Source of the DNA: Octopus vulgaris
Lineage: Eukaryota
Length of the DNA: 64,000 nt
Assembly (NCBI GenBank): GCA_951406725.2
Contig: OX597818.1
Span: forward strand, 118,234,001-118,298,000
Reading direction: 5' to 3'
Numbering within the stretch: the stretch's first letter is position 1; every line of letters begins with the position of its first letter. Below are positions 1-64,000 of the stretch, piece by piece. The translations under genes and the position numbers were made by a program. The notes beneath the pieces were generated by a model. It saw nothing but the letters and a program-made list of their open reading frames with translations. It was not told the origin of the DNA and did no database searches.

Positions 1-75
1 AGATTTTGCGTCTGCGCAGAGGTTTGAAAAGTTAAGATATGGTCTAACGCTCTGCGCATCTCGATTTAACATAGG

Positions 76-157
76 CGTCTCGCTGATGAAACCGGCCTTA
101 GCAAACATATTCTGTCTGTTTTGCTAGAAAGAGGTAGAAACTGATCAGTCCGGGATG
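76..157 (+). ncRNA. Type I hammerhead ribozyme motif (PLE pseudo-LTR type)
   Basis: Stem I CGTCTCG(76-82)/CGGGATG(151-157), 7 bp with 2 G-U. Core CTGATGA 83-89. Stem II ACC/GGT plus distal TAGCAAA/TTTGCTA. GAAA 137-140. Palindromic stem III ACTGATCAGT. GTC triplet ends at 150. The 10.1-11.1 pair is A-A (non-canonical). Confidence 0.8.
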
Positions 158-349
158 TATCGTTAATGGTAAATGTTTTTGATTTTCACTCTCGATAAAT
201 TTATCCCTTTTTTGTGTCCCTAGCACTTGGCATCCTTATTTAGGAGTCCTTAATTATATTTCTATATGAATAATATTTTGTCTAATGACTAATTCGTTCT
301 TTGTGCTGGGCCACTGGTAGTAATCTATATTATTACCCTTTTTTGATTA

Positions 350-411
<62 letters not shown>

Positions 412-415
<4 letters not shown>

Positions 416-525
416 TCCTGCTCGCTTAGCCAGCGGGGTGGCGTCATTCGAAGGCTAAAACAATGCGAACGCATTGTGACCAGCGATGTGTAACAACATC
501 TGATGGTCTGGTCGGTCACGTGATA

Positions 526-531
<6 letters not shown>
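412..531 (+). mobile_element. Short retroposon 3'-end fragment inside (TA)n
   Basis: GC-richer 120-bp block flanked on both sides by (TA)n, ending in a CACGTGAT/AACGTGAT tandem tail. Confidence 0.45.
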
Positions 532-562
<31 letters not shown>

Positions 563-3500
563 TAAGTAGTTTAACTAGTTTAGCTGGTGAGGCGCAACGA
601 TATAGAAATTCCTGATGTCACTAAATCCTTTTACGCTAGCAAACCCAGTGTTATGGACAAACATTTATTGAAGAAATAATTGTTGTTTATCAACTGAGAT
701 GCGACTAGCATATTTATCCTACAGTCACCAACTAGTTAAGAAGGAATACGTAAGACATCGTTTGTGCAAATATATATATATATATACACGTTACTTTCCT
801 TGTGCTGAAGAATGGGCAAAACAGTGAGTTACGTACGTTATCCGTGGTTGTTTTTACGGACTTTAAAATATTGAAAAGATCACTGACCATAGATGGTTAA
901 AGAAACATAAAGAACTTGTAAGCAGTACTGCGAGCAAACCACAAGAATCACAGACAAAAGAAAACATCAATATCGTTATGTGTGTGCATAATCCGTCAGT
1001 TCAAACAGAGAAGTCAGTCTTTCAACATTGATCTGGAATAGACAATGTTTTACCGATCTATTGCCTGCTCATAAAAAGGAGCAGCATCTGTGTGACCTAG
1101 AAACAAAAGTTCAGTGCACAGAATGGCCTTACGCTTCTGTTCTACTAAACATTAAGAATTCTAAGAGCTAGTGGTCGGCAAACAATTTAATGAGAAATAT
1201 TATGTACACAAATACTCTTCTCTGAAAACGTTTTATATGTAAAAGAAATGTCATTCTCGAGTTGTATTGCATTTCATGTCAAAAGTTGTTAATTCAAATA
1301 TCCAAATGTTGTATGCTGCCGTGTTGCTATCCCACTGAAATGCAAAATAATCGCTGCAACATCGTCCTTTATGGAAATTACTTACTATTTGACATCTCAG
1401 TGGACTCTCAAGACGGTATCGTGAACTACTTTGAATATGCTAATAACGGCAAGCATCATCACATTTAATGATTTGAAACATTCGTTTAGATGTAGTGAAA
1501 TCTTATAGATGTAGTCAGACGCAAAAAGAATTATCAGAGGGTTGTATATAATAGACACTTTCATACTAAATATCTACTAGCTAATAAATCATTGATTTGA
1601 AATATCCGTAAACCAAACAGAATGTCTAAAGACTGAAGTCGTGGTCATTTACGAATTGTGGTCAAATCTGTCTTTCTAAACACACAATTGTACAGTCTAT
1701 TAATATACGTGTAATACATAAATCTAAAACAAATAACTTTACGATCGGCATACATGCATTCATCATTCACTGTCTTACGATGTTTATGAATTTAAAAGGC
1801 TAAAATTTCAGAATCTTTTTGCTCTTTGCTTTTTATTAACCTTTCTGAATTTATATAATTTGGATATAACTGGGTGTTTGAATTAAGAGAAGGCAGAACG
1901 AAAATTAATGGTTGTAATATCATCTCATCGACTTACATATATTTAAAAGGTAGTTCTGTCGTGTGATCACTGAGTGTTGATGTGACAGCAACGATAGATT
2001 CTAAGACTGTGGCTATACAAGTTTACAAGTGTTTCACAATTAAAATACGAGTAGCACGTTTAAAAATATTGTATGCAACTCCTTCATTCCTCCCATAAAT
2101 AATTTGGTAACCCTATTTCATTTCACATATTCCAATTTCGAAACGATTTGAAGTACGTAAATAGATTAACACGGAGTATTTGGATTACATTTTACCTTGA
2201 TATAAACTGTGGAAACTTGATAGGTTAACACGAAGCATTTTTATTTTGTATATATATAAGCTAATCAGGTTTAATTGCATATTCAATCAAACTGCAAATT
2301 TAGCTGTTGTCAATGGGTGCCCTGCGTTGGTTTGATTAAATTTGATTGAATATGGAAGAAATAAGAAAGTGTATATACAAATTTGGGCGTGCCTTCTAAA
2401 CATCTTTAATTGCATTTCTCTACAAAGTGGGGTTTGCTTTATGCAGAGAAGTTATTCCATATTAGTCTCTAAAAGCTACAGGAGAGGCCACGGCAAAATC
2501 AATAATTTTGATAAACGATTTAATAATTACCTCAAAATATGAAAATTTTAAATGTGTTAATCTCTTGCAAATTATTCATCGGCCTTTCATCGTGGTCAAT
2601 GCATAATTTTGTGCTTCGTTCCTTTTACAAAAATGGTTGTCAAATAGTTCAATACGCTTCAATGTAAAATGCCGTAGCGATCTTTATTTTCATGATAATA
2701 CTTATTACCTTTGTCGATAAAGTAAGGATCTCCTCATAGTTTGAACTTCATTATTAATAGGAGTTTGATGACCGTTTAGAAAACTCATCGTATCCCTGGC
2801 ATTTTAAAATGTAGGTTTCAAAGCATATGAGAGCTGTCACATTGCTTTTGTATGTTGTATCTCTCAATCCTCTACGCATATCGAAGGGCTGCAGAGAAGA
2901 AATAATTTTATTTTTCAGACATTTTCGAATAAATGTGTCGTTTTGAGATTTAAATTTAGGGTAGTGATTGGTGTATGCAGGAGTTGACATAGTCAAAAGT
3001 TTTGAGACAGATTGATATTATAGTCTATTTGTAAAGGCTTTCAGTTATGTTTAAGGAGACTGTGCCTTAATAATTCTATGACACTCATCTTGTAATTCCA
3101 ATACATACGTGTCGTTTCTCTTGGGTCATTGTTTATCTAATAATGGCTACAACTTTTTCTGGGTTCAACTACCTTTATTGACTCAGCCGTTTCCTCCATC
3201 GAGAGTCTGAAATTTCACATCTATCATCGCATTTATCAATTTCCATCTCCTATAGACCGACAGACATCAGGTCTTTCTAACTAACCGATCTAAATCGCTT
3301 AAGCTCCGTTCAAAACATCTACATCTCTGACTGTAACCCTGATCGCAATTTTGAAACTAAGTCTCATCACATGGCTTTCATTGAAAAATATAAACCAAAT
3401 CTTAACTATTCTAAAATTTTTATACAAGGAAATTCATCTCATTGAAAAAAAGAAAAAAATATAAAGTGATTATCTCTCTTATACCGGAAGAAATCCCTGT

Positions 3501-3727
3501 TTACCTCCCCCTGCTTGGAACTTTTCACTTCATAGCGAAGACGTGACACGGTGTAGGTAAAGAAATTTGAGAAATTTGAAAAGAATATACGAAATCAGTT
3601 ATTTTTTGCAAAACTATGTTGCTATACACAAACTTTTATAACATTTTTCTAACGTAACGACTTAAATATATTCTTTAACCTTATAACACAAGCCTTCTGT
3701 AGTTCTTTCACTTATTTTTATTTGTTA

Positions 3728-4116
3728 CTAGCAGTATCGCCCGACGTTGCTCGGGTTTGTTTCGACCCGCTGGAATTGGAATTTTTGAAAAGTAAAAATT
3801 TTGCATTATGTAGCTTGTTATTCTCTTCAAGTGAACATTTTTCTGGTTGAAATACACCGAAAAGTGGCGACACAGCAGTGAAAAAATCGTAAAAATAGGG
3901 ATTTTCATAGAAAAAAAGCACCTTTTTGATGTAAATAATTTTTGGTGTTAACATGGTTCGATTTGAATTTTATCTTCTACGGAAGGAAGAGCAACCCTTC
4001 TTCTATCATACTCTCAATTTTGGTCAACTTGCGCTGCAGGGTCTGGGAGGAGAGTGTTAGTTGAAGGTTACCAAACCTGGCTCACACAAAAAACTTCAGC
4101 TTTAAATAGAGAGAGA
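3728..4116 (-). mobile_element. Non-autonomous Helitron (family H1)
   Basis: Minus strand starts A|TC, has subterminal hairpin CCCGAGCAACGTCGGG and ends CTAG|T. Homologous copy at 47898-48267. Confidence 0.8.
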
Positions 4117-4319
4117 TAACACACACACATGAATACACATACATAACACACACACACACTCAGACACACATGTATGTATCTATAGATGTATGTATGTATA
4201 TATGTACATCTGTCCACTTCTTGCCATATTTTTATCCTTCACTTCCTACACACACACACACACACACTCACACACACACACACAGACACACACACACGCA
4301 CACGCACACACACCTTCTT

Positions 4320-4545
4320 AGCTAACAATTTCTTTTTTTCAATAATTGACAACTGAAGTACGCTCGCAAATTGATACTACCAAAACTTAGCGACAGAAAG
4401 TAAATTAAAAACCAATTTTAATTTATAAAATATAGAACAATAGCATCTACTCACCATATGTCAGTGAATTGTTGGTGTGTGTTTGCAAATGTGTTCGAAT
4501 GAGGAAGTGAATTGTGTTTGGCGCCTTTTTTACTAATAACAAACA

Positions 4546-4587
<42 letters not shown>

Positions 4588-5477
4588 AGTGTTTATATGT
4601 AGTTGTTTGAAACGTTTGTGTTTGTCACTGTCATATATGTATATGTTTGCGTGTCTATGTGTGTGTGTGAGGAGTAAATCGTTATGTATTTACTTTGTTC
4701 TGTTTCCTGTCTGTCTTTAAAAAAATTTTTTTTGAGGAGTGGTTTAAGCATTAATAAGAGAAAGTAGCAGAATGTGTGATGTTGAATAAGAGTAATAGAA
4801 AGAGGATATGATAGTGGTATACACTTGCAAAGAGAAAGTAGCAGAAAGTGTGGTAGGTTTAAGGTACACTTGCAAAGAGAAATTAGGAGAAAGTGTGGTA
4901 ATAGAAGGAGTAAATCATTTGAAATGAGTAGTGGTTTAAGGTACACTTGAAAAGAGAAAGTAGGAGAAAGTGTGGTCATAGAAGGAGTGAAGCATTTGAA
5001 ATGAGAGAGGGAAATCGTAAAATATTGAGTTTTCTCGAATTTTGCTTAATTGGGGTGGAAATTGAAAGAAATTTATATGCCATGACCCAGTGGAATGTAT
5101 TTCGAAAAATCATAGGTGAATTCCAATTGAAGAAATTGTGTGAGGAGTAAATCGTTATGTATTTATTTGTTTCTGTTTCATGTGTACTTTTTTTGAGTAG
5201 TGGTTTAAGGTACACTTGCAAAGAGAAAGTAGGAGAAAGTGTGGTAATAGAAGGAGTGAAGCAGTTGAAATTAGAGAGGCAAATCGTAAAATATTTAGTT
5301 TTCTCGAACTTTTGCTTAATTGGGAGTCAAATTGAAAAAAAATTATATGCCATGACCCAATCGAATCTACTTCAAAAATCATAGGTACGTTCCAATTGAA
5401 GGAATTCTATATTGTACAATTGTATTAAAAAGAAACATAGTCACAGGCAGAGAAAATCTGCCTTTTATCATAAGAGA
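4320..5477 (-). mobile_element. Probable non-autonomous Helitron (family H2) with internal duplications
   Basis: Minus-strand 5' end A|TCTCTTATGATAAAAGGCAG resembles the other Helitron 5' ends here. Blocks starting near 4665 and 5138 are duplicated and contain repeated GGTACACTTGCAAAGAGAAAGTAG units. No 3' CTAG end found, so the left edge is uncertain. Confidence 0.45.
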
Positions 5478-5552
5478 TACATCCAACCACGTGCTTTCAG
5501 ACACCAACTCTCTCACCTATATACATAGATATACATACATATATATATATTA

Positions 5553-5653
<101 letters not shown>

Positions 5654-6209
5654 GAGTGAGAGAGCAGTTCATGCAATCAAAGTGACACTGGGGTAAAATA
5701 TACGAAGCCCAATATACCCATCATGACTACCCGTCTGATAAGGGCACACCAGGCACATGCATCACAACCATATGTGCGCGACATGGTGATCTCATATCAA
5801 GATAAACTGCACATGACCTTGCAGGTGGAGCCCAGTTAGTATTTTCTTCAGGTTGAGTAGCCCATCCTGCTCAAACGGTCCCTGAATAAGGGTTGTTTAA
5901 GGATGTTGATAAAACCACCCATGTCTCCAGAGGTGAATTATTCAAACCCCAAAGAATCCCTCTCAACACATGGCTATGATGCTCCCCCACTACTTCTGCT
6001 CGTGATCAGAGATGCACATATCGTCAGCCACTAAGGGACATGCTCAACTGGTTAAGGTCAAACAACTGACAAGCAAATCCGTGGTATTGAGCAGAATATT
6101 TGCTGTAGCCCATCTTTTATACCAAGACAAAACAATGTACATGATAACGCTTCCAATCAGTTAAGATCAGAAGCCATGAGAGCCACTGCCTGGTACTGCA
6201 TCAGGGCAT
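5654..6209. mobile_element. ~555-bp non-coding interspersed element X bounded by (TTA)n
   Basis: Full-length homolog at 44556-45117 with the same termini and orientation. Both copies are bounded by (TTA)n on each side. Confidence 0.8.
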
Positions 6210-6250
6210 TTATTATTATTATTATTATTATCATTATTATAATAATAATA

Positions 6251-6330
<80 letters not shown>

Positions 6331-6334
<4 letters not shown>

Positions 6335-6860
6335 TTTTATTTTTATAGCGTGCTTTCACTTCACTACCGAGCGCAGCTCTGTGTGCCTTGGGTATGTGCT
6401 GTGATTTGTTGTGATGCTCTGATGGTTATTGTATGGAAAGTGTTCTGCGTAGGATGTGTGCGGTGCCTAGTAGTGCAATTTTCTGTATGTTATATGTGTT
6501 TGTAAGTCCTGGTGTTTTTGTTATGTATTTGTCTGAATATTTTTTTATCATGCCTAATGCACCTACTATGATAGGAATTGTTTCTGTTTTCAGATTCCAC
6601 ATTCTAGTTACCTCTATTTCCAGGTCTTTGTATTTTGAGAGTTTCTCCATTTCTTTTAGAGACACGTTGTCATCAGCCGGTATTGATACATCAATTAGAA
6701 AGCATTTTTTTTCTTCATGATCTCTGATAACTATATCTGGTCTGTTGGCCTTAATTTCTCTATCTGTGTGTATCCCAGAGTATGGTTGCTTTCTCGTTTT
6801 TGTGACCTTTTCTGGTGTTGCCTATACCATCTTTTTTCTGTTGTTATTCCATAATGTTGG

Positions 6861-6861
<1 letters not shown>
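6331..6861 (-). mobile_element. 5'-truncated R4/Dong-clade RLE non-LTR retrotransposon (family A)
   Basis: Minus-strand translation ...HTDREIKANRPDIVIRD...FLIDVSIP...EKLSKYKDLEIE...IPIIVGALG...ALLGTAHILRR (PD..D..K endonuclease C-terminus), then 3' UTR and (TAA)n tail. Confidence 0.9.
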
Positions 6862-6913
<52 letters not shown>

Positions 6914-6977
6914 TTATTATTATTATTATTAATATTATTATTATTATTATTGTTATTCTTCTTATTATTATTACTAT

Positions 6978-7050
<73 letters not shown>

Positions 7051-7648
7051 AGAGAGTTAGACGGAGTAAAATAGTGAAAGTGAGTGAGATAAGTACTTCT
7101 GTACTAGGTTTGGAATTATTTTCACTAGAACAGAGTGGAGGAACATGAAATGATGTATCTAGCTCCAGAATAAAAAGACAGAAATTAAGCCGACGTTGCA
7201 TAATTATTCTGCAACTTTCTATAAATGAACGCATTCTTTTGACGATTATATAAACTGATATATTCTGATGTCACTAGTAAGTTTAGCAGAAAGGAGATGA
7301 CTTGGAGCAAATTAATTTAAATATTCATGTCGTTGTTACACACAGAATATTCACTATCAATTATTTCTCCTGCATATGTTATGCTAAAATGTAATCTGTT
7401 GAGCAACATTTTTTTACTTCCTAGGTGTCACAACATTGTTTAAAATTCTAATGGTTTTACAATTGCATATGGCATTTTAATTTGCTGCCTTATAAACAGT
7501 ATTAAAAATGAGAAACATAATGCGGTTGCTGTACGTTGTAGCATTAGACGTGTACTAGTGAATATGTGTGTAAGAATGTATATGTATTTGAGTTGTTGTT
7601 TGACGACATATATAAATTCATATCCATATACATATATTTTTGCTTGTT

Positions 7649-7689
<41 letters not shown>

Positions 7690-7717
7690 AACTACATATT
7701 TCATATGAATATATGTA

Positions 7718-7807
<90 letters not shown>

Positions 7808-7814
7808 GAGAGAT

Positions 7815-8014
7815 CGAAAGGCAAAGTCAACCCCGGCAGAAGTTGAACTCACAACGTAACGACAGACGAAATACTGCTAAGCATTTCGCCCGGCGCGCTA
7901 ACACGTCTGCCAGCTTGATATTTAAAGTACCAGTTTCGTACTAGAGATCGATGTAATCGACTTAATCCATTTGTCTGTCCTTGTTTGTCCCTTCTATGTT
8001 TAGCCCCTTGTGGG
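7815..8014. mobile_element. tRNA-derived SINE (family S1) with inverted 5' half
   Basis: 7815-7918 is the S1 head on the minus strand. 7922-8014 is the S1 tail (AAGTACCAG...TTTAGCCCCTTGTGGG) on the plus strand. Confidence 0.75.
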
Positions 8015-8015
8015 A

Positions 8016-8080
<65 letters not shown>

Positions 8081-8147
8081 TGATAAAATGATAAGACAAC
8101 AAAAGAATGAAAGAAATCTCGATATTATGTAAATAGAGGAATTTATC

Positions 8148-8529
8148 TGTTAAATGTAATATTTGACAATTATTCGGTAGCCATTATAAAACTCCGGGTT
8201 TCGGATGCAGCGGTGGAAATCCACGCCGCTATCTCTTTAGTTATCTGGCCATCGGAAAAAATGCTATGAAAATGACCTGCAATTTTCTCCAAAAGTTTCT
8301 TAGAGTATAGTTCCCTTGATACTATAGGTATGTTTTTCATAGAATAATCGATGTAGTAGGCGTCCATACTCGATTCTTCTGCGGGGTAGAGCCCGCAGGC
8401 GATGTCATTTTCATAGCTTTTTTCCGATGGCCAGATAACTGAAGAGATGACGGCGTGGATTCCCACCCCGGCATCCAAAACCGGAGTATTATCATAGCTA
8501 CCGAATAATTGTCACATATTAAATTTACA
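8148..8529. mobile_element. PLE derivative: inverted pseudo-LTRs with hammerhead motifs around an ORF start
   Basis: Inverted arms 8148-8276 and 8404-8529, each with a type I hammerhead motif. The spacer encodes MDAYYIDYSMKNIPIVSRELYSKKLLEKIA on the minus strand (8367-8278), resembling the YS.KNIP N-terminus of Neptune-like PLE ORFs. Confidence 0.75.
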
Positions 8530-8675
8530 CACACACATATATATAGGGAGAGTTTACGAAAAAAACAAAACACGAAGACAGGTGGTGTACAAAACAACAA
8601 GGAGAGAAAAATTGTGTGTAGTGGCTAACGATCTATCATGATATATACATATATACACACACATATGTATGTATA

Positions 8676-8719
<44 letters not shown>

Positions 8720-8997
8720 CATACATACGCGTATGTATGTATGTATACATTGGGAGAATCTTTGTGCCAATAATAATAAACGTATTATTTAGATTTCACT
8801 GTTTTATTGTCAGTCAACTGGAGGGTTACCCAACAAACTCTCTACTCTACTGCTTGGTTAATTTGTTGTTTAAATAATCAATCAGTTTTTATGTCAAATT
8901 CCTTTCATCGCTATTCGCCACCATTCAGCGATATGCCTCTTTCTTCCATGTCTGCTTCGATATTGATGCCGGTTGTTGGAGCGTTGCATATGGCAAT

Positions 8998-9311
8998 ACT
9001 CCAACAATGGTTAGGGTATTTGTCTCACGATTATAGGTCGAAGGTTCTATTCTTGGCGGCGCGTTGAACACTTGAGTAAGAAACTTTATTGCTTATTGTT
9101 CAAGTTCACTCAGCTGGCAAAAATTAGTTGTGCCTATAATTCAATGGACTCACGTGGTCACATTCGGTGTGTCACCCTGAAGTTCCTTGAGGACTATAGT
9201 AATGCTACCCGTGTCTATTCAGTATCTCACCTACATACACGTTAATTTGAGCAGCGGGTTGTTCCATTGACGATATCAACTAGAACAATCGTCGACGTAA
9301 CTGACGGAGAT
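8998..9311 (+). mobile_element. Degenerate tRNA-derived SINE (family S3)
   Basis: tRNA-like head, V-SINE-like CTTGAGTAAG...CACTCAGCTG segment, and a tail homologous to the reverse complement of 11003-11190. Confidence 0.5.
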
Positions 9312-9652
9312 CCAGACCAAATGAAAGGGCAGTATCATCATGAACATACAGCTTCTATATAACGGAAGTTGATATTGTATCATGTGATAATTCAATATAT
9401 ACATATATATATAATGTGCTCAAACGGAAAATCAAACAACAGGTGTCTTCTTAAACGAGAATTTATGAGAACAACATCTGAGAAAGAGGGAAACAAAGAA
9501 CTGCAATTTTAGTTGTTAAATATAGGAATACTGAGTATTACACGTATTCACATACAGACGCGATGCAAGCAACAATATAATAAAACGTATCATATGAATA
9601 ATTGCCTGGTGTTGCATTACAATACATTTCCGCTTTTGAAGCAAGTTTCCCG

Positions 9653-9735
<83 letters not shown>

Positions 9736-9789
9736 CATATATATGTATAAATATATATAAATATATATATATGTGTATGTATATATATG

Positions 9790-9838
<49 letters not shown>

Positions 9839-10236
9839 TGTACTCACACTCATTCACATATATACATATTTTATGCAAGCATGTGTGTGTGTGTGTGTGT
9901 GTGTGAGTCTGTGGGGTGTATTGTATAGATCGCGTTGCACGTGAGTGGGTTTGTTTTACACGCACTTACAATGCTGTGATTGGGCTCACTTTAAGTTCCG
10001 GCTACAGTAGGGTATTTAAATAAGTTAACAATAAAGTAACCAGAGGAGTTTAAGAATGGAAAAGAAACGCGCGTAATAAAGAAAATAATGACGCTCCGTC
10101 GGTTACAATGATGAGCGTTCAAATATATCAGTGGTTGAGTATTCCACAGATACGTGTACCCTTAACGCAGTTCTCACGGACATTCAACGTGATACCGAAT
10201 ATGAGAAGCTTGGCACTGTGAATTGTTGGTAAAAGT

Positions 10237-10660
10237 ATTGGCTTGTCCGGAAAGTTCGTTCCGAATTTTAAAGGAAAGGAAAAGGTCAGTAGATACTTGC
10301 CGTTACTCAAGCTTTACCAGATGCTCATGAACGACAGATTTTGATCGGCTGAGGCTTTCTGCCAATTCTCGGGTTGTGCAATGTGGGTTATTCTCAATTA
10401 ATGACTTGATTTGGTCACCATCTGTAGTGGATGGTCTGGCTCTGCCTGATCGCCCTTTATCAATAAGGCTACAATCTCCAGCTCGGAACCTTGCGAACCA
10501 CTTCCGTACAGTTCTTTCGGATAAAGAAACATCACCGTAAACTGTGCATGTTTCTTTGGCTGATGTGAGGCATTTTTCCCTTCACTGAAAAAGAAAAGCA
10601 TCAAGTGCCGAAAATGAACTGAATGGCTAATGCGGGTCATGTACAATCGTTTTAGTTTCA
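10237..10660 (-). mobile_element. Internally deleted mariner transposon
   Basis: Frameshifted translation VHFRHLMLFFF..GKNA / VYGDVSLSERTVRKWFARFRAGD...RSGR..PSTTD..QIKSLIENNPHCTTRELAE (mariner HTH region). TIR-like TATTGGCTTGTCCGGAAAG at 10237. Confidence 0.85.
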
Positions 10661-11002
10661 ACATGTGAACTCAGATCAAATTACGCGCCTTCGAAGTACA
10701 CCTTCGAAATACCGATAACTTCTGCAAAGCTATTAAAGAGGCGAGGGAAACTGTCACTTGTTGCTTGCAGAACACAACAAATATGGTAGAGCATCTCATA
10801 AAACAATGCATCGCATTTAGAAATACGATTCTAATTTCCCGTTCTGATTACGAAACTGTAAACATGTGAATAGCGGCTAACAATAGAATTGTAAACAAGA
10901 CATAGATTATAATGATCCTCGTCCTGTGAGTAGTTGAAGATAGGATCCTAGGTACAGACGTGTTAGATGTTAGAATTCGGTTTCATCAAGTTGAATGCAT
11001 CA

Positions 11003-11374
11003 GCGTGGCATTCCGTCAGTCACGACGACGAGAGTTCCAGTTGAACCGATCAACCGAACAGCCTGCTCGTGAAATTAACGTGCAAATGGCTCAGCACTGC
11101 ACACAGACGCGTGTACCCTTAACGTAGATCTCCGCGAGATTCAGCGTAACACAGTGTGTGACAAGGCTGACCCTTTAAAATACAGGTACAAGAGTAACAG
11201 GAAGGAAAATTAAGAGAAAATTGTGATGAAAGGGTACCGGAGGGTTCGCCACCACCACTCGTGCAGCTTTAGTTCTTTTCGCTCAATAAACACTCGCACC
11301 GCCCGGTCTGGGAATCTAAACCGCGATCCTACAACCTCATTTTCCCTGCACTAACCACTGGTCCATTGCGCCTC
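11003..11374 (-). mobile_element. tRNA-derived SINE (family S3)
   Basis: Minus-strand head AGGCGCAATGGACCAGTGGTTAG (A-box-like) and GGTTTAGATTCC (B-box-like). The tail also occurs at 10093-10210. Confidence 0.7.
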
Positions 11375-11620
11375 AACTGAATGCATTAGTGATCTGTGGA
11401 TGCTACAGTTAACATGGATGCGGGTTTTCCCAGCTGCTGTGCAGTAATATAACATCATGTGTACAAACGTTGATAAATGGCACAAGAAACGTGCAGCTAA
11501 CGTTAAAGGAAATTTCGAAACGGAGAATTTTAAGGGAGAACAAACAATGAGATACCGAGAGTTTTTTTCTGGGCACGTCTTACATATTACAATTAGTAAA
11601 CACTTTCACACACCCATTAA

Positions 11621-11735
<115 letters not shown>

Positions 11736-11881
11736 ATATATATCAAAATAAGCAACAATCTATGGACATCCCTGATTCTTATTTTGATTAAAATCACCCT
11801 ATTTTGAATTATATGGATAATACCATATTAATTTCTGGTGCCTTTATCCTAAGTACCATATTCAACTAATTTTTTACTGAA

Positions 11882-11928
<47 letters not shown>

Positions 11929-11995
11929 ATATGTATGTACGTATGCATGTATGTATGTATGTATGTATGTATGTATGTATCTATCTATCTATCCA

Positions 11996-12032
<37 letters not shown>

Positions 12033-13049
12033 CCAAACACTTAGGCCCACGCTCACATACATAAACACAATCACATTTTATTAGTCCGTATGCGCGTGAG
12101 TATTTATGTGTGTGCGTGTGTGTGTGTGTGCGTGTGTGTGTGCGTGTATGTGTGTGTGTGCATCAGTTGTTCTGTCACGGCTGCTCGGCTGTATGCTGCC
12201 CTTGGCGCTGCTTTTCATTTGTTATATAAACGCCGTTGTTTTTATCTTTTTTCTTTATTGTTGCGACTGCTGCTCTAGTTTCAATGTTGTGATATCTGCT
12301 GTTGCTCTTTTGTTTTCTTTTGTTTACTGTTGTGGCTATTGTTGTTTTTGTAGGTGCTGCTGCTGCTGCTACCGCCGCTGATGTTCATAATGAAGATGAT
12401 GATGATGATACCACTGTTAGCGCTGCTGCTGTTGCATGTCTTCCATGTACTCTCGTTGTATGGGTTGAAGCCAGCAGTGTATATCTTCTTGCCGGTTTTG
12501 TGCAGTCCTTTAGACGAACTACAACACCGAACGTGTGTTCCTAGGCCATCTCCTCCCACCTCGCCCAGTAGTCATGAACATTTTGGTGCCATATGGCAGC
12601 CTGATTTTGTGAATAACGGCTTCCAGGTTCTTTTGAAAAAACCCGTTATTTAAAATAGCGATCATATCAAGTGGCCAGCATATCAAGTGGCCAGCATAGG
12701 AAGAAAATAAAATTATAATTAATAACTATTATTAAAATTATAATTAAAGTTTTAAAGTCGGGGTTTGACTTCTGTCTCTAGCACGGTGGTATCTTTTAAG
12801 TACCTTCGGAATTAGGAATATTTCGAAACAGCCTTCGAAACAGCCTTCGAAACATGTGTCGAGAGTAAAGGAATTTTGTTAAAATCGTCGTTTTTTTTAA
12901 CTCATAGTTAAAAAAAACACACAAATTTACACACGAGAACACGGGATCCCTGTCCTTGGCATATAGCTTCAACCGTGTTTTCTGACGTGAATTTGCTACC
13001 CAGGTATCGGTTAACCGAATTATCCATACTAGGATAATTCATTCAGCTT

Positions 13050-13104
<55 letters not shown>

Positions 13105-13348
13105 ACATTCTGCAGGCAAATTGAAACTAGAGCACTGATTTCAAAAACGCATAACACTAAAATACAATAGCCCAAATATTCCAGGAAACATATTGTTTCC
13201 CGTAAACTGCGACAAAAGAGGATGAAAAGGGGAAGAGTGTAAATGAAAAGAGAGGTGATTGTTTAGAGGATGCTTTGCAGTAGATTTACTCTTATAGATT
13301 TCGAGTGTTGCTTGTTTTTTCGATGTCGATTGTTGACAGCTAAAGAGG

Positions 13349-13424
<76 letters not shown>

Positions 13425-13969
13425 TCAAATATTATTGCCTCCAATAATGTGTTATTCCCGGAGATTTTAAGGTAGTAAAAAGGACCTTAGCGTCTATTTC
13501 TTACGGTACGTGGTGAGGCATAAAGCTGACCCTTTGGTATAGTTATGTATATTATTATATAATGTTATATATATATATATATAATGTGCGTGTGTGATAT
13601 CGGTTTGTGTGCGCATTTACGGCACAGAGTGGAATAGTGTAGCGAGGTACAACTCAGTATGGTATGATGTGGTGGTTGTGTTTAGCTTGGGTCCAATGCG
13701 TAGGGGTTTTATGCGGGGTGTCGCCTTAATCGCTTTCCATAATTTTTTCCTTGCATTTTCACTCCATTCCTGTTTTTGTTTCATGCATACACACACACGC
13801 ATATACACAATGCAACAATCAAGTATACACTCGTAAACGCAAGCACAGAGGGCAACACATTCATGCTTACGTGTGTGTGTATATATATATATTCACACAC
13901 ACATATATATATATATGTATACCCACATATATATATATATATGTATAATAAACATGTATGTATATATTA

Positions 13970-14015
<46 letters not shown>

Positions 14016-14423
14016 TATACATATATATATATACATATATATACATATATATATTATATATGCATCTATACACGTACCATGTTCTTTCTTTCCCTTTATA
14101 CACCTACGCCTTAGAAAGACATATCGTATTCCAATTTCCTTTTCTCACTCTCACCCGATCGTACTTTGACTATACACACACACACGCACACATACACAAA
14201 CACACACACTTATATAGATATGTGTGTGTGAGGGAGTTTATACACAAACACTCAATTACACACACACACACACACACACGTACACACACACATATATATA
14301 TATGCATATATATAAAATCATCTACATGCGCATATTTATATATATGTATATAAGTATATGGGTTTATATATATATACATATACATACATACACACATAAA
14401 CAGATGAATACCCGTAAATGTGC

Positions 14424-14461
<38 letters not shown>

Positions 14462-14463
14462 GG

Positions 14464-14496
<33 letters not shown>

Positions 14497-14859
14497 GTCA
14501 TATATGTATTTATACTTATAGTTGTGTGTGTGTATATATTATATAGATGAATGTACAAATATGTGTCTGTACTCATAAGCATACATTTATACACACACGC
14601 TTATGTGTATATGCGTACGTGTGCGCTCACGAGTCTTTACACCACTCCCGTTCTTACACCTCTTACTATTCCTCCCACACTTCTAATTGTATGAAGTTAT
14701 CTTTTTGTCGCTAGCATTCCTTTCTCTTCTTGCGTTACTAGCCTTCTTCCTGCCTATCTCTCACATTCCTATCTCTTTGCTCTGCCATTGTGTCCCTCAG
14801 TATTACATAAACCTTCTCCCGCACACTCACTCACAAACGCAACACCGTTTCTTTGTCTT

Positions 14860-14906
<47 letters not shown>

Positions 14907-15030
14907 ATATAATCTTTTCTACTAAAGGCACAACGCAAGAAATTTTGGGGGAGGTAGGCATTTCTATTACATCGGTCCCTCCAAAATTTCACTGGTACTT
15001 AATTTACCAACCACTAAAAGATAGCATTTT

Positions 15031-15128
15031 TTATTAGCATTACAGAGAGGGTGAATTAATCCTTTGTATAGATTGGAAATTGTGCATCTATACAAAGGAT
15101 TAATTCACCCTCTCTGTAATGCTAATAA
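15031..15128. repeat. Perfect 43-bp inverted repeat with a 12-nt loop
   Basis: 15031-15073 is the exact reverse complement of 15086-15128. Confidence 0.97.
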
Positions 15129-15404
15129 GCAGGAATTGAGACCCACCTCGTTGTGATTAACAATGGATAAATTTGTCGTCTGTGAGTATGTAATCCCTCA
15201 TCATATCTCTGGAAATTCATATGTGCACTATGGATTAGGTCACCTTCTCTGTGATGCTGTTAAAACTTTTTTAAAATTCTGTGATAAGACTGTACATTAT
15301 CTTTATAGAACTTTAATGAACTTTGGAAATCTGTTTATGTTACTTAATTATCTACTTCATGAGTATAGCCTCAACCAATAGGATGTCTAGAGAACTCACA
15401 TGTA

Positions 15405-15495
15405 TTTTAGCTGATGAGTACAGGACACGTTTATATGCTGTAATTTTTACAACTTTTAATAAAGCCTGCCCTTGTATGAAACGATTGTACTAAAA
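15405..15495 (+). ncRNA. Type I hammerhead ribozyme motif in a PLE 3' fragment
   Basis: Stem I TTTTAG/CTAAAA. CTGATGA 15411-15417. Stem II GTACAGG/CTTGTAT with a long loop. GAAA 15478-15481. Stem III ACGATTGT. GTA triplet ends at 15489. Confidence 0.85.
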
Positions 15496-15656
15496 ACCTA
15501 TCCATTCTTGTTGCTTCTTTCTCGCTTATAATCACCCCACATTATTGTATTGTTAAAACAGTATAGTTTTTTTTGGTGCATCTAAGTTAGGTACCATATT
15601 CAAGTAAATTCATTTAAATTAACTTGAATCTTTATTGCTTTTTGTATATATATATG

Positions 15657-15729
<73 letters not shown>

Positions 15730-15894
15730 TTTGATACTTTGAAAGCTTTCTGTCAGTATTGCCTTCCACCATGTATAACTTAATGGCACCACCTTACAGA
15801 TTCATTCATATAAGGGACCGGGTGTAGGAGGTTTATCCGGGGATTTCCGAAACAATTCATCCGAACAAATGCACAGACACACATGCCCACACAT

Positions 15895-15926
<32 letters not shown>

Positions 15927-16330
15927 GTATATATATAAAGATATATATACAAATATATGTATGTATATATATATATATATAAAATAATAATATTAATATA
16001 TATATATATGTATATATATATAACATGTCTTTATATATTTACAATTATATTGTATAAATATAACAGTCCAACATTTGCATGTGTTCCGTATGCATATGAA
16101 TCTGTGTGTTTGCATACAAGCAGATGCTTATATGAGAATAATCACACTTATATGTATGCCAATATATATCTGTACGCATAATTAACCGTTCTATAGATAG
16201 AAAGGTAGACCGGCTGACAGACGGACAGACGAACCGATATAGAGACCGGTCAGAGAGAGAAACAAACGGATAGATGGATATATGAATGTATAGATCAAAA
16301 GACAGATAGATAGATATATCGATAAATGTC

Positions 16331-16400
<70 letters not shown>

Positions 16401-16424
16401 TATGTATATATTTATGTATATATA

Positions 16425-16504
<80 letters not shown>

Positions 16505-16819
16505 TAAAATAGAGAAAACCTATGATCAACAAACACATTCAAACGTTTTGGTTGATTATTTATACAAAAACATAACATTACTTACAGCCGTTTCCGCTTC
16601 CAGTGTTAGTCGGTGCTTACGGATGTAATTCCCAAACTAATATTTGTTATCTTCATTATACATTTGATCTAGTACAAGGAGCTTCATGAGAGTGAATAAA
16701 AAAGCGTAAAATAAAATTAAGAGAAGATAGAATGGGACAGCACAGGTAAATGATACTGATAGTAAATGCGGATACTATTATCCCTTCGTGGGTTACTACA
16801 ACCGCTAACTCTTCTTGCC

Positions 16820-17156
<337 letters not shown>

Positions 17157-17387
17157 ATAAAAGAAAATCAGCGATACACACATATGTGTCTCTCGGAATT
17201 TTCTCAATATATATTACATCCGTTTCAATTATTATACAATGTATGGCAATGTTGCCTAAGTTTGCGAAGACAAGTTGTACATTAACATCAACAATCTCCG
17301 TAGTATCTGGAATAATACGTGTCTGAATATTTTATCATCAAGTGCAATAGATCCGTGAAGCTTCTACGGATTCCGTCCATCAAATAT

Positions 17388-17622
17388 AGGCGGCGAGCTA
17401 GCAGAATCGTTAGCACGTCGGGCGAAATGCTTAGCGGTATTTCGGCTGCCGTTACGTTGTGAGTTCAAATTTCGCCGAGGTCGCCTTTGCCTTTCATCCT
17501 CTCGGGGTCGATAAATTAAGTACCAGTTAAACACTGGGGTCGATATAATCGACTTAATACCTATGTCTGTCCATGTTTGTCCCCTCTATGTTTAGTCCCT
17601 TGTGGGTAATAAAGAAATAGGT
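17388..17622 (+). mobile_element. Full-length tRNA-derived SINE (family S1, MetaSINE-like core) with 15-bp TSD
   Basis: A-box-like TAGCAGAATCG, B-box GAGTTCAAAT, core GCCTTTCATCCTCTCGGGGTCGATAAATTAAGTACCAG. TSD TTCCGTCCATCAAAT at 17371-17385 and 17623-17637. Confidence 0.9.
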
Positions 17623-17971
17623 TTCCGTCCATCAAATTTTGTTTACGTCTTTATTATCATCGAATGCACTGTAAATGGCACTTTTTGAAGATGCCATGCA
17701 CCGAAATTGAAAGAGAGGACACTTGGTAGTAAAAGAGCCTCTTAATTTCTCGGCCCTTATTGTGTCGATATAGGCATAGGTAGACACACACGCACCATAA
17801 TCTTGGCACACATTTACATACAAGTATATAAACGCACGCACACAAACACGAACGCTCACACACGAATACTAACACGTATGATTTTATATATATATATAAA
17901 CATTTATACATACAAACACACCCACACCTACATACATACACACATACATACATACATACAGACAGACAGGA

Positions 17972-18088
<117 letters not shown>

Positions 18089-18939
18089 CGTATATATTTC
18101 TGCAGATACGCATAAGGCTCTGTCATTCAACATGCACATATACACATTTCTATGCATATATTTATGCACTCAAATATTTTTTGTTATATGCGTGTATGCA
18201 CATATTGGAGTCATACTTGCAACCGTATCATCACACACTGAACGCTTCCCAGTGATAATTACTTGTTAATATTCTTACTAATTACACGTTTGTATGCATA
18301 ATGTCGAGAAAAACACAGACGAACACGTACCCAAAACACGTACCTAAAGTGTACAAAATGACGAAGGTACCCCAAATCATGCTCGCAGCTCCAACGCATA
18401 TACATTTTTAACTACTCGGATAGAGTGCCATTCACTCACATACACATATCAAACATACATGCATAGAATTACATCAACATACATACACGTATATACATTC
18501 ATATACATTCCAACATATGGACAAAAAACAAACATTGGTGTGTAGCACCCGCCTACATAGGCATAGCAACACATGTATAGTGCCATATACACATATATGT
18601 AAGCATTACTAGCATGCACACCCACATTACGAAGATAAACAAAGACAAACACGCCCGCATGAATTCTTATATTAGTGCGGGCGTGCGAGCGTATGTAAGT
18701 GCGTGTATGTGAGTATATGTGAGTGTGTGTGCACAAAATAGCACCCGTGCAGAAATGTGATTTTAAGAAACAAACGCAACTGCACATCTAAAAACCACAT
18801 GCAAACGCACGTATCCTCACTAGTATAGCCCCAGCCCAAGCGCACACTCGGCAGTTCTTGCACATCGGGTATGAACACAACTCAGTAACACACTACAACT
18901 TAAACCACCGCCTGAATCTCATTCAAATTCTATGATAAT

Positions 18940-19310
18940 CCTATGTCTATCTCTTTTAGCTTTTACCCTGCCACTTCTCTTCCTACATTCCACACCCTCA
19001 CATTTTATGTATATATTTATACATATCTACGTGCTCCTTTGCTTTTACATTCTCTTATTCCACCCGTTCCTCTCGTTCCCTCTAAACATTTACCTCTTCG
19101 TCTCGGCATCGCACCCGTTCGTTCTTCACTCATTCATACACACATCTCTCCCACTCCCTTTTTCTCCTCTTTGGCCTACTTCAGCATACGTTTTTCCCCC
19201 ACCTACCGCTTCTTTCTATCTTCTGCACATATACACACACTCAAATGCACTTACACGCATTCACATTATTTCACTCTCTATCTTCACCCCTATCCATGTG
19301 CTCCCATCCA

Positions 19311-19367
<57 letters not shown>

Positions 19368-19990
19368 ATCTCTATCTTCACTCCTATCCATATGCTCCCA
19401 TCCACGCCTCTCTCTCTCTTTCTCACCAAATCTCTTGTGGTGCCTATCTAATATATACATCGTTACGTCTAAGTCTATCCCCTTTGTAGATTTGTCTACC
19501 CGTCTCCCTTGTTTTATCTTTTAATCTATCTTTTATACATTCTTCTCTCATTCTTCTCTGTCTATATCTCAGAGCCTCCATATACCTCTGTCTATCTCCT
19601 TTTCAATTTCTCACTCTCCTTCATATGATTCTTCCCTTTACTTTTCCTATTCTCATACTCACCTCTGCCCACTAAAATTCCCCTCTCTCTTTCTCTGTCT
19701 CTCTCTGCTCAACTTTCGCTTATATCTGGACTCACATCATTTGGTCTCTCTCTCCCATTCTTAAACTCATTCATTTCTACGTTAAACTCCTATTTTCCGT
19801 CTTTCACAAAAACATAAATTTCTGCTTTCCCGCCTTCGCTCTCTTTCTCTTTTCAATTCTGTCTTTCCTTTTCTCTTTAAGTCAAACCTCCATTTACTTT
19901 CTTTTCGTTATCTCGGCCTTATTGTCTTCAGATTCCTCTCTATTTTCCCTCTCACTCTTTCTGACCTCTACCTCATATTACCTTCTTTCC
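18940..19990 (+). repeat. ~1-kb pyrimidine-rich low-complexity tract with (CT)n
   Basis: Strong C/T strand bias. A ~39-bp direct duplication (about 19275 and 19369) flanks the (CT)n. Confidence 0.85.
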
Positions 19991-20706
19991 AATCATAAAA
20001 CCTATCCAGCCTATTGAGCACATTTTTCTTCCAAGAATTCACATAATTCTTATGCACAGGCGTCACAATTTAGAATGTCTTTCTTTCTTACCTTACACCC
20101 GTTCCATACATTTGTTGTACGACATATAACTGTGTATTTTACATTACGTAAGCGTTGTATATCACTTCCTCTTTAAAATTCTTCTTTATTGTTAAATTCA
20201 GTCTCAGATACATACAAAAGCCACCATCCCAATAGGCGTACACTCTAAATAGTAACGCTTCCTACTAGAAATATCAAAGAAGTGTTCATTAATTTTACAC
20301 ATTATCGGCTTTTAAATGGGGTGAAACAGTTAACGTTTTACTACGTTAAAAAATTCACCCCGAATGAGATAATTATATGTCTAATGCCACGATGAAATCT
20401 CTTAGAACACAAATCTGTTCCATAGAACACCACTGTCTAAAATAAGCAACGGCAAAATGATCAATGACAATAGAAAATATTTTCAAATTTTTGCATAAGA
20501 CCAGTATATTTTACGAGAGCAGTCGATGTAAGAGACTCACCCAGGGGAGCGAGTAAGACGGTTACATCCACCCTAGTGTTCAATTGGTATTTATTTTATC
20601 AACCACCAATATGACAAAAGGCAAAGTCGACCTCGATGTAATTTGAACCCATAACAAAGCAACGGACGAATAAGGCTAGTATACCCACTGCAGGTCTTCG
20701 TGGTCC

Positions 20707-21284
20707 ATCTTGCATGTGTAGCAGCTCTGTGTTTAATATTGGCTTATATGCACATATACATTTCTCCATTTCAAAGCTGGCTCAGTCGCTTTTTTGCGGT
20801 TAGCACTTTTAGTAGACCGTATGTGGGTCTTGTAGTTGAGCATGCGACGCGTGGATAAATTAAATCTTCTTCCAGTACGGACGGCTGGTTGGTCAAAAAC
20901 GAAATAACATGGAGGCGACGGCAGCGCTAATAGTGTGCGCGAGAATACCTCCAAGAAGACCACATTGTTTGTTCAGTCCGTCGGCTCATCGAGAGAACTT
21001 GATGAGCAGCCAGTTTTGACGTAAGTGAAAGAACTACATGCCGAGAGAGTTCTAAAGCGAAGGAAGGAAAACTCTCTAGAGAGAAATGGCGACTGTCATA
21101 CTTTATAGAAATGCCAAACCGGAAACAGAAGGAAACGTTCCATCCTAACCAATCACAAACAACGACAGAAAAGGTGCAATCACAAGTCGAAAGAGCCAAG
21201 TTTGAAATGGAGAAATATATATTTGTATGTAAGCCAATATCAAGCACAAAGCTGCTACAGATGTCTCAGCTAGACATGCAAGAT
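20707..21284. mobile_element. MITE-like DNA element with ~80-bp inverted repeats (possibly PIF/Harbinger-derived)
   Basis: 20707-20783 matches the reverse complement of 21193-21284, with an indel. The interior has weak remnants resembling Harbinger transposase and MADF N-termini. Confidence 0.65.
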
Positions 21285-22211
21285 AGAGCAGATGAGCTTA
21301 TTTTCAAACTTAACAAATTTCTAATAGTCTGAGAAGCTCATTATAGCTGACGGTTTAAGAAGTATTTTGCACAACCACGAGGCTCTGCGATTGATGATAT
21401 TTCGTGACAGCTTGGCTAAATATAATTTTCTACTGACTCAGATTGATCCATAACTTTTAAGTGAAATTGGATGAAGGTAAACTGTGTATCATCCTATGTT
21501 TGGTTGAAACTGTGACGTCAAAGGTACGGCCTTATTACACATTGTAAAATCACAGCTCAACCACTGAAGTGCTGATTAGAAACAGTAAATAAATAATAAA
21601 TTCACAGTTTTATCTATATTGCCGAACGACAGTGGTTCACCCTCAACCCTCACCACTATCACCACCAATACCTAATATTCAGAAACAGAAAGAAGTCTCT
21701 TGGAAACTACAAATAAAATTTTGTGCAATGAAAGTATCACCAAGATATAAGTTATCACACCATAGCAATACATCGACAGATGTTACAGAGCGGGCCTCAA
21801 AATGGTCGAATTAACCGGCTAGAATTAACGACCAAATTTCCATCGTGCCATCTTTTAAAATGTAATGATGTACTTAATGAAACCGTCCGAAAAATAAGGG
21901 ATTTTTATGTTTGGGATGAGGTGATTATCGGTCTACTGAATCAGGATTAACGCAACATAAACCGGCAGCTATAACTTTAATTCTACATTCCCGCACACTT
22001 TCCTACGTCTTCTCAGAAAATTTCTCAGAAAATCGTAATACGTAGATGAAAATGTTCGCACCCCTTTCAATTAATTTTCTAAATGAAAAACAAAATAAAC
22101 ATTTCTCTAAACGCTACATCAAACACCGAGAAATATAAAGACGAAATATAAGGCGAAATATATTGAACTTTACTCATAGTATATGGGAATATTGCATATA
22201 TACCATTATGC

Positions 22212-22420
22212 CAAAAAAATGGATTTACAACTTCAATACCCATACATATCTTGCATCAATCTTCTTCCCTCCACCTCACTCTCTATTTTGTATCTCATCT
22301 AAACTAGCTATGACTTAACCATCCTCTCACACCGTCTCCGATGAAGGGATATAATTAATAAATATCCTGGAAACAGCTGTAAAACCTTCTATCTATAAAT
22401 GCTCTAATATCTACACAGCC
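22212..22420 (+). mobile_element. PLE 3' end: GIY-YIG C-terminal remnant plus degenerate hammerhead
   Basis: KWIYNFNTHTY resembles the WI..L.T..P.G.N terminus of PLE ORFs. Hammerhead 22334-22385 has mutated core CCGATGA, stem II GGATAT/ATATCC, GAAA, palindrome ACAGCTGT and GTA. Confidence 0.7.
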
Positions 22421-22927
22421 TTGGTTTTTTTTTTTTATTACGCAAGCAATTCATTTAGACGAAATATATGACTTTATATAGCACGTAGCGAATCCAATAA
22501 TAACCTTTTTAACAGTCGATTAAAGAAGACGAGTAAATTAGTGAAAGTAGTAAATTCGAAAAGGTACAATTGATATCCATGCTGAATGTATTTCAACATA
22601 CTCAAACTAGAAAGACAAACCTTGTAGTCATATGTGATTTTAATGAACCAGACTTAATCCACTACCATCAATGTCACTGTATTGTTCTTCAGCTACCAGC
22701 CGCAGGGTATCTGTGGCATCATGGGTGTCTTTCAACGAAGTCAAAGTTTGCCTTTCATTATTTCCGGGTCGATAAAATAAGTACCAACTGAGGATCAACA
22801 CTAATGTAATCAAACAAAACACCATAATTAATGACGCATCAATCACATCGTAAGGTGATAATGCCTTTCATTTTGATGAAATACGATTGCATGTATGTAT
22901 CTCTCTATAAATATCTTTACAAAAACA

Positions 22928-23012
<85 letters not shown>

Positions 23013-23201
23013 AAATCCCTCGACTATCGCAAGTGTTACGTTTCAAAACGCTCCGCGGATTAGAAACAGTACTGTACTGTATATATTTACAATTTGCATA
23101 TATCTATTCTATCTTATAATAAAAGCAAAACAACACCACAGAGAAATCGACGTAAGCTTAAATTTCAAACCGCGATAGGTGAACCGCAATAAAGCGAGGG
23201 A

Positions 23202-23285
<84 letters not shown>

Positions 23286-23931
23286 TGTGTGTTTGTGTGT
23301 GTACAGAGAGTGCGGGCGCGAGAGAGGAGAGAGACGGATAGTTGAACACAGGCACATACACACGCGAACAAGGAATTTCCCAAGGAAGTACGAATGCAGA
23401 AGAATGTGGTATCACGTTTTCAGGCGCAATAAACAACAGAATATGCGTGGAGATATCGGATAATCATTAGGAAGGATTATATTTCAACTATCCGCAAGGC
23501 GTGGGCAATCGTCATCACTTACCCTGTATAACACATGAGATACGCACCAAATATTTTGAAAGCTTCAACCGTGGTCGACAAATGAAGGAAGGATAACGGA
23601 AGCGTAATTAGCGAAACGAGGTGCCTGATTGATAAACGTGGGCGTCGAATTTAATTATAGATATTTTGCTCGCATTATTGCGCGCTTTCACACACACTTT
23701 ATGTTCATGTTATAAGTTCTAGTTGCGGGCTGAATTGTACACATGGCGACCAAAATTATTAGTAGCATTTTTTCCGAATGTTTAAGATTTTTAGTTCAAA
23801 TCCTACTCATTCCATTGCCATTTTTCTCTACATTTTGTGTCGATAAAATTAGCACCACTCGAGCACTGGGGGTAGATATAATCTCCTAATAGCATGAATT
23901 ATTATTATTATTATTGTTATTAAGGCGGTTT

Positions 23932-24390
23932 AAGGCAGCGAGCCGGCGGAAACGTTAGCACGACTGATGAAATGTTTAGTGGTATTTAACCCGTCGCTAC
24001 GTTGAGTTCAAATTTCGCGGAGGCTGACTTTGCCATTCTTCCACTCGGGGTCGATAAATTAAGTACGAGTGAAACACTGGAGTAGACGTAATAGACTCAT
24101 CCCTTCTCCCAAAATTTCTGCTCTTGTGGCAAAATTTGAAACCATTAACAGCGACGAGCCGTCAGAATCGTTAGTACGCCGGGCGAAATGCTTAGCGTTC
24201 CGTGTTCAAATACCGCCGAGGTCGACTTTGCCTTTCATCCTTTTGGGGTCGATTAAATAAGTACCAGTTACGGACTAGAGTCGATATAAGCGACTTAATC
24301 CGTTTGTCTGTCGTTGTTTGTCGTCTCTGTGTTTAGCCCCTTGTAGGTAGTAAAGAAATAGGTATGTGTCTTGTCGCTACGTTCTGAGTT
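23932..24390 (+). mobile_element. Tandem S1 SINE copies
   Basis: Two heads (23932 and about 24147), each followed by the S1 core. The two units have different tail types. Confidence 0.85.
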
Positions 24391-25294
24391 GTATATACAC
24401 GCAACCACATAATATTGAAGTCATAGTGGAATACAGTAACGTTTCTTTTGCATATTTTAAAAAAGCTACTCCAAAGTCGGGTTAATATAGTTAATATATG
24501 AAAATATAGGAAATATCTGTAGATATTGTACGCCTATGTTTCCATATACATTCGTTTCTCGGGAAGGAGAGCAGAAGTTTGATAAATTTATTCAGCCTGA
24601 TTGTTAAAAGGAATTATAAAGGCAGCTTAGAAATTGATTGGCAGTTTAGGGATTGGGGAAAATTAAAATGATCGAAAGGAAAAGATACGAGTACACAATT
24701 TGCATGATAAAGAATTTAATATGGACGACATTTACTTGGAGCAAAACAACTTCTCAATTTTTCCAAAATTACAGTCGTTGCTAAGTGCAAGTATCTTATC
24801 AGATCTGTCATTCTTCGATGTTAGTATTGAATGTACACACATATAATCACCCCTGTTAATCATCATTTAAACTAAACTATGTTCTGGTCTAACAAAAGCA
24901 CAAACTGAATTCTATCATCATGATAAGAAATTAGCATAACTGTTTCACCTGCAAATGCTCCGAGGAAGACAAACCACAAAAGCACAAGAAATATCATGAT
25001 AAAATTGGAAAAGGTACTGAAGGACATTTATTTACGTGCGCACGTGTGTTCATGTGTGTGTGAATCCGCGTGTAATTTATGAGTTTGTGAATACGGTTCC
25101 CAAACAAGGATGTGTGTTATGTTAGGATTCTAAGACCGGTTGTCCGATTTCTATGGCGTACAATAACTGCGATCACAACTTACCGCTGAAAGAGTTGCCT
25201 GTCTATTTCAGGAATCAAGATGAGCAAATATTGAGAAACTGGGTGAAAGTAGATTATACCAAATTAAAATGCAAAGAACCGGATGAAGTGCTGC

Positions 25295-25960
25295 AACGAC
25301 AGGTGTCTTTCTACTAAGGACGAATTAAATTAAGCTGGCGTGTGTGGAAGTGAAGCCTTACGACTGGAACATAAGAGATAAAAGTCATGGGAAGGAATAT
25401 AAGGTAGCCGTCTCTTTGTATTTTTCTCTCCCTTCCTTTCCTAATTCTTCAATTCCTCTACCCACTACCTCTATCCTCTCCTTCCACGTGAGCGGTGTTC
25501 GACCAAGCCTGACCTTTCTTTCTTGATTCGACCACCATCCGTGCAGCAGCTCTCGTATTCATCCCACGACTCCCACCTTCTATGTTCTTGCCATAAGGTT
25601 TCACTGTCAAAAGGCCCACGTAGTTTAATTCGTCTTTAGTCGAAAGTCAACTGTTGTTAATATCCTGTTGTTTGTACTTGTAATTGTGTACCATTTCTCC
25701 GATCTTTTTTGCGCCCTTGTTATCGTATACATTCGCTTGCTTTCTTCTTCCAAAGAATCCAGTGCCCTTAGCTTAGATTTTCTTGGGGCCGGCCAGATTA
25801 GAGCAATCTCGAGTGTAACCGGCCGCAACTGTAAAGACGATCTGGTACTCGACTGTAGATTGACACTCTGACTGATCCGTCCTTGTTTATTCAGTCCTTT
25901 GTTTGTATTGTCTAACTGTCCGAATGTCTTAATGTCACTTGTTACGCTATTGTTCCATTA
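25295..25960 (+). mobile_element. Interspersed repeat family P (PLE-like), with upstream inverted partial copy
   Basis: About 25545-25930 is homologous to about 41110-41485. 25295-25410 is a diverged inverted copy of about 25545-25660. Confidence 0.7.
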
Positions 25961-26084
25961 TTTTTTTTTTATATATATGCATATAGCGGCGTACGTACAC
26001 TTTTGGTCTCTTGTATGTAAATTTGTGTGTGTGTGTGTGTGTGTGTCTGTATCTGTGTGTGTGCGTGTGTGTGTGTATGTATGC

Positions 26085-26264
26085 ATGGATGCTCGTGTGT
26101 TTACGTCCATGTAACATTAGCGGTTCGGCAAAAGAGACCAACATAATAAGTACTAGGCTTACAAATAATAAGTTATGGGATGGATTTGTTCGACTAAAGG
26201 CGGTGCTCCAGCATGGCCGCATTCAAATGACTGAAACAAGTAAAAAATAAAAGGTTAAAAGAAT
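26085..26264 (+). mobile_element. SINE family S2, 3' part
   Basis: ...TAAAGGCGGTGCTCCAGCATGGCCGC..CAAATGACTGAAACAAGTAAAA tail shared with 34241-34540 and 51875-52279. Confidence 0.8.
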
Positions 26265-27120
26265 ACCTATAACATCGTTATATAACATATGACGATGTAC
26301 AATTTTCATATAAACACACAAGTAATTAACATGGAAATAGAAATCATGTGGGTGTATACAAATATAAGCAACTAACAAACAATTTCATAATGCAGTATTA
26401 TTCGCGTATCTTAGTTTTCGGACATTAATTTTAAGAATTTCATGAATAATTAAAGATATTCCCAGTTTTACCACAAATTGAATATTTTTGTAATCTTCAG
26501 GTTTCGCAGTTCATCGGATTATCATTTTTAGTGATTTGGTTTCTACATTTCTGTGCGTCGAAAAACATGTTCGCTGGTTTGAGTCTGAATAATAATCGTT
26601 GCCTCAGAATTATAAATGTTTTTTTACAAGCAAATTGAACTATTGTTACTTGAGTAATCAGGAAAAAAATGACGTCAGTATATTCTCTTGTCAGTTTTTA
26701 CGGAAGAGACATATAATCAAAGAAGATAATTTTGTAACCGTCCCTAGATAGTTGAAATATTATAGAGATGGAATTGCTGTTTCTACTCAGTTCAGTAAAC
26801 GCGTATAGTTCTTCTCAATGAATAGTAGTGTCTAGGATTTTACCTAGAGTCATGAGGATTTAAATACCAGTCCTTGCTAATCATGATAATACTCACTTGA
26901 TCTCACTTGGGTTATCACAGGGTGGCATTTACAATTTCAATATAGTAATAATATATAGCAATACTAAAAATGATAATTGTAGTATTGATAACGGCCGCCC
27001 AAAGGTACTATAACGGGCATGTGATGGTCAATAAGCAATAATTATTTACATAACGAAGTACATATGGCCAAGCTTGTATACTTTTGTATATAAATAATTG
27101 TTGATATTATTAATACTTCT

Positions 27121-28010
27121 AAGGTGGTGCGCTGGCAGAAACGTTAGCATGCTGGACGAAATGCGTAGCCGTATTTCATCTGCCGCTACGTTCTGAGTTC
27201 AAATTCCGCCGAGGTCGACTTTGCCTTTCATCCTTTCGGAGTTGGTAAATTAAGTACCAGTTACGGACTGGGGTCGATATAATCGACGTAATCCGTTTGT
27301 CTGTCCTTGTTTGTGCTCTCTGTGTTTAGCCCCTTGTGGGTAGTAAAGAAATAGGCATTTCGTTCATCCTTGCGTTCTGAGTTCAAATACCACTGAAGTT
27401 GAATCGCCTTTCATTCTTTCGGGGTCGATAAATCAAGTACCTGGGGTCGATGTATTCGATAAATTAAGTACACTGGGGTCGATGTAATCGACTCATACCC
27501 CACCTCCCACAAAATTTCGGGCCTTGTGCCTAGATTAGAAAAGAATGTTATTCATACTTCTAAGACGGAGAGCTGGCAGAAACGTTAGCATGCTGGTCGA
27601 AATGCTTAGTGGTATTTCCTCTGTCTTTAGGTTCTGAGTTCAAATTCCGCCGAGGTCAACATTGCCTTTGATCCTTTTGGAGTTAATAATTTAAATACCA
27701 GATGCGTAGTGCTTCGATCTAATTCACTGACCCCTCCCCCAAAATTTCGGGCCTTGTGCCTAGAGTACAAATAAAATATTATCAATTATTCTGTGAAGGC
27801 GGCGAGCTGGTAGAAACTTTAGCACGCCGGGCAAAATGCTTAGCTGCTTTTCGCCCGTCTTTACGTTCCTAATTCAAGCTACACCGAGGTCGACTTTGCC
27901 TTTCCTCCTCTCGGTGTCAAGAAAATAATACCTGTTGAGCACTGGGCTTGAGGTAATCGACTTACACCCTACTTCGAAATTGCAGGTCTTATTTCAAAAT
28001 TTCACACCAA
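27121..28010 (+). mobile_element. Head-to-tail array of four S1 SINE units
   Basis: Units start near 27121, 27356 (headless), 27562 and 27796. Each has the B-box region and core. Confidence 0.9.
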
Positions 28011-28649
28011 TATGATTTACTTGTGATATTCCTGATGGCTCGTAGGTAGAGTAATAGCATAGCTGAATTTTTTCTACTTGACCTGGTGCCAGTAGAACTG
28101 TGCATTTACGAATTTCTGTAAGACATGTAGTAGTTTTGATAACATTCGAAACAACATCTCTTTTAGTGAGCGTGATGGCATAGCTGGAATTGTTTTTAAC
28201 ATTTGCTTAGGGTTTTCTAGCTTGACACTCAGTATTGGCCGCCTTGACGTGTGTGATTTTGAGAATCATTGACAAATTCATATTTATAAGATGGAGCGAA
28301 ATCGGTCTGTTTCCTATGACTGATAACGTTTTTAATTAAAAAAATATTTTAAAATAATTACATAGAATGTGCGCATTGATGGCGTCTATGTTAAAAAAGA
28401 TAGCGGATTTTACCATCTCCTGAGACGGAATGAAGATTTCCCTAACAACGCATTTAATATTCATAAACCGTACAACGATTAATGTGTTGTATATGAAAGT
28501 TCGTAGAAAATTTGTGGTAGCTCTCTCTACATGTTTTACAATCCGCAGAACAAGACTCGTTCTACATTCGATGTGGAGAGTAGGACAAATTCCTCTCAGA
28601 AACTTGTACACTGCATTGAGTATTTCCTGGAGAACAGAACACGTGTTGC

Positions 28650-28832
28650 AGGAGATTCCGAAGACGTCTGGAGGCCGTGGTTGAATCAAAGACGATTTTA
28701 TTGAATGAATTTTTTTCTTTAGTATTACAAGCTATTTTTATGTAATTTTGGTAAATATATCTGTTAAAATGAGATGTCAGTGTTATTTTCCTTTTGGCGT
28801 AATTTAGACTACAATTTATTCACCGTATCTTG
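28650..28832 (+). mobile_element. 3' end of a Tc1/mariner-superfamily (maT/DD37D-like) transposon
   Basis: CRRFRRRLEAVVESK/DFIE* resembles maT-type transposase C-termini. The ~75-bp 3' non-coding segment recurs at 30197-30270. Confidence 0.6.
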
Positions 28833-29254
<422 letters not shown>

Positions 29255-30107
29255 AACATGCTAAAGCGGTATATGAACCGGCTCTTCTCGTCCTGATTTA
29301 TAATGCATCGGAGCACAAATTTGTCTTTCAGGGTCAATAAAATAACCTCCCTGTAACAAGTGACGGTACCTACGTAATCCCTTCCCCAACAAGAAATGGT
29401 GACCTTGTGGCCGAATCAGAAACTATTTTAAATTCAGAAACCATACATATACACATCCAACGATTACTACTCACTTGCATGCGAATTTGGTAGCTGTTTC
29501 ACGTATTTCTCTTATCTCTTTAGGCCCAGAGAAAACAATGTATACACTCATGAACATCCTATATTTTAGATAACAAGTGCACTACCTTACAAGATCCCTA
29601 TTTTTCCATTGTTTTTTAAAACTGAGGGATGATAACATGAAATTAGTCCGCAAGCTTTGAAATGCGTATTAATAGGTTCGATTCTATGGTGTATACTTGG
29701 GTATTAGCGCATCACTGTAAAATTTTAATATAAGTGTAGGCGTAGGAAATGAGGTGGATTTAACCACATGTTACTACTGGTAGTTATTTAACAGATGGCA
29801 AATATAAATGAAACTGTACTTAAAATATGTTCTAGTCTGAGTTTAAACAGGAGGAAATATTTTAGGTATTTTAAAATTTTAAATGTTAGCATTAAAAGTT
29901 ATGGACATAAATTTTAATAAACGCTGAATACTTGGAAAGTTGAAGCTACTCTTACAGGCGTTTACAAAATTTACCATTAAAACGATACAAATATTCATAC
30001 TTTGAGTTGTCGTTGTGAAATATAAGTGAAGATACCAAAAAGTAACCAGAAACGCTCTCTCTGGGGCAATGCGTTGTAGTTCAGGCTTCCGCCGTTATAA
30101 GCCGCTT

Positions 30108-30272
30108 GATGAACAGAAAGCGTGCATTATGGCAGCATTCACCAAATTAAACAAGACCGCCCAGAAGAAGAGTTGCAGGAGATGAATGAATTAACTCTTT
30201 AGTATTACAAGCTATTTTAATGAAATTTTGGTAACTATATCTGTTAAACTGAGATGTCAATGTTATTTTCTG
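30108..30272 (+). mobile_element. Second fragment of the same maT-like transposon
   Basis: DEQKACIMAAFTKLNKTAQKKSCRR followed by the 3' segment shared with 28717-28790. Confidence 0.55.
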
Positions 30273-30299
30273 TATATGTTATACTGCTAGGTGGTGCGT

Positions 30300-30982
30300 C
30301 TTTGTTTTTCAGTATTTCTCCCCTGTTCGTCAAATTTTGCGATGGCTGAAACGAAGGGACAGTGTGTTCCCGTGAATTACATTTTTCCTGCTGGAGAAAG
30401 CGGCTGCCGAACCAGTTGTAATACTTCAAACAGCTTACAAGGACGCTACCGGGAGAAAAAAACAAGGTTATGAATGGTTTTCACGCTTTAGCACTAATAA
30501 CTTGAGGAGCAACCGCGCTCAGGGCGACCGTCGACCTCCAAAACGAAAGAAAACATCATGAAAATTCATGAAATGATTTTGGAGGACCGAATAATAGACG
30601 AACTTTTTGATATCGTTGGTATGTCCTCGAGCTCCTTCCATTTTCAGCTAGAAATTGCGAATGAAAATATGTGCCTCGCTCGCTCATGTGAGATGAAAGA
30701 ACAGTTGGAAGTTGATCCGGACCCCTTTACGAAGGTAATCAGTGGTGACGAAAGCTGGTGCGACGAAATTTGCAAATGTGGAAGAGGGGGAAAAAAACCC
30801 ATGTGTTAAAAGGCAGTACTTCGCAAGAGTTCCAGCAATGTTTCCGACAATGGAAAATGCTTCTGGACCGATCACTGCTTCAAACGGAGACTACTTTGGA
30901 GGTGATAAAAGTGTAAACTTGTAAAACCAAGTGAATAAAATAATACTGCAAAATTGCAGTGTCTTTTATGTACCCCCTCATA
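30300..30982 (+). mobile_element. Degenerate, internally deleted mariner transposon
   Basis: ...GYEWFSRF / LEEQPRSGRPSTSKTKENIMKIHEMILEDR... VISGDESW (first catalytic Asp motif) ... GDYFGGD. Ends in TIR-like TTTTATGTACCCCCTCATA. Confidence 0.85.
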
Positions 30983-31262
30983 TACATATTTGAAACACTG
31001 TGCGTTTTAGTGCTACGCTGTCGTAATTAAATCATTAGTTTATTCTGTGATTTTCTTACAATGGGATTTATTAACGAAACCTTGGAGGTAGTGGAGATAA
31101 CATTATTGTAACCAAATCCATATTGGTTATCTATTCTTAATTATTCTGTAAACGTAACTTTATCTATACTTTGAATTACAATTTCGCTTATAATTGCATT
31201 GAGGCGCGTATCTCTAAAACAATCGTTTTCGAAAAGGAATAAGTTGCAATGTATATTTTCAA

Positions 31263-32819
31263 CTAGCAGAGATACCAGGCGTTGCTCGGAATTAAAATAG
31301 TTTGCATATATATATTATAGTTAGATTGAAAAAGATGACACGGCAAAGTGCTGCATTGACAAGACATTTGTGGAGTATATGATGAGCTAATTCGAGTAAC
31401 CTATTTCTTTATTACCCACAAGGGGCTAAACACAGAGGGGACAAACAAAGACAGGCATAGGTATTAAGTCGATTACATCGACCCCAGTGCGTAGCTGGTA
31501 CTTAATTTATCGACCCCGAAAGGATGAAAAGCAAAGTCGACCTCGGCGGAATTTGAACTCACACCGTAACGCAGACGAAATACCGCTAAGCATTTCGCCC
31601 GGCGTGCTAACGTTTCTGTCAGCTCGCCGCCTAATTCGAGTAACCGATATGTCACGCGTTCGTGTGGAGTATACCAGTAATGGGGGATTGGGAGCGAAAG
31701 GGACCATGTGATTTTAGAACGCACCGAAAAGCTGTCAGTGGATATACTCTCCTTAGCGGTGGTCAGCGTTGCATCTAAGACGACCCGTCGCCTGACGTTT
31801 TGAAACCTTCGTGTGTGTTTGTTGCCCTACATCACTCATAAAGTAAATTTAGAGAAACTGTGGTTGTTCATTTGTGGGCAACAGGAAAGCAATGAGGTGA
31901 TAGACTTGCTTAAATCCTTGTTCAGCTATCTCCTTAGATGCACCAAACGATGTTATTTGAAATGCAGAGTTATATTGTCTGATATTGTTCAGAAAATCCT
32001 CTGATCGGATGGAAGTACGTTCCAGAAGATCCATAAGAGATAGAGGAGGAGGTGGTAGTTCTGTCAATATTACATTATTGTCTGAGCAGCACATGGTATT
32101 AGTTATATTTGCAGAAACGACAATTTGAGTTTAGCCCATCAGTTTGGACAAAATTATCACTTTTATGAGAATGGGATTTACCATATCCGAAAGCAGCTCC
32201 AGAAGTTGCTGATCTTGGGAAAGTCTCATCTCCCTCCGCTCATGAGACTACTTTTGATATACTGCAGCATGCATTTGCTGATCTTGGGAGGGTCTCTCTT
32301 CTGTATTGAGACTCCATCTGACATGCGTTGGTTGATCTTGAGAATGTCTCATATTGCTTCTGCCTTAAAACTCCATTTGATTCGCTGCAGCATGTGTTTA
32401 CTGATCTTGGTAAAGTCTCATTTCTCTTCTCTCTTGAGACACCATTTGACGTGTTGGGGCATGCCTTTGCTCATCTTGAGAAAGTGTCATCTGGTTTCTG
32501 TTTTGAGACTCCATTTAATGTGCTGCAGCATGAGTTTGCTGATCTTGGGAAAGTCTCAAAGATATAACTGAAATAAGATGAACTTAGTGTTATTACATTA
32601 GAATTAAAAATGAAAGAATAAAAGCGAAACTATTATTTAACGCGTTATGCAGAACCAGTGCTAATGTTATATTATTTTAATCCAAATGCAAAACAAAAGT
32701 TACATGATGGCAATCACGGGGCCTGATACTATTAGTTGTAAAATTTTATTTGAATTGGTCGAGCCGTTTGAGAATGCGTAGGTAACAGACAGAGAAACAA
32801 AGAATTTTATATACACGGA
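31263..32819 (-). mobile_element. Internally deleted Helitron with RepHel N-terminal remnants
   Basis: 5' A|TC at 32819; 3' hairpin CCGAGCAACGCCTGG and CTAG|T at 31263. ORF 31849-32094 (CC...LTELPPPP...FLNNIRQYNSAFQITSFGA...QVYHLI..LLP...PQFL) is typical RepHel pre-Rep sequence. 69-bp repeats at about 32205-32560. Confidence 0.9.
31401..31632 (-). mobile_element. Full-length S1 SINE nested in the Helitron
   Basis: Complete S1 on the minus strand. TSD CTAATTCGAGTAACC at 31387-31401 and 31631-31645. Confidence 0.92.
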
Positions 32820-34240
32820 TGTAATACAAAGTAAATTGCCATATCTTATTACCTGAGTAGTATTTGAAGAGTGATTTAGCCAACAGATATCTCAATATGA
32901 ATCCAGTTTCTTGTATGAATGTCAAAATAGTATTTGTTTGATACTAGGGCTGGGGGTTAATATCAAAACACAGTCTATATTAGGAAATTTGTCGTAAGCA
33001 TTCTGCCAGGAAGACCTCCTCGGCATTGGGAAAATGTTTCCCTTCATTTGTCGCTGATATGGCTACGTCACTCCTTCTATATTTCCTTATTTAAGCGAAA
33101 TATTGATTTTTTCTGTTTTAAATATAAATCATTTCTTGTTGTTTCTCTCTCTCGCTCACACTGTCAATCTTCCTTGATTATTTACTACAGAAAAACTGTC
33201 ACTAACGACTAATTTCAAAATTTCTCAACAGCACATAGTCTTTCGAATAAGGTTTCACTACCAATTTACACACACACAGACATACACACATAAGAAAAAA
33301 TACTGAATTATGATGTGAAATATTTATTTAAGCATCTGCATTTTTAAGGATTGCCTATATTTAAGATATTTCCGTTAAGGAACTAAGAATTCAATAGCAA
33401 GGCTCTAAGCTAATTTAATAAGAAGTGCGACGTATTTTCTTCGGTAAATGAAATATTTCATCACATGAAAACCAGTTGATTTGTAAACTAAGATAGCAAT
33501 ATTTATTAGTATAACTACTAGAGCTACCGTCAATTTCAATATTTCCTTATTTATAATACATGTATATATGGAGTGTGTACCTTGTGATCGGATGGATATG
33601 CATTTGTAGATGTCGAATGTACAGGCCTGGGTTAACTTCTCACGTAAACCACTTGTTATTTATCAAGAGAAAGATATGAAGTGCATACGTTTATCAAATT
33701 CTTATCTGTCACAATTACAGTTGCCAGAAGGCGAATCTGTAAATAGATACTTTAAGGATTAACACTCGATACTGCACTATTTCGACCATACACTGTATTA
33801 AGATGTTTCGTTATTTATTCACCCCCAAATGCAAGGGTCATTTTGGCTGAGAATTGTACACAAACTTGGCATGTAAAGGAAATACTGGAAAGCGCTCCAA
33901 CGACTCTGTCCATATACCGCCTTGAACGTAAAAATAACATCAGCATAAATGTAAACCACTAGCAAAATTAATCAATTTCTGAGTTATATTTCTCTTTTTA
34001 TTTCACTGGATTCAATCAGTAAAACTTGTGCTCAGAAAATACAAATTTGCAAGTATATTTTACTATATGTTTTATATAGAAATGCATAAAAATAATCTAT
34101 AATAAACATTATTTTTGATAGCATATTGATGTGATGTTATTGTTGCAGTCTCCCCCTTGATGCACACTGATTAAAGTTATAGCCGTGAGCAGAACGCCAA
34201 TTGAATGGAAATTAGGAGAACAATATCAGAGTACGGTGAG

Positions 34241-34540
34241 ATAGCCTCGGGTCGACCGAAGCCTTATGAGTGGATTCGGTAGGCGGAAACTGAAAGAAGC
34301 CCGTCGTATATATTTATATGTATATGCATGTGTGTCTGAATGTATTTGTGTGTCTGTGTTTGTTCCCCCAACATCACTTGACAACCGATGCTGATGTGTT
34401 TACGTCACCGTAACTTAGCGGTTCGGCAGAAGACACCGATAGAATAAGTCCTAAGGTCGATTTCCTAGAGTAAAGGCGGTGCTCCAGCATGGCGACAGTC
34501 AAATGACTGAAATATCTAAAAGAGCAAAAGAGTAAAAGAG
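34241..34540 (+). mobile_element. SINE family S2, 5'-truncated
   Basis: Collinear with the reverse complement of 51875-52185, including the internal (TG/TA) tract. Confidence 0.85.
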
Positions 34541-36122
34541 GAGGTTCAGTTTCACACAATGGCCTTTAAGATACAGGTACTACTAATTTTCGCCAGGTAT
34601 GAGGCCTTGAGGTACCTGAAAATATTGTGTCTTGCTCAAATATTCAACCTGCCAGTTTTTATCAAACTCATCATCTTATTTTCGTCAGAAGAATACCTGA
34701 AGCCATGTGACTTCACACAGGGTGTCGTCTTGAACAACGAGAAAGGCTTCCCACACTTTTGAAGACGTAAAACAAAATCTTATATTACGAATCCCTGTCA
34801 ATTTTGGATTTCTCGCTTCGAATGTGTAAAAAGTATGTGTTAGCACCTGAATAGTTGGAACAGTAATATGCAACAAGATGAACACATCCTCATATCGTTA
34901 AAGTAATAACGTTTCAAAAAGAAAATATCAAACTGGATAGAAATAAAAAGATATAACAATTTTGAAGTGATGCGTTTAGTAAGTAAATCTACGTTGATAT
35001 AATGAAAAGGAAATATATCTTAATACAGTTGCATTATTGAAACTCTAGGAGAGAAATTGTGCTCTTAACCATGGAGTAATATGATTGGATGCAAAATGTC
35101 TTCATTGGAATTTCAACTGTTGGGGGTTTGAAATTCTCATGAGAATGAAACAAGAAAATGGAGGAGCAGAGGAGATGAGAAGAAAATGAAGAGGAGATGT
35201 AGGAAGAGTATGAGGCGAAGATGGCTTCCATATCCAATGATCTTGTACCAAACCGCGAAAACTGGAATCTGTATTTGAAACAGTTGCGCAGTGTGTCTTT
35301 AAATATATAAAAAATACAAATTCTGCTATTTGAATCAGTTTTCAGCATCACATTTTAGGTGAATTACCTGTTTCTATTTCAATATTAAATGCAAAAGCAG
35401 AAATTATTCACAGCGTTGACAAAAAAATGAGAATGTACATACCACATCTGAGATTCAAGATGGTGCTAAAAAATGCCAAGAATTCCAACGATATTTCGCA
35501 CAAGCCATTTTAATAAAAAAAGTAGTCAGCAATTCTCTAGTTTTTATTGAAAATCTCAACGTTACCATATAGTTGTTGAGAACATGGACCCCAAGTGCTC
35601 CAATATTCACGAATTCAAAGCGATTGACAAACATTTCCATATGCAATGGAGCGCTCCTTGTTAGAAACAGAAGCCAAATATCTGCCATCCTACTGTGTTA
35701 AGAAATGGTCTGTGAAATGCTCGGCCATTTCTCGCTTACGCTGAGAAACACTGCGAAGCTAGCAGCTCACAGAGGACTCTTGTCCCGCTCTAACTCCATC
35801 AGTTTATCTCCAGAGGTAACGAACCTCCCGTGTATGGAGTTATAACGAACCACACGCTGCTATAAAGATGGTCGCTGAGAGCGATCCATATGAACGGGAG
35901 CTCTGTAAATAAACGGCTATTAACTTTTACTTCGCTTGTGAACTTCTTCGTGCCCCAGATCCTTGAAATGAGATACTCCACAGGTATCATAAACCTTCGA
36001 TCCCATTATACATCAATGAAGGAATAGTAAAAGGAATATTATTAACAACTACGCCATATGCCCGTGGGCATATGGCGTAGTGGTTAGAAGCACAAGATTC
36101 CAAGCATGACCTGAATAATAAC

Positions 36123-36183
<61 letters not shown>

Positions 36184-36274
36184 GCTGTGAAAACAACATC
36201 CACTCATGAATTTATTTATTTATTAATTTTTTAAATACATATTTTGCCTGTGAAACTTCGTGTGTAATCTGGGA

Positions 36275-36376
36275 ATGCATACAATGAGCTTCTCTGCCCT
36301 GGGTGTACGGAAAATACTCGGCGAGAAACGGAAGAAAATTTGAAGAAAAAAGGAAAGAAAATAATAATAATAATAA
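36275..36376 (+). mobile_element. R4/Dong 3'-UTR-only insertion (family B-like) with (TAA)n tail
   Basis: Homologous to the reverse complement of 42101-42185 (ATGAG.TTCT.TGCCCT.GG...ACTCGGC.AGAAA.GGAAG.AAATTTGAA). Confidence 0.75.
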
Positions 36377-36565
36377 CATCGAAAACTACCTTAGGAATGA
36401 GAACTCAGTTTCGAAAGTTTCCCAAGACACCCGAAGAAGGTTGGAGGGTATATCAGCCGTAACGTGTTAACAACAACAAGATGAGGACAAATATCCGCCG
36501 AATGTAAATAATATAAATACTGTAAGTAATGTACATAATTCCTCATCTCTTAAATATAGAACTGC
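36377..36565 (+). mobile_element. Short repeat-like element with a degenerate minimal hammerhead
   Basis: 36426-36468 reads ACAC CCGAAGA A GGTTGG..TCAGCC GTAA CGT GTT. Stem II is intact; both core boxes carry one mutation. Confidence 0.5.
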
Positions 36566-36989
36566 ATTACTAATTAATCTTATAATTTCAGTTAATCTAC
36601 CCTCTGTACATTGCATGATTTTTACCATGGATATGTATTCAAACGTTCTTTACACCATATTTTTACTGAGTTCCCCATAAGACGGGATATAAAAATTGGA
36701 GATGAGATTTCATTCACTTTACTCCATTCGTTATTTACCTACATCGTGGATTCATAGAAATAATTTTTTTCAAATTCTTGTCCCAAAGCTAAGGTTAATA
36801 TTAGCGTCGGATAAATATACAACACTTATGCTTGAGTGTTAATAATATTATATAACCTGAAATATGAAGCAAATATTACTCTTGCCAATCGCTATTCGAC
36901 AATTTCCATATTATATTTATTCATTCGTTGGTACTCGTCTTCATATTTTATCCGTTTTATGTCTTGTTCATTTAATATTTATTCATTTG

Positions 36990-37720
36990 AAGGCAGTGAG
37001 CTGACAAACGTTAGCACGTCGGGTGAAATATTTAGAGGCATTTCGTCTGTATTTATGTTCTGCGTCCAAATTCCGCCGAGGTCGACTTTGCTTTTCTTCC
37101 CATCGGGTCGATAAATTAAGTGCCAGTTACGCGCTGGGATCGATGTAATCGACTCCATCCCTTTGTCTGTCCTTGTTTGCACCCACTATGTTTAACCCTC
37201 TGTGGGCAATAAAGAAATAAGAAACGTTTTTAGTTCAAATTCCACCGAGGTCGACTTTGCCTTTTATCCTTTCGGGGTCGATTAAATAAGTACCAGTTAC
37301 CCACTGGGATCGATGTAATCGACTTAAACTGTTTGTCTGTCCTTGTTTGTCCTCTCTGTGTTTAGCCCGTTCTGGGTAGTCAAGAAATGGGTATTTCGTT
37401 TGTCTTTAAGTTCTACGTCTAAATTCCGCCGAGGTCGACTTTGCCTTTCACCCTCAGGATCGATAAATTAAGTACAGGTTGCGCACTGGGGTCGATCTAA
37501 TCGACTGGTCCCCTTCCCCCAAATTCCGGGCCTTGTCATTAGAGTAAAAAATAATATTTGTTCATTTGAAGGCGTTCTGAGTTCCAATTTCCGCCGAGGT
37601 CAACTTCGTCTTTCATCCTTTCGAGGTCGATAAATTAAGTGCCAGTTGCATACAGGCGTCGATGTAAATAACTGCCCCCCTCCCCAATTTCGGGCCCTGT
37701 ACCAAGAGTAGAAAAGAATA
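36990..37720 (+). mobile_element. Head-to-tail array of four S1 SINE units
   Basis: Four repeats of B-box plus core, starting near 36990, 37225, 37391 and 37570. Confidence 0.9.
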
Positions 37721-39426
37721 TTCATTTGTTTATCTGTTGAAATGTCCTTAAGAATCATTATTACAATTGAATATCGCGACTGATTATCACGATAAGCACA
37801 ACTGAAGCTTATATGGTCGTAGTGATGAGAGATATATTCATATCTCTTACACATGATTTCATTTTGCTGCATACCTCTATTCTTCTTTCCATCAGTTTAC
37901 AGCTCCTTACCTTTTCCGCACAAACCTATTGGATCGACGCGCCGCATATTTTCGTCACAAATGCTCTGATTCTCACCTACGCAGTTTATATATTTCTCCA
38001 TTAGGAAAAGTGTATCCTGTCGGAATATCTGCTTTCTACGTTTACGTAATGACATCAATCCGATGGCATCTATGACGAAGGTGTTACAAATAATGGAGCT
38101 GGTTTTTTACACAGAGAAGAAAAAGAACACTTGTTTACAATAACCGTATTGAACAATCGATATTCATACAAATACCTGGCTCTTAAAGCTTTCAATCCTT
38201 TCCCAATAAACTATACACATACTGATATTTATGTAATTCAAAACAGTCCTACGTAGGAAATAACATTCCGGGCCATTATTTGAAAACATAATGTTGCGTG
38301 ATTCAGTAACAGGGCGCCACTGAACGTAGCAAACATATTTTAGATTTCAGCTGCAATTTTGATATTGAAATATAATATCAAGTTATTGATACGTTAACAG
38401 GTGTATTTAAGTATGAAAATATACAGAATTAAACACAACGTGAGTTATTGAAATTCTTGATGGTGGATAAGCATACTTTCATTTTGAACGGTAACATAGA
38501 CACGTTCTTAAAAAGATGTTTTGTACATTAATCCATAGTTGAGATTAATTTCTTTTACCATATTCTTATACCTGTTAATACCGATGTTTATATAGATCTA
38601 ACATCTAAAGATTGGCAAGATTTTTTCTGTGGGTGTTGCCCATTATCTAATCTTTTCTCTCACATTCTTGGATTGGCTTTATATGATGCGATTATAGTTT
38701 ATCGTGTAAGAAAAATTAGTTTTATAAAAATTGGACGGCGAATTATTGTGAGCATTGTGGAAAAGCACACTCCGTTTGGTATTTAATCTTGAAGGAACTA
38801 TTAAGAATGAACATTGATATGAATCACTGATGAAATGCATGTACAAAATACATCTACAAAAATAACTATAGTAATGATTTCTCATACAAGAAAAACGATT
38901 GAAATTTTGTTTGAAACGTGATTAACTTAATAAATGATTAGGAATGCTAACGACCTCGTACGACTCCTTCTTCACGCTTAAATATATAGAAAAATAGAGA
39001 AAAAAGCGGTTGAAACTCAGACAAAGAGGGTAAGTCATAGAACCGCGTAAATTTGATCTTATGACACATATAAAAGAGAGCTTTTTGCATATATTCGAAT
39101 ACCGACTCTCAATTCTTACGAGGGCGTAAAAAAATGCGTTCCTTTTCTACAGCTAACATGACAATCTCTCCCTTATATAAGTTGTCTTCGTTATTTACCA
39201 TCATTGTTTTCGTATTCTGTGCATGCATTTAAAAATGGGTGCTTTTATGCTATTGGGTTTGTCTGCCAAAAATTAATTGTGTATGTAGCAACTGAAGTTT
39301 AGTTTCATGTTTACCTTTATTCGGCTTATCTCCATTATAATATTTTATTCTATAGTCACAAAACTTGATATTTAGGGGTGGCTTAGTCTAATACTGCATC
39401 TGTAAGTAAGTATGTATGTATGTATG

Positions 39427-39488
<62 letters not shown>

Positions 39489-39566
39489 GTTGAGTTGTGG
39501 GGTATCGCACGAGTGGGATTATATAAGAAAAAAGGTTTGAAAATGCAATTTAAACGATGTTTATTT

Positions 39567-39607
39567 ACTTAACCGGTTTCACTCTTTGGTAAAAGATTGT
39601 CAAAAGT
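39567..39607 (-). ncRNA. Variant minimal hammerhead-like motif
   Basis: Minus strand reads ACTT TTGACAA TCTTT TACC AAAGA GT GAAA CCGG TT AAGT. Stems I and II and palindrome ACCGGT are present; the core and triplet are non-canonical. Confidence 0.55.
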
Positions 39608-39620
39608 TACATTTCAGGAA

Positions 39621-39760
39621 ACATTGAATAATATGGGTTCAAAAAAAGTTTTTTACATAATTGTCACATTGAAAATTATGCATTCAAAAAAGTTTTTACA
39701 TAATTGTCACATTGGATATTATGAATTCAAAAATCTTTTTTTATACATAATTGTCACATT
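39621..39760. repeat. ~45-bp minisatellite, 3 units
   Basis: ACATTG.A.ATTATG..TTCAAAAA..TTTTTACATAATTGTC units start at 39621, 39666 and 39709. Confidence 0.85.
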
Positions 39761-40193
39761 ACATGTATAAATATAGTGTTTGGTAACAGAGAAGTTCAAT
39801 AGTGTGATGAGAAAATTTGGGAAAATTTGGCAGAAAAGGATAAAACAAATATATTATTGGGAATTGGTTGCGTTAATTATTGGTTGTCGCAAATTGTCAC
39901 ATTACATGTATATATATACAATCTTTGGTATATATATACAGCCTTTTGACAGCAAAAATTAAAATGGATTTTTTATACATCTCAGAATATTTTAAGTACA
40001 AGGCGAGAATATGTTTTTACTGACCTGTCGGTATTAGCAGAAAGGCTGAACTGAGAGAACAGAAGAAGTAGCCAATGTGGTGTATATTTCCCCTTTATGC
40101 ATGAATGATTTTGGGGTTATCAGGAGGTTAGTATGCGGGTGTGAATAGATGTGTCCGTGCCTGCTGGTCAGATAGCGTCTGTTTGTCACACAC

Positions 40194-40225
<32 letters not shown>

Positions 40226-40554
40226 CAACACACACACACACACACACATAGTAAACAAACACACACCACATACAAACAACACACACACAGAACACACACA
40301 CCCACACACAACGCACCCACATATATCACATATACACATATATATATATATATATATATGGTAGTAGTAACAGAAAAGAGGAATTTCGGTTGTCCCCACG
40401 TGGTGGATTGTAATGTATATAAGAAATTAAAAAAGGAAAATACGCATGCTTACATGGTTATAATATGATTTTTAATCTATCGAACGGTTTCGCAATCGCT
40501 ATTCATGATATAATGTTTAATTTATATGAATATATATTTTTTCTTATATATATA

Positions 40555-41520
40555 AACGACAATAGAACATTCGGACAGATAGACAATACACAGGCAGGCA
40601 GGAAAAACAACAATTAGACGGACAGGCAAAAAAAAAAGAAAACAAGGACGGGTCATTCGTGGCCTTGTTTGTTAAGCCAAGTCACCATATGTACTTACAG
40701 TTTCGGGCAGTCACACTTCAGACTGTTCGATCTGGTTACCCCCATTTTTTAAATATGTTTGTATACTCATAGCTGCGTACGCACACACTTGTGCCCACCT
40801 CATAGTAAGTATGTATCTAAATTTTCTACGACTCTTTTACACTGTCTTTTAGTCTCCTCATTCTTTCTTCCTCTTTTCTTTTTCTCGCTCCCTATCTCTC
40901 TCTCTTTCTCTCTCTCTCTCTCTCACACACACATTTCTTGTTTCTCTTTTTCTTTAATTCCTACACTTCCTCCTTTTTTTAATCTCCCCTGTACCTTTCT
41001 CTTTGTCTCTGATTATTTCCAATCTGTCAATACCGCTGCCCGCTACCTCTCTTTCCTCCTTCGACGTGACCGGTCTCCGGATAGCCATGATCTTTCTCTT
41101 TTGTCTTGATTGCCGACCGCCAACACTTCTTATGTCCAATTCCGACGTTCCTGCCTCAAGGCTTTCATTTTCTACTCGCGAGCTCAATTTGGTTCGTTCT
41201 CAGTCGAAAGTCACCTGTTGTTATATTCTTGTCGTTTATATTGGTAATTGCCTACCATGTTCTCCGTCGTTTGTTTTTGTTACTGTATACATTCGTTAAC
41301 TCTCTTACAAAAAATCTCATGCCCTTGGCTTAGACTTGTTCGGGGCCAACCAGACCGAACAGTCTGAAGTGTAACTGACCGAAACTGTAAGAACAGCTGG
41401 AAACTTAACTGAAGAAAGAAGGCTATGAATGACCGTTCCTTTTTCTTCCTATCTTTCTGATTGATGTTTGACCTGTCCGAATTATTTTATATTCTTCTAT
41501 TGCGGTTTTGTTCCATTATA
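40555..41520 (+). mobile_element. Interspersed repeat family P, second locus, with upstream inverted copy of its 3' part
   Basis: 40555-40745 on the minus strand is homologous to 41342-41500 on the plus strand. The element ends in (TA)n. Confidence 0.7.
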
Positions 41521-41580
<60 letters not shown>

Positions 41581-42100
41581 AGATATATGATAGATAGATA
41601 AACAGATAGACCCGGTTGACTTGAAGGTCAGAGTACTATTCACCATTCTGTGTTAACTTATACGTATGTCTTTTGACAACACATTATTCGATGATATATT
41701 GGACTCTTACTCATTCACTGCTCGGATGTCTCAATGTAACGAGGAATCATATTAAGCTTCTTTACAGAATTCAGCAAACGAAATGTGTGGCGATGCAAGC
41801 TAATGTTTACCAAGGTGATATTGAATTATTGTGAATACACAAAACAGCGAGAATCAAAATAATGATGTGTATATTCATCCTTAATTCGTTCCGGTAGATT
41901 TGGATAGTCGCTCACGTAAATAGCCTTCGGAGAACAACTCCTTTTACCCAACTCGATAAATTAACAACAACAATAACAATTAGAAGTGGAGGAGGAGGAG
42001 GATGAACATCATGAGGATCATAATGAACAACAACCAGCATTATTACTATTCAGTAATTTTATTTTCATCACGTGCTTTCACTATTATTATTATTATTATT

Positions 42101-44430
42101 ACTTTTTTTTCCTTCTTTCAAATTTGCTTCCATTTCTTGCCGAGTGTCTTCCCAACTCCTAGGGCAAAGAAACTCATAGTATATATTGGTAGGCCATTAA
42201 ACCAAACTCAGTAGTTCGTTCATTTTTTTTTTTTAAAGTTAAATTAAAATACATGAGCAGCAACAGTTCTCACATCAACAATGCTCTTCTCAATACGTGT
42301 GATGTACCAGTTAAGACAATCTTTTGCACTTCTTGCAGGGATGGTAAGCCAGGGATCATTCTCATATAATTTTCGGTTCCCTTCTTGATCATTTCTAGTG
42401 CTCCTACGATCACTGGTATTGTAACCGCCTTGAGATGCCACATTTTCTCAATTTCAATGAGTAGGTCTTTATATTTTCTGAGCTTGTCAAACTCTTTCGC
42501 TGAGATATTATGATCACAGGGGATGCTCATGTCGATCAATAAGCAAACTTTATTGTTTTGGTCTTTCACAACAATATCTGGTTTATTAGCCTTGATGGTT
42601 CGGTCTGTATGTACTGGAAAGTCCCACAGAATGGTTACATTTTCTCCTTCAGTTACAGCCTCAGGGTGGTGATTATACCACTTGTCGGCAGTTTTGATAT
42701 TGTAATGCCGACTTATTAGCCAGTGGAGATATTGGCCAACTCTGTCATGTCTTAATTTATACTCCACTGGTGCTAAGACTTTACATCCAGAGATTAGGTG
42801 GTCCACTGTTTCAATCATGTCGTTGCAGAATCGGCATAATAGGGTTAATAGGCTTTGATCTTGAGCAGCCAGGATGAAACCTTCGCTCTCTGCTTTTAGC
42901 CCTGAGCTCCGTAGCCACTGATGGGTTTGCTTCTGGTCAACATCAGCTTGTTTGCTGCGGGTCACATATTTGCCGTGCAGAGGTTTCTCCTCCCATCTAT
43001 CAGCCAGTTGCTCGTGCGCTTTTTTCATTGCCATCATTTTCACCTTCTTTGCAACAATAGTTGCCGTACTTCCCTCGGGTTGTTCAGTTTGGGTATCCTG
43101 CACGAGATTAATAGCAAATTTTTTGCTTTCCTTTATGAGAGAATGAAGCTTCTTTCGTCTCTCGTGATTTTCCACGAGCTTTAGCATCCAGTCATTCGAT
43201 ATTTCGAGATATTTGGCCAGTCCAATTGTGGTTGTTTTGTAAGCTAGTTCAAATTGGATCAGGCCTCGAACTCCTTGGGCTCTGGGAAGGTAAAGGCGAT
43301 CTACGTCTGCCTTTGGGTGGTGCATCCTATTACAACTCAGCAGCTTGCGTATTTTTCTATCTATATTCTTTACTTCACTCATATTCCAGTTCAACACATT
43401 GTAGCTATAAGTAACAACTGGAACTGCTAAGGAATTTATAGCTAACACCTTGTTACGTGCATTTAGTTCAGATTTCAGGACTGCACGAACTCTCCTATAA
43501 CATTCCTTCCTGATTTTCTCTTTCATGCTTGCATGCTGCATACCAGAGCCTTCATTTATCCCTAAATATTTGTATGTTTGTTCTTGCTCAAGCTCTCTTA
43601 TGACTGTGTCAACATCTAACACGACTGAATTTGTGGTCTTCACTTTCCCTTTCTGGAAAGTGGCCTTGGCACACTTCTCAAGTCCAAACTCCATCTCGAT
43701 GTCATCGCTGAATGCTTTCACGGTGCGCAATAGGTCTTCAAGTTCATTATTGTCTTTACCATAAAGTTTTAAGTCATCCATATAAAATAGATGGCTTATT
43801 TCTTTATTGACAGTTTTATACCCATACCCTGTTCTGTTTAATTCACTTGTAAGGGGTATTAGGGCTATGCAGAATTTTGAAGATGTCCAGCGATCTCAAG
43901 ATCCATGGATGCGGTATACTGTCGAAGGCCTTTTTGTACTCAATCCATGCGGTGCTGAGATTTCTGCGCTTGTTGTGACAGTTCTCAAGGATCATACGAT
44001 TGATTAGCAGTTGATCTTTGCATCCGTAAGAGCCTCGGCGGCACCCTTTTTGTTCAGTGGGGAAAATATCGTTCTTCTCCATGAATGCATATGTTTTTTC
44101 CGCCAGGATAGATGTTAGGATTTTATACGTGGTGGATAGACAGGTTATAGGCCGATAGTTTTTTGGAAGGTTGGTTTCGTTATTCTTTGGGAGTAGGTAA
44201 GTAATGCCACTTGCTAACCATTCAGGTGTTTTCTTTGGGTCTCTCATAATTCCATTGAGCAGCTGAACTAGCTTACCGTGTGCGCATGGGAGCGATGCGA
44301 GCCAGAAATTCGGCACCCTATCTTTACAGGGGGATTTCCAATTATGGGCCTTCGTGAGTGCCTTTCTTAGGTCTGCTATTGTGATGTCTTCCCATGCTTG
44401 TTGTTGTAAATTTTGGTAGGATCCTTCAGT
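42101..44430 (-). mobile_element. 5'-truncated R4/Dong-clade RLE non-LTR retrotransposon (family B)
   Basis: RT motifs (NYRPITCL, EQKGCRRGSYGCKDQL, KKAFDSIPH, FYMDDLKLY), CCHC finger, RHD and KPDIVV..ID endonuclease motifs, 3' UTR. Flanked by (TAA)n. Confidence 0.95.
42270..44316 (-). pseudogene. Disrupted reverse transcriptase / restriction-like endonuclease ORF
   Basis: ORF-track frames 43843-44316 and 42270-43781 are out of frame. The RT QGDxLSP region is missing at the junction (about 43870), and the spacer between AAQDQSLLT and CRFC is shorter than usual. Confidence 0.9.
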
Positions 44431-44454
44431 TTATTATTATTAATATTATTATTA

Positions 44455-45215
<761 letters not shown>

Positions 45216-45934
45216 CTATGTTTGACTTTTGCTTTATATTTGTACAAGTTGGCTCCAAGTCTCACCCAGAGACCTCAAGAGACAACAGGGTTGGAAGTTC
45301 ATGTTGTTGTTATGCCTAGTGTGCCATATATTTGGGGGGTGGGGATGTTGTACTAATGAATGTCTAAAAAGAAAAAAAAAGGTTTTTTTTTTTTTTTTTT
45401 TTTTTAAACCGAAAATTATGTTTGTTTTAAACCTTGAGATTACATAGAGAGTATTTTGCGTAGGATATGAGCAGTTCCCATGAGCACTATCTTTTGAACT
45501 TCTGCCATTTTTGGGTTTCCTGGTATCTGAGTTAGGTAGCTATCAGCCCCTATTGCTATCATTCCCAGGGCACCTATGACAACAGGTATTGTTTTAGTCT
45601 TCAGCTTCCACATTTTGCTGATTTCTATTTCAAGATCTTTATATTTGCTCAGTTTTTGGTAGGTCTTGACAGATACGTTTATATCGATTGGGACAGTCAT
45701 ATCAATGAGGAGGCATGTTCTTTGTTTGAAGTTTTTCAATATGATGTCTGGCCTATTTGCATCTATCTTCCTGTCAGTTTGAATGGTGAAGTTCCAGAGG
45801 AGTGAGATGTGGTCATTTTCAAGCACTGGGGGTGGTTTGTGTTCCCACCAGTTTTTTTCATGGGGCAAATCCAGGTTTTTACAGATTACCCAGTGAATAT
45901 ATTGTGCAGCTCTATCGTGCCTGTTGAGATACTC
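45216..45934 (-). mobile_element. 5'-truncated R4/Dong RLE element (family C)
   Basis: EYLNRHDRAAQYIHW...QTDRKIDANRPDIIL...LLIDMTVP...KYKDLEIE...GTAHILRKILSM, with a distinct 3' UTR and (TAA)n tail. Confidence 0.92.
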
Positions 45935-46510
<576 letters not shown>

Positions 46511-46847
46511 TTGTTTTTGCATAGCTTCAATCGCTGTTTTGTGTATTCACAATAATTCAATATCACCTTGGTAAACATTAGCTTGCATCGCCACACATTT
46601 TGTTTGCCGAATTCTGTAAGAAGCTTAATACTGCCAGCTGTTCACTATCAGTGAACTAAGGTAACACGCCATTATTTTTCGAGCACCTTCCGTAGTATAC
46701 GGTTCTAATCAGTGCTGATTACCGTAATTTATCCAACCTTATTGCACAGCCTATTTAGTCCATGTACTTCTCAAGCTTTTTACTCACTGTTCCCAGGGCT
46801 GCGACAATTATTGGTATAATACCAACTTTGTCAGCGACTACAGTTGC

Positions 46848-46848
<1 letters not shown>
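46511..46848 (-). mobile_element. Degenerate R4/Dong 3' fragment (family D)
   Basis: IIPIIVAALGTVSKKLEKYM... The 3' UTR has hairpin GTTCAC/GTGAAC and contains a 100-bp copy of 41750-41850. Confidence 0.7.
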
Positions 46849-46938
<90 letters not shown>

Positions 46939-46991
46939 TACTGTTGTTGTTGTTATTATTATTAATATTATTATTGTTATTATTATTATTA

Positions 46992-47032
<41 letters not shown>

Positions 47033-47066
47033 GTTATCATTATTATAATTATTATTATCATTATTG

Positions 47067-47122
<56 letters not shown>

Positions 47123-47126
<4 letters not shown>

Positions 47127-47382
47127 TAATTCTATTATTATAACGTGCTTTCACTGCACTACCGAGCGCAGCTCTGTGTGCCTTAGACATGTGCTGTGGT
47201 TTGCTGTGATGCTTTTATGGTTAGTCTATTGAAAGTGTTTTGCGTAGCATGTGTACACTGCCTAGTAGTGTAATTTTCTGTATATTATATTTGTTAATCC
47301 TGGCGCTTTTGTTATGTATTTGTCGAATATTTTTAATCATACCTAATGTACCCACTATGATAGGAATTGTTTCTGTTTTAGA
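47123..47382 (-). mobile_element. R4/Dong 3' fragment (family A)
   Basis: Collinear with 6331-6592. A ~30-bp extreme 3' end of the same family also lies at 42050-42082. Confidence 0.85.
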
Positions 47383-47443
47383 TTATTATTATTATTATTA
47401 TTTTTGTTATTATTATTATTATTGTTGTTGTTGTTGTTATTAA

Positions 47444-47503
<60 letters not shown>

Positions 47504-47570
47504 GTTATTATTATTATTATTATTACTATTGTTGTTATTATTATTGTTATTATTGTTATTATTGTTGTTT

Positions 47571-47615
<45 letters not shown>

Positions 47616-47897
47616 TATGGTTTCTTTTCTTTATAACTGTATTTCACTTCATTTAGTGCCGCGCATCCTCTTGAGGCCACGCGTAGCAAGGGCATATTTG
47701 TTTTGCTATGCATGCAAAAATTATCACCACATCAATTCTAATAATTATAGAGGTTACTGGCATTTCAAAACCTGAAGCAACAAAAAAATTGTTAGGAGAA
47801 ATAATGTGGAACAAAGAAGTCCAACTTAATACAAATGGGGTCTGTTTCTGGGGATTCAAAAGAGAAATGGAAGATTGAATGGAATAAGAAACTACAA

Positions 47898-48267
47898 TTT
47901 CTCTATATATAAAGCTGAAGTTGTCTGTGTATGGCAGATTTGGTAGCCTTCTAACTAACATTATCTTCTCCTAGACCCTGCTGCGCAAGTTAACCAAAAC
48001 TGAGACTTTGGTAGAAGAAAGCTTGCTCTTTCTTCCGTGGAAGAAAATATTTAAATCAGACTATGTTAAGACCAAAATTATTTACATCATATGTGTGCTT
48101 TTTTTCTATAAAAATCCCTATATTTTGCGATTTTTTACTGCTGTGTCGCCATTTTTCGGTGTATTTCAACCTGAAAACTGCTCACTTAAAGAGAATAACA
48201 AGCTACATAATGCAAAATTTCAAGAATTCCAATTCCAAACTCGAGCAACGCCGGGCGAAACTGCTAG
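47898..48267 (+). mobile_element. Non-autonomous Helitron (family H1)
   Basis: Reverse-complement homolog of 3728-4116. Ends CTCGAGCAACGCCGGGCGAAACTGCTAG|T. Confidence 0.8.
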
Positions 48268-48392
48268 TTACAGATAAAAGAAACGCAAAGGGAAAGTTAT
48301 GATCAGCCCAAATCCAAAAGTGGTAATTTGCCGGACCAGATGGTGTTAAGGGAGTCTGGCCCAACAGTCTCTCAAGAATATACAGCTATGTA

Positions 48393-48600
48393 CTTTTATT
48401 CTTTTATTCTTATACTTATTTCAGTCGTTCGACTGCGGCCAGTCGAAGAAATCCACCCCAGGACTTATTCGTTATAAGGTTAGTACTTATTCTATCTGTT
48501 TCTTTTGCCGAACTTCTATGTTACTGGGACGTAAACACAACAGCATCGGTTGTCAAGCGAAGTTGGGGGGGGGCAAATACAGACACACAAACATATACAC
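48393..48600 (-). mobile_element. SINE family S2, 3' part
   Basis: Collinear with 51885-52085. Confidence 0.75.
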
Positions 48601-48626
48601 ACACAATCACACATATGCATGCATAC

Positions 48627-48667
<41 letters not shown>

Positions 48668-48699
48668 CATATCTTTGTGTGCCTAGTACTTATCCTATC

Positions 48700-49131
48700 G
48701 ATCTCTTTTGGTGTTCTTTTTTATATGGCCAGGTTCCAGGCACACGTGACACTTGGGAGGAGGCAGCCCTCAAGAATCACCGGGTACCTGCACCCAGCCA
48801 TAGTCAAAATGTTCGGAAAGACTAAATAATTTGCTTATTGGGTCCACAGGATCAAAACCACTTTCGACCCGACCCAATCACCCACCGGTAACAGCTTTAT
48901 ACTGAGGAGCTTGGCGCTGCTGACACCCAGATCCCGGCGGATAGTGTCATCTAGCCACCCTGGTTCTATATTGCATGCTAGCCCGCAGATCCAAGATGTA
49001 ATTTTTACAGAAGTGTTATGATTATTCATGTCTATGTAACGTGATACAATATTAATCGCGTTGCTACTGACAAGTATTACAACAAACTTATTAAAATTAT
49101 AAATTATTTGTGTGATTTGAGGGTGAATCAT
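48700..49131 (-). pseudogene. ORF1/gag-like remnant of an L1/Tx1-like LINE with zinc knuckle
   Basis: ...RYPVILEG, then after a frameshift PKCHVCLEPGHIKKNT (knuckle at 48751-48710), i.e. CX2CX4HX4[C] with the last Cys lost. Confidence 0.6.
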
Positions 49132-50294
49132 CGTATAATTCTAGTTAAGCCAAACGAGACATACACGCCCTCGCATTGGTTCGATAGTTTAAGTGATCTT
49201 TAAAAGACCATAAAATGTTGAAAGCAAATCATTTTACATCAGGAGTGACAAAGACAATAGTTGTGTGATACGAACATTCTTTAAATATATCATCTTCAAC
49301 TATGTCGACAAACGGGCTCTAATATGAAATTCATTGCTGAAATGTTATGTCTCCTTAGTATTCTTAGATTGGCTGAGACAAAGAAATGATTTAAATTATT
49401 AATCAAATCCGATGATATGTAGATTATATTAAAATATATTTGTTGTCTTGACAGTTATGGATATATGAACCAACAAATAATATTAAATCTGAGAGCAGCA
49501 CTGTGATGGTCGGAATTCGTAATCTCTCACGATTCAATTCAGGATTAAATTCAAACATAATAAATAATATTAGGAAAAAGTGCCAGGGAATTTAAATAAT
49601 CTGATGATTCATATTTCCAATCTCATTATTTTGTCCTTTATATTCTGTTAACGATCTCAATTGACAGTAAAACGTAAAATGATTACAGTAACTCGACCTA
49701 AAACAAAGATCTCTAATGGACTTTAGTTGCCACGTACTGTCTTCAAAATGAAGATATATCGAATAATGCCGTCTTTGCTACAATGTGAGATAATATGATA
49801 GAGTAGAACACAGAACCAAGATTCTAGATACACTACGACCGGAAACAAATGAACATGGATTTGTATCGAATTCATCGATATATTTCTGTAAAACAGAGAT
49901 GGAAATAAAACCAAATGCGGCTATTTAAATTCTTCGGGTTACGTTAACCTTTCAACAGTCTTATTCACAAGCGTCCATCCTGAAAATGTTTATTAGTGAC
50001 TGTGAAATATTTTATCGCTCCTCTTACGATTGAGATTCACATTTGAATTAAATCCACCATTTCCCAAGAAACCAATTTCGTTTCAGTAAAATTGACAAAT
50101 GATCTGTTCTTTCACTGATCATAAAAATAAAACGTTCTGTCCAGTATTTTTACTGGATCTAAAGGGAAAATTTTGAACATTAGCACATACGTAAGTATTC
50201 TTTGGCAGATTTAAACAAATTGATAAAACTTGTCCAAATTCTTTCCGATATCTATCGTTAATTAGGTAGCAAAAGTATTATTTTGCACACGGCC

Positions 50295-50458
50295 AATTTC
50301 GTCTTTATGGTCTGAGTTCAATTTCCACAGTGGTCGACTTTGCATTTTATTCTTTCGGGGTCGATAAATTAAGTACGAGTTGCCTACTAAAATCGATCAA
50401 ATCGACTGACCCCGCTCTCCAAAAATTTCGGGCTTTGTGCCTAGCGTACACAAGAAAA
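50295..50458 (+). mobile_element. S1 SINE, 5'-truncated
   Basis: B-box, core and AAATTTCGGGCTTTGTGCCTAG tail. Confidence 0.8.
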
Positions 50459-51114
50459 GAACATTTTACTCAACTATGTGAAATGTAACGTTATAAACTA
50501 TTTGCACTGGTTATTTGCCCTTATCTGAAATATTTTAAGTGCAAGTTAGTTCGTCGCTAAATGGACGGAAATGTTTGTATAAATGATAGATAAAATTTTG
50601 AAATTTATCATTAAATATACACAAAACATTTTATACACATCCGTTTATATCACGCAATTATATCAATCCCTACTTGAGATCGAAACACAAAGCTTTATGG
50701 AATTGCTCAAACAAAAACCCAACAAATTAGCATAGCTTACACGTTCCATTTATTAAATAAGCGGAACACGAAACAAACTAGCAAGAAAAGAAATCCAGAT
50801 CACTGCAGTTGAGCATTCGCATTCTGGGATTAAAAAATAAGAAGTATACAGCGTGATAACATTAAAGTAAAGACACGAACAAAGCCATACATGGCGTTAT
50901 TCAGAAGACACTCTCACCAAAAAATGTTGTAAGCTCAGTGATGGTGAAGTTGATGATGATGATGATATGATGAGGAGGAGGATGAAGAGGGGCAGAGGGT
51001 GGTGGTGATGATGGTGACGATGACGACGACGAAGATTGACGATGACGAAGATTGACGATGACGACAAAGAACCAAGACACCAACGACTAATACAGCGACG
51101 AAGATCGTGCTGAC

Positions 51115-51151
<37 letters not shown>

Positions 51152-51874
51152 TTGATGATAATGATGGAAATCATAAAGAGTGGAGTTAGCTGCTATATTG
51201 ATTGGAAATTATCAATTGTAAAAGATAAACTTTATCACATGATAAGCAAATACGTTCCGTGACAACTGGTCACGAGACGGAGATATTTAGCTAAGTGTTC
51301 GAGGCATAATTAAATAAGCACTCGAATTTCCTGATAGGCTACGATGATGCTCTCGCATAAACGGCACATCCGGTTGCAGAGGTCAAAGCTAAATCTTTAT
51401 CGCCCAGGGGGATCCGAAAACAATAAATTTACGAACGAATCCATTAGTAATAAAATTTTAATGTCCGCATTGTTCGAGTTATATATATATTGACTGTTCT
51501 ATATTTCGACCTTTAGAAGGAATATATGGAATGAAACGGCGGCAGGTTTTCACCTTTTGTCATTTTATGACATGTCTACAACATATATGTGTAAGAGAAT
51601 AAATAAACAAAGCGTACGCTATAATCGAAAAAAACAATCGTAAGGTGACATTAGATGTGTTTCGTTAATTAATTCTTCAGCGTCGAATGGGCACACAGCA
51701 ATTTAAAAAAGGAAAAAAATTAAAAAGAATGTATATGATGAAGAATAATTTTCTGTGATATAAAAAAGTTTTCTATGTTAGTAAATTGAACTTATATATT
51801 CAGAAATCGAGTGGATATTTTCCGAGGAAATCTGTAGAGAGAATGGAAAATATTTTTAAAATTTTGAAGTACAT

Positions 51875-52279
51875 TCTTTCTTTTATTCTTTTATTCTTTT
51901 ACTTGTTTCAGTCATTTGACTGTGTCCATGCTGGAGCACCGCCTTTAGTCTAACAAATCGACCCCAGGACTTATTATTTGTAAGCCTGGTACTTATTCTA
52001 TCGGTTCTGTTTTGCCTAACGACGTAAACACATCAGCATCGGTTATCAAGCGATGCTGGGGGGACGAATACAGTCGCACACACTCACACACACACACAAA
52101 TATATACATACATACGACGGGCTTCTTTCAATTTCCGTCTACAAAACCCACTCACAAGGCTTTGGTCGGCCCGAGTCCATAGTAGAAGACACCTGCCATA
52201 GGTGCCACGCAGTGGGACTCAACCCGGAACCATGTGGTTGGTAAGAAAGATATTTACCACACAGCCACCTCTGCTCCTG
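51875..52279 (-). mobile_element. Full-length tRNA-derived SINE (family S2)
   Basis: Minus-strand head GTGGCTGTGTGGTAA (A-box-like) and GGGTTGAGTCCC (B-box-like), CORE-like segment, internal (TG)n and (AAAGAATA)n tail. Confidence 0.85.
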
Positions 52280-54040
52280 CATACATGCAAATAAAAAAAT
52301 CTTATAAACTCTGAAGTACATACATACAAATAAAAAATACTGTCAATTTTTGTTACATTATAAAACGAAGGCTTACAATTCCCGTCCTCATTACGTTGAA
52401 CAAGCAGCAATGATTGAACTAGATTTTTCGCTATATATACTCCAGAGGCAAAATTGTACGTCATTATAAAACGTCATCAATCTATAGCGAACTCCCGAAT
52501 ATGAGCTGATAAACAAATACCATTTGCAAATATCTATTCAATCATCTCTCTCTCTTATACTTTGGGAATAAAGTGCCTATATCTTAAAATAACAAGCCAT
52601 TTGATCCATGTCATCTAATATCTGAATAAAACAACAATTACAAATGAAGTAGAAAGTCACACATAATACTCAAAGCAAAAATCTCAAACGAAAATTATGT
52701 TCTACGATTTTGTGTTTTGCATTACAACATAATTATAAATAAGTGAAAATAAAAGCTAAAATCTGTCATAAATAGCAAACAATTGTGTGACATCCCAAAA
52801 TGAAATGTTGTTGCATGCTCATGGATGAATTTAATGTCATTATAATTATGCCGAAAAAAGGTCTTGCGAATATAGAAGAAAGAATTATAATAGGACTTAA
52901 TCAAATGCATAATGATGTTCTACGTAAATCGTTTTGAAGTTAAATAGCGAAAGCAGCATATTGCTAAGCAGACATATACTGATTTAAAGAAATATTTCAT
53001 GAGGCGTGTGTTTTACAACTGAATCCTGTATATTACTGAAGAAAACAGACACACTAATATCTTATAGAAGAGAATAAAAATTAACGAAAAGGCAGAGCAG
53101 AAGAAAACGCATATGTATTCCCGTATTCATTACAACTTCAGAATATAAATTTCTGAATCGGGGAACATGCGATAGGAAAGGTTATATAACTTACAATTCA
53201 TTAGATATTGCTCTTCGTGTTTATTGAGAAGTTATGTTATTTTAATTTTTCTTTTGTTTTATATGGCACTCGTTTATTTTTAAGTATATTTTACGTAATT
53301 CTAATTATATTCTTCCTCAATTTATCGTAATCAGAAGTATGTGATTTACGCGTTGAACAGAGAATAAGTTATGATTTTCAAGAATGTATTGTATAGAAGT
53401 CGGAACACAAAGAAATACATGAACACAGATGTCATCATTTTAATATATGTGTAGAACATTTAGTCTCATGCAAGAATTTTAGAGATATATAGTGCTAGAT
53501 AGACACAGCTGCTTCAGATGTTCATTGTTATATATTTCTTTAACAGACTGGCTTAATGTTTCTCCAAAATAATCCGTGTTTTTCGTAGAAGGTGGTGAAG
53601 CGCTAATTTCATTTTCTATATTGAATCTATTGCGCATTTTGTTTCTCACAATAAACTATCTAAAACAACTTGTCAAACAACATCGTAAAGAATTCTAGCA
53701 TTCTTGCTTCATCATCTTGAATCTCATCCTCAACGGTTGTACTCTGCTTGCGCAAAACAACCATGAATCGTTTAAAGTATATCGAAAATATTGATTGCAC
53801 CAGCTCACGACGCATTGATAATAATAACGTTGCATATCCCCCAACACACTTCCCAAGACATGTATGTCTCCACAGAAAGCGTTCATTGACCTTTTTTATG
53901 TAACTGTTGAATACGTTGGATATATCACACAACCAAACATTGAGACTATTTCCCGTTTTATTACGTATAACTGACCTAAAATAATCGATACACATCATCA
54001 CGTTTTCAATTGTGACTATATAAATAAAATGCCAATGCAA

Positions 54041-54256
54041 TCCTTTTCTACTCTAGGCACATGGCCCGAAATTTTGGGGGAGGGGGCCAGTCGATTAGAT
54101 CGACTCCAGGATGCAACTGGTACTAAATTTATCGACTCCGAGAGGGTGAAAGGCAAAGTCGACCGCGGCGGAATTTGGACTCAGAACGTAAAGACAGACG
54201 AAATAGCACTAAGCATTTCGCACGGCGTGCTAACATTTCTGCCAGATCACGGCCTT
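54041..54256 (-). mobile_element. Full-length S1 SINE with TSD
   Basis: Complete short-tail S1. TSD AATGCCAATG(C/T)AA at 54028 and 54257. Confidence 0.88.
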
Positions 54257-54307
54257 AATGCCAATGTAAACCTGCGACCTATATGCATACATACATACAT
54301 ACATACA

Positions 54308-54384
<77 letters not shown>

Positions 54385-55195
54385 ATATAATATAATATAA
54401 TATATAATATATATGTATAGATAGATAATAAATTCTTTGGTCAAATAAGTATCAGTCGATTAGTGTGTTTAAATTTTGAGTAGAGCACTGATGTCGTTTC
54501 GAAACTGATAGTGCTTCGAATATAGTTGGGTTACTAGAACCGTTGCTTGGTTCCCATGTGGTTATTGCCAGAAAAGAGCAATTAGCATATGGAGAACACT
54601 TTCTGGGAAATAAGAGAATTTAACGATTCTTCGTTTCTGCATCTCTAGGAAAATGAAAGTATTCAGTTTATCAAAAAATAGGATAAAGAAATTACACTTT
54701 TAAGATAAAAGGTAAAAGAACGAATAGTACATTGCGTACTATATATATATAAAGCAAAGATGTACAGGTGTCAATTCATTACGGCCGTTTCAAGCGACAA
54801 CATTAATTTATTGATGAAAATATTACATCATTTGAAAGAAAACTTTCTCAGCAGATGGCCGTATAGACTTCAAACATAGAAGATACAGCCACTTCCTTAG
54901 CATATTCACATCCCTAATAGCACTCAAAATATTTACCGAGGTAAAGTGCTTCAATTTCAGTAACTACAATTTATTTTTCCTTTCAGTAGCCGGTGCATTC
55001 AGTCAAACTATGGTATCTCCAACTGCTTCAGGAGCTAAGATATAAAAAAACTGTCACAATGATTTACAACGGTTCTGCTATGGATTGCTGAAAATATTTT
55101 TTCGTTTTCTGAAAAATTCTAAGATTTGGACATACGTCGTCTTTGCATAATAGTAACGATATATATATATATACATACATGCATATATATATATT

Positions 55196-55246
<51 letters not shown>

Positions 55247-55293
55247 GCATATATATGTATATATATATATATATATGTATATATATAAATATG

Positions 55294-55330
<37 letters not shown>

Positions 55331-55621
55331 AGATAGCTAGACATTCACTGTAAGTTGGTTGTTATTGGACTTTCAACATCTACTGTTTAAGCTATATCCC
55401 CAACTAAGCTTTACGTTTAGCACACCCATTAACTACTTAGGTATATCAAATATTAGTAGACGAGTTAAAAGACATTTATACACATGTGATGAAGATACTA
55501 GTTTTCCCAAAGTCATGACCTTCATCGCATTTGACAGTGTACTGTTTCGACAGATATAAATTTCCTTCATTTTTGGTTTAGCGTGATTGTGCGTGTATAT
55601 GTGTCTGTATGTGTATGCATA

Positions 55622-55660
<39 letters not shown>

Positions 55661-56298
55661 ATCTATGCTTGCACGTATGTGTGCGTATGCAGTCTGATTC
55701 ATATTACATTATCTATAGATCACGTTGCATTCACCAACGTGATGTAGTCTAGCTTGGCATAATGTGTACATAGATTTCATAGTAAAGGGATTTTTATATT
55801 TGTGTTTTCGCTTACACTCAGATAAGAAAATTTCGCATCGAAATTTTTTAAACTACTTAAAAATGTAAACATAACAGCTCCACCTGCATAGTATACGATA
55901 AATCATTTTTCTGTAAACTTTACTCAAAATTAAGACAAGTGTTCGAATGTATTGAGAGCAACACACATTTTTAAATACATGCTTGTCGAAATATGTTAGA
56001 ATATTACGTGTGCTTGTGAAAGAGGATATAATTGTAAAGTATACATTTAGTTGTTTATGTATATATGTTTTTTTAAAATCTTATTCTTGTTTGAGTCGCA
56101 TCCTTGAAAGGTTTAGTTAAGTAAATCGACTCCCATACTCAATTTCGTTATGTCTGGTACTTATAGTATCGGCCGCTTTTGGCGAACTGCTAAGTTATGG
56201 GGATGGATACAAACAGCACTATTTGTCAAGCAGTGCGTGGAGAACCAGTGCTATAGCACTGTGAGAAGCAAGCTGACTTGCCTACAGACGGACATACT

Positions 56299-56357
<59 letters not shown>

Positions 56358-56574
56358 TGTACATTTAAACACATAAGAGGCATCCATCACGCTAGATAGA
56401 ACAGTTAAATTTCAAACCACTATTTGGGATAAATCTTCGAAGTGGATGAAAAAAAAAAAAACATTTATAATCTAAATCCTGGACCATGGTTTCAGACATT
56501 TTTAGCAAATAAAATTATTTGCTAGGCGATGTCTTCTACACCAGGTACACCTTAGATTAAATATATATATGGGA

Positions 56575-56960
56575 CGCGCTCTATTAAACTCGGAATGTTT
56601 GGAAGAACCCCATTGACCCAATTTGCTGACTTTTCCGATGGCACGAAGGTCTTGATAAATGGCTGAATGACCAAATCCAAGCTACTCTGCTAGTTCCTCA
56701 ACAGTTTCGATGAGATTTTGTTCCACTAGAGTTTGTAGAGCTCTACAGGGCTTCCAGGACGAGGTTGGTATTCTAGGTAGTAGTTTCCCGCCCAAAATTT
56801 CTGGAATCACCGTTGACGCTGGCTTACGATTATTGTCGGTTCCCCATATGCAGCATTAATATTCCTCGGACTTTCCGCTACGTTGCTGCTTTTATACATC
56901 TCATAAAGCAAAATATTCCGAAAATGCTCTTTTCTCACTTCCATTATAACTTTGACAAAT
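56575..56960 (-). mobile_element. Mariner 5' fragment (same family as 58660-59755)
   Basis: Collinear with about 59352-59740 (KEHFRNILLYEMYK...). Confidence 0.85.
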
Positions 56961-57029
56961 TCTGTTTGTTTTGTTTTGCAAAAATAAAGGACAATTTAGG
57001 ATTGAGTTTTATTTTCTCAATGGCCTAAT

Positions 57030-57540
57030 TCTCCTCAGCCGCTCTTTGTTAATGATGGTTATCATGTTCTTTGGAGGTTGTGTGTTTTGAACTCGAGTCT
57101 TGCAATGGCAATCAAATGGGTCCTTTGCTGCTGGCAGTATTTAAAATGGTTGATTTTCTTGTTAATTCTTTTAATTCTTTTATAATTGCTCTTCTATTTC
57201 TAGAGATTCTGCACTTGTAATGGAGTATGTTTTGTGCATATATTTCTTAGTGTCAACAAATGTCTGCCAGGATGTGTTTATGTTGGTGAGTGTGTGTGTG
57301 TGTGTGCACGTGAAGGTTCAATCAACTTGAGTAAGATCATGATTGATTGCATCCCAGTATGCGCTATGAAGATCCATAGTGTCAAATGGATGGGATAGAG
57401 AAGTATCATTTGGTTTGATATTTGAATGGTAGAATCTCTGATCGCAGAGAACCATGTCATGGGCTGAGATTAGTGGTGTTTTTGCCCACTGCAATATTGT
57501 GGATAGTGTCAGTATGCTTACTGAATACTAGGTCCTTTTC
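57030..57540 (-). mobile_element. CR1/L2-group LINE ORF2 remnant (end of AP endonuclease plus linker)
   Basis: DLVFSKHTDTIHNIAV.. / LISAHDMV (SDH motif), DLHSAYWDAINHDLTQVD, and INTSWQTFVD..ICTKHTP. Confidence 0.7.
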
Positions 57541-58303
57541 CATGTATTAAGAGATCTTGTTGTGATCTTCTCTCATAATGCAGGGAAACGGTTGCATAAC
57601 CAACTACATGCAAGCCTAGAGAATTACGTTATGTAGAAACAATTGTAGTGCTTGCAAATAAATCTCCAACCGAACTCCTTGTTGACTCCAACTTTTTCAA
57701 TTATTTAATCATATACTACAATATAACACTACTGCTGAATAGAACAGCACTAAATCTGAAGGCTGACAAGCTTTATACTCTACTCAACTACGTTATATAA
57801 CTACATATGCAGAAATCTATACGCGCATATATTATGAATTAAAATATTGTCGAGCATAAGACAGCCTCCGGAGATCTCTGTTTCACTTGTTTACCCCTAA
57901 GTACCAGCTTTGAAACACTTTTGCAAGTGTTTGCAACTATCTTACGTAAACAACAGAAAGCCCTTGACCTCGTAGTTTAACTGACACATTGGAACATACC
58001 GCACCTTTTTATTCCACTCACTGATTCCAACAACGCATTGGGTACGTTTAGAATTTGTGCATTCTTAACCACCACTTCCCAATTATTCCCCAAACAACAG
58101 CAGTTTTGTTCCTGTTTCCACGTCTATTTTTAATGAACAAGTTCTATTTTTAAGCATTGTATGTTTTGTTTAATCATAGTATATTTTGAAATTCATATTA
58201 TTTCCAGCACTGAATCATTGTTAAATGGAATCACAATTCTCTATATTAGATATTTATATCGAAAACAGTTTATTAAAAATAACACATCTTGCTGCTACTG
58301 CTG

Positions 58304-58385
<82 letters not shown>

Positions 58386-58595
58386 CACAACTACCACAAC
58401 ATACATTACGTCTAATATATTTGTAGCATTTTTTTATTTGTTTTAGAAACTAATTATTCATAAACATTTCGTACAATTTTTTTCTGTTCATATTTTGTTC
58501 TTCATTATATTTGCTCGAACGTTATGTAGTGTGTCGGCAAAAAATATTTGTTGTGTTATTTAAGATTAAACACAATGCAAATATATATACACTTA

Positions 58596-58659
<64 letters not shown>

Positions 58660-58663
<4 letters not shown>

Positions 58664-59755
58664 TTGGTTGACCCCATATATATGTTGTTTTTCATACTTC
58701 TTTTATTTTTCAAATTTAATATGAACAAAGTTATTTTTATTATCTAAAATATACTCTCCTTCATTTTCACATTGCTCTCCCATCTCATTTGTAGACTTGC
58801 AAGGACCCTCTTTAAAAATTCATATGTCTGTGACGAAAAATTCTCCTCCAGTACCTTTCTGACCCCTTCTACAGATTTCATATTTTACCTTCCAGATGAT
58901 TTTGAAGTCTGCGGAATAAATGATAATCAGATGAGGCAATGTCTGGCGAATATGGTGAGTGGGGCATCCTTTCCCATTCAAACTGCTCCAGCCTTTGGAA
59001 TGTCATCCTTGCTGTATGTGGTCGAGCTTTATCCTGATAAAAGAACACTTTTCATCTTTAAACCAAAGATGGTCGTTTTCCTTCTAGCGCTGACATAAGC
59101 CCCTCATGCTATTCGCAGTAGATCTTCTCTGTTAACCCTTGGTTTGGGTTTAATAGTTCAACGCGGGCTAAACTTTTCATATGCCACCAAACAATACCTT
59201 ATGTGGGTGCTGGTGTTTCTCCTTACTCTATCCACTGTCTTCGGCTCTTGGCATTTTTATAGAGAACCCATTTCTCATCACCCGTTACTATTCGATACAA
59301 AAGGGTTTCATTCGTGAGACGTGACAGCAAAGAATATCCCACATTCACCCTCTACGCGCGGTTAAACCTCGGAAAGTTTGGGAGGAAACCATTTTGCCCC
59401 AATTCGCTGGCTTTTCCGATGGAACGCAGGTCTTGATGAATGACTGAAGGCCCAAATGGAAGCTTCTCTGCTAGTTCTTCAACATTTACGATGGGATTTT
59501 GTCCCATCCGGGTTTGAAGAGCTCTACAGATCTTCCAGGACGAGGCTGGTCTTCTAGGTAGTAATTTCCGGCTCAGAATTTCTGAAAACACCCGTAGACG
59601 TTGGCGTACGCTTATTGTCCGGTCCCCATATACAACATTAATATTCTTCGCACTTTCCGCTACGTTTTTGCCTTTATACATCTCATAAAACAAAATATTC
59701 CGAAAATGCTCTTTTCTCGCTCCCATTATAACTTTGATAAAAAGAACTGTTCATA
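58660..59755 (-). mobile_element. Near-full-length degenerate mariner transposon
   Basis: N-terminal HTH region (ORF 59352-59726) and catalytic motifs QDKARPHTA and PHSPYSPDIASSDYHLF, with multiple stops and frameshifts. TIR-like TATTTTGGTTGACCCCATA at 58660. Confidence 0.92.
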
Positions 59756-60279
59756 TATATATGTATATATACAGTGACTGATTGATAGGACAGGTGAGAA
59801 ATGTAACAAGTAGGAAGAGTAATGCGAAAGGTCAAGGTGAAAAGATTCTAGCACCATATTCTGTAAAAAGCCACGTCGAATACATCAGTAAAATTGCCTC
59901 GGTCGTCCAGTAACAACTCATGCCCGAGACAATGCTGCTATAATTGTCCCAATAATTTTGAGATTCATTTGGTGGAAATCTTGCAGTATGTTTAACTTAA
60001 TTTTTTTGCAGCGATAACAATGAATCATGAGACAAAACAGCAAATAAAATACAAGGAAACTACAGCTGTCATGTCTGTGAGTGAAAATTGTGTCTGCGAA
60101 CATTGCTAACAAACAAGTTTAAACAATGGAAAGCACAAGAGTTTTTAACAAAAGTCAGTCCTGGAAGTTATGAATCAAATATTTTGCACAGTACTGACAA
60201 ATATTCTGTAAGTAAACAGAAATTTCTCTTGAGAAATATTGTGCTACTTGTGTATAATTATTTCTGAATCTCATCAAGG

Positions 60280-61616
60280 TTTCTACATCCTCTTCACAAA
60301 CTCCGTTATTGTACCCTCTAGCTAGTAGTTTTCCATTAAATCCTTTGCCCTCTCAAGAAATTATAGGTCAAAATATTTAATCTTGAAGCGTCTGCTGCAC
60401 CTAACAGTGCTTATTTGTATATTTTTAGGGTTTACTTACATATTGTTTTCTTAGATATAATTTTTATTAATTTCGCAGGGATTGATGCATTTCCATTCAT
60501 CAGCTCTCTTCAAACTAGCTTCTCATCAGCTAGGGTTATAATTCCTGCACATAGAGAACGGATATCTTACACTAAGTGACTCATCCTCTTAGCAGTCATA
60601 TCTTCTCTTTTCCTTCATCATGGTATTTCTTCTCGCCTCTCCACTCTTTCCATTATCCTAGTTTTCCTGTTTTCTCTTTCACAATCAGAACGTGTTTGGT
60701 TTTGATAAGTAGTAACAAACGTTTCAGCAATTTTAGCTGACAACATTTTCAAATTCTTGAAATAAACACTCATAACACAGAATTATTTCTCGGGAATGAC
60801 ATAAGAATTCATCTACTTGCTTCAGTACTGTGGAATTCATTTCTTTCTAGCTTTCTAAAATATCCTGACGATCTTCTAGATTCTTGGTGCGGTTTATATC
60901 TTGAAACATTCATTTGCTGTCGATGATATGCTTGATTTCATCGTTACCTCAGAAACAATTACCCATATCACTTTTTTTTTGCTAAAAATTCAAACAAACT
61001 CTTGTTTCAGTGATAATATATTAACTTAGTCTTCTTTCCCTATTAATATTCGATTGTATGGATGTAGCTAATACGAAACTCTAGCGGAATAAACTTTTGA
61101 AAGTCGTTTCCAAGTTCTTAAGTTTTGAAATATTATAGTCTTCGTGACGGGAATGGCTATTTGCCTTTTTTGTTTGTCCAGAAACCAACTGCCATTATCA
61201 TCTTTAAAGTTAGTGATTGCCACGCATTGATGACACTACGGTGCCTGTTCAACACCCATCGGCACTAAAATCTGTTCTGAAGATGGGTGTATCCTTTGTA
61301 TTCTGCTTTCTGACCTTGTTGACATGCTACGGAAGATACATCTGGACAATTGGTACATCCATGTGTACTTAAATTAATTGATGTGTCGGATTCGAATGCA
61401 TGTGCCGAACAAACAGAAACTGCTTCGGAGAAGCCCATTGAAGGTACAATAGTGAAGATATCTTTCCATAACTGATTATGTCTTCCACCTTTTGTGCAGG
61501 ATTATTTTAAGTGAAATTATAGGCTCTTGGAGAACCAAATAATGCTACCTGGATATTGCACTTGAACATATTCAACTAGTCTGAATTTGGAGAGGTGTAA
61601 TAGATTTAGTTTGGTG

Positions 61617-61620
<4 letters not shown>
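60280..61620 (-). mobile_element. Highly decayed PLE remnant, apparently with GIY-YIG upstream of the RT thumb
   Basis: Frameshifted NL.Y...CTNCP...V.MSTR...RI..H (about 61375-61287), LKNLET and LHPY (about 61105-61055), and FLERAKDL/KLLARGYN (about 60360-60308). Starts next to (TA)n. Confidence 0.45.
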
Positions 61621-61662
<42 letters not shown>

Positions 61663-64000
61663 GCGCCATAAACCATTTGTCGGTTACTTTAGTGTCCTGA
61701 AAATTCTTGATTATGCTCACAAACCAACTGTTTCGGCCCTTTTCGTCGTTCCGTGTTGCCGCTTTTACCAAAAAGTGCAGAATTTGAAAATGTTTCCTCT
61801 GAGAAACTGTTCTCTCGCAGTGCCACGACATCGGTTTTGAAAAGAGGGAATAGTTTTTAGATGTAACGTACATTGTTTTAATCTTTCTGTGATATTAATT
61901 TCAACATGTTTACTTAGATTTTATGCTTCAAAGATCTTGGATCAATTTTTGTATTTTTCAACCGAAGGAAGGATGAGACACTGATTGCAGTTTCTCAAGA
62001 AGTGACTAGAATCTAAAATTTCAAAGCTCCATGCAGAGTGAAATAGAAATACCTAGACATAAATGTAGAATTTGAACCCACTATAAGCTACATGCTCTTG
62101 AGAAGGTAATAGTCACACAACTAACGCAAACATTCAGATCTAGACTAGAAACCCTAATTAACACGAAATCTATTTTCCTTGTCCTTATCGCAACACCATT
62201 AGGCTATTGAAGCAAGATTAATATAAAATAAATTTGAAGGAAATATAAAATGTAAGCGAGATTGAAAGCCTCGATTACTTTACAGCGCCAAGAGAGTGAT
62301 TCACACTGGTCGCAGTACAAACCTCTGTCGCATTGACGGAATTGGACAGACAGCTCAAGATAATGAAATAGCGACAGAACTCCGCTGACTCGTTTTGTAG
62401 TATCGTTCTTGGCGTCTCTTTGGCAAAACGTCTGACGTTGCCCTCCTCTGCCATTTTAAATGCTTTTGAGATCAAGCATTGTTGTTGTCTGCAACTGCTT
62501 GTTCTGCCGCTAGAGCCTTCAATTGAATTTGTTCGTGTTTATTTACATTGCCGCCATGGGTGGATCTACCAAACGCACTACACACCCGGCGGCGTAGTTT
62601 TTTTAGCTCATTTAAACATGCAAATCCTCGGCTAACCCAAGAAAAGACAGTCAGGGCGATATATATGCGTGTGTATGTGTATCTGTGTTCATGTGTATGC
62701 CCATGTCTGTGTATACTTTACTATACATAGCCTAAGTATGCACACAACCACAATTACACAAATGTTCGTTCACATACACAAATATACACTCACTAACGTA
62801 TATGCAACTCTCATCTCTCAAATATATTGCATAATCACGCACAAGTAAATTCCCTAGAAACCTAGAGCACTTATTCCTTTGTTTTTATTATTATTTTTAT
62901 ATTCACATTCTCGTGTCTTTTACCACAACATCGTTTTATTATTTTTTACGATTTCACATTTATTCACAAACATAACAATTTATCGTCGGCTTGCCATCTT
63001 GTTATACTCCTGTGGTCTAACAGAAAGTTGTCTTTTTCTGTCTTTTCAATTACCATTTTCAATCTATAGCTTTAATGCAGACTACTTTATTTTTTTGGCT
63101 TCATTTTTCCAATTTCTATTTATATTTATTTTCTAACGGATGTTTTGTAGCTCTTTCTTACTTTGTCTACAATTTCTGTGTCCTTTATTCTCACGCTGCA
63201 CAAACCACAAATAAGGCGTGTTTAAATACATTTTGCTAAAGACATTTGTTTCTAGAATGAAAATCTGCCCTATATTGTCCTTTTCTGTTATTCTTTTATT
63301 CTGTCTGCCATCCTCCAAATATTAGGGATGTGACTTGAGTGCTTTATACACGTTTTATAATATGATTCACAACATGAAATGCTACAGAGATTAAAGATCT
63401 CCTTCATAGCAGTTTTCGGGATGGTAAGTTTCAATTATACGAAACGCGTACTACGCGACAGAGTGTCTGAAGGCACACGAGTCAGATATATAGCGCGTAT
63501 TATGGTGACATGGAGGCGCGATCCACTGCAAACAGTTGTAATATTTAACTCCTAGAACATAACGTAATTATTTAAGCAATTACAAGGGGGTCACTGGTGT
63601 AATACAACAGCAAAAGCTAAAAGAAATTAAATAACATTGGCGAAGGATGACCCGAATGTCAAGATAACAGACACAGTTCTGTACAGTCTATTTCATTGGC
63701 ATGACTGAAAGTAACATCTACTCGGTCAATCCGCCTGCTTGATATAACCAGCAACAATTCCCTGGAATTAAGCTATACATTATTAAAAACTACAGAAGGA
63801 TAAATTCCTCCTTATTATAAGAGAAAGTAGCCACAAAGAGAACATATACCTTCGATCGAATCCATCTACTTAAAGAGTGAATAGATTTATTTAATGAAGG
63901 GGAAACGTTATTTGCAGATTCTGCGCGAAGGGAGAAGGTCTCTCTACCCAAAGAAAGAATGGAGATTTCTGCAGCTAAACCCACTGCGCTATGGTGGGTG

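Follow-up and report, generated by a model that had tools for sequence, protein, structure and literature searches.

Candidate hammerhead ribozymes with a split core in a non-coding Penelope-like repeat of Octopus vulgaris and in Naiad elements

Permuted hammerheads and their host elements

Hammerhead ribozymes have been described as three blocks, S, G and C, which can be joined in six orders (Eckert et al. 2023, PMC10085705). In that scheme block C, comprising a stem I strand, the CUGANGA box and a stem II strand, was assumed to be uninterruptible. Type SGC, represented by HRIMA-1 and its variants, cleaves in vitro; it has a fourth helix, in which the sequence following stem II pairs with the one preceding stem I, and in some SGC ribozymes this interaction helix is joined directly to stem III. 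For type CSG, the same source had only two sequences, both metagenomic (PMC10085705).

We analysed a repeat found in a stretch of 64,000 nucleotides of the Octopus vulgaris genome (contig OX597818.1, positions 118,234,001 to 118,298,000 of the forward strand), which we call the window. An earlier note had described hammerhead boxes in this repeat in the non-circular order 1-3-2, and this order is confirmed: the site, GAAA and CUGANGA blocks of the window family run S-G-C, a layout that does not fit the circular types I, II and III (CGS, GSC and SCG). The S-G-C order itself is already known, as type SGC. The window RNA resembles that type in the order site-GAAA-CUGANGA, the short linker between stems I and II, the fourth helix and the pseudoknotted core. 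It differs from type SGC in that the 5' strand of stem II, together with the fourth-helix strand that goes with it, is placed 5' of the site, and in that both strands of the fourth helix connect with stem III, some families showing a kink-turn pattern there. Block C is thus split, at A9/G10.1, so the window RNA is not a member of type SGC, and the split lies outside the six orders of Eckert et al. By analogy, we infer that it may work as type SGC does.

Three kinds of element invite comparison as hosts. Animal non-LTR retrozymes are probably moved by Penelope-like elements (PMC7229834; bioRxiv 10.64898/2026.07.22.740005). Like them, the window repeat forms non-coding tandems with one hammerhead per unit, has a low GC content and coexists with Penelope-like elements; unlike them, it has the split layout in units of 800-860 bp, where retrozymes have a type I hammerhead and ~150-450 bp. 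The minimal type I hammerheads of Penelope-like elements (PMC4209133), which lie in the pseudo-LTR and are dimer-dependent, are similar in the processing of tandem precursors that has been proposed for them. They have the order C-G-S and a stunted stem III, unlike the window family with its full stem III of 5-7 bp and non-circular order. Naiads were reported without a canonical hammerhead, some being marked as having a core or half-core (Craig et al. 2021, PMC8557442). The window repeat shares with Naiads partial tandems, inverted 5' pieces, a tail, a preference for (TA)n and the ribozyme layout that we find in 11 of 47 Naiad ends, including Naiad_Obim and Naiad_Ovul; unlike Naiads, it encodes neither reverse transcriptase (RT) nor nuclease. 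Our literature searches, with incomplete coverage of subscription journals and bioRxiv supplements, returned no report of this layout or of permuted hammerheads in Naiads.

The repeat, its core boxes and its relatives

The repeat that carries the scrambled boxes is a non-coding, non-autonomous Penelope-like element of ~800-860 bp, with the boxes in its 3' part. Copies of the family have a fixed 3' end on (TA)n, 5' truncations, partial tandems or an inverted 5' piece, and sometimes a tail. Partial tandems, 5' truncation, an inverted 5' piece and a microsatellite target constitute the anatomy described for Penelope-like elements in PMC8557442, and all four are seen in the window's repeat. The three ribozyme copies in the window, A, B and C, belong to this one family, and their features are as follows.

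40745..41520, plus strand: full unit of ~780 bp, subfamily 1, ending at a (TA)n run; placed by blastn to family loci and by the anatomy of relatives
40551..40744, minus strand: inverted, 5'-truncated second copy adjoining the unit at 40745, placed by blastn; carries the decayed third ribozyme copy, copy C (40651-40744)
25414..25961, plus strand: subfamily 2 unit truncated on its 5' side; an inverted piece lies at 25257-25399
41344..41348, plus strand: copy A, 5' strand of stem II, located upstream of the site, with G10.1 at 41344; partner 41376-41380, 4/5 paired
41350..41355, plus strand: copy A, outer helix 5' strand; partner 41395-41400, 4/6 paired
41357..41358, plus strand: copy A, predicted kink-turn, GA of the strand without the bulge; the bulge with the second GA lies at 41389-41393, where this copy has A in place of G
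41359..41364, plus strand: copy A, 5' strand of stem III and the GUC triplet; the cut is predicted to fall after C41364 (C17), a site placed by analogy with hammerheads
41365..41370, plus strand: copy A, stem I strand 3' of the site; partner 41403-41408, 5/6 paired
41376..41388, plus strand: copy A, block G, with stem II 3' strand (C11.1 = 41380), GAAA (41381-84) and stem III 3' strand
41403..41415, plus strand: copy A, stem I partner strand and CTGAAGA (41409-15), with no stem II strand after CTGAAGA
25787..25859, plus strand: copy B, the second ribozyme copy; stem II 25787-92/25819-24, 6/6; outer helix 25793-98/25840-45, 6/6; kink-turn GA at 25801-02 and 25833-37

Every box of the earlier note was found where it had been placed. 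In copy A, stem III (41359-63/41384-88) is paired at 5/5 positions; in copy B, stem I (25809-14/25847-52) is paired at 6/6 and stem III at 4/5, and the core carries two base changes (GCAA, CTGTAGA). The core of copy C, which is found within 40551-40744 on the minus strand, is decayed. None of the three window copies passes a strict descriptor of the layout. All three are old and probably dead. The inverted piece that carries copy C abuts the 5' end of copy A's unit and so probably belongs to the same insertion.

CUGANGA with a free N7, GAAA and an NUH triplet are present in the majority sequences of all seven subfamilies and families considered, and N7 is A, G or U among these majorities. Within subfamily 1 all four bases occur at N7 (majority 14/29), while the CUGA-GA positions are kept at 170/174. 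The triplets seen in the alignments are GUC, AUC, GUU, GUA and AUA. CUGA-GA and GAAA are near-fixed in the subfamily alignments, and the triplet is always NUH.

A descriptor of the layout matched three times in 800 kb of random genome, all three matches falling in the window's family, and it gave 0 matches in reversed, complemented and 10 locally shuffled sequences; the pattern thus exceeds what chance would produce. Strict-descriptor passes (8/29, 4/28, 6/24, 1/1, 26/29, 15/24 and 7/24, with 0/3 in the window) roughly track age. The note had allowed that the family might contain an ordinary type I hammerhead. A descriptor scan of a young tandem on both strands found no type I, II or III layout, that is, no stem II after CUGANGA, and an Rfam search of a young tandem gave no hammerhead match. 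For the window, no hammerhead was among the Rfam matches listed (150 of 194).

Genome searches with the four subfamilies produced 792, 2541, 2139 and 1255 first-look candidates, of which 40 per subfamily were scored. Seven matches to the family profile and six more to related profiles were present in 800 kb of random genome, and a rough extrapolation from these small counts to the 2.8-Gb genome suggests ~25,000 copies of the family and ~45,000 when the related profiles are included. One random genome stretch held a very young subfamily (subfamily 4). All 40 of its scored hits are 100% identical over 201 nt with an intact core, and a 46-nt piece of the core has 720 exact copies genome-wide (control 0). 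Units of this subfamily stand head to tail at a spacing of 845-861 bp, with 39 of 63 unit ends (from 30 overlapping loci) running into a next unit, and have no long reading frame; the cut site predicted by analogy lies 142 nt before the fixed 3' end. We regard this subfamily as the candidate active form. A descriptor scan of the fetched loci revealed three more repeat families, Q, R and S, with other stems in the same layout. As in non-LTR retrozymes, non-coding tandem units carry one predicted hammerhead each.

None of the sequencing runs listed as best holders was an RNA run. Three RNA runs, whose organism code differs from that of the best holders, contained 486, 651 and 355 reads that matched an old copy of subfamily 1 at 82% likeness; the ends of these reads did not pile up on that copy, and the runs had 0 reads on the young subfamily.

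Several other features were seen in the repeat and in the window. Junctions of subfamily 1 tandem units (40801-40851, plus strand, in the window; loci such as L062 and L079) hold GTAAGT ... TTTTAG over ~48 nt, which resembles a short intron of the kind found in the 5' leaders of Penelope. Subfamilies 1 and 4 and family R share a CACGTG box. Elsewhere in the window, broken LINE-like RT frames (541 and 195 aa; RVT_1 E 4e-7) at 42270-44430 on the minus strand, with related pieces at 6426-6821 and 45440-46546 on the same strand, are unrelated to the ribozyme repeat. A SINE-like repeat of ~240 bp has more than 10 copies, some in tandem (17387-17633, 27104-27990, 31398-31633, 36979-37722, 54040-54258 and others). 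A long near-perfect inverted repeat with ~140-bp arms at 8158-8520 is MITE-like, and its Rfam match to MIR821 is far below the cut-off. Finally, 56584-56959 and 59362-59741 form a pair at 84.7% identity with a third piece at 30501-30809; the translations of these pieces resemble mariner transposase fragments.

Stem II, the outer helix and the fold

The earlier note had drawn stem II after a 5-nt spacer behind CUGANGA, in two of the three copies. That stem does not hold up: 28.6% of its cells are paired, below several slid controls. Stem II is formed by the strand before GAAA and a strand upstream of the site, and in this form it can be drawn in all three window copies (4/5 pairs in copy A, 6/6 in copy B and 5/5 in copy C, the last read from the printed sequence). 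The upstream strand is the best partner in 7/7 majorities, with 5-6 Watson-Crick pairs in five different sequences and always G10.1-C11.1. Subfamilies 1-3 have GGGCA/TGCCC, GGCCGG/CCGGCC and GGCTGG/CCAGCC, and subfamily 4 is alike with one wobble; related families have GAAGG/CCTTC and GAGCA/TGCTC. Stems I, II and III therefore flank the boxes as in a hammerhead, with G10.1-C11.1 closing stem II. Because the 5' strand of stem II lies upstream of the site, the backbone is open between A9 and G10.1, and the layout is the SGC/CSG knot opened at that point.

One could suppose that the RNA is an ordinary type SGC hammerhead with stem II right after CUGANGA, in which the upstream strand pairs as a mere side structure. 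The sequence following the core does offer 4 pairs with a 1-nt bulge in families Q, R and S, a weak, wobble-rich option, but these include only 1 Watson-Crick pair in a row and are worth 0 to -1.5 kcal/mol, against -4.6 to -5.4 kcal/mol upstream. The window family has no stem II at the distance of 1-2 nt after CUGANGA that marks type SGC, and none of the four subfamilies of this family (P) has a partner starting within 2 nt after the core. We consider this explanation very improbable and keep the upstream stem II.

We assessed stems I-III, with the upstream stem II, in an alignment of 35 rows, made up of the first 10 hits from each of subfamilies 1-3, a single subfamily 4 member, L221 and window copies A, B and C. 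Of 593 cells, 90.1% are paired, and double-sided changes occur at 10 of 17 pairs, a count that derives from a handful of subfamily masters and not from independent lineages. None of 500 shuffles reached the paired share or the covariation score, and slid controls gave 14.7-39.3%. In families R and S together, stems I and III are 95.3% paired with 5 of 10 pairs double-sided, a count of the same derivation. Stems I and III of the earlier note thus covary across subfamilies. Against this, two shuffle measures rated as more robust to relatedness were not significant, either for stems I-III (double-change pairs 41/500, further pair types 434/500) or for R and S (153/500 and 500/500). The outer helix and the stem II of R and S were read directly from the sequences; MAFFT alignments misregister both by 1-2 columns. 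Energy folding without pseudoknots did not single out the fold, with z from +0.07 to -1.63 in 8/8 cases. Judged from sequence, the order, boxes and stems of the structure are strongly supported.

Conserved pairing need not mean cleavage. The structure might cut too slowly or not at all and serve as a recognition signal for RT in priming or packaging, or the pattern might arise from a coding frame on the minus strand. Hammerheads of Penelope-like elements have low activity in vitro (PMC4209133), and the open A9/G10.1 link lies outside the published block rule (PMC10085705). Subfamily 2 also has a near-open K/R-rich frame on the minus strand in which some of the stem changes are synonymous. That frame has no Pfam match and is broken in subfamily 1, and every minus frame across the core contains 3-8 stops in subfamily 4, R and Q. 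We rejected it as the cause of the pattern, as the layout recurs with unrelated sequences and stops interrupt the frame in the young families. Against a mere signal, four sequence-distinct families differ in all of their stems, yet the catalytic boxes are fixed and the triplet is always NUH. We therefore think either explanation unlikely and treat the RNA as a candidate self-cutting ribozyme. Across copy B, at 25625-25957 on the minus strand, there is a stop-free K/R-rich frame of 110 aa, which probably stems from the purine-rich strand; an old coding origin is possible.

The pairing CCAGAT/ATCTGG, which the note had added to stem III as an extension, is instead a separate fourth helix, the counterpart of the stem I/II interaction helix of type SGC. 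This outer helix joins the outer strands of stems I and II and is complete (6/6) in copy B; subfamily 4, R and S have different versions of 6-8 bp, read directly, with 8 pairs in R and 6 in S. A kink-turn consists of a 3-nt bulge followed by tandem G-A and A-G pairs, has a standard angle of 50 degrees and is bound by L7Ae/15.5k (PMC5689011). The joint between stem III and the outer helix shows this pattern in subfamilies 1-3: one strand reads GA, and the opposite strand has a 3-nt bulge followed by a second GA. In subfamily 2 the bulge is more variable (67/84) than the two GAs (54/56 and 51/56). The pattern recurs in octopus Naiad ends and is degenerate in the youngest subfamily (4). Families R and S and Naiad_EuTe lack it and resemble straight rods.

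The RNA has the shape of a long hairpin whose loop contains the site, GAA and one strand each of stems I and II; the partner strands flank the hairpin base. The loop must therefore dock on a base, either its own or that of another molecule. In a crude triangle model, ~28-32 A separate the helix axes even at a 50 degree kink, so closure in cis needs slack; for a straight rod the distance is 62-76 A. Because of the kink-turn pattern and an arm-end gap of ~30 A rather than 62-76 A, we favour the cis fold for the window family. With a confidence slightly better than even, we propose that the RNA [stem II 5' strand]-site-GAAA-CUGANGA would fold as a single knotted molecule and cut itself after NUH. 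The kink-turn between stem III and the outer helix would bend the hairpin back so that the loop docks on the two strands at its own base. G10.1 would be brought in from upstream with A9 and G10.1 unjoined, and the known 1-nt bulge at that spot suggests that the core could tolerate this; the outer helix, by analogy with type SGC, would clamp stems I and II.

The main rival is that the same ribozyme is active only in trans, with the loop docking on the base of another copy, in a domain-swapped dimer or the next tandem unit, so that tandems would be cut and single units or circles spared. The rod-like relatives give it most weight. Naiad_EuTe has a 10-bp stem III running into a 5-bp outer helix over a 1-nt bulge, and the coral Naiads have 13+10 bp with one bulge (both read by eye from the PMC8557442 sequences). 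The purine-rich loop retained in families R and S is symmetric and would not bend, and a straight rod leaves the gap of 62-76 A. Penelope minimal hammerheads cleave as dimers (PMC4209133), and young copies often stand in tandem (39/63 unit ends). The kink-turn pattern of the window subfamilies and octopus Naiads, on the other hand, fits a fold-back, and SGC monomer constructs cleaved co-transcriptionally, in experiments for which the available part of PMC10085705 reports no test of concentration dependence. We hold cleavage purely in trans to be possible, though doubtful. The earlier note had called the fold sterically implausible in a monomer and suggested an obligate dimer; the first claim is weakened by the kink-turn consensus of the window subfamilies and by the SGC precedent, and the second is kept, with stem II corrected, as the rival, best supported in the rod-like relatives.

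Naiad ends and the proposed role of the ribozyme

We read by eye the last ~420 nt of 47 of the Naiad consensus sequences in PMC8557442. The 11 ends with the split layout are Bfor (stem I of 2-3 pairs), 3_Chem (with an extra hairpin), Amil, Aacu, Anas, 2_Movir, Plae, EuTe, Obim, Ovul and Esco (imperfect stem II), among which Amil, Aacu and Anas are near-identical to one another. Another six ends, from nematodes (1-3_Nbra, Hcon, Hpol and Asuum), contain an intact type CSG. The remaining 30 show neither the split nor the CSG layout within the last ~420 nt. At least some of the nematode CSG ends have an extended helix between stems I and II. Naiad-1_Movir terminates in a twister-like motif. Bivalve and hemichordate Naiads and two from Clytia have another conserved 3' motif, GCGGGTG ... 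AGCAGG ... GCTYAC ... CACCTG, which may be a structured or catalytic RNA.

In the octopus genome, an 18-nt motif of the published octopus Naiad 3' end has 279 matches (control 0). The layout is present in these ends, with 5 of 20 loci passing the strict descriptor. By eye, the 20 inspected of the 279 are short truncated copies with no RT frame within 1.5 kb, so their tie to RT rests on the published Naiad consensus. Four short motifs from the 3' part of the window's element had no match in the PMC8557442 supplement, and the window family is linked to Naiads by RNA layout alone. The genome also holds intact autonomous GIY-YIG elements with 781-aa frames, which likewise end on (TA)n; their 3' end differs from that of the window family, and a comparison of 30 such loci with the family's 3' sequence gave no convincing DNA match and one weak match of 60%. 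An autonomous Penelope-like family at L187 and L192 has many 781-aa frames with RT and GIY-YIG of equal score; its 3' end, read by eye, has a promoter-like block in tandem repeat and a minimal type-I-like hammerhead whose core is altered.

The scrambled RNA is likely to be the ribozyme that was thought to be missing from the Naiad group. More broadly, we think it reasonably probable that Naiads and their non-coding passengers have hammerheads built as one reverse-order knot opened at different points. The knot would take the form of CSG in nematode Naiads and of a seventh, split-core layout, with A9 and G10.1 unjoined, in ctenophore, cnidarian and cephalopod Naiads and in the tens of thousands of repeat copies here; some families would close it in cis by a kink-turn, while rod-shaped ones would cut only as loop-to-base dimers. 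One cut per unit of ~860 nt would free unit-length RNA from tandem transcripts, as has been proposed for non-LTR retrozymes. A Penelope-type RT and GIY-YIG nuclease acting in trans would then copy this RNA into (TA)n sites. The 781-aa GIY-YIG elements could supply these enzymes, with no clear 3' sequence in common with the window family.

The young subfamily, with its hundreds of identical copies, is a ready substrate for cleavage tests, and a core with free ends at A9/G10.1 would be a new port for ribozyme engineering. If the proposal is true, it breaks the rule by which stem II directly continues the CUGANGA block and adds a layout missed by standard descriptors and Rfam, and a kink-turn or dimer switch would show how these elements time the cut. 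It would also move non-circular permutation of RNA from rare environmental RNAs to abundant animal retroelements, and it would answer directly why Naiads seemed to be without hammerheads.
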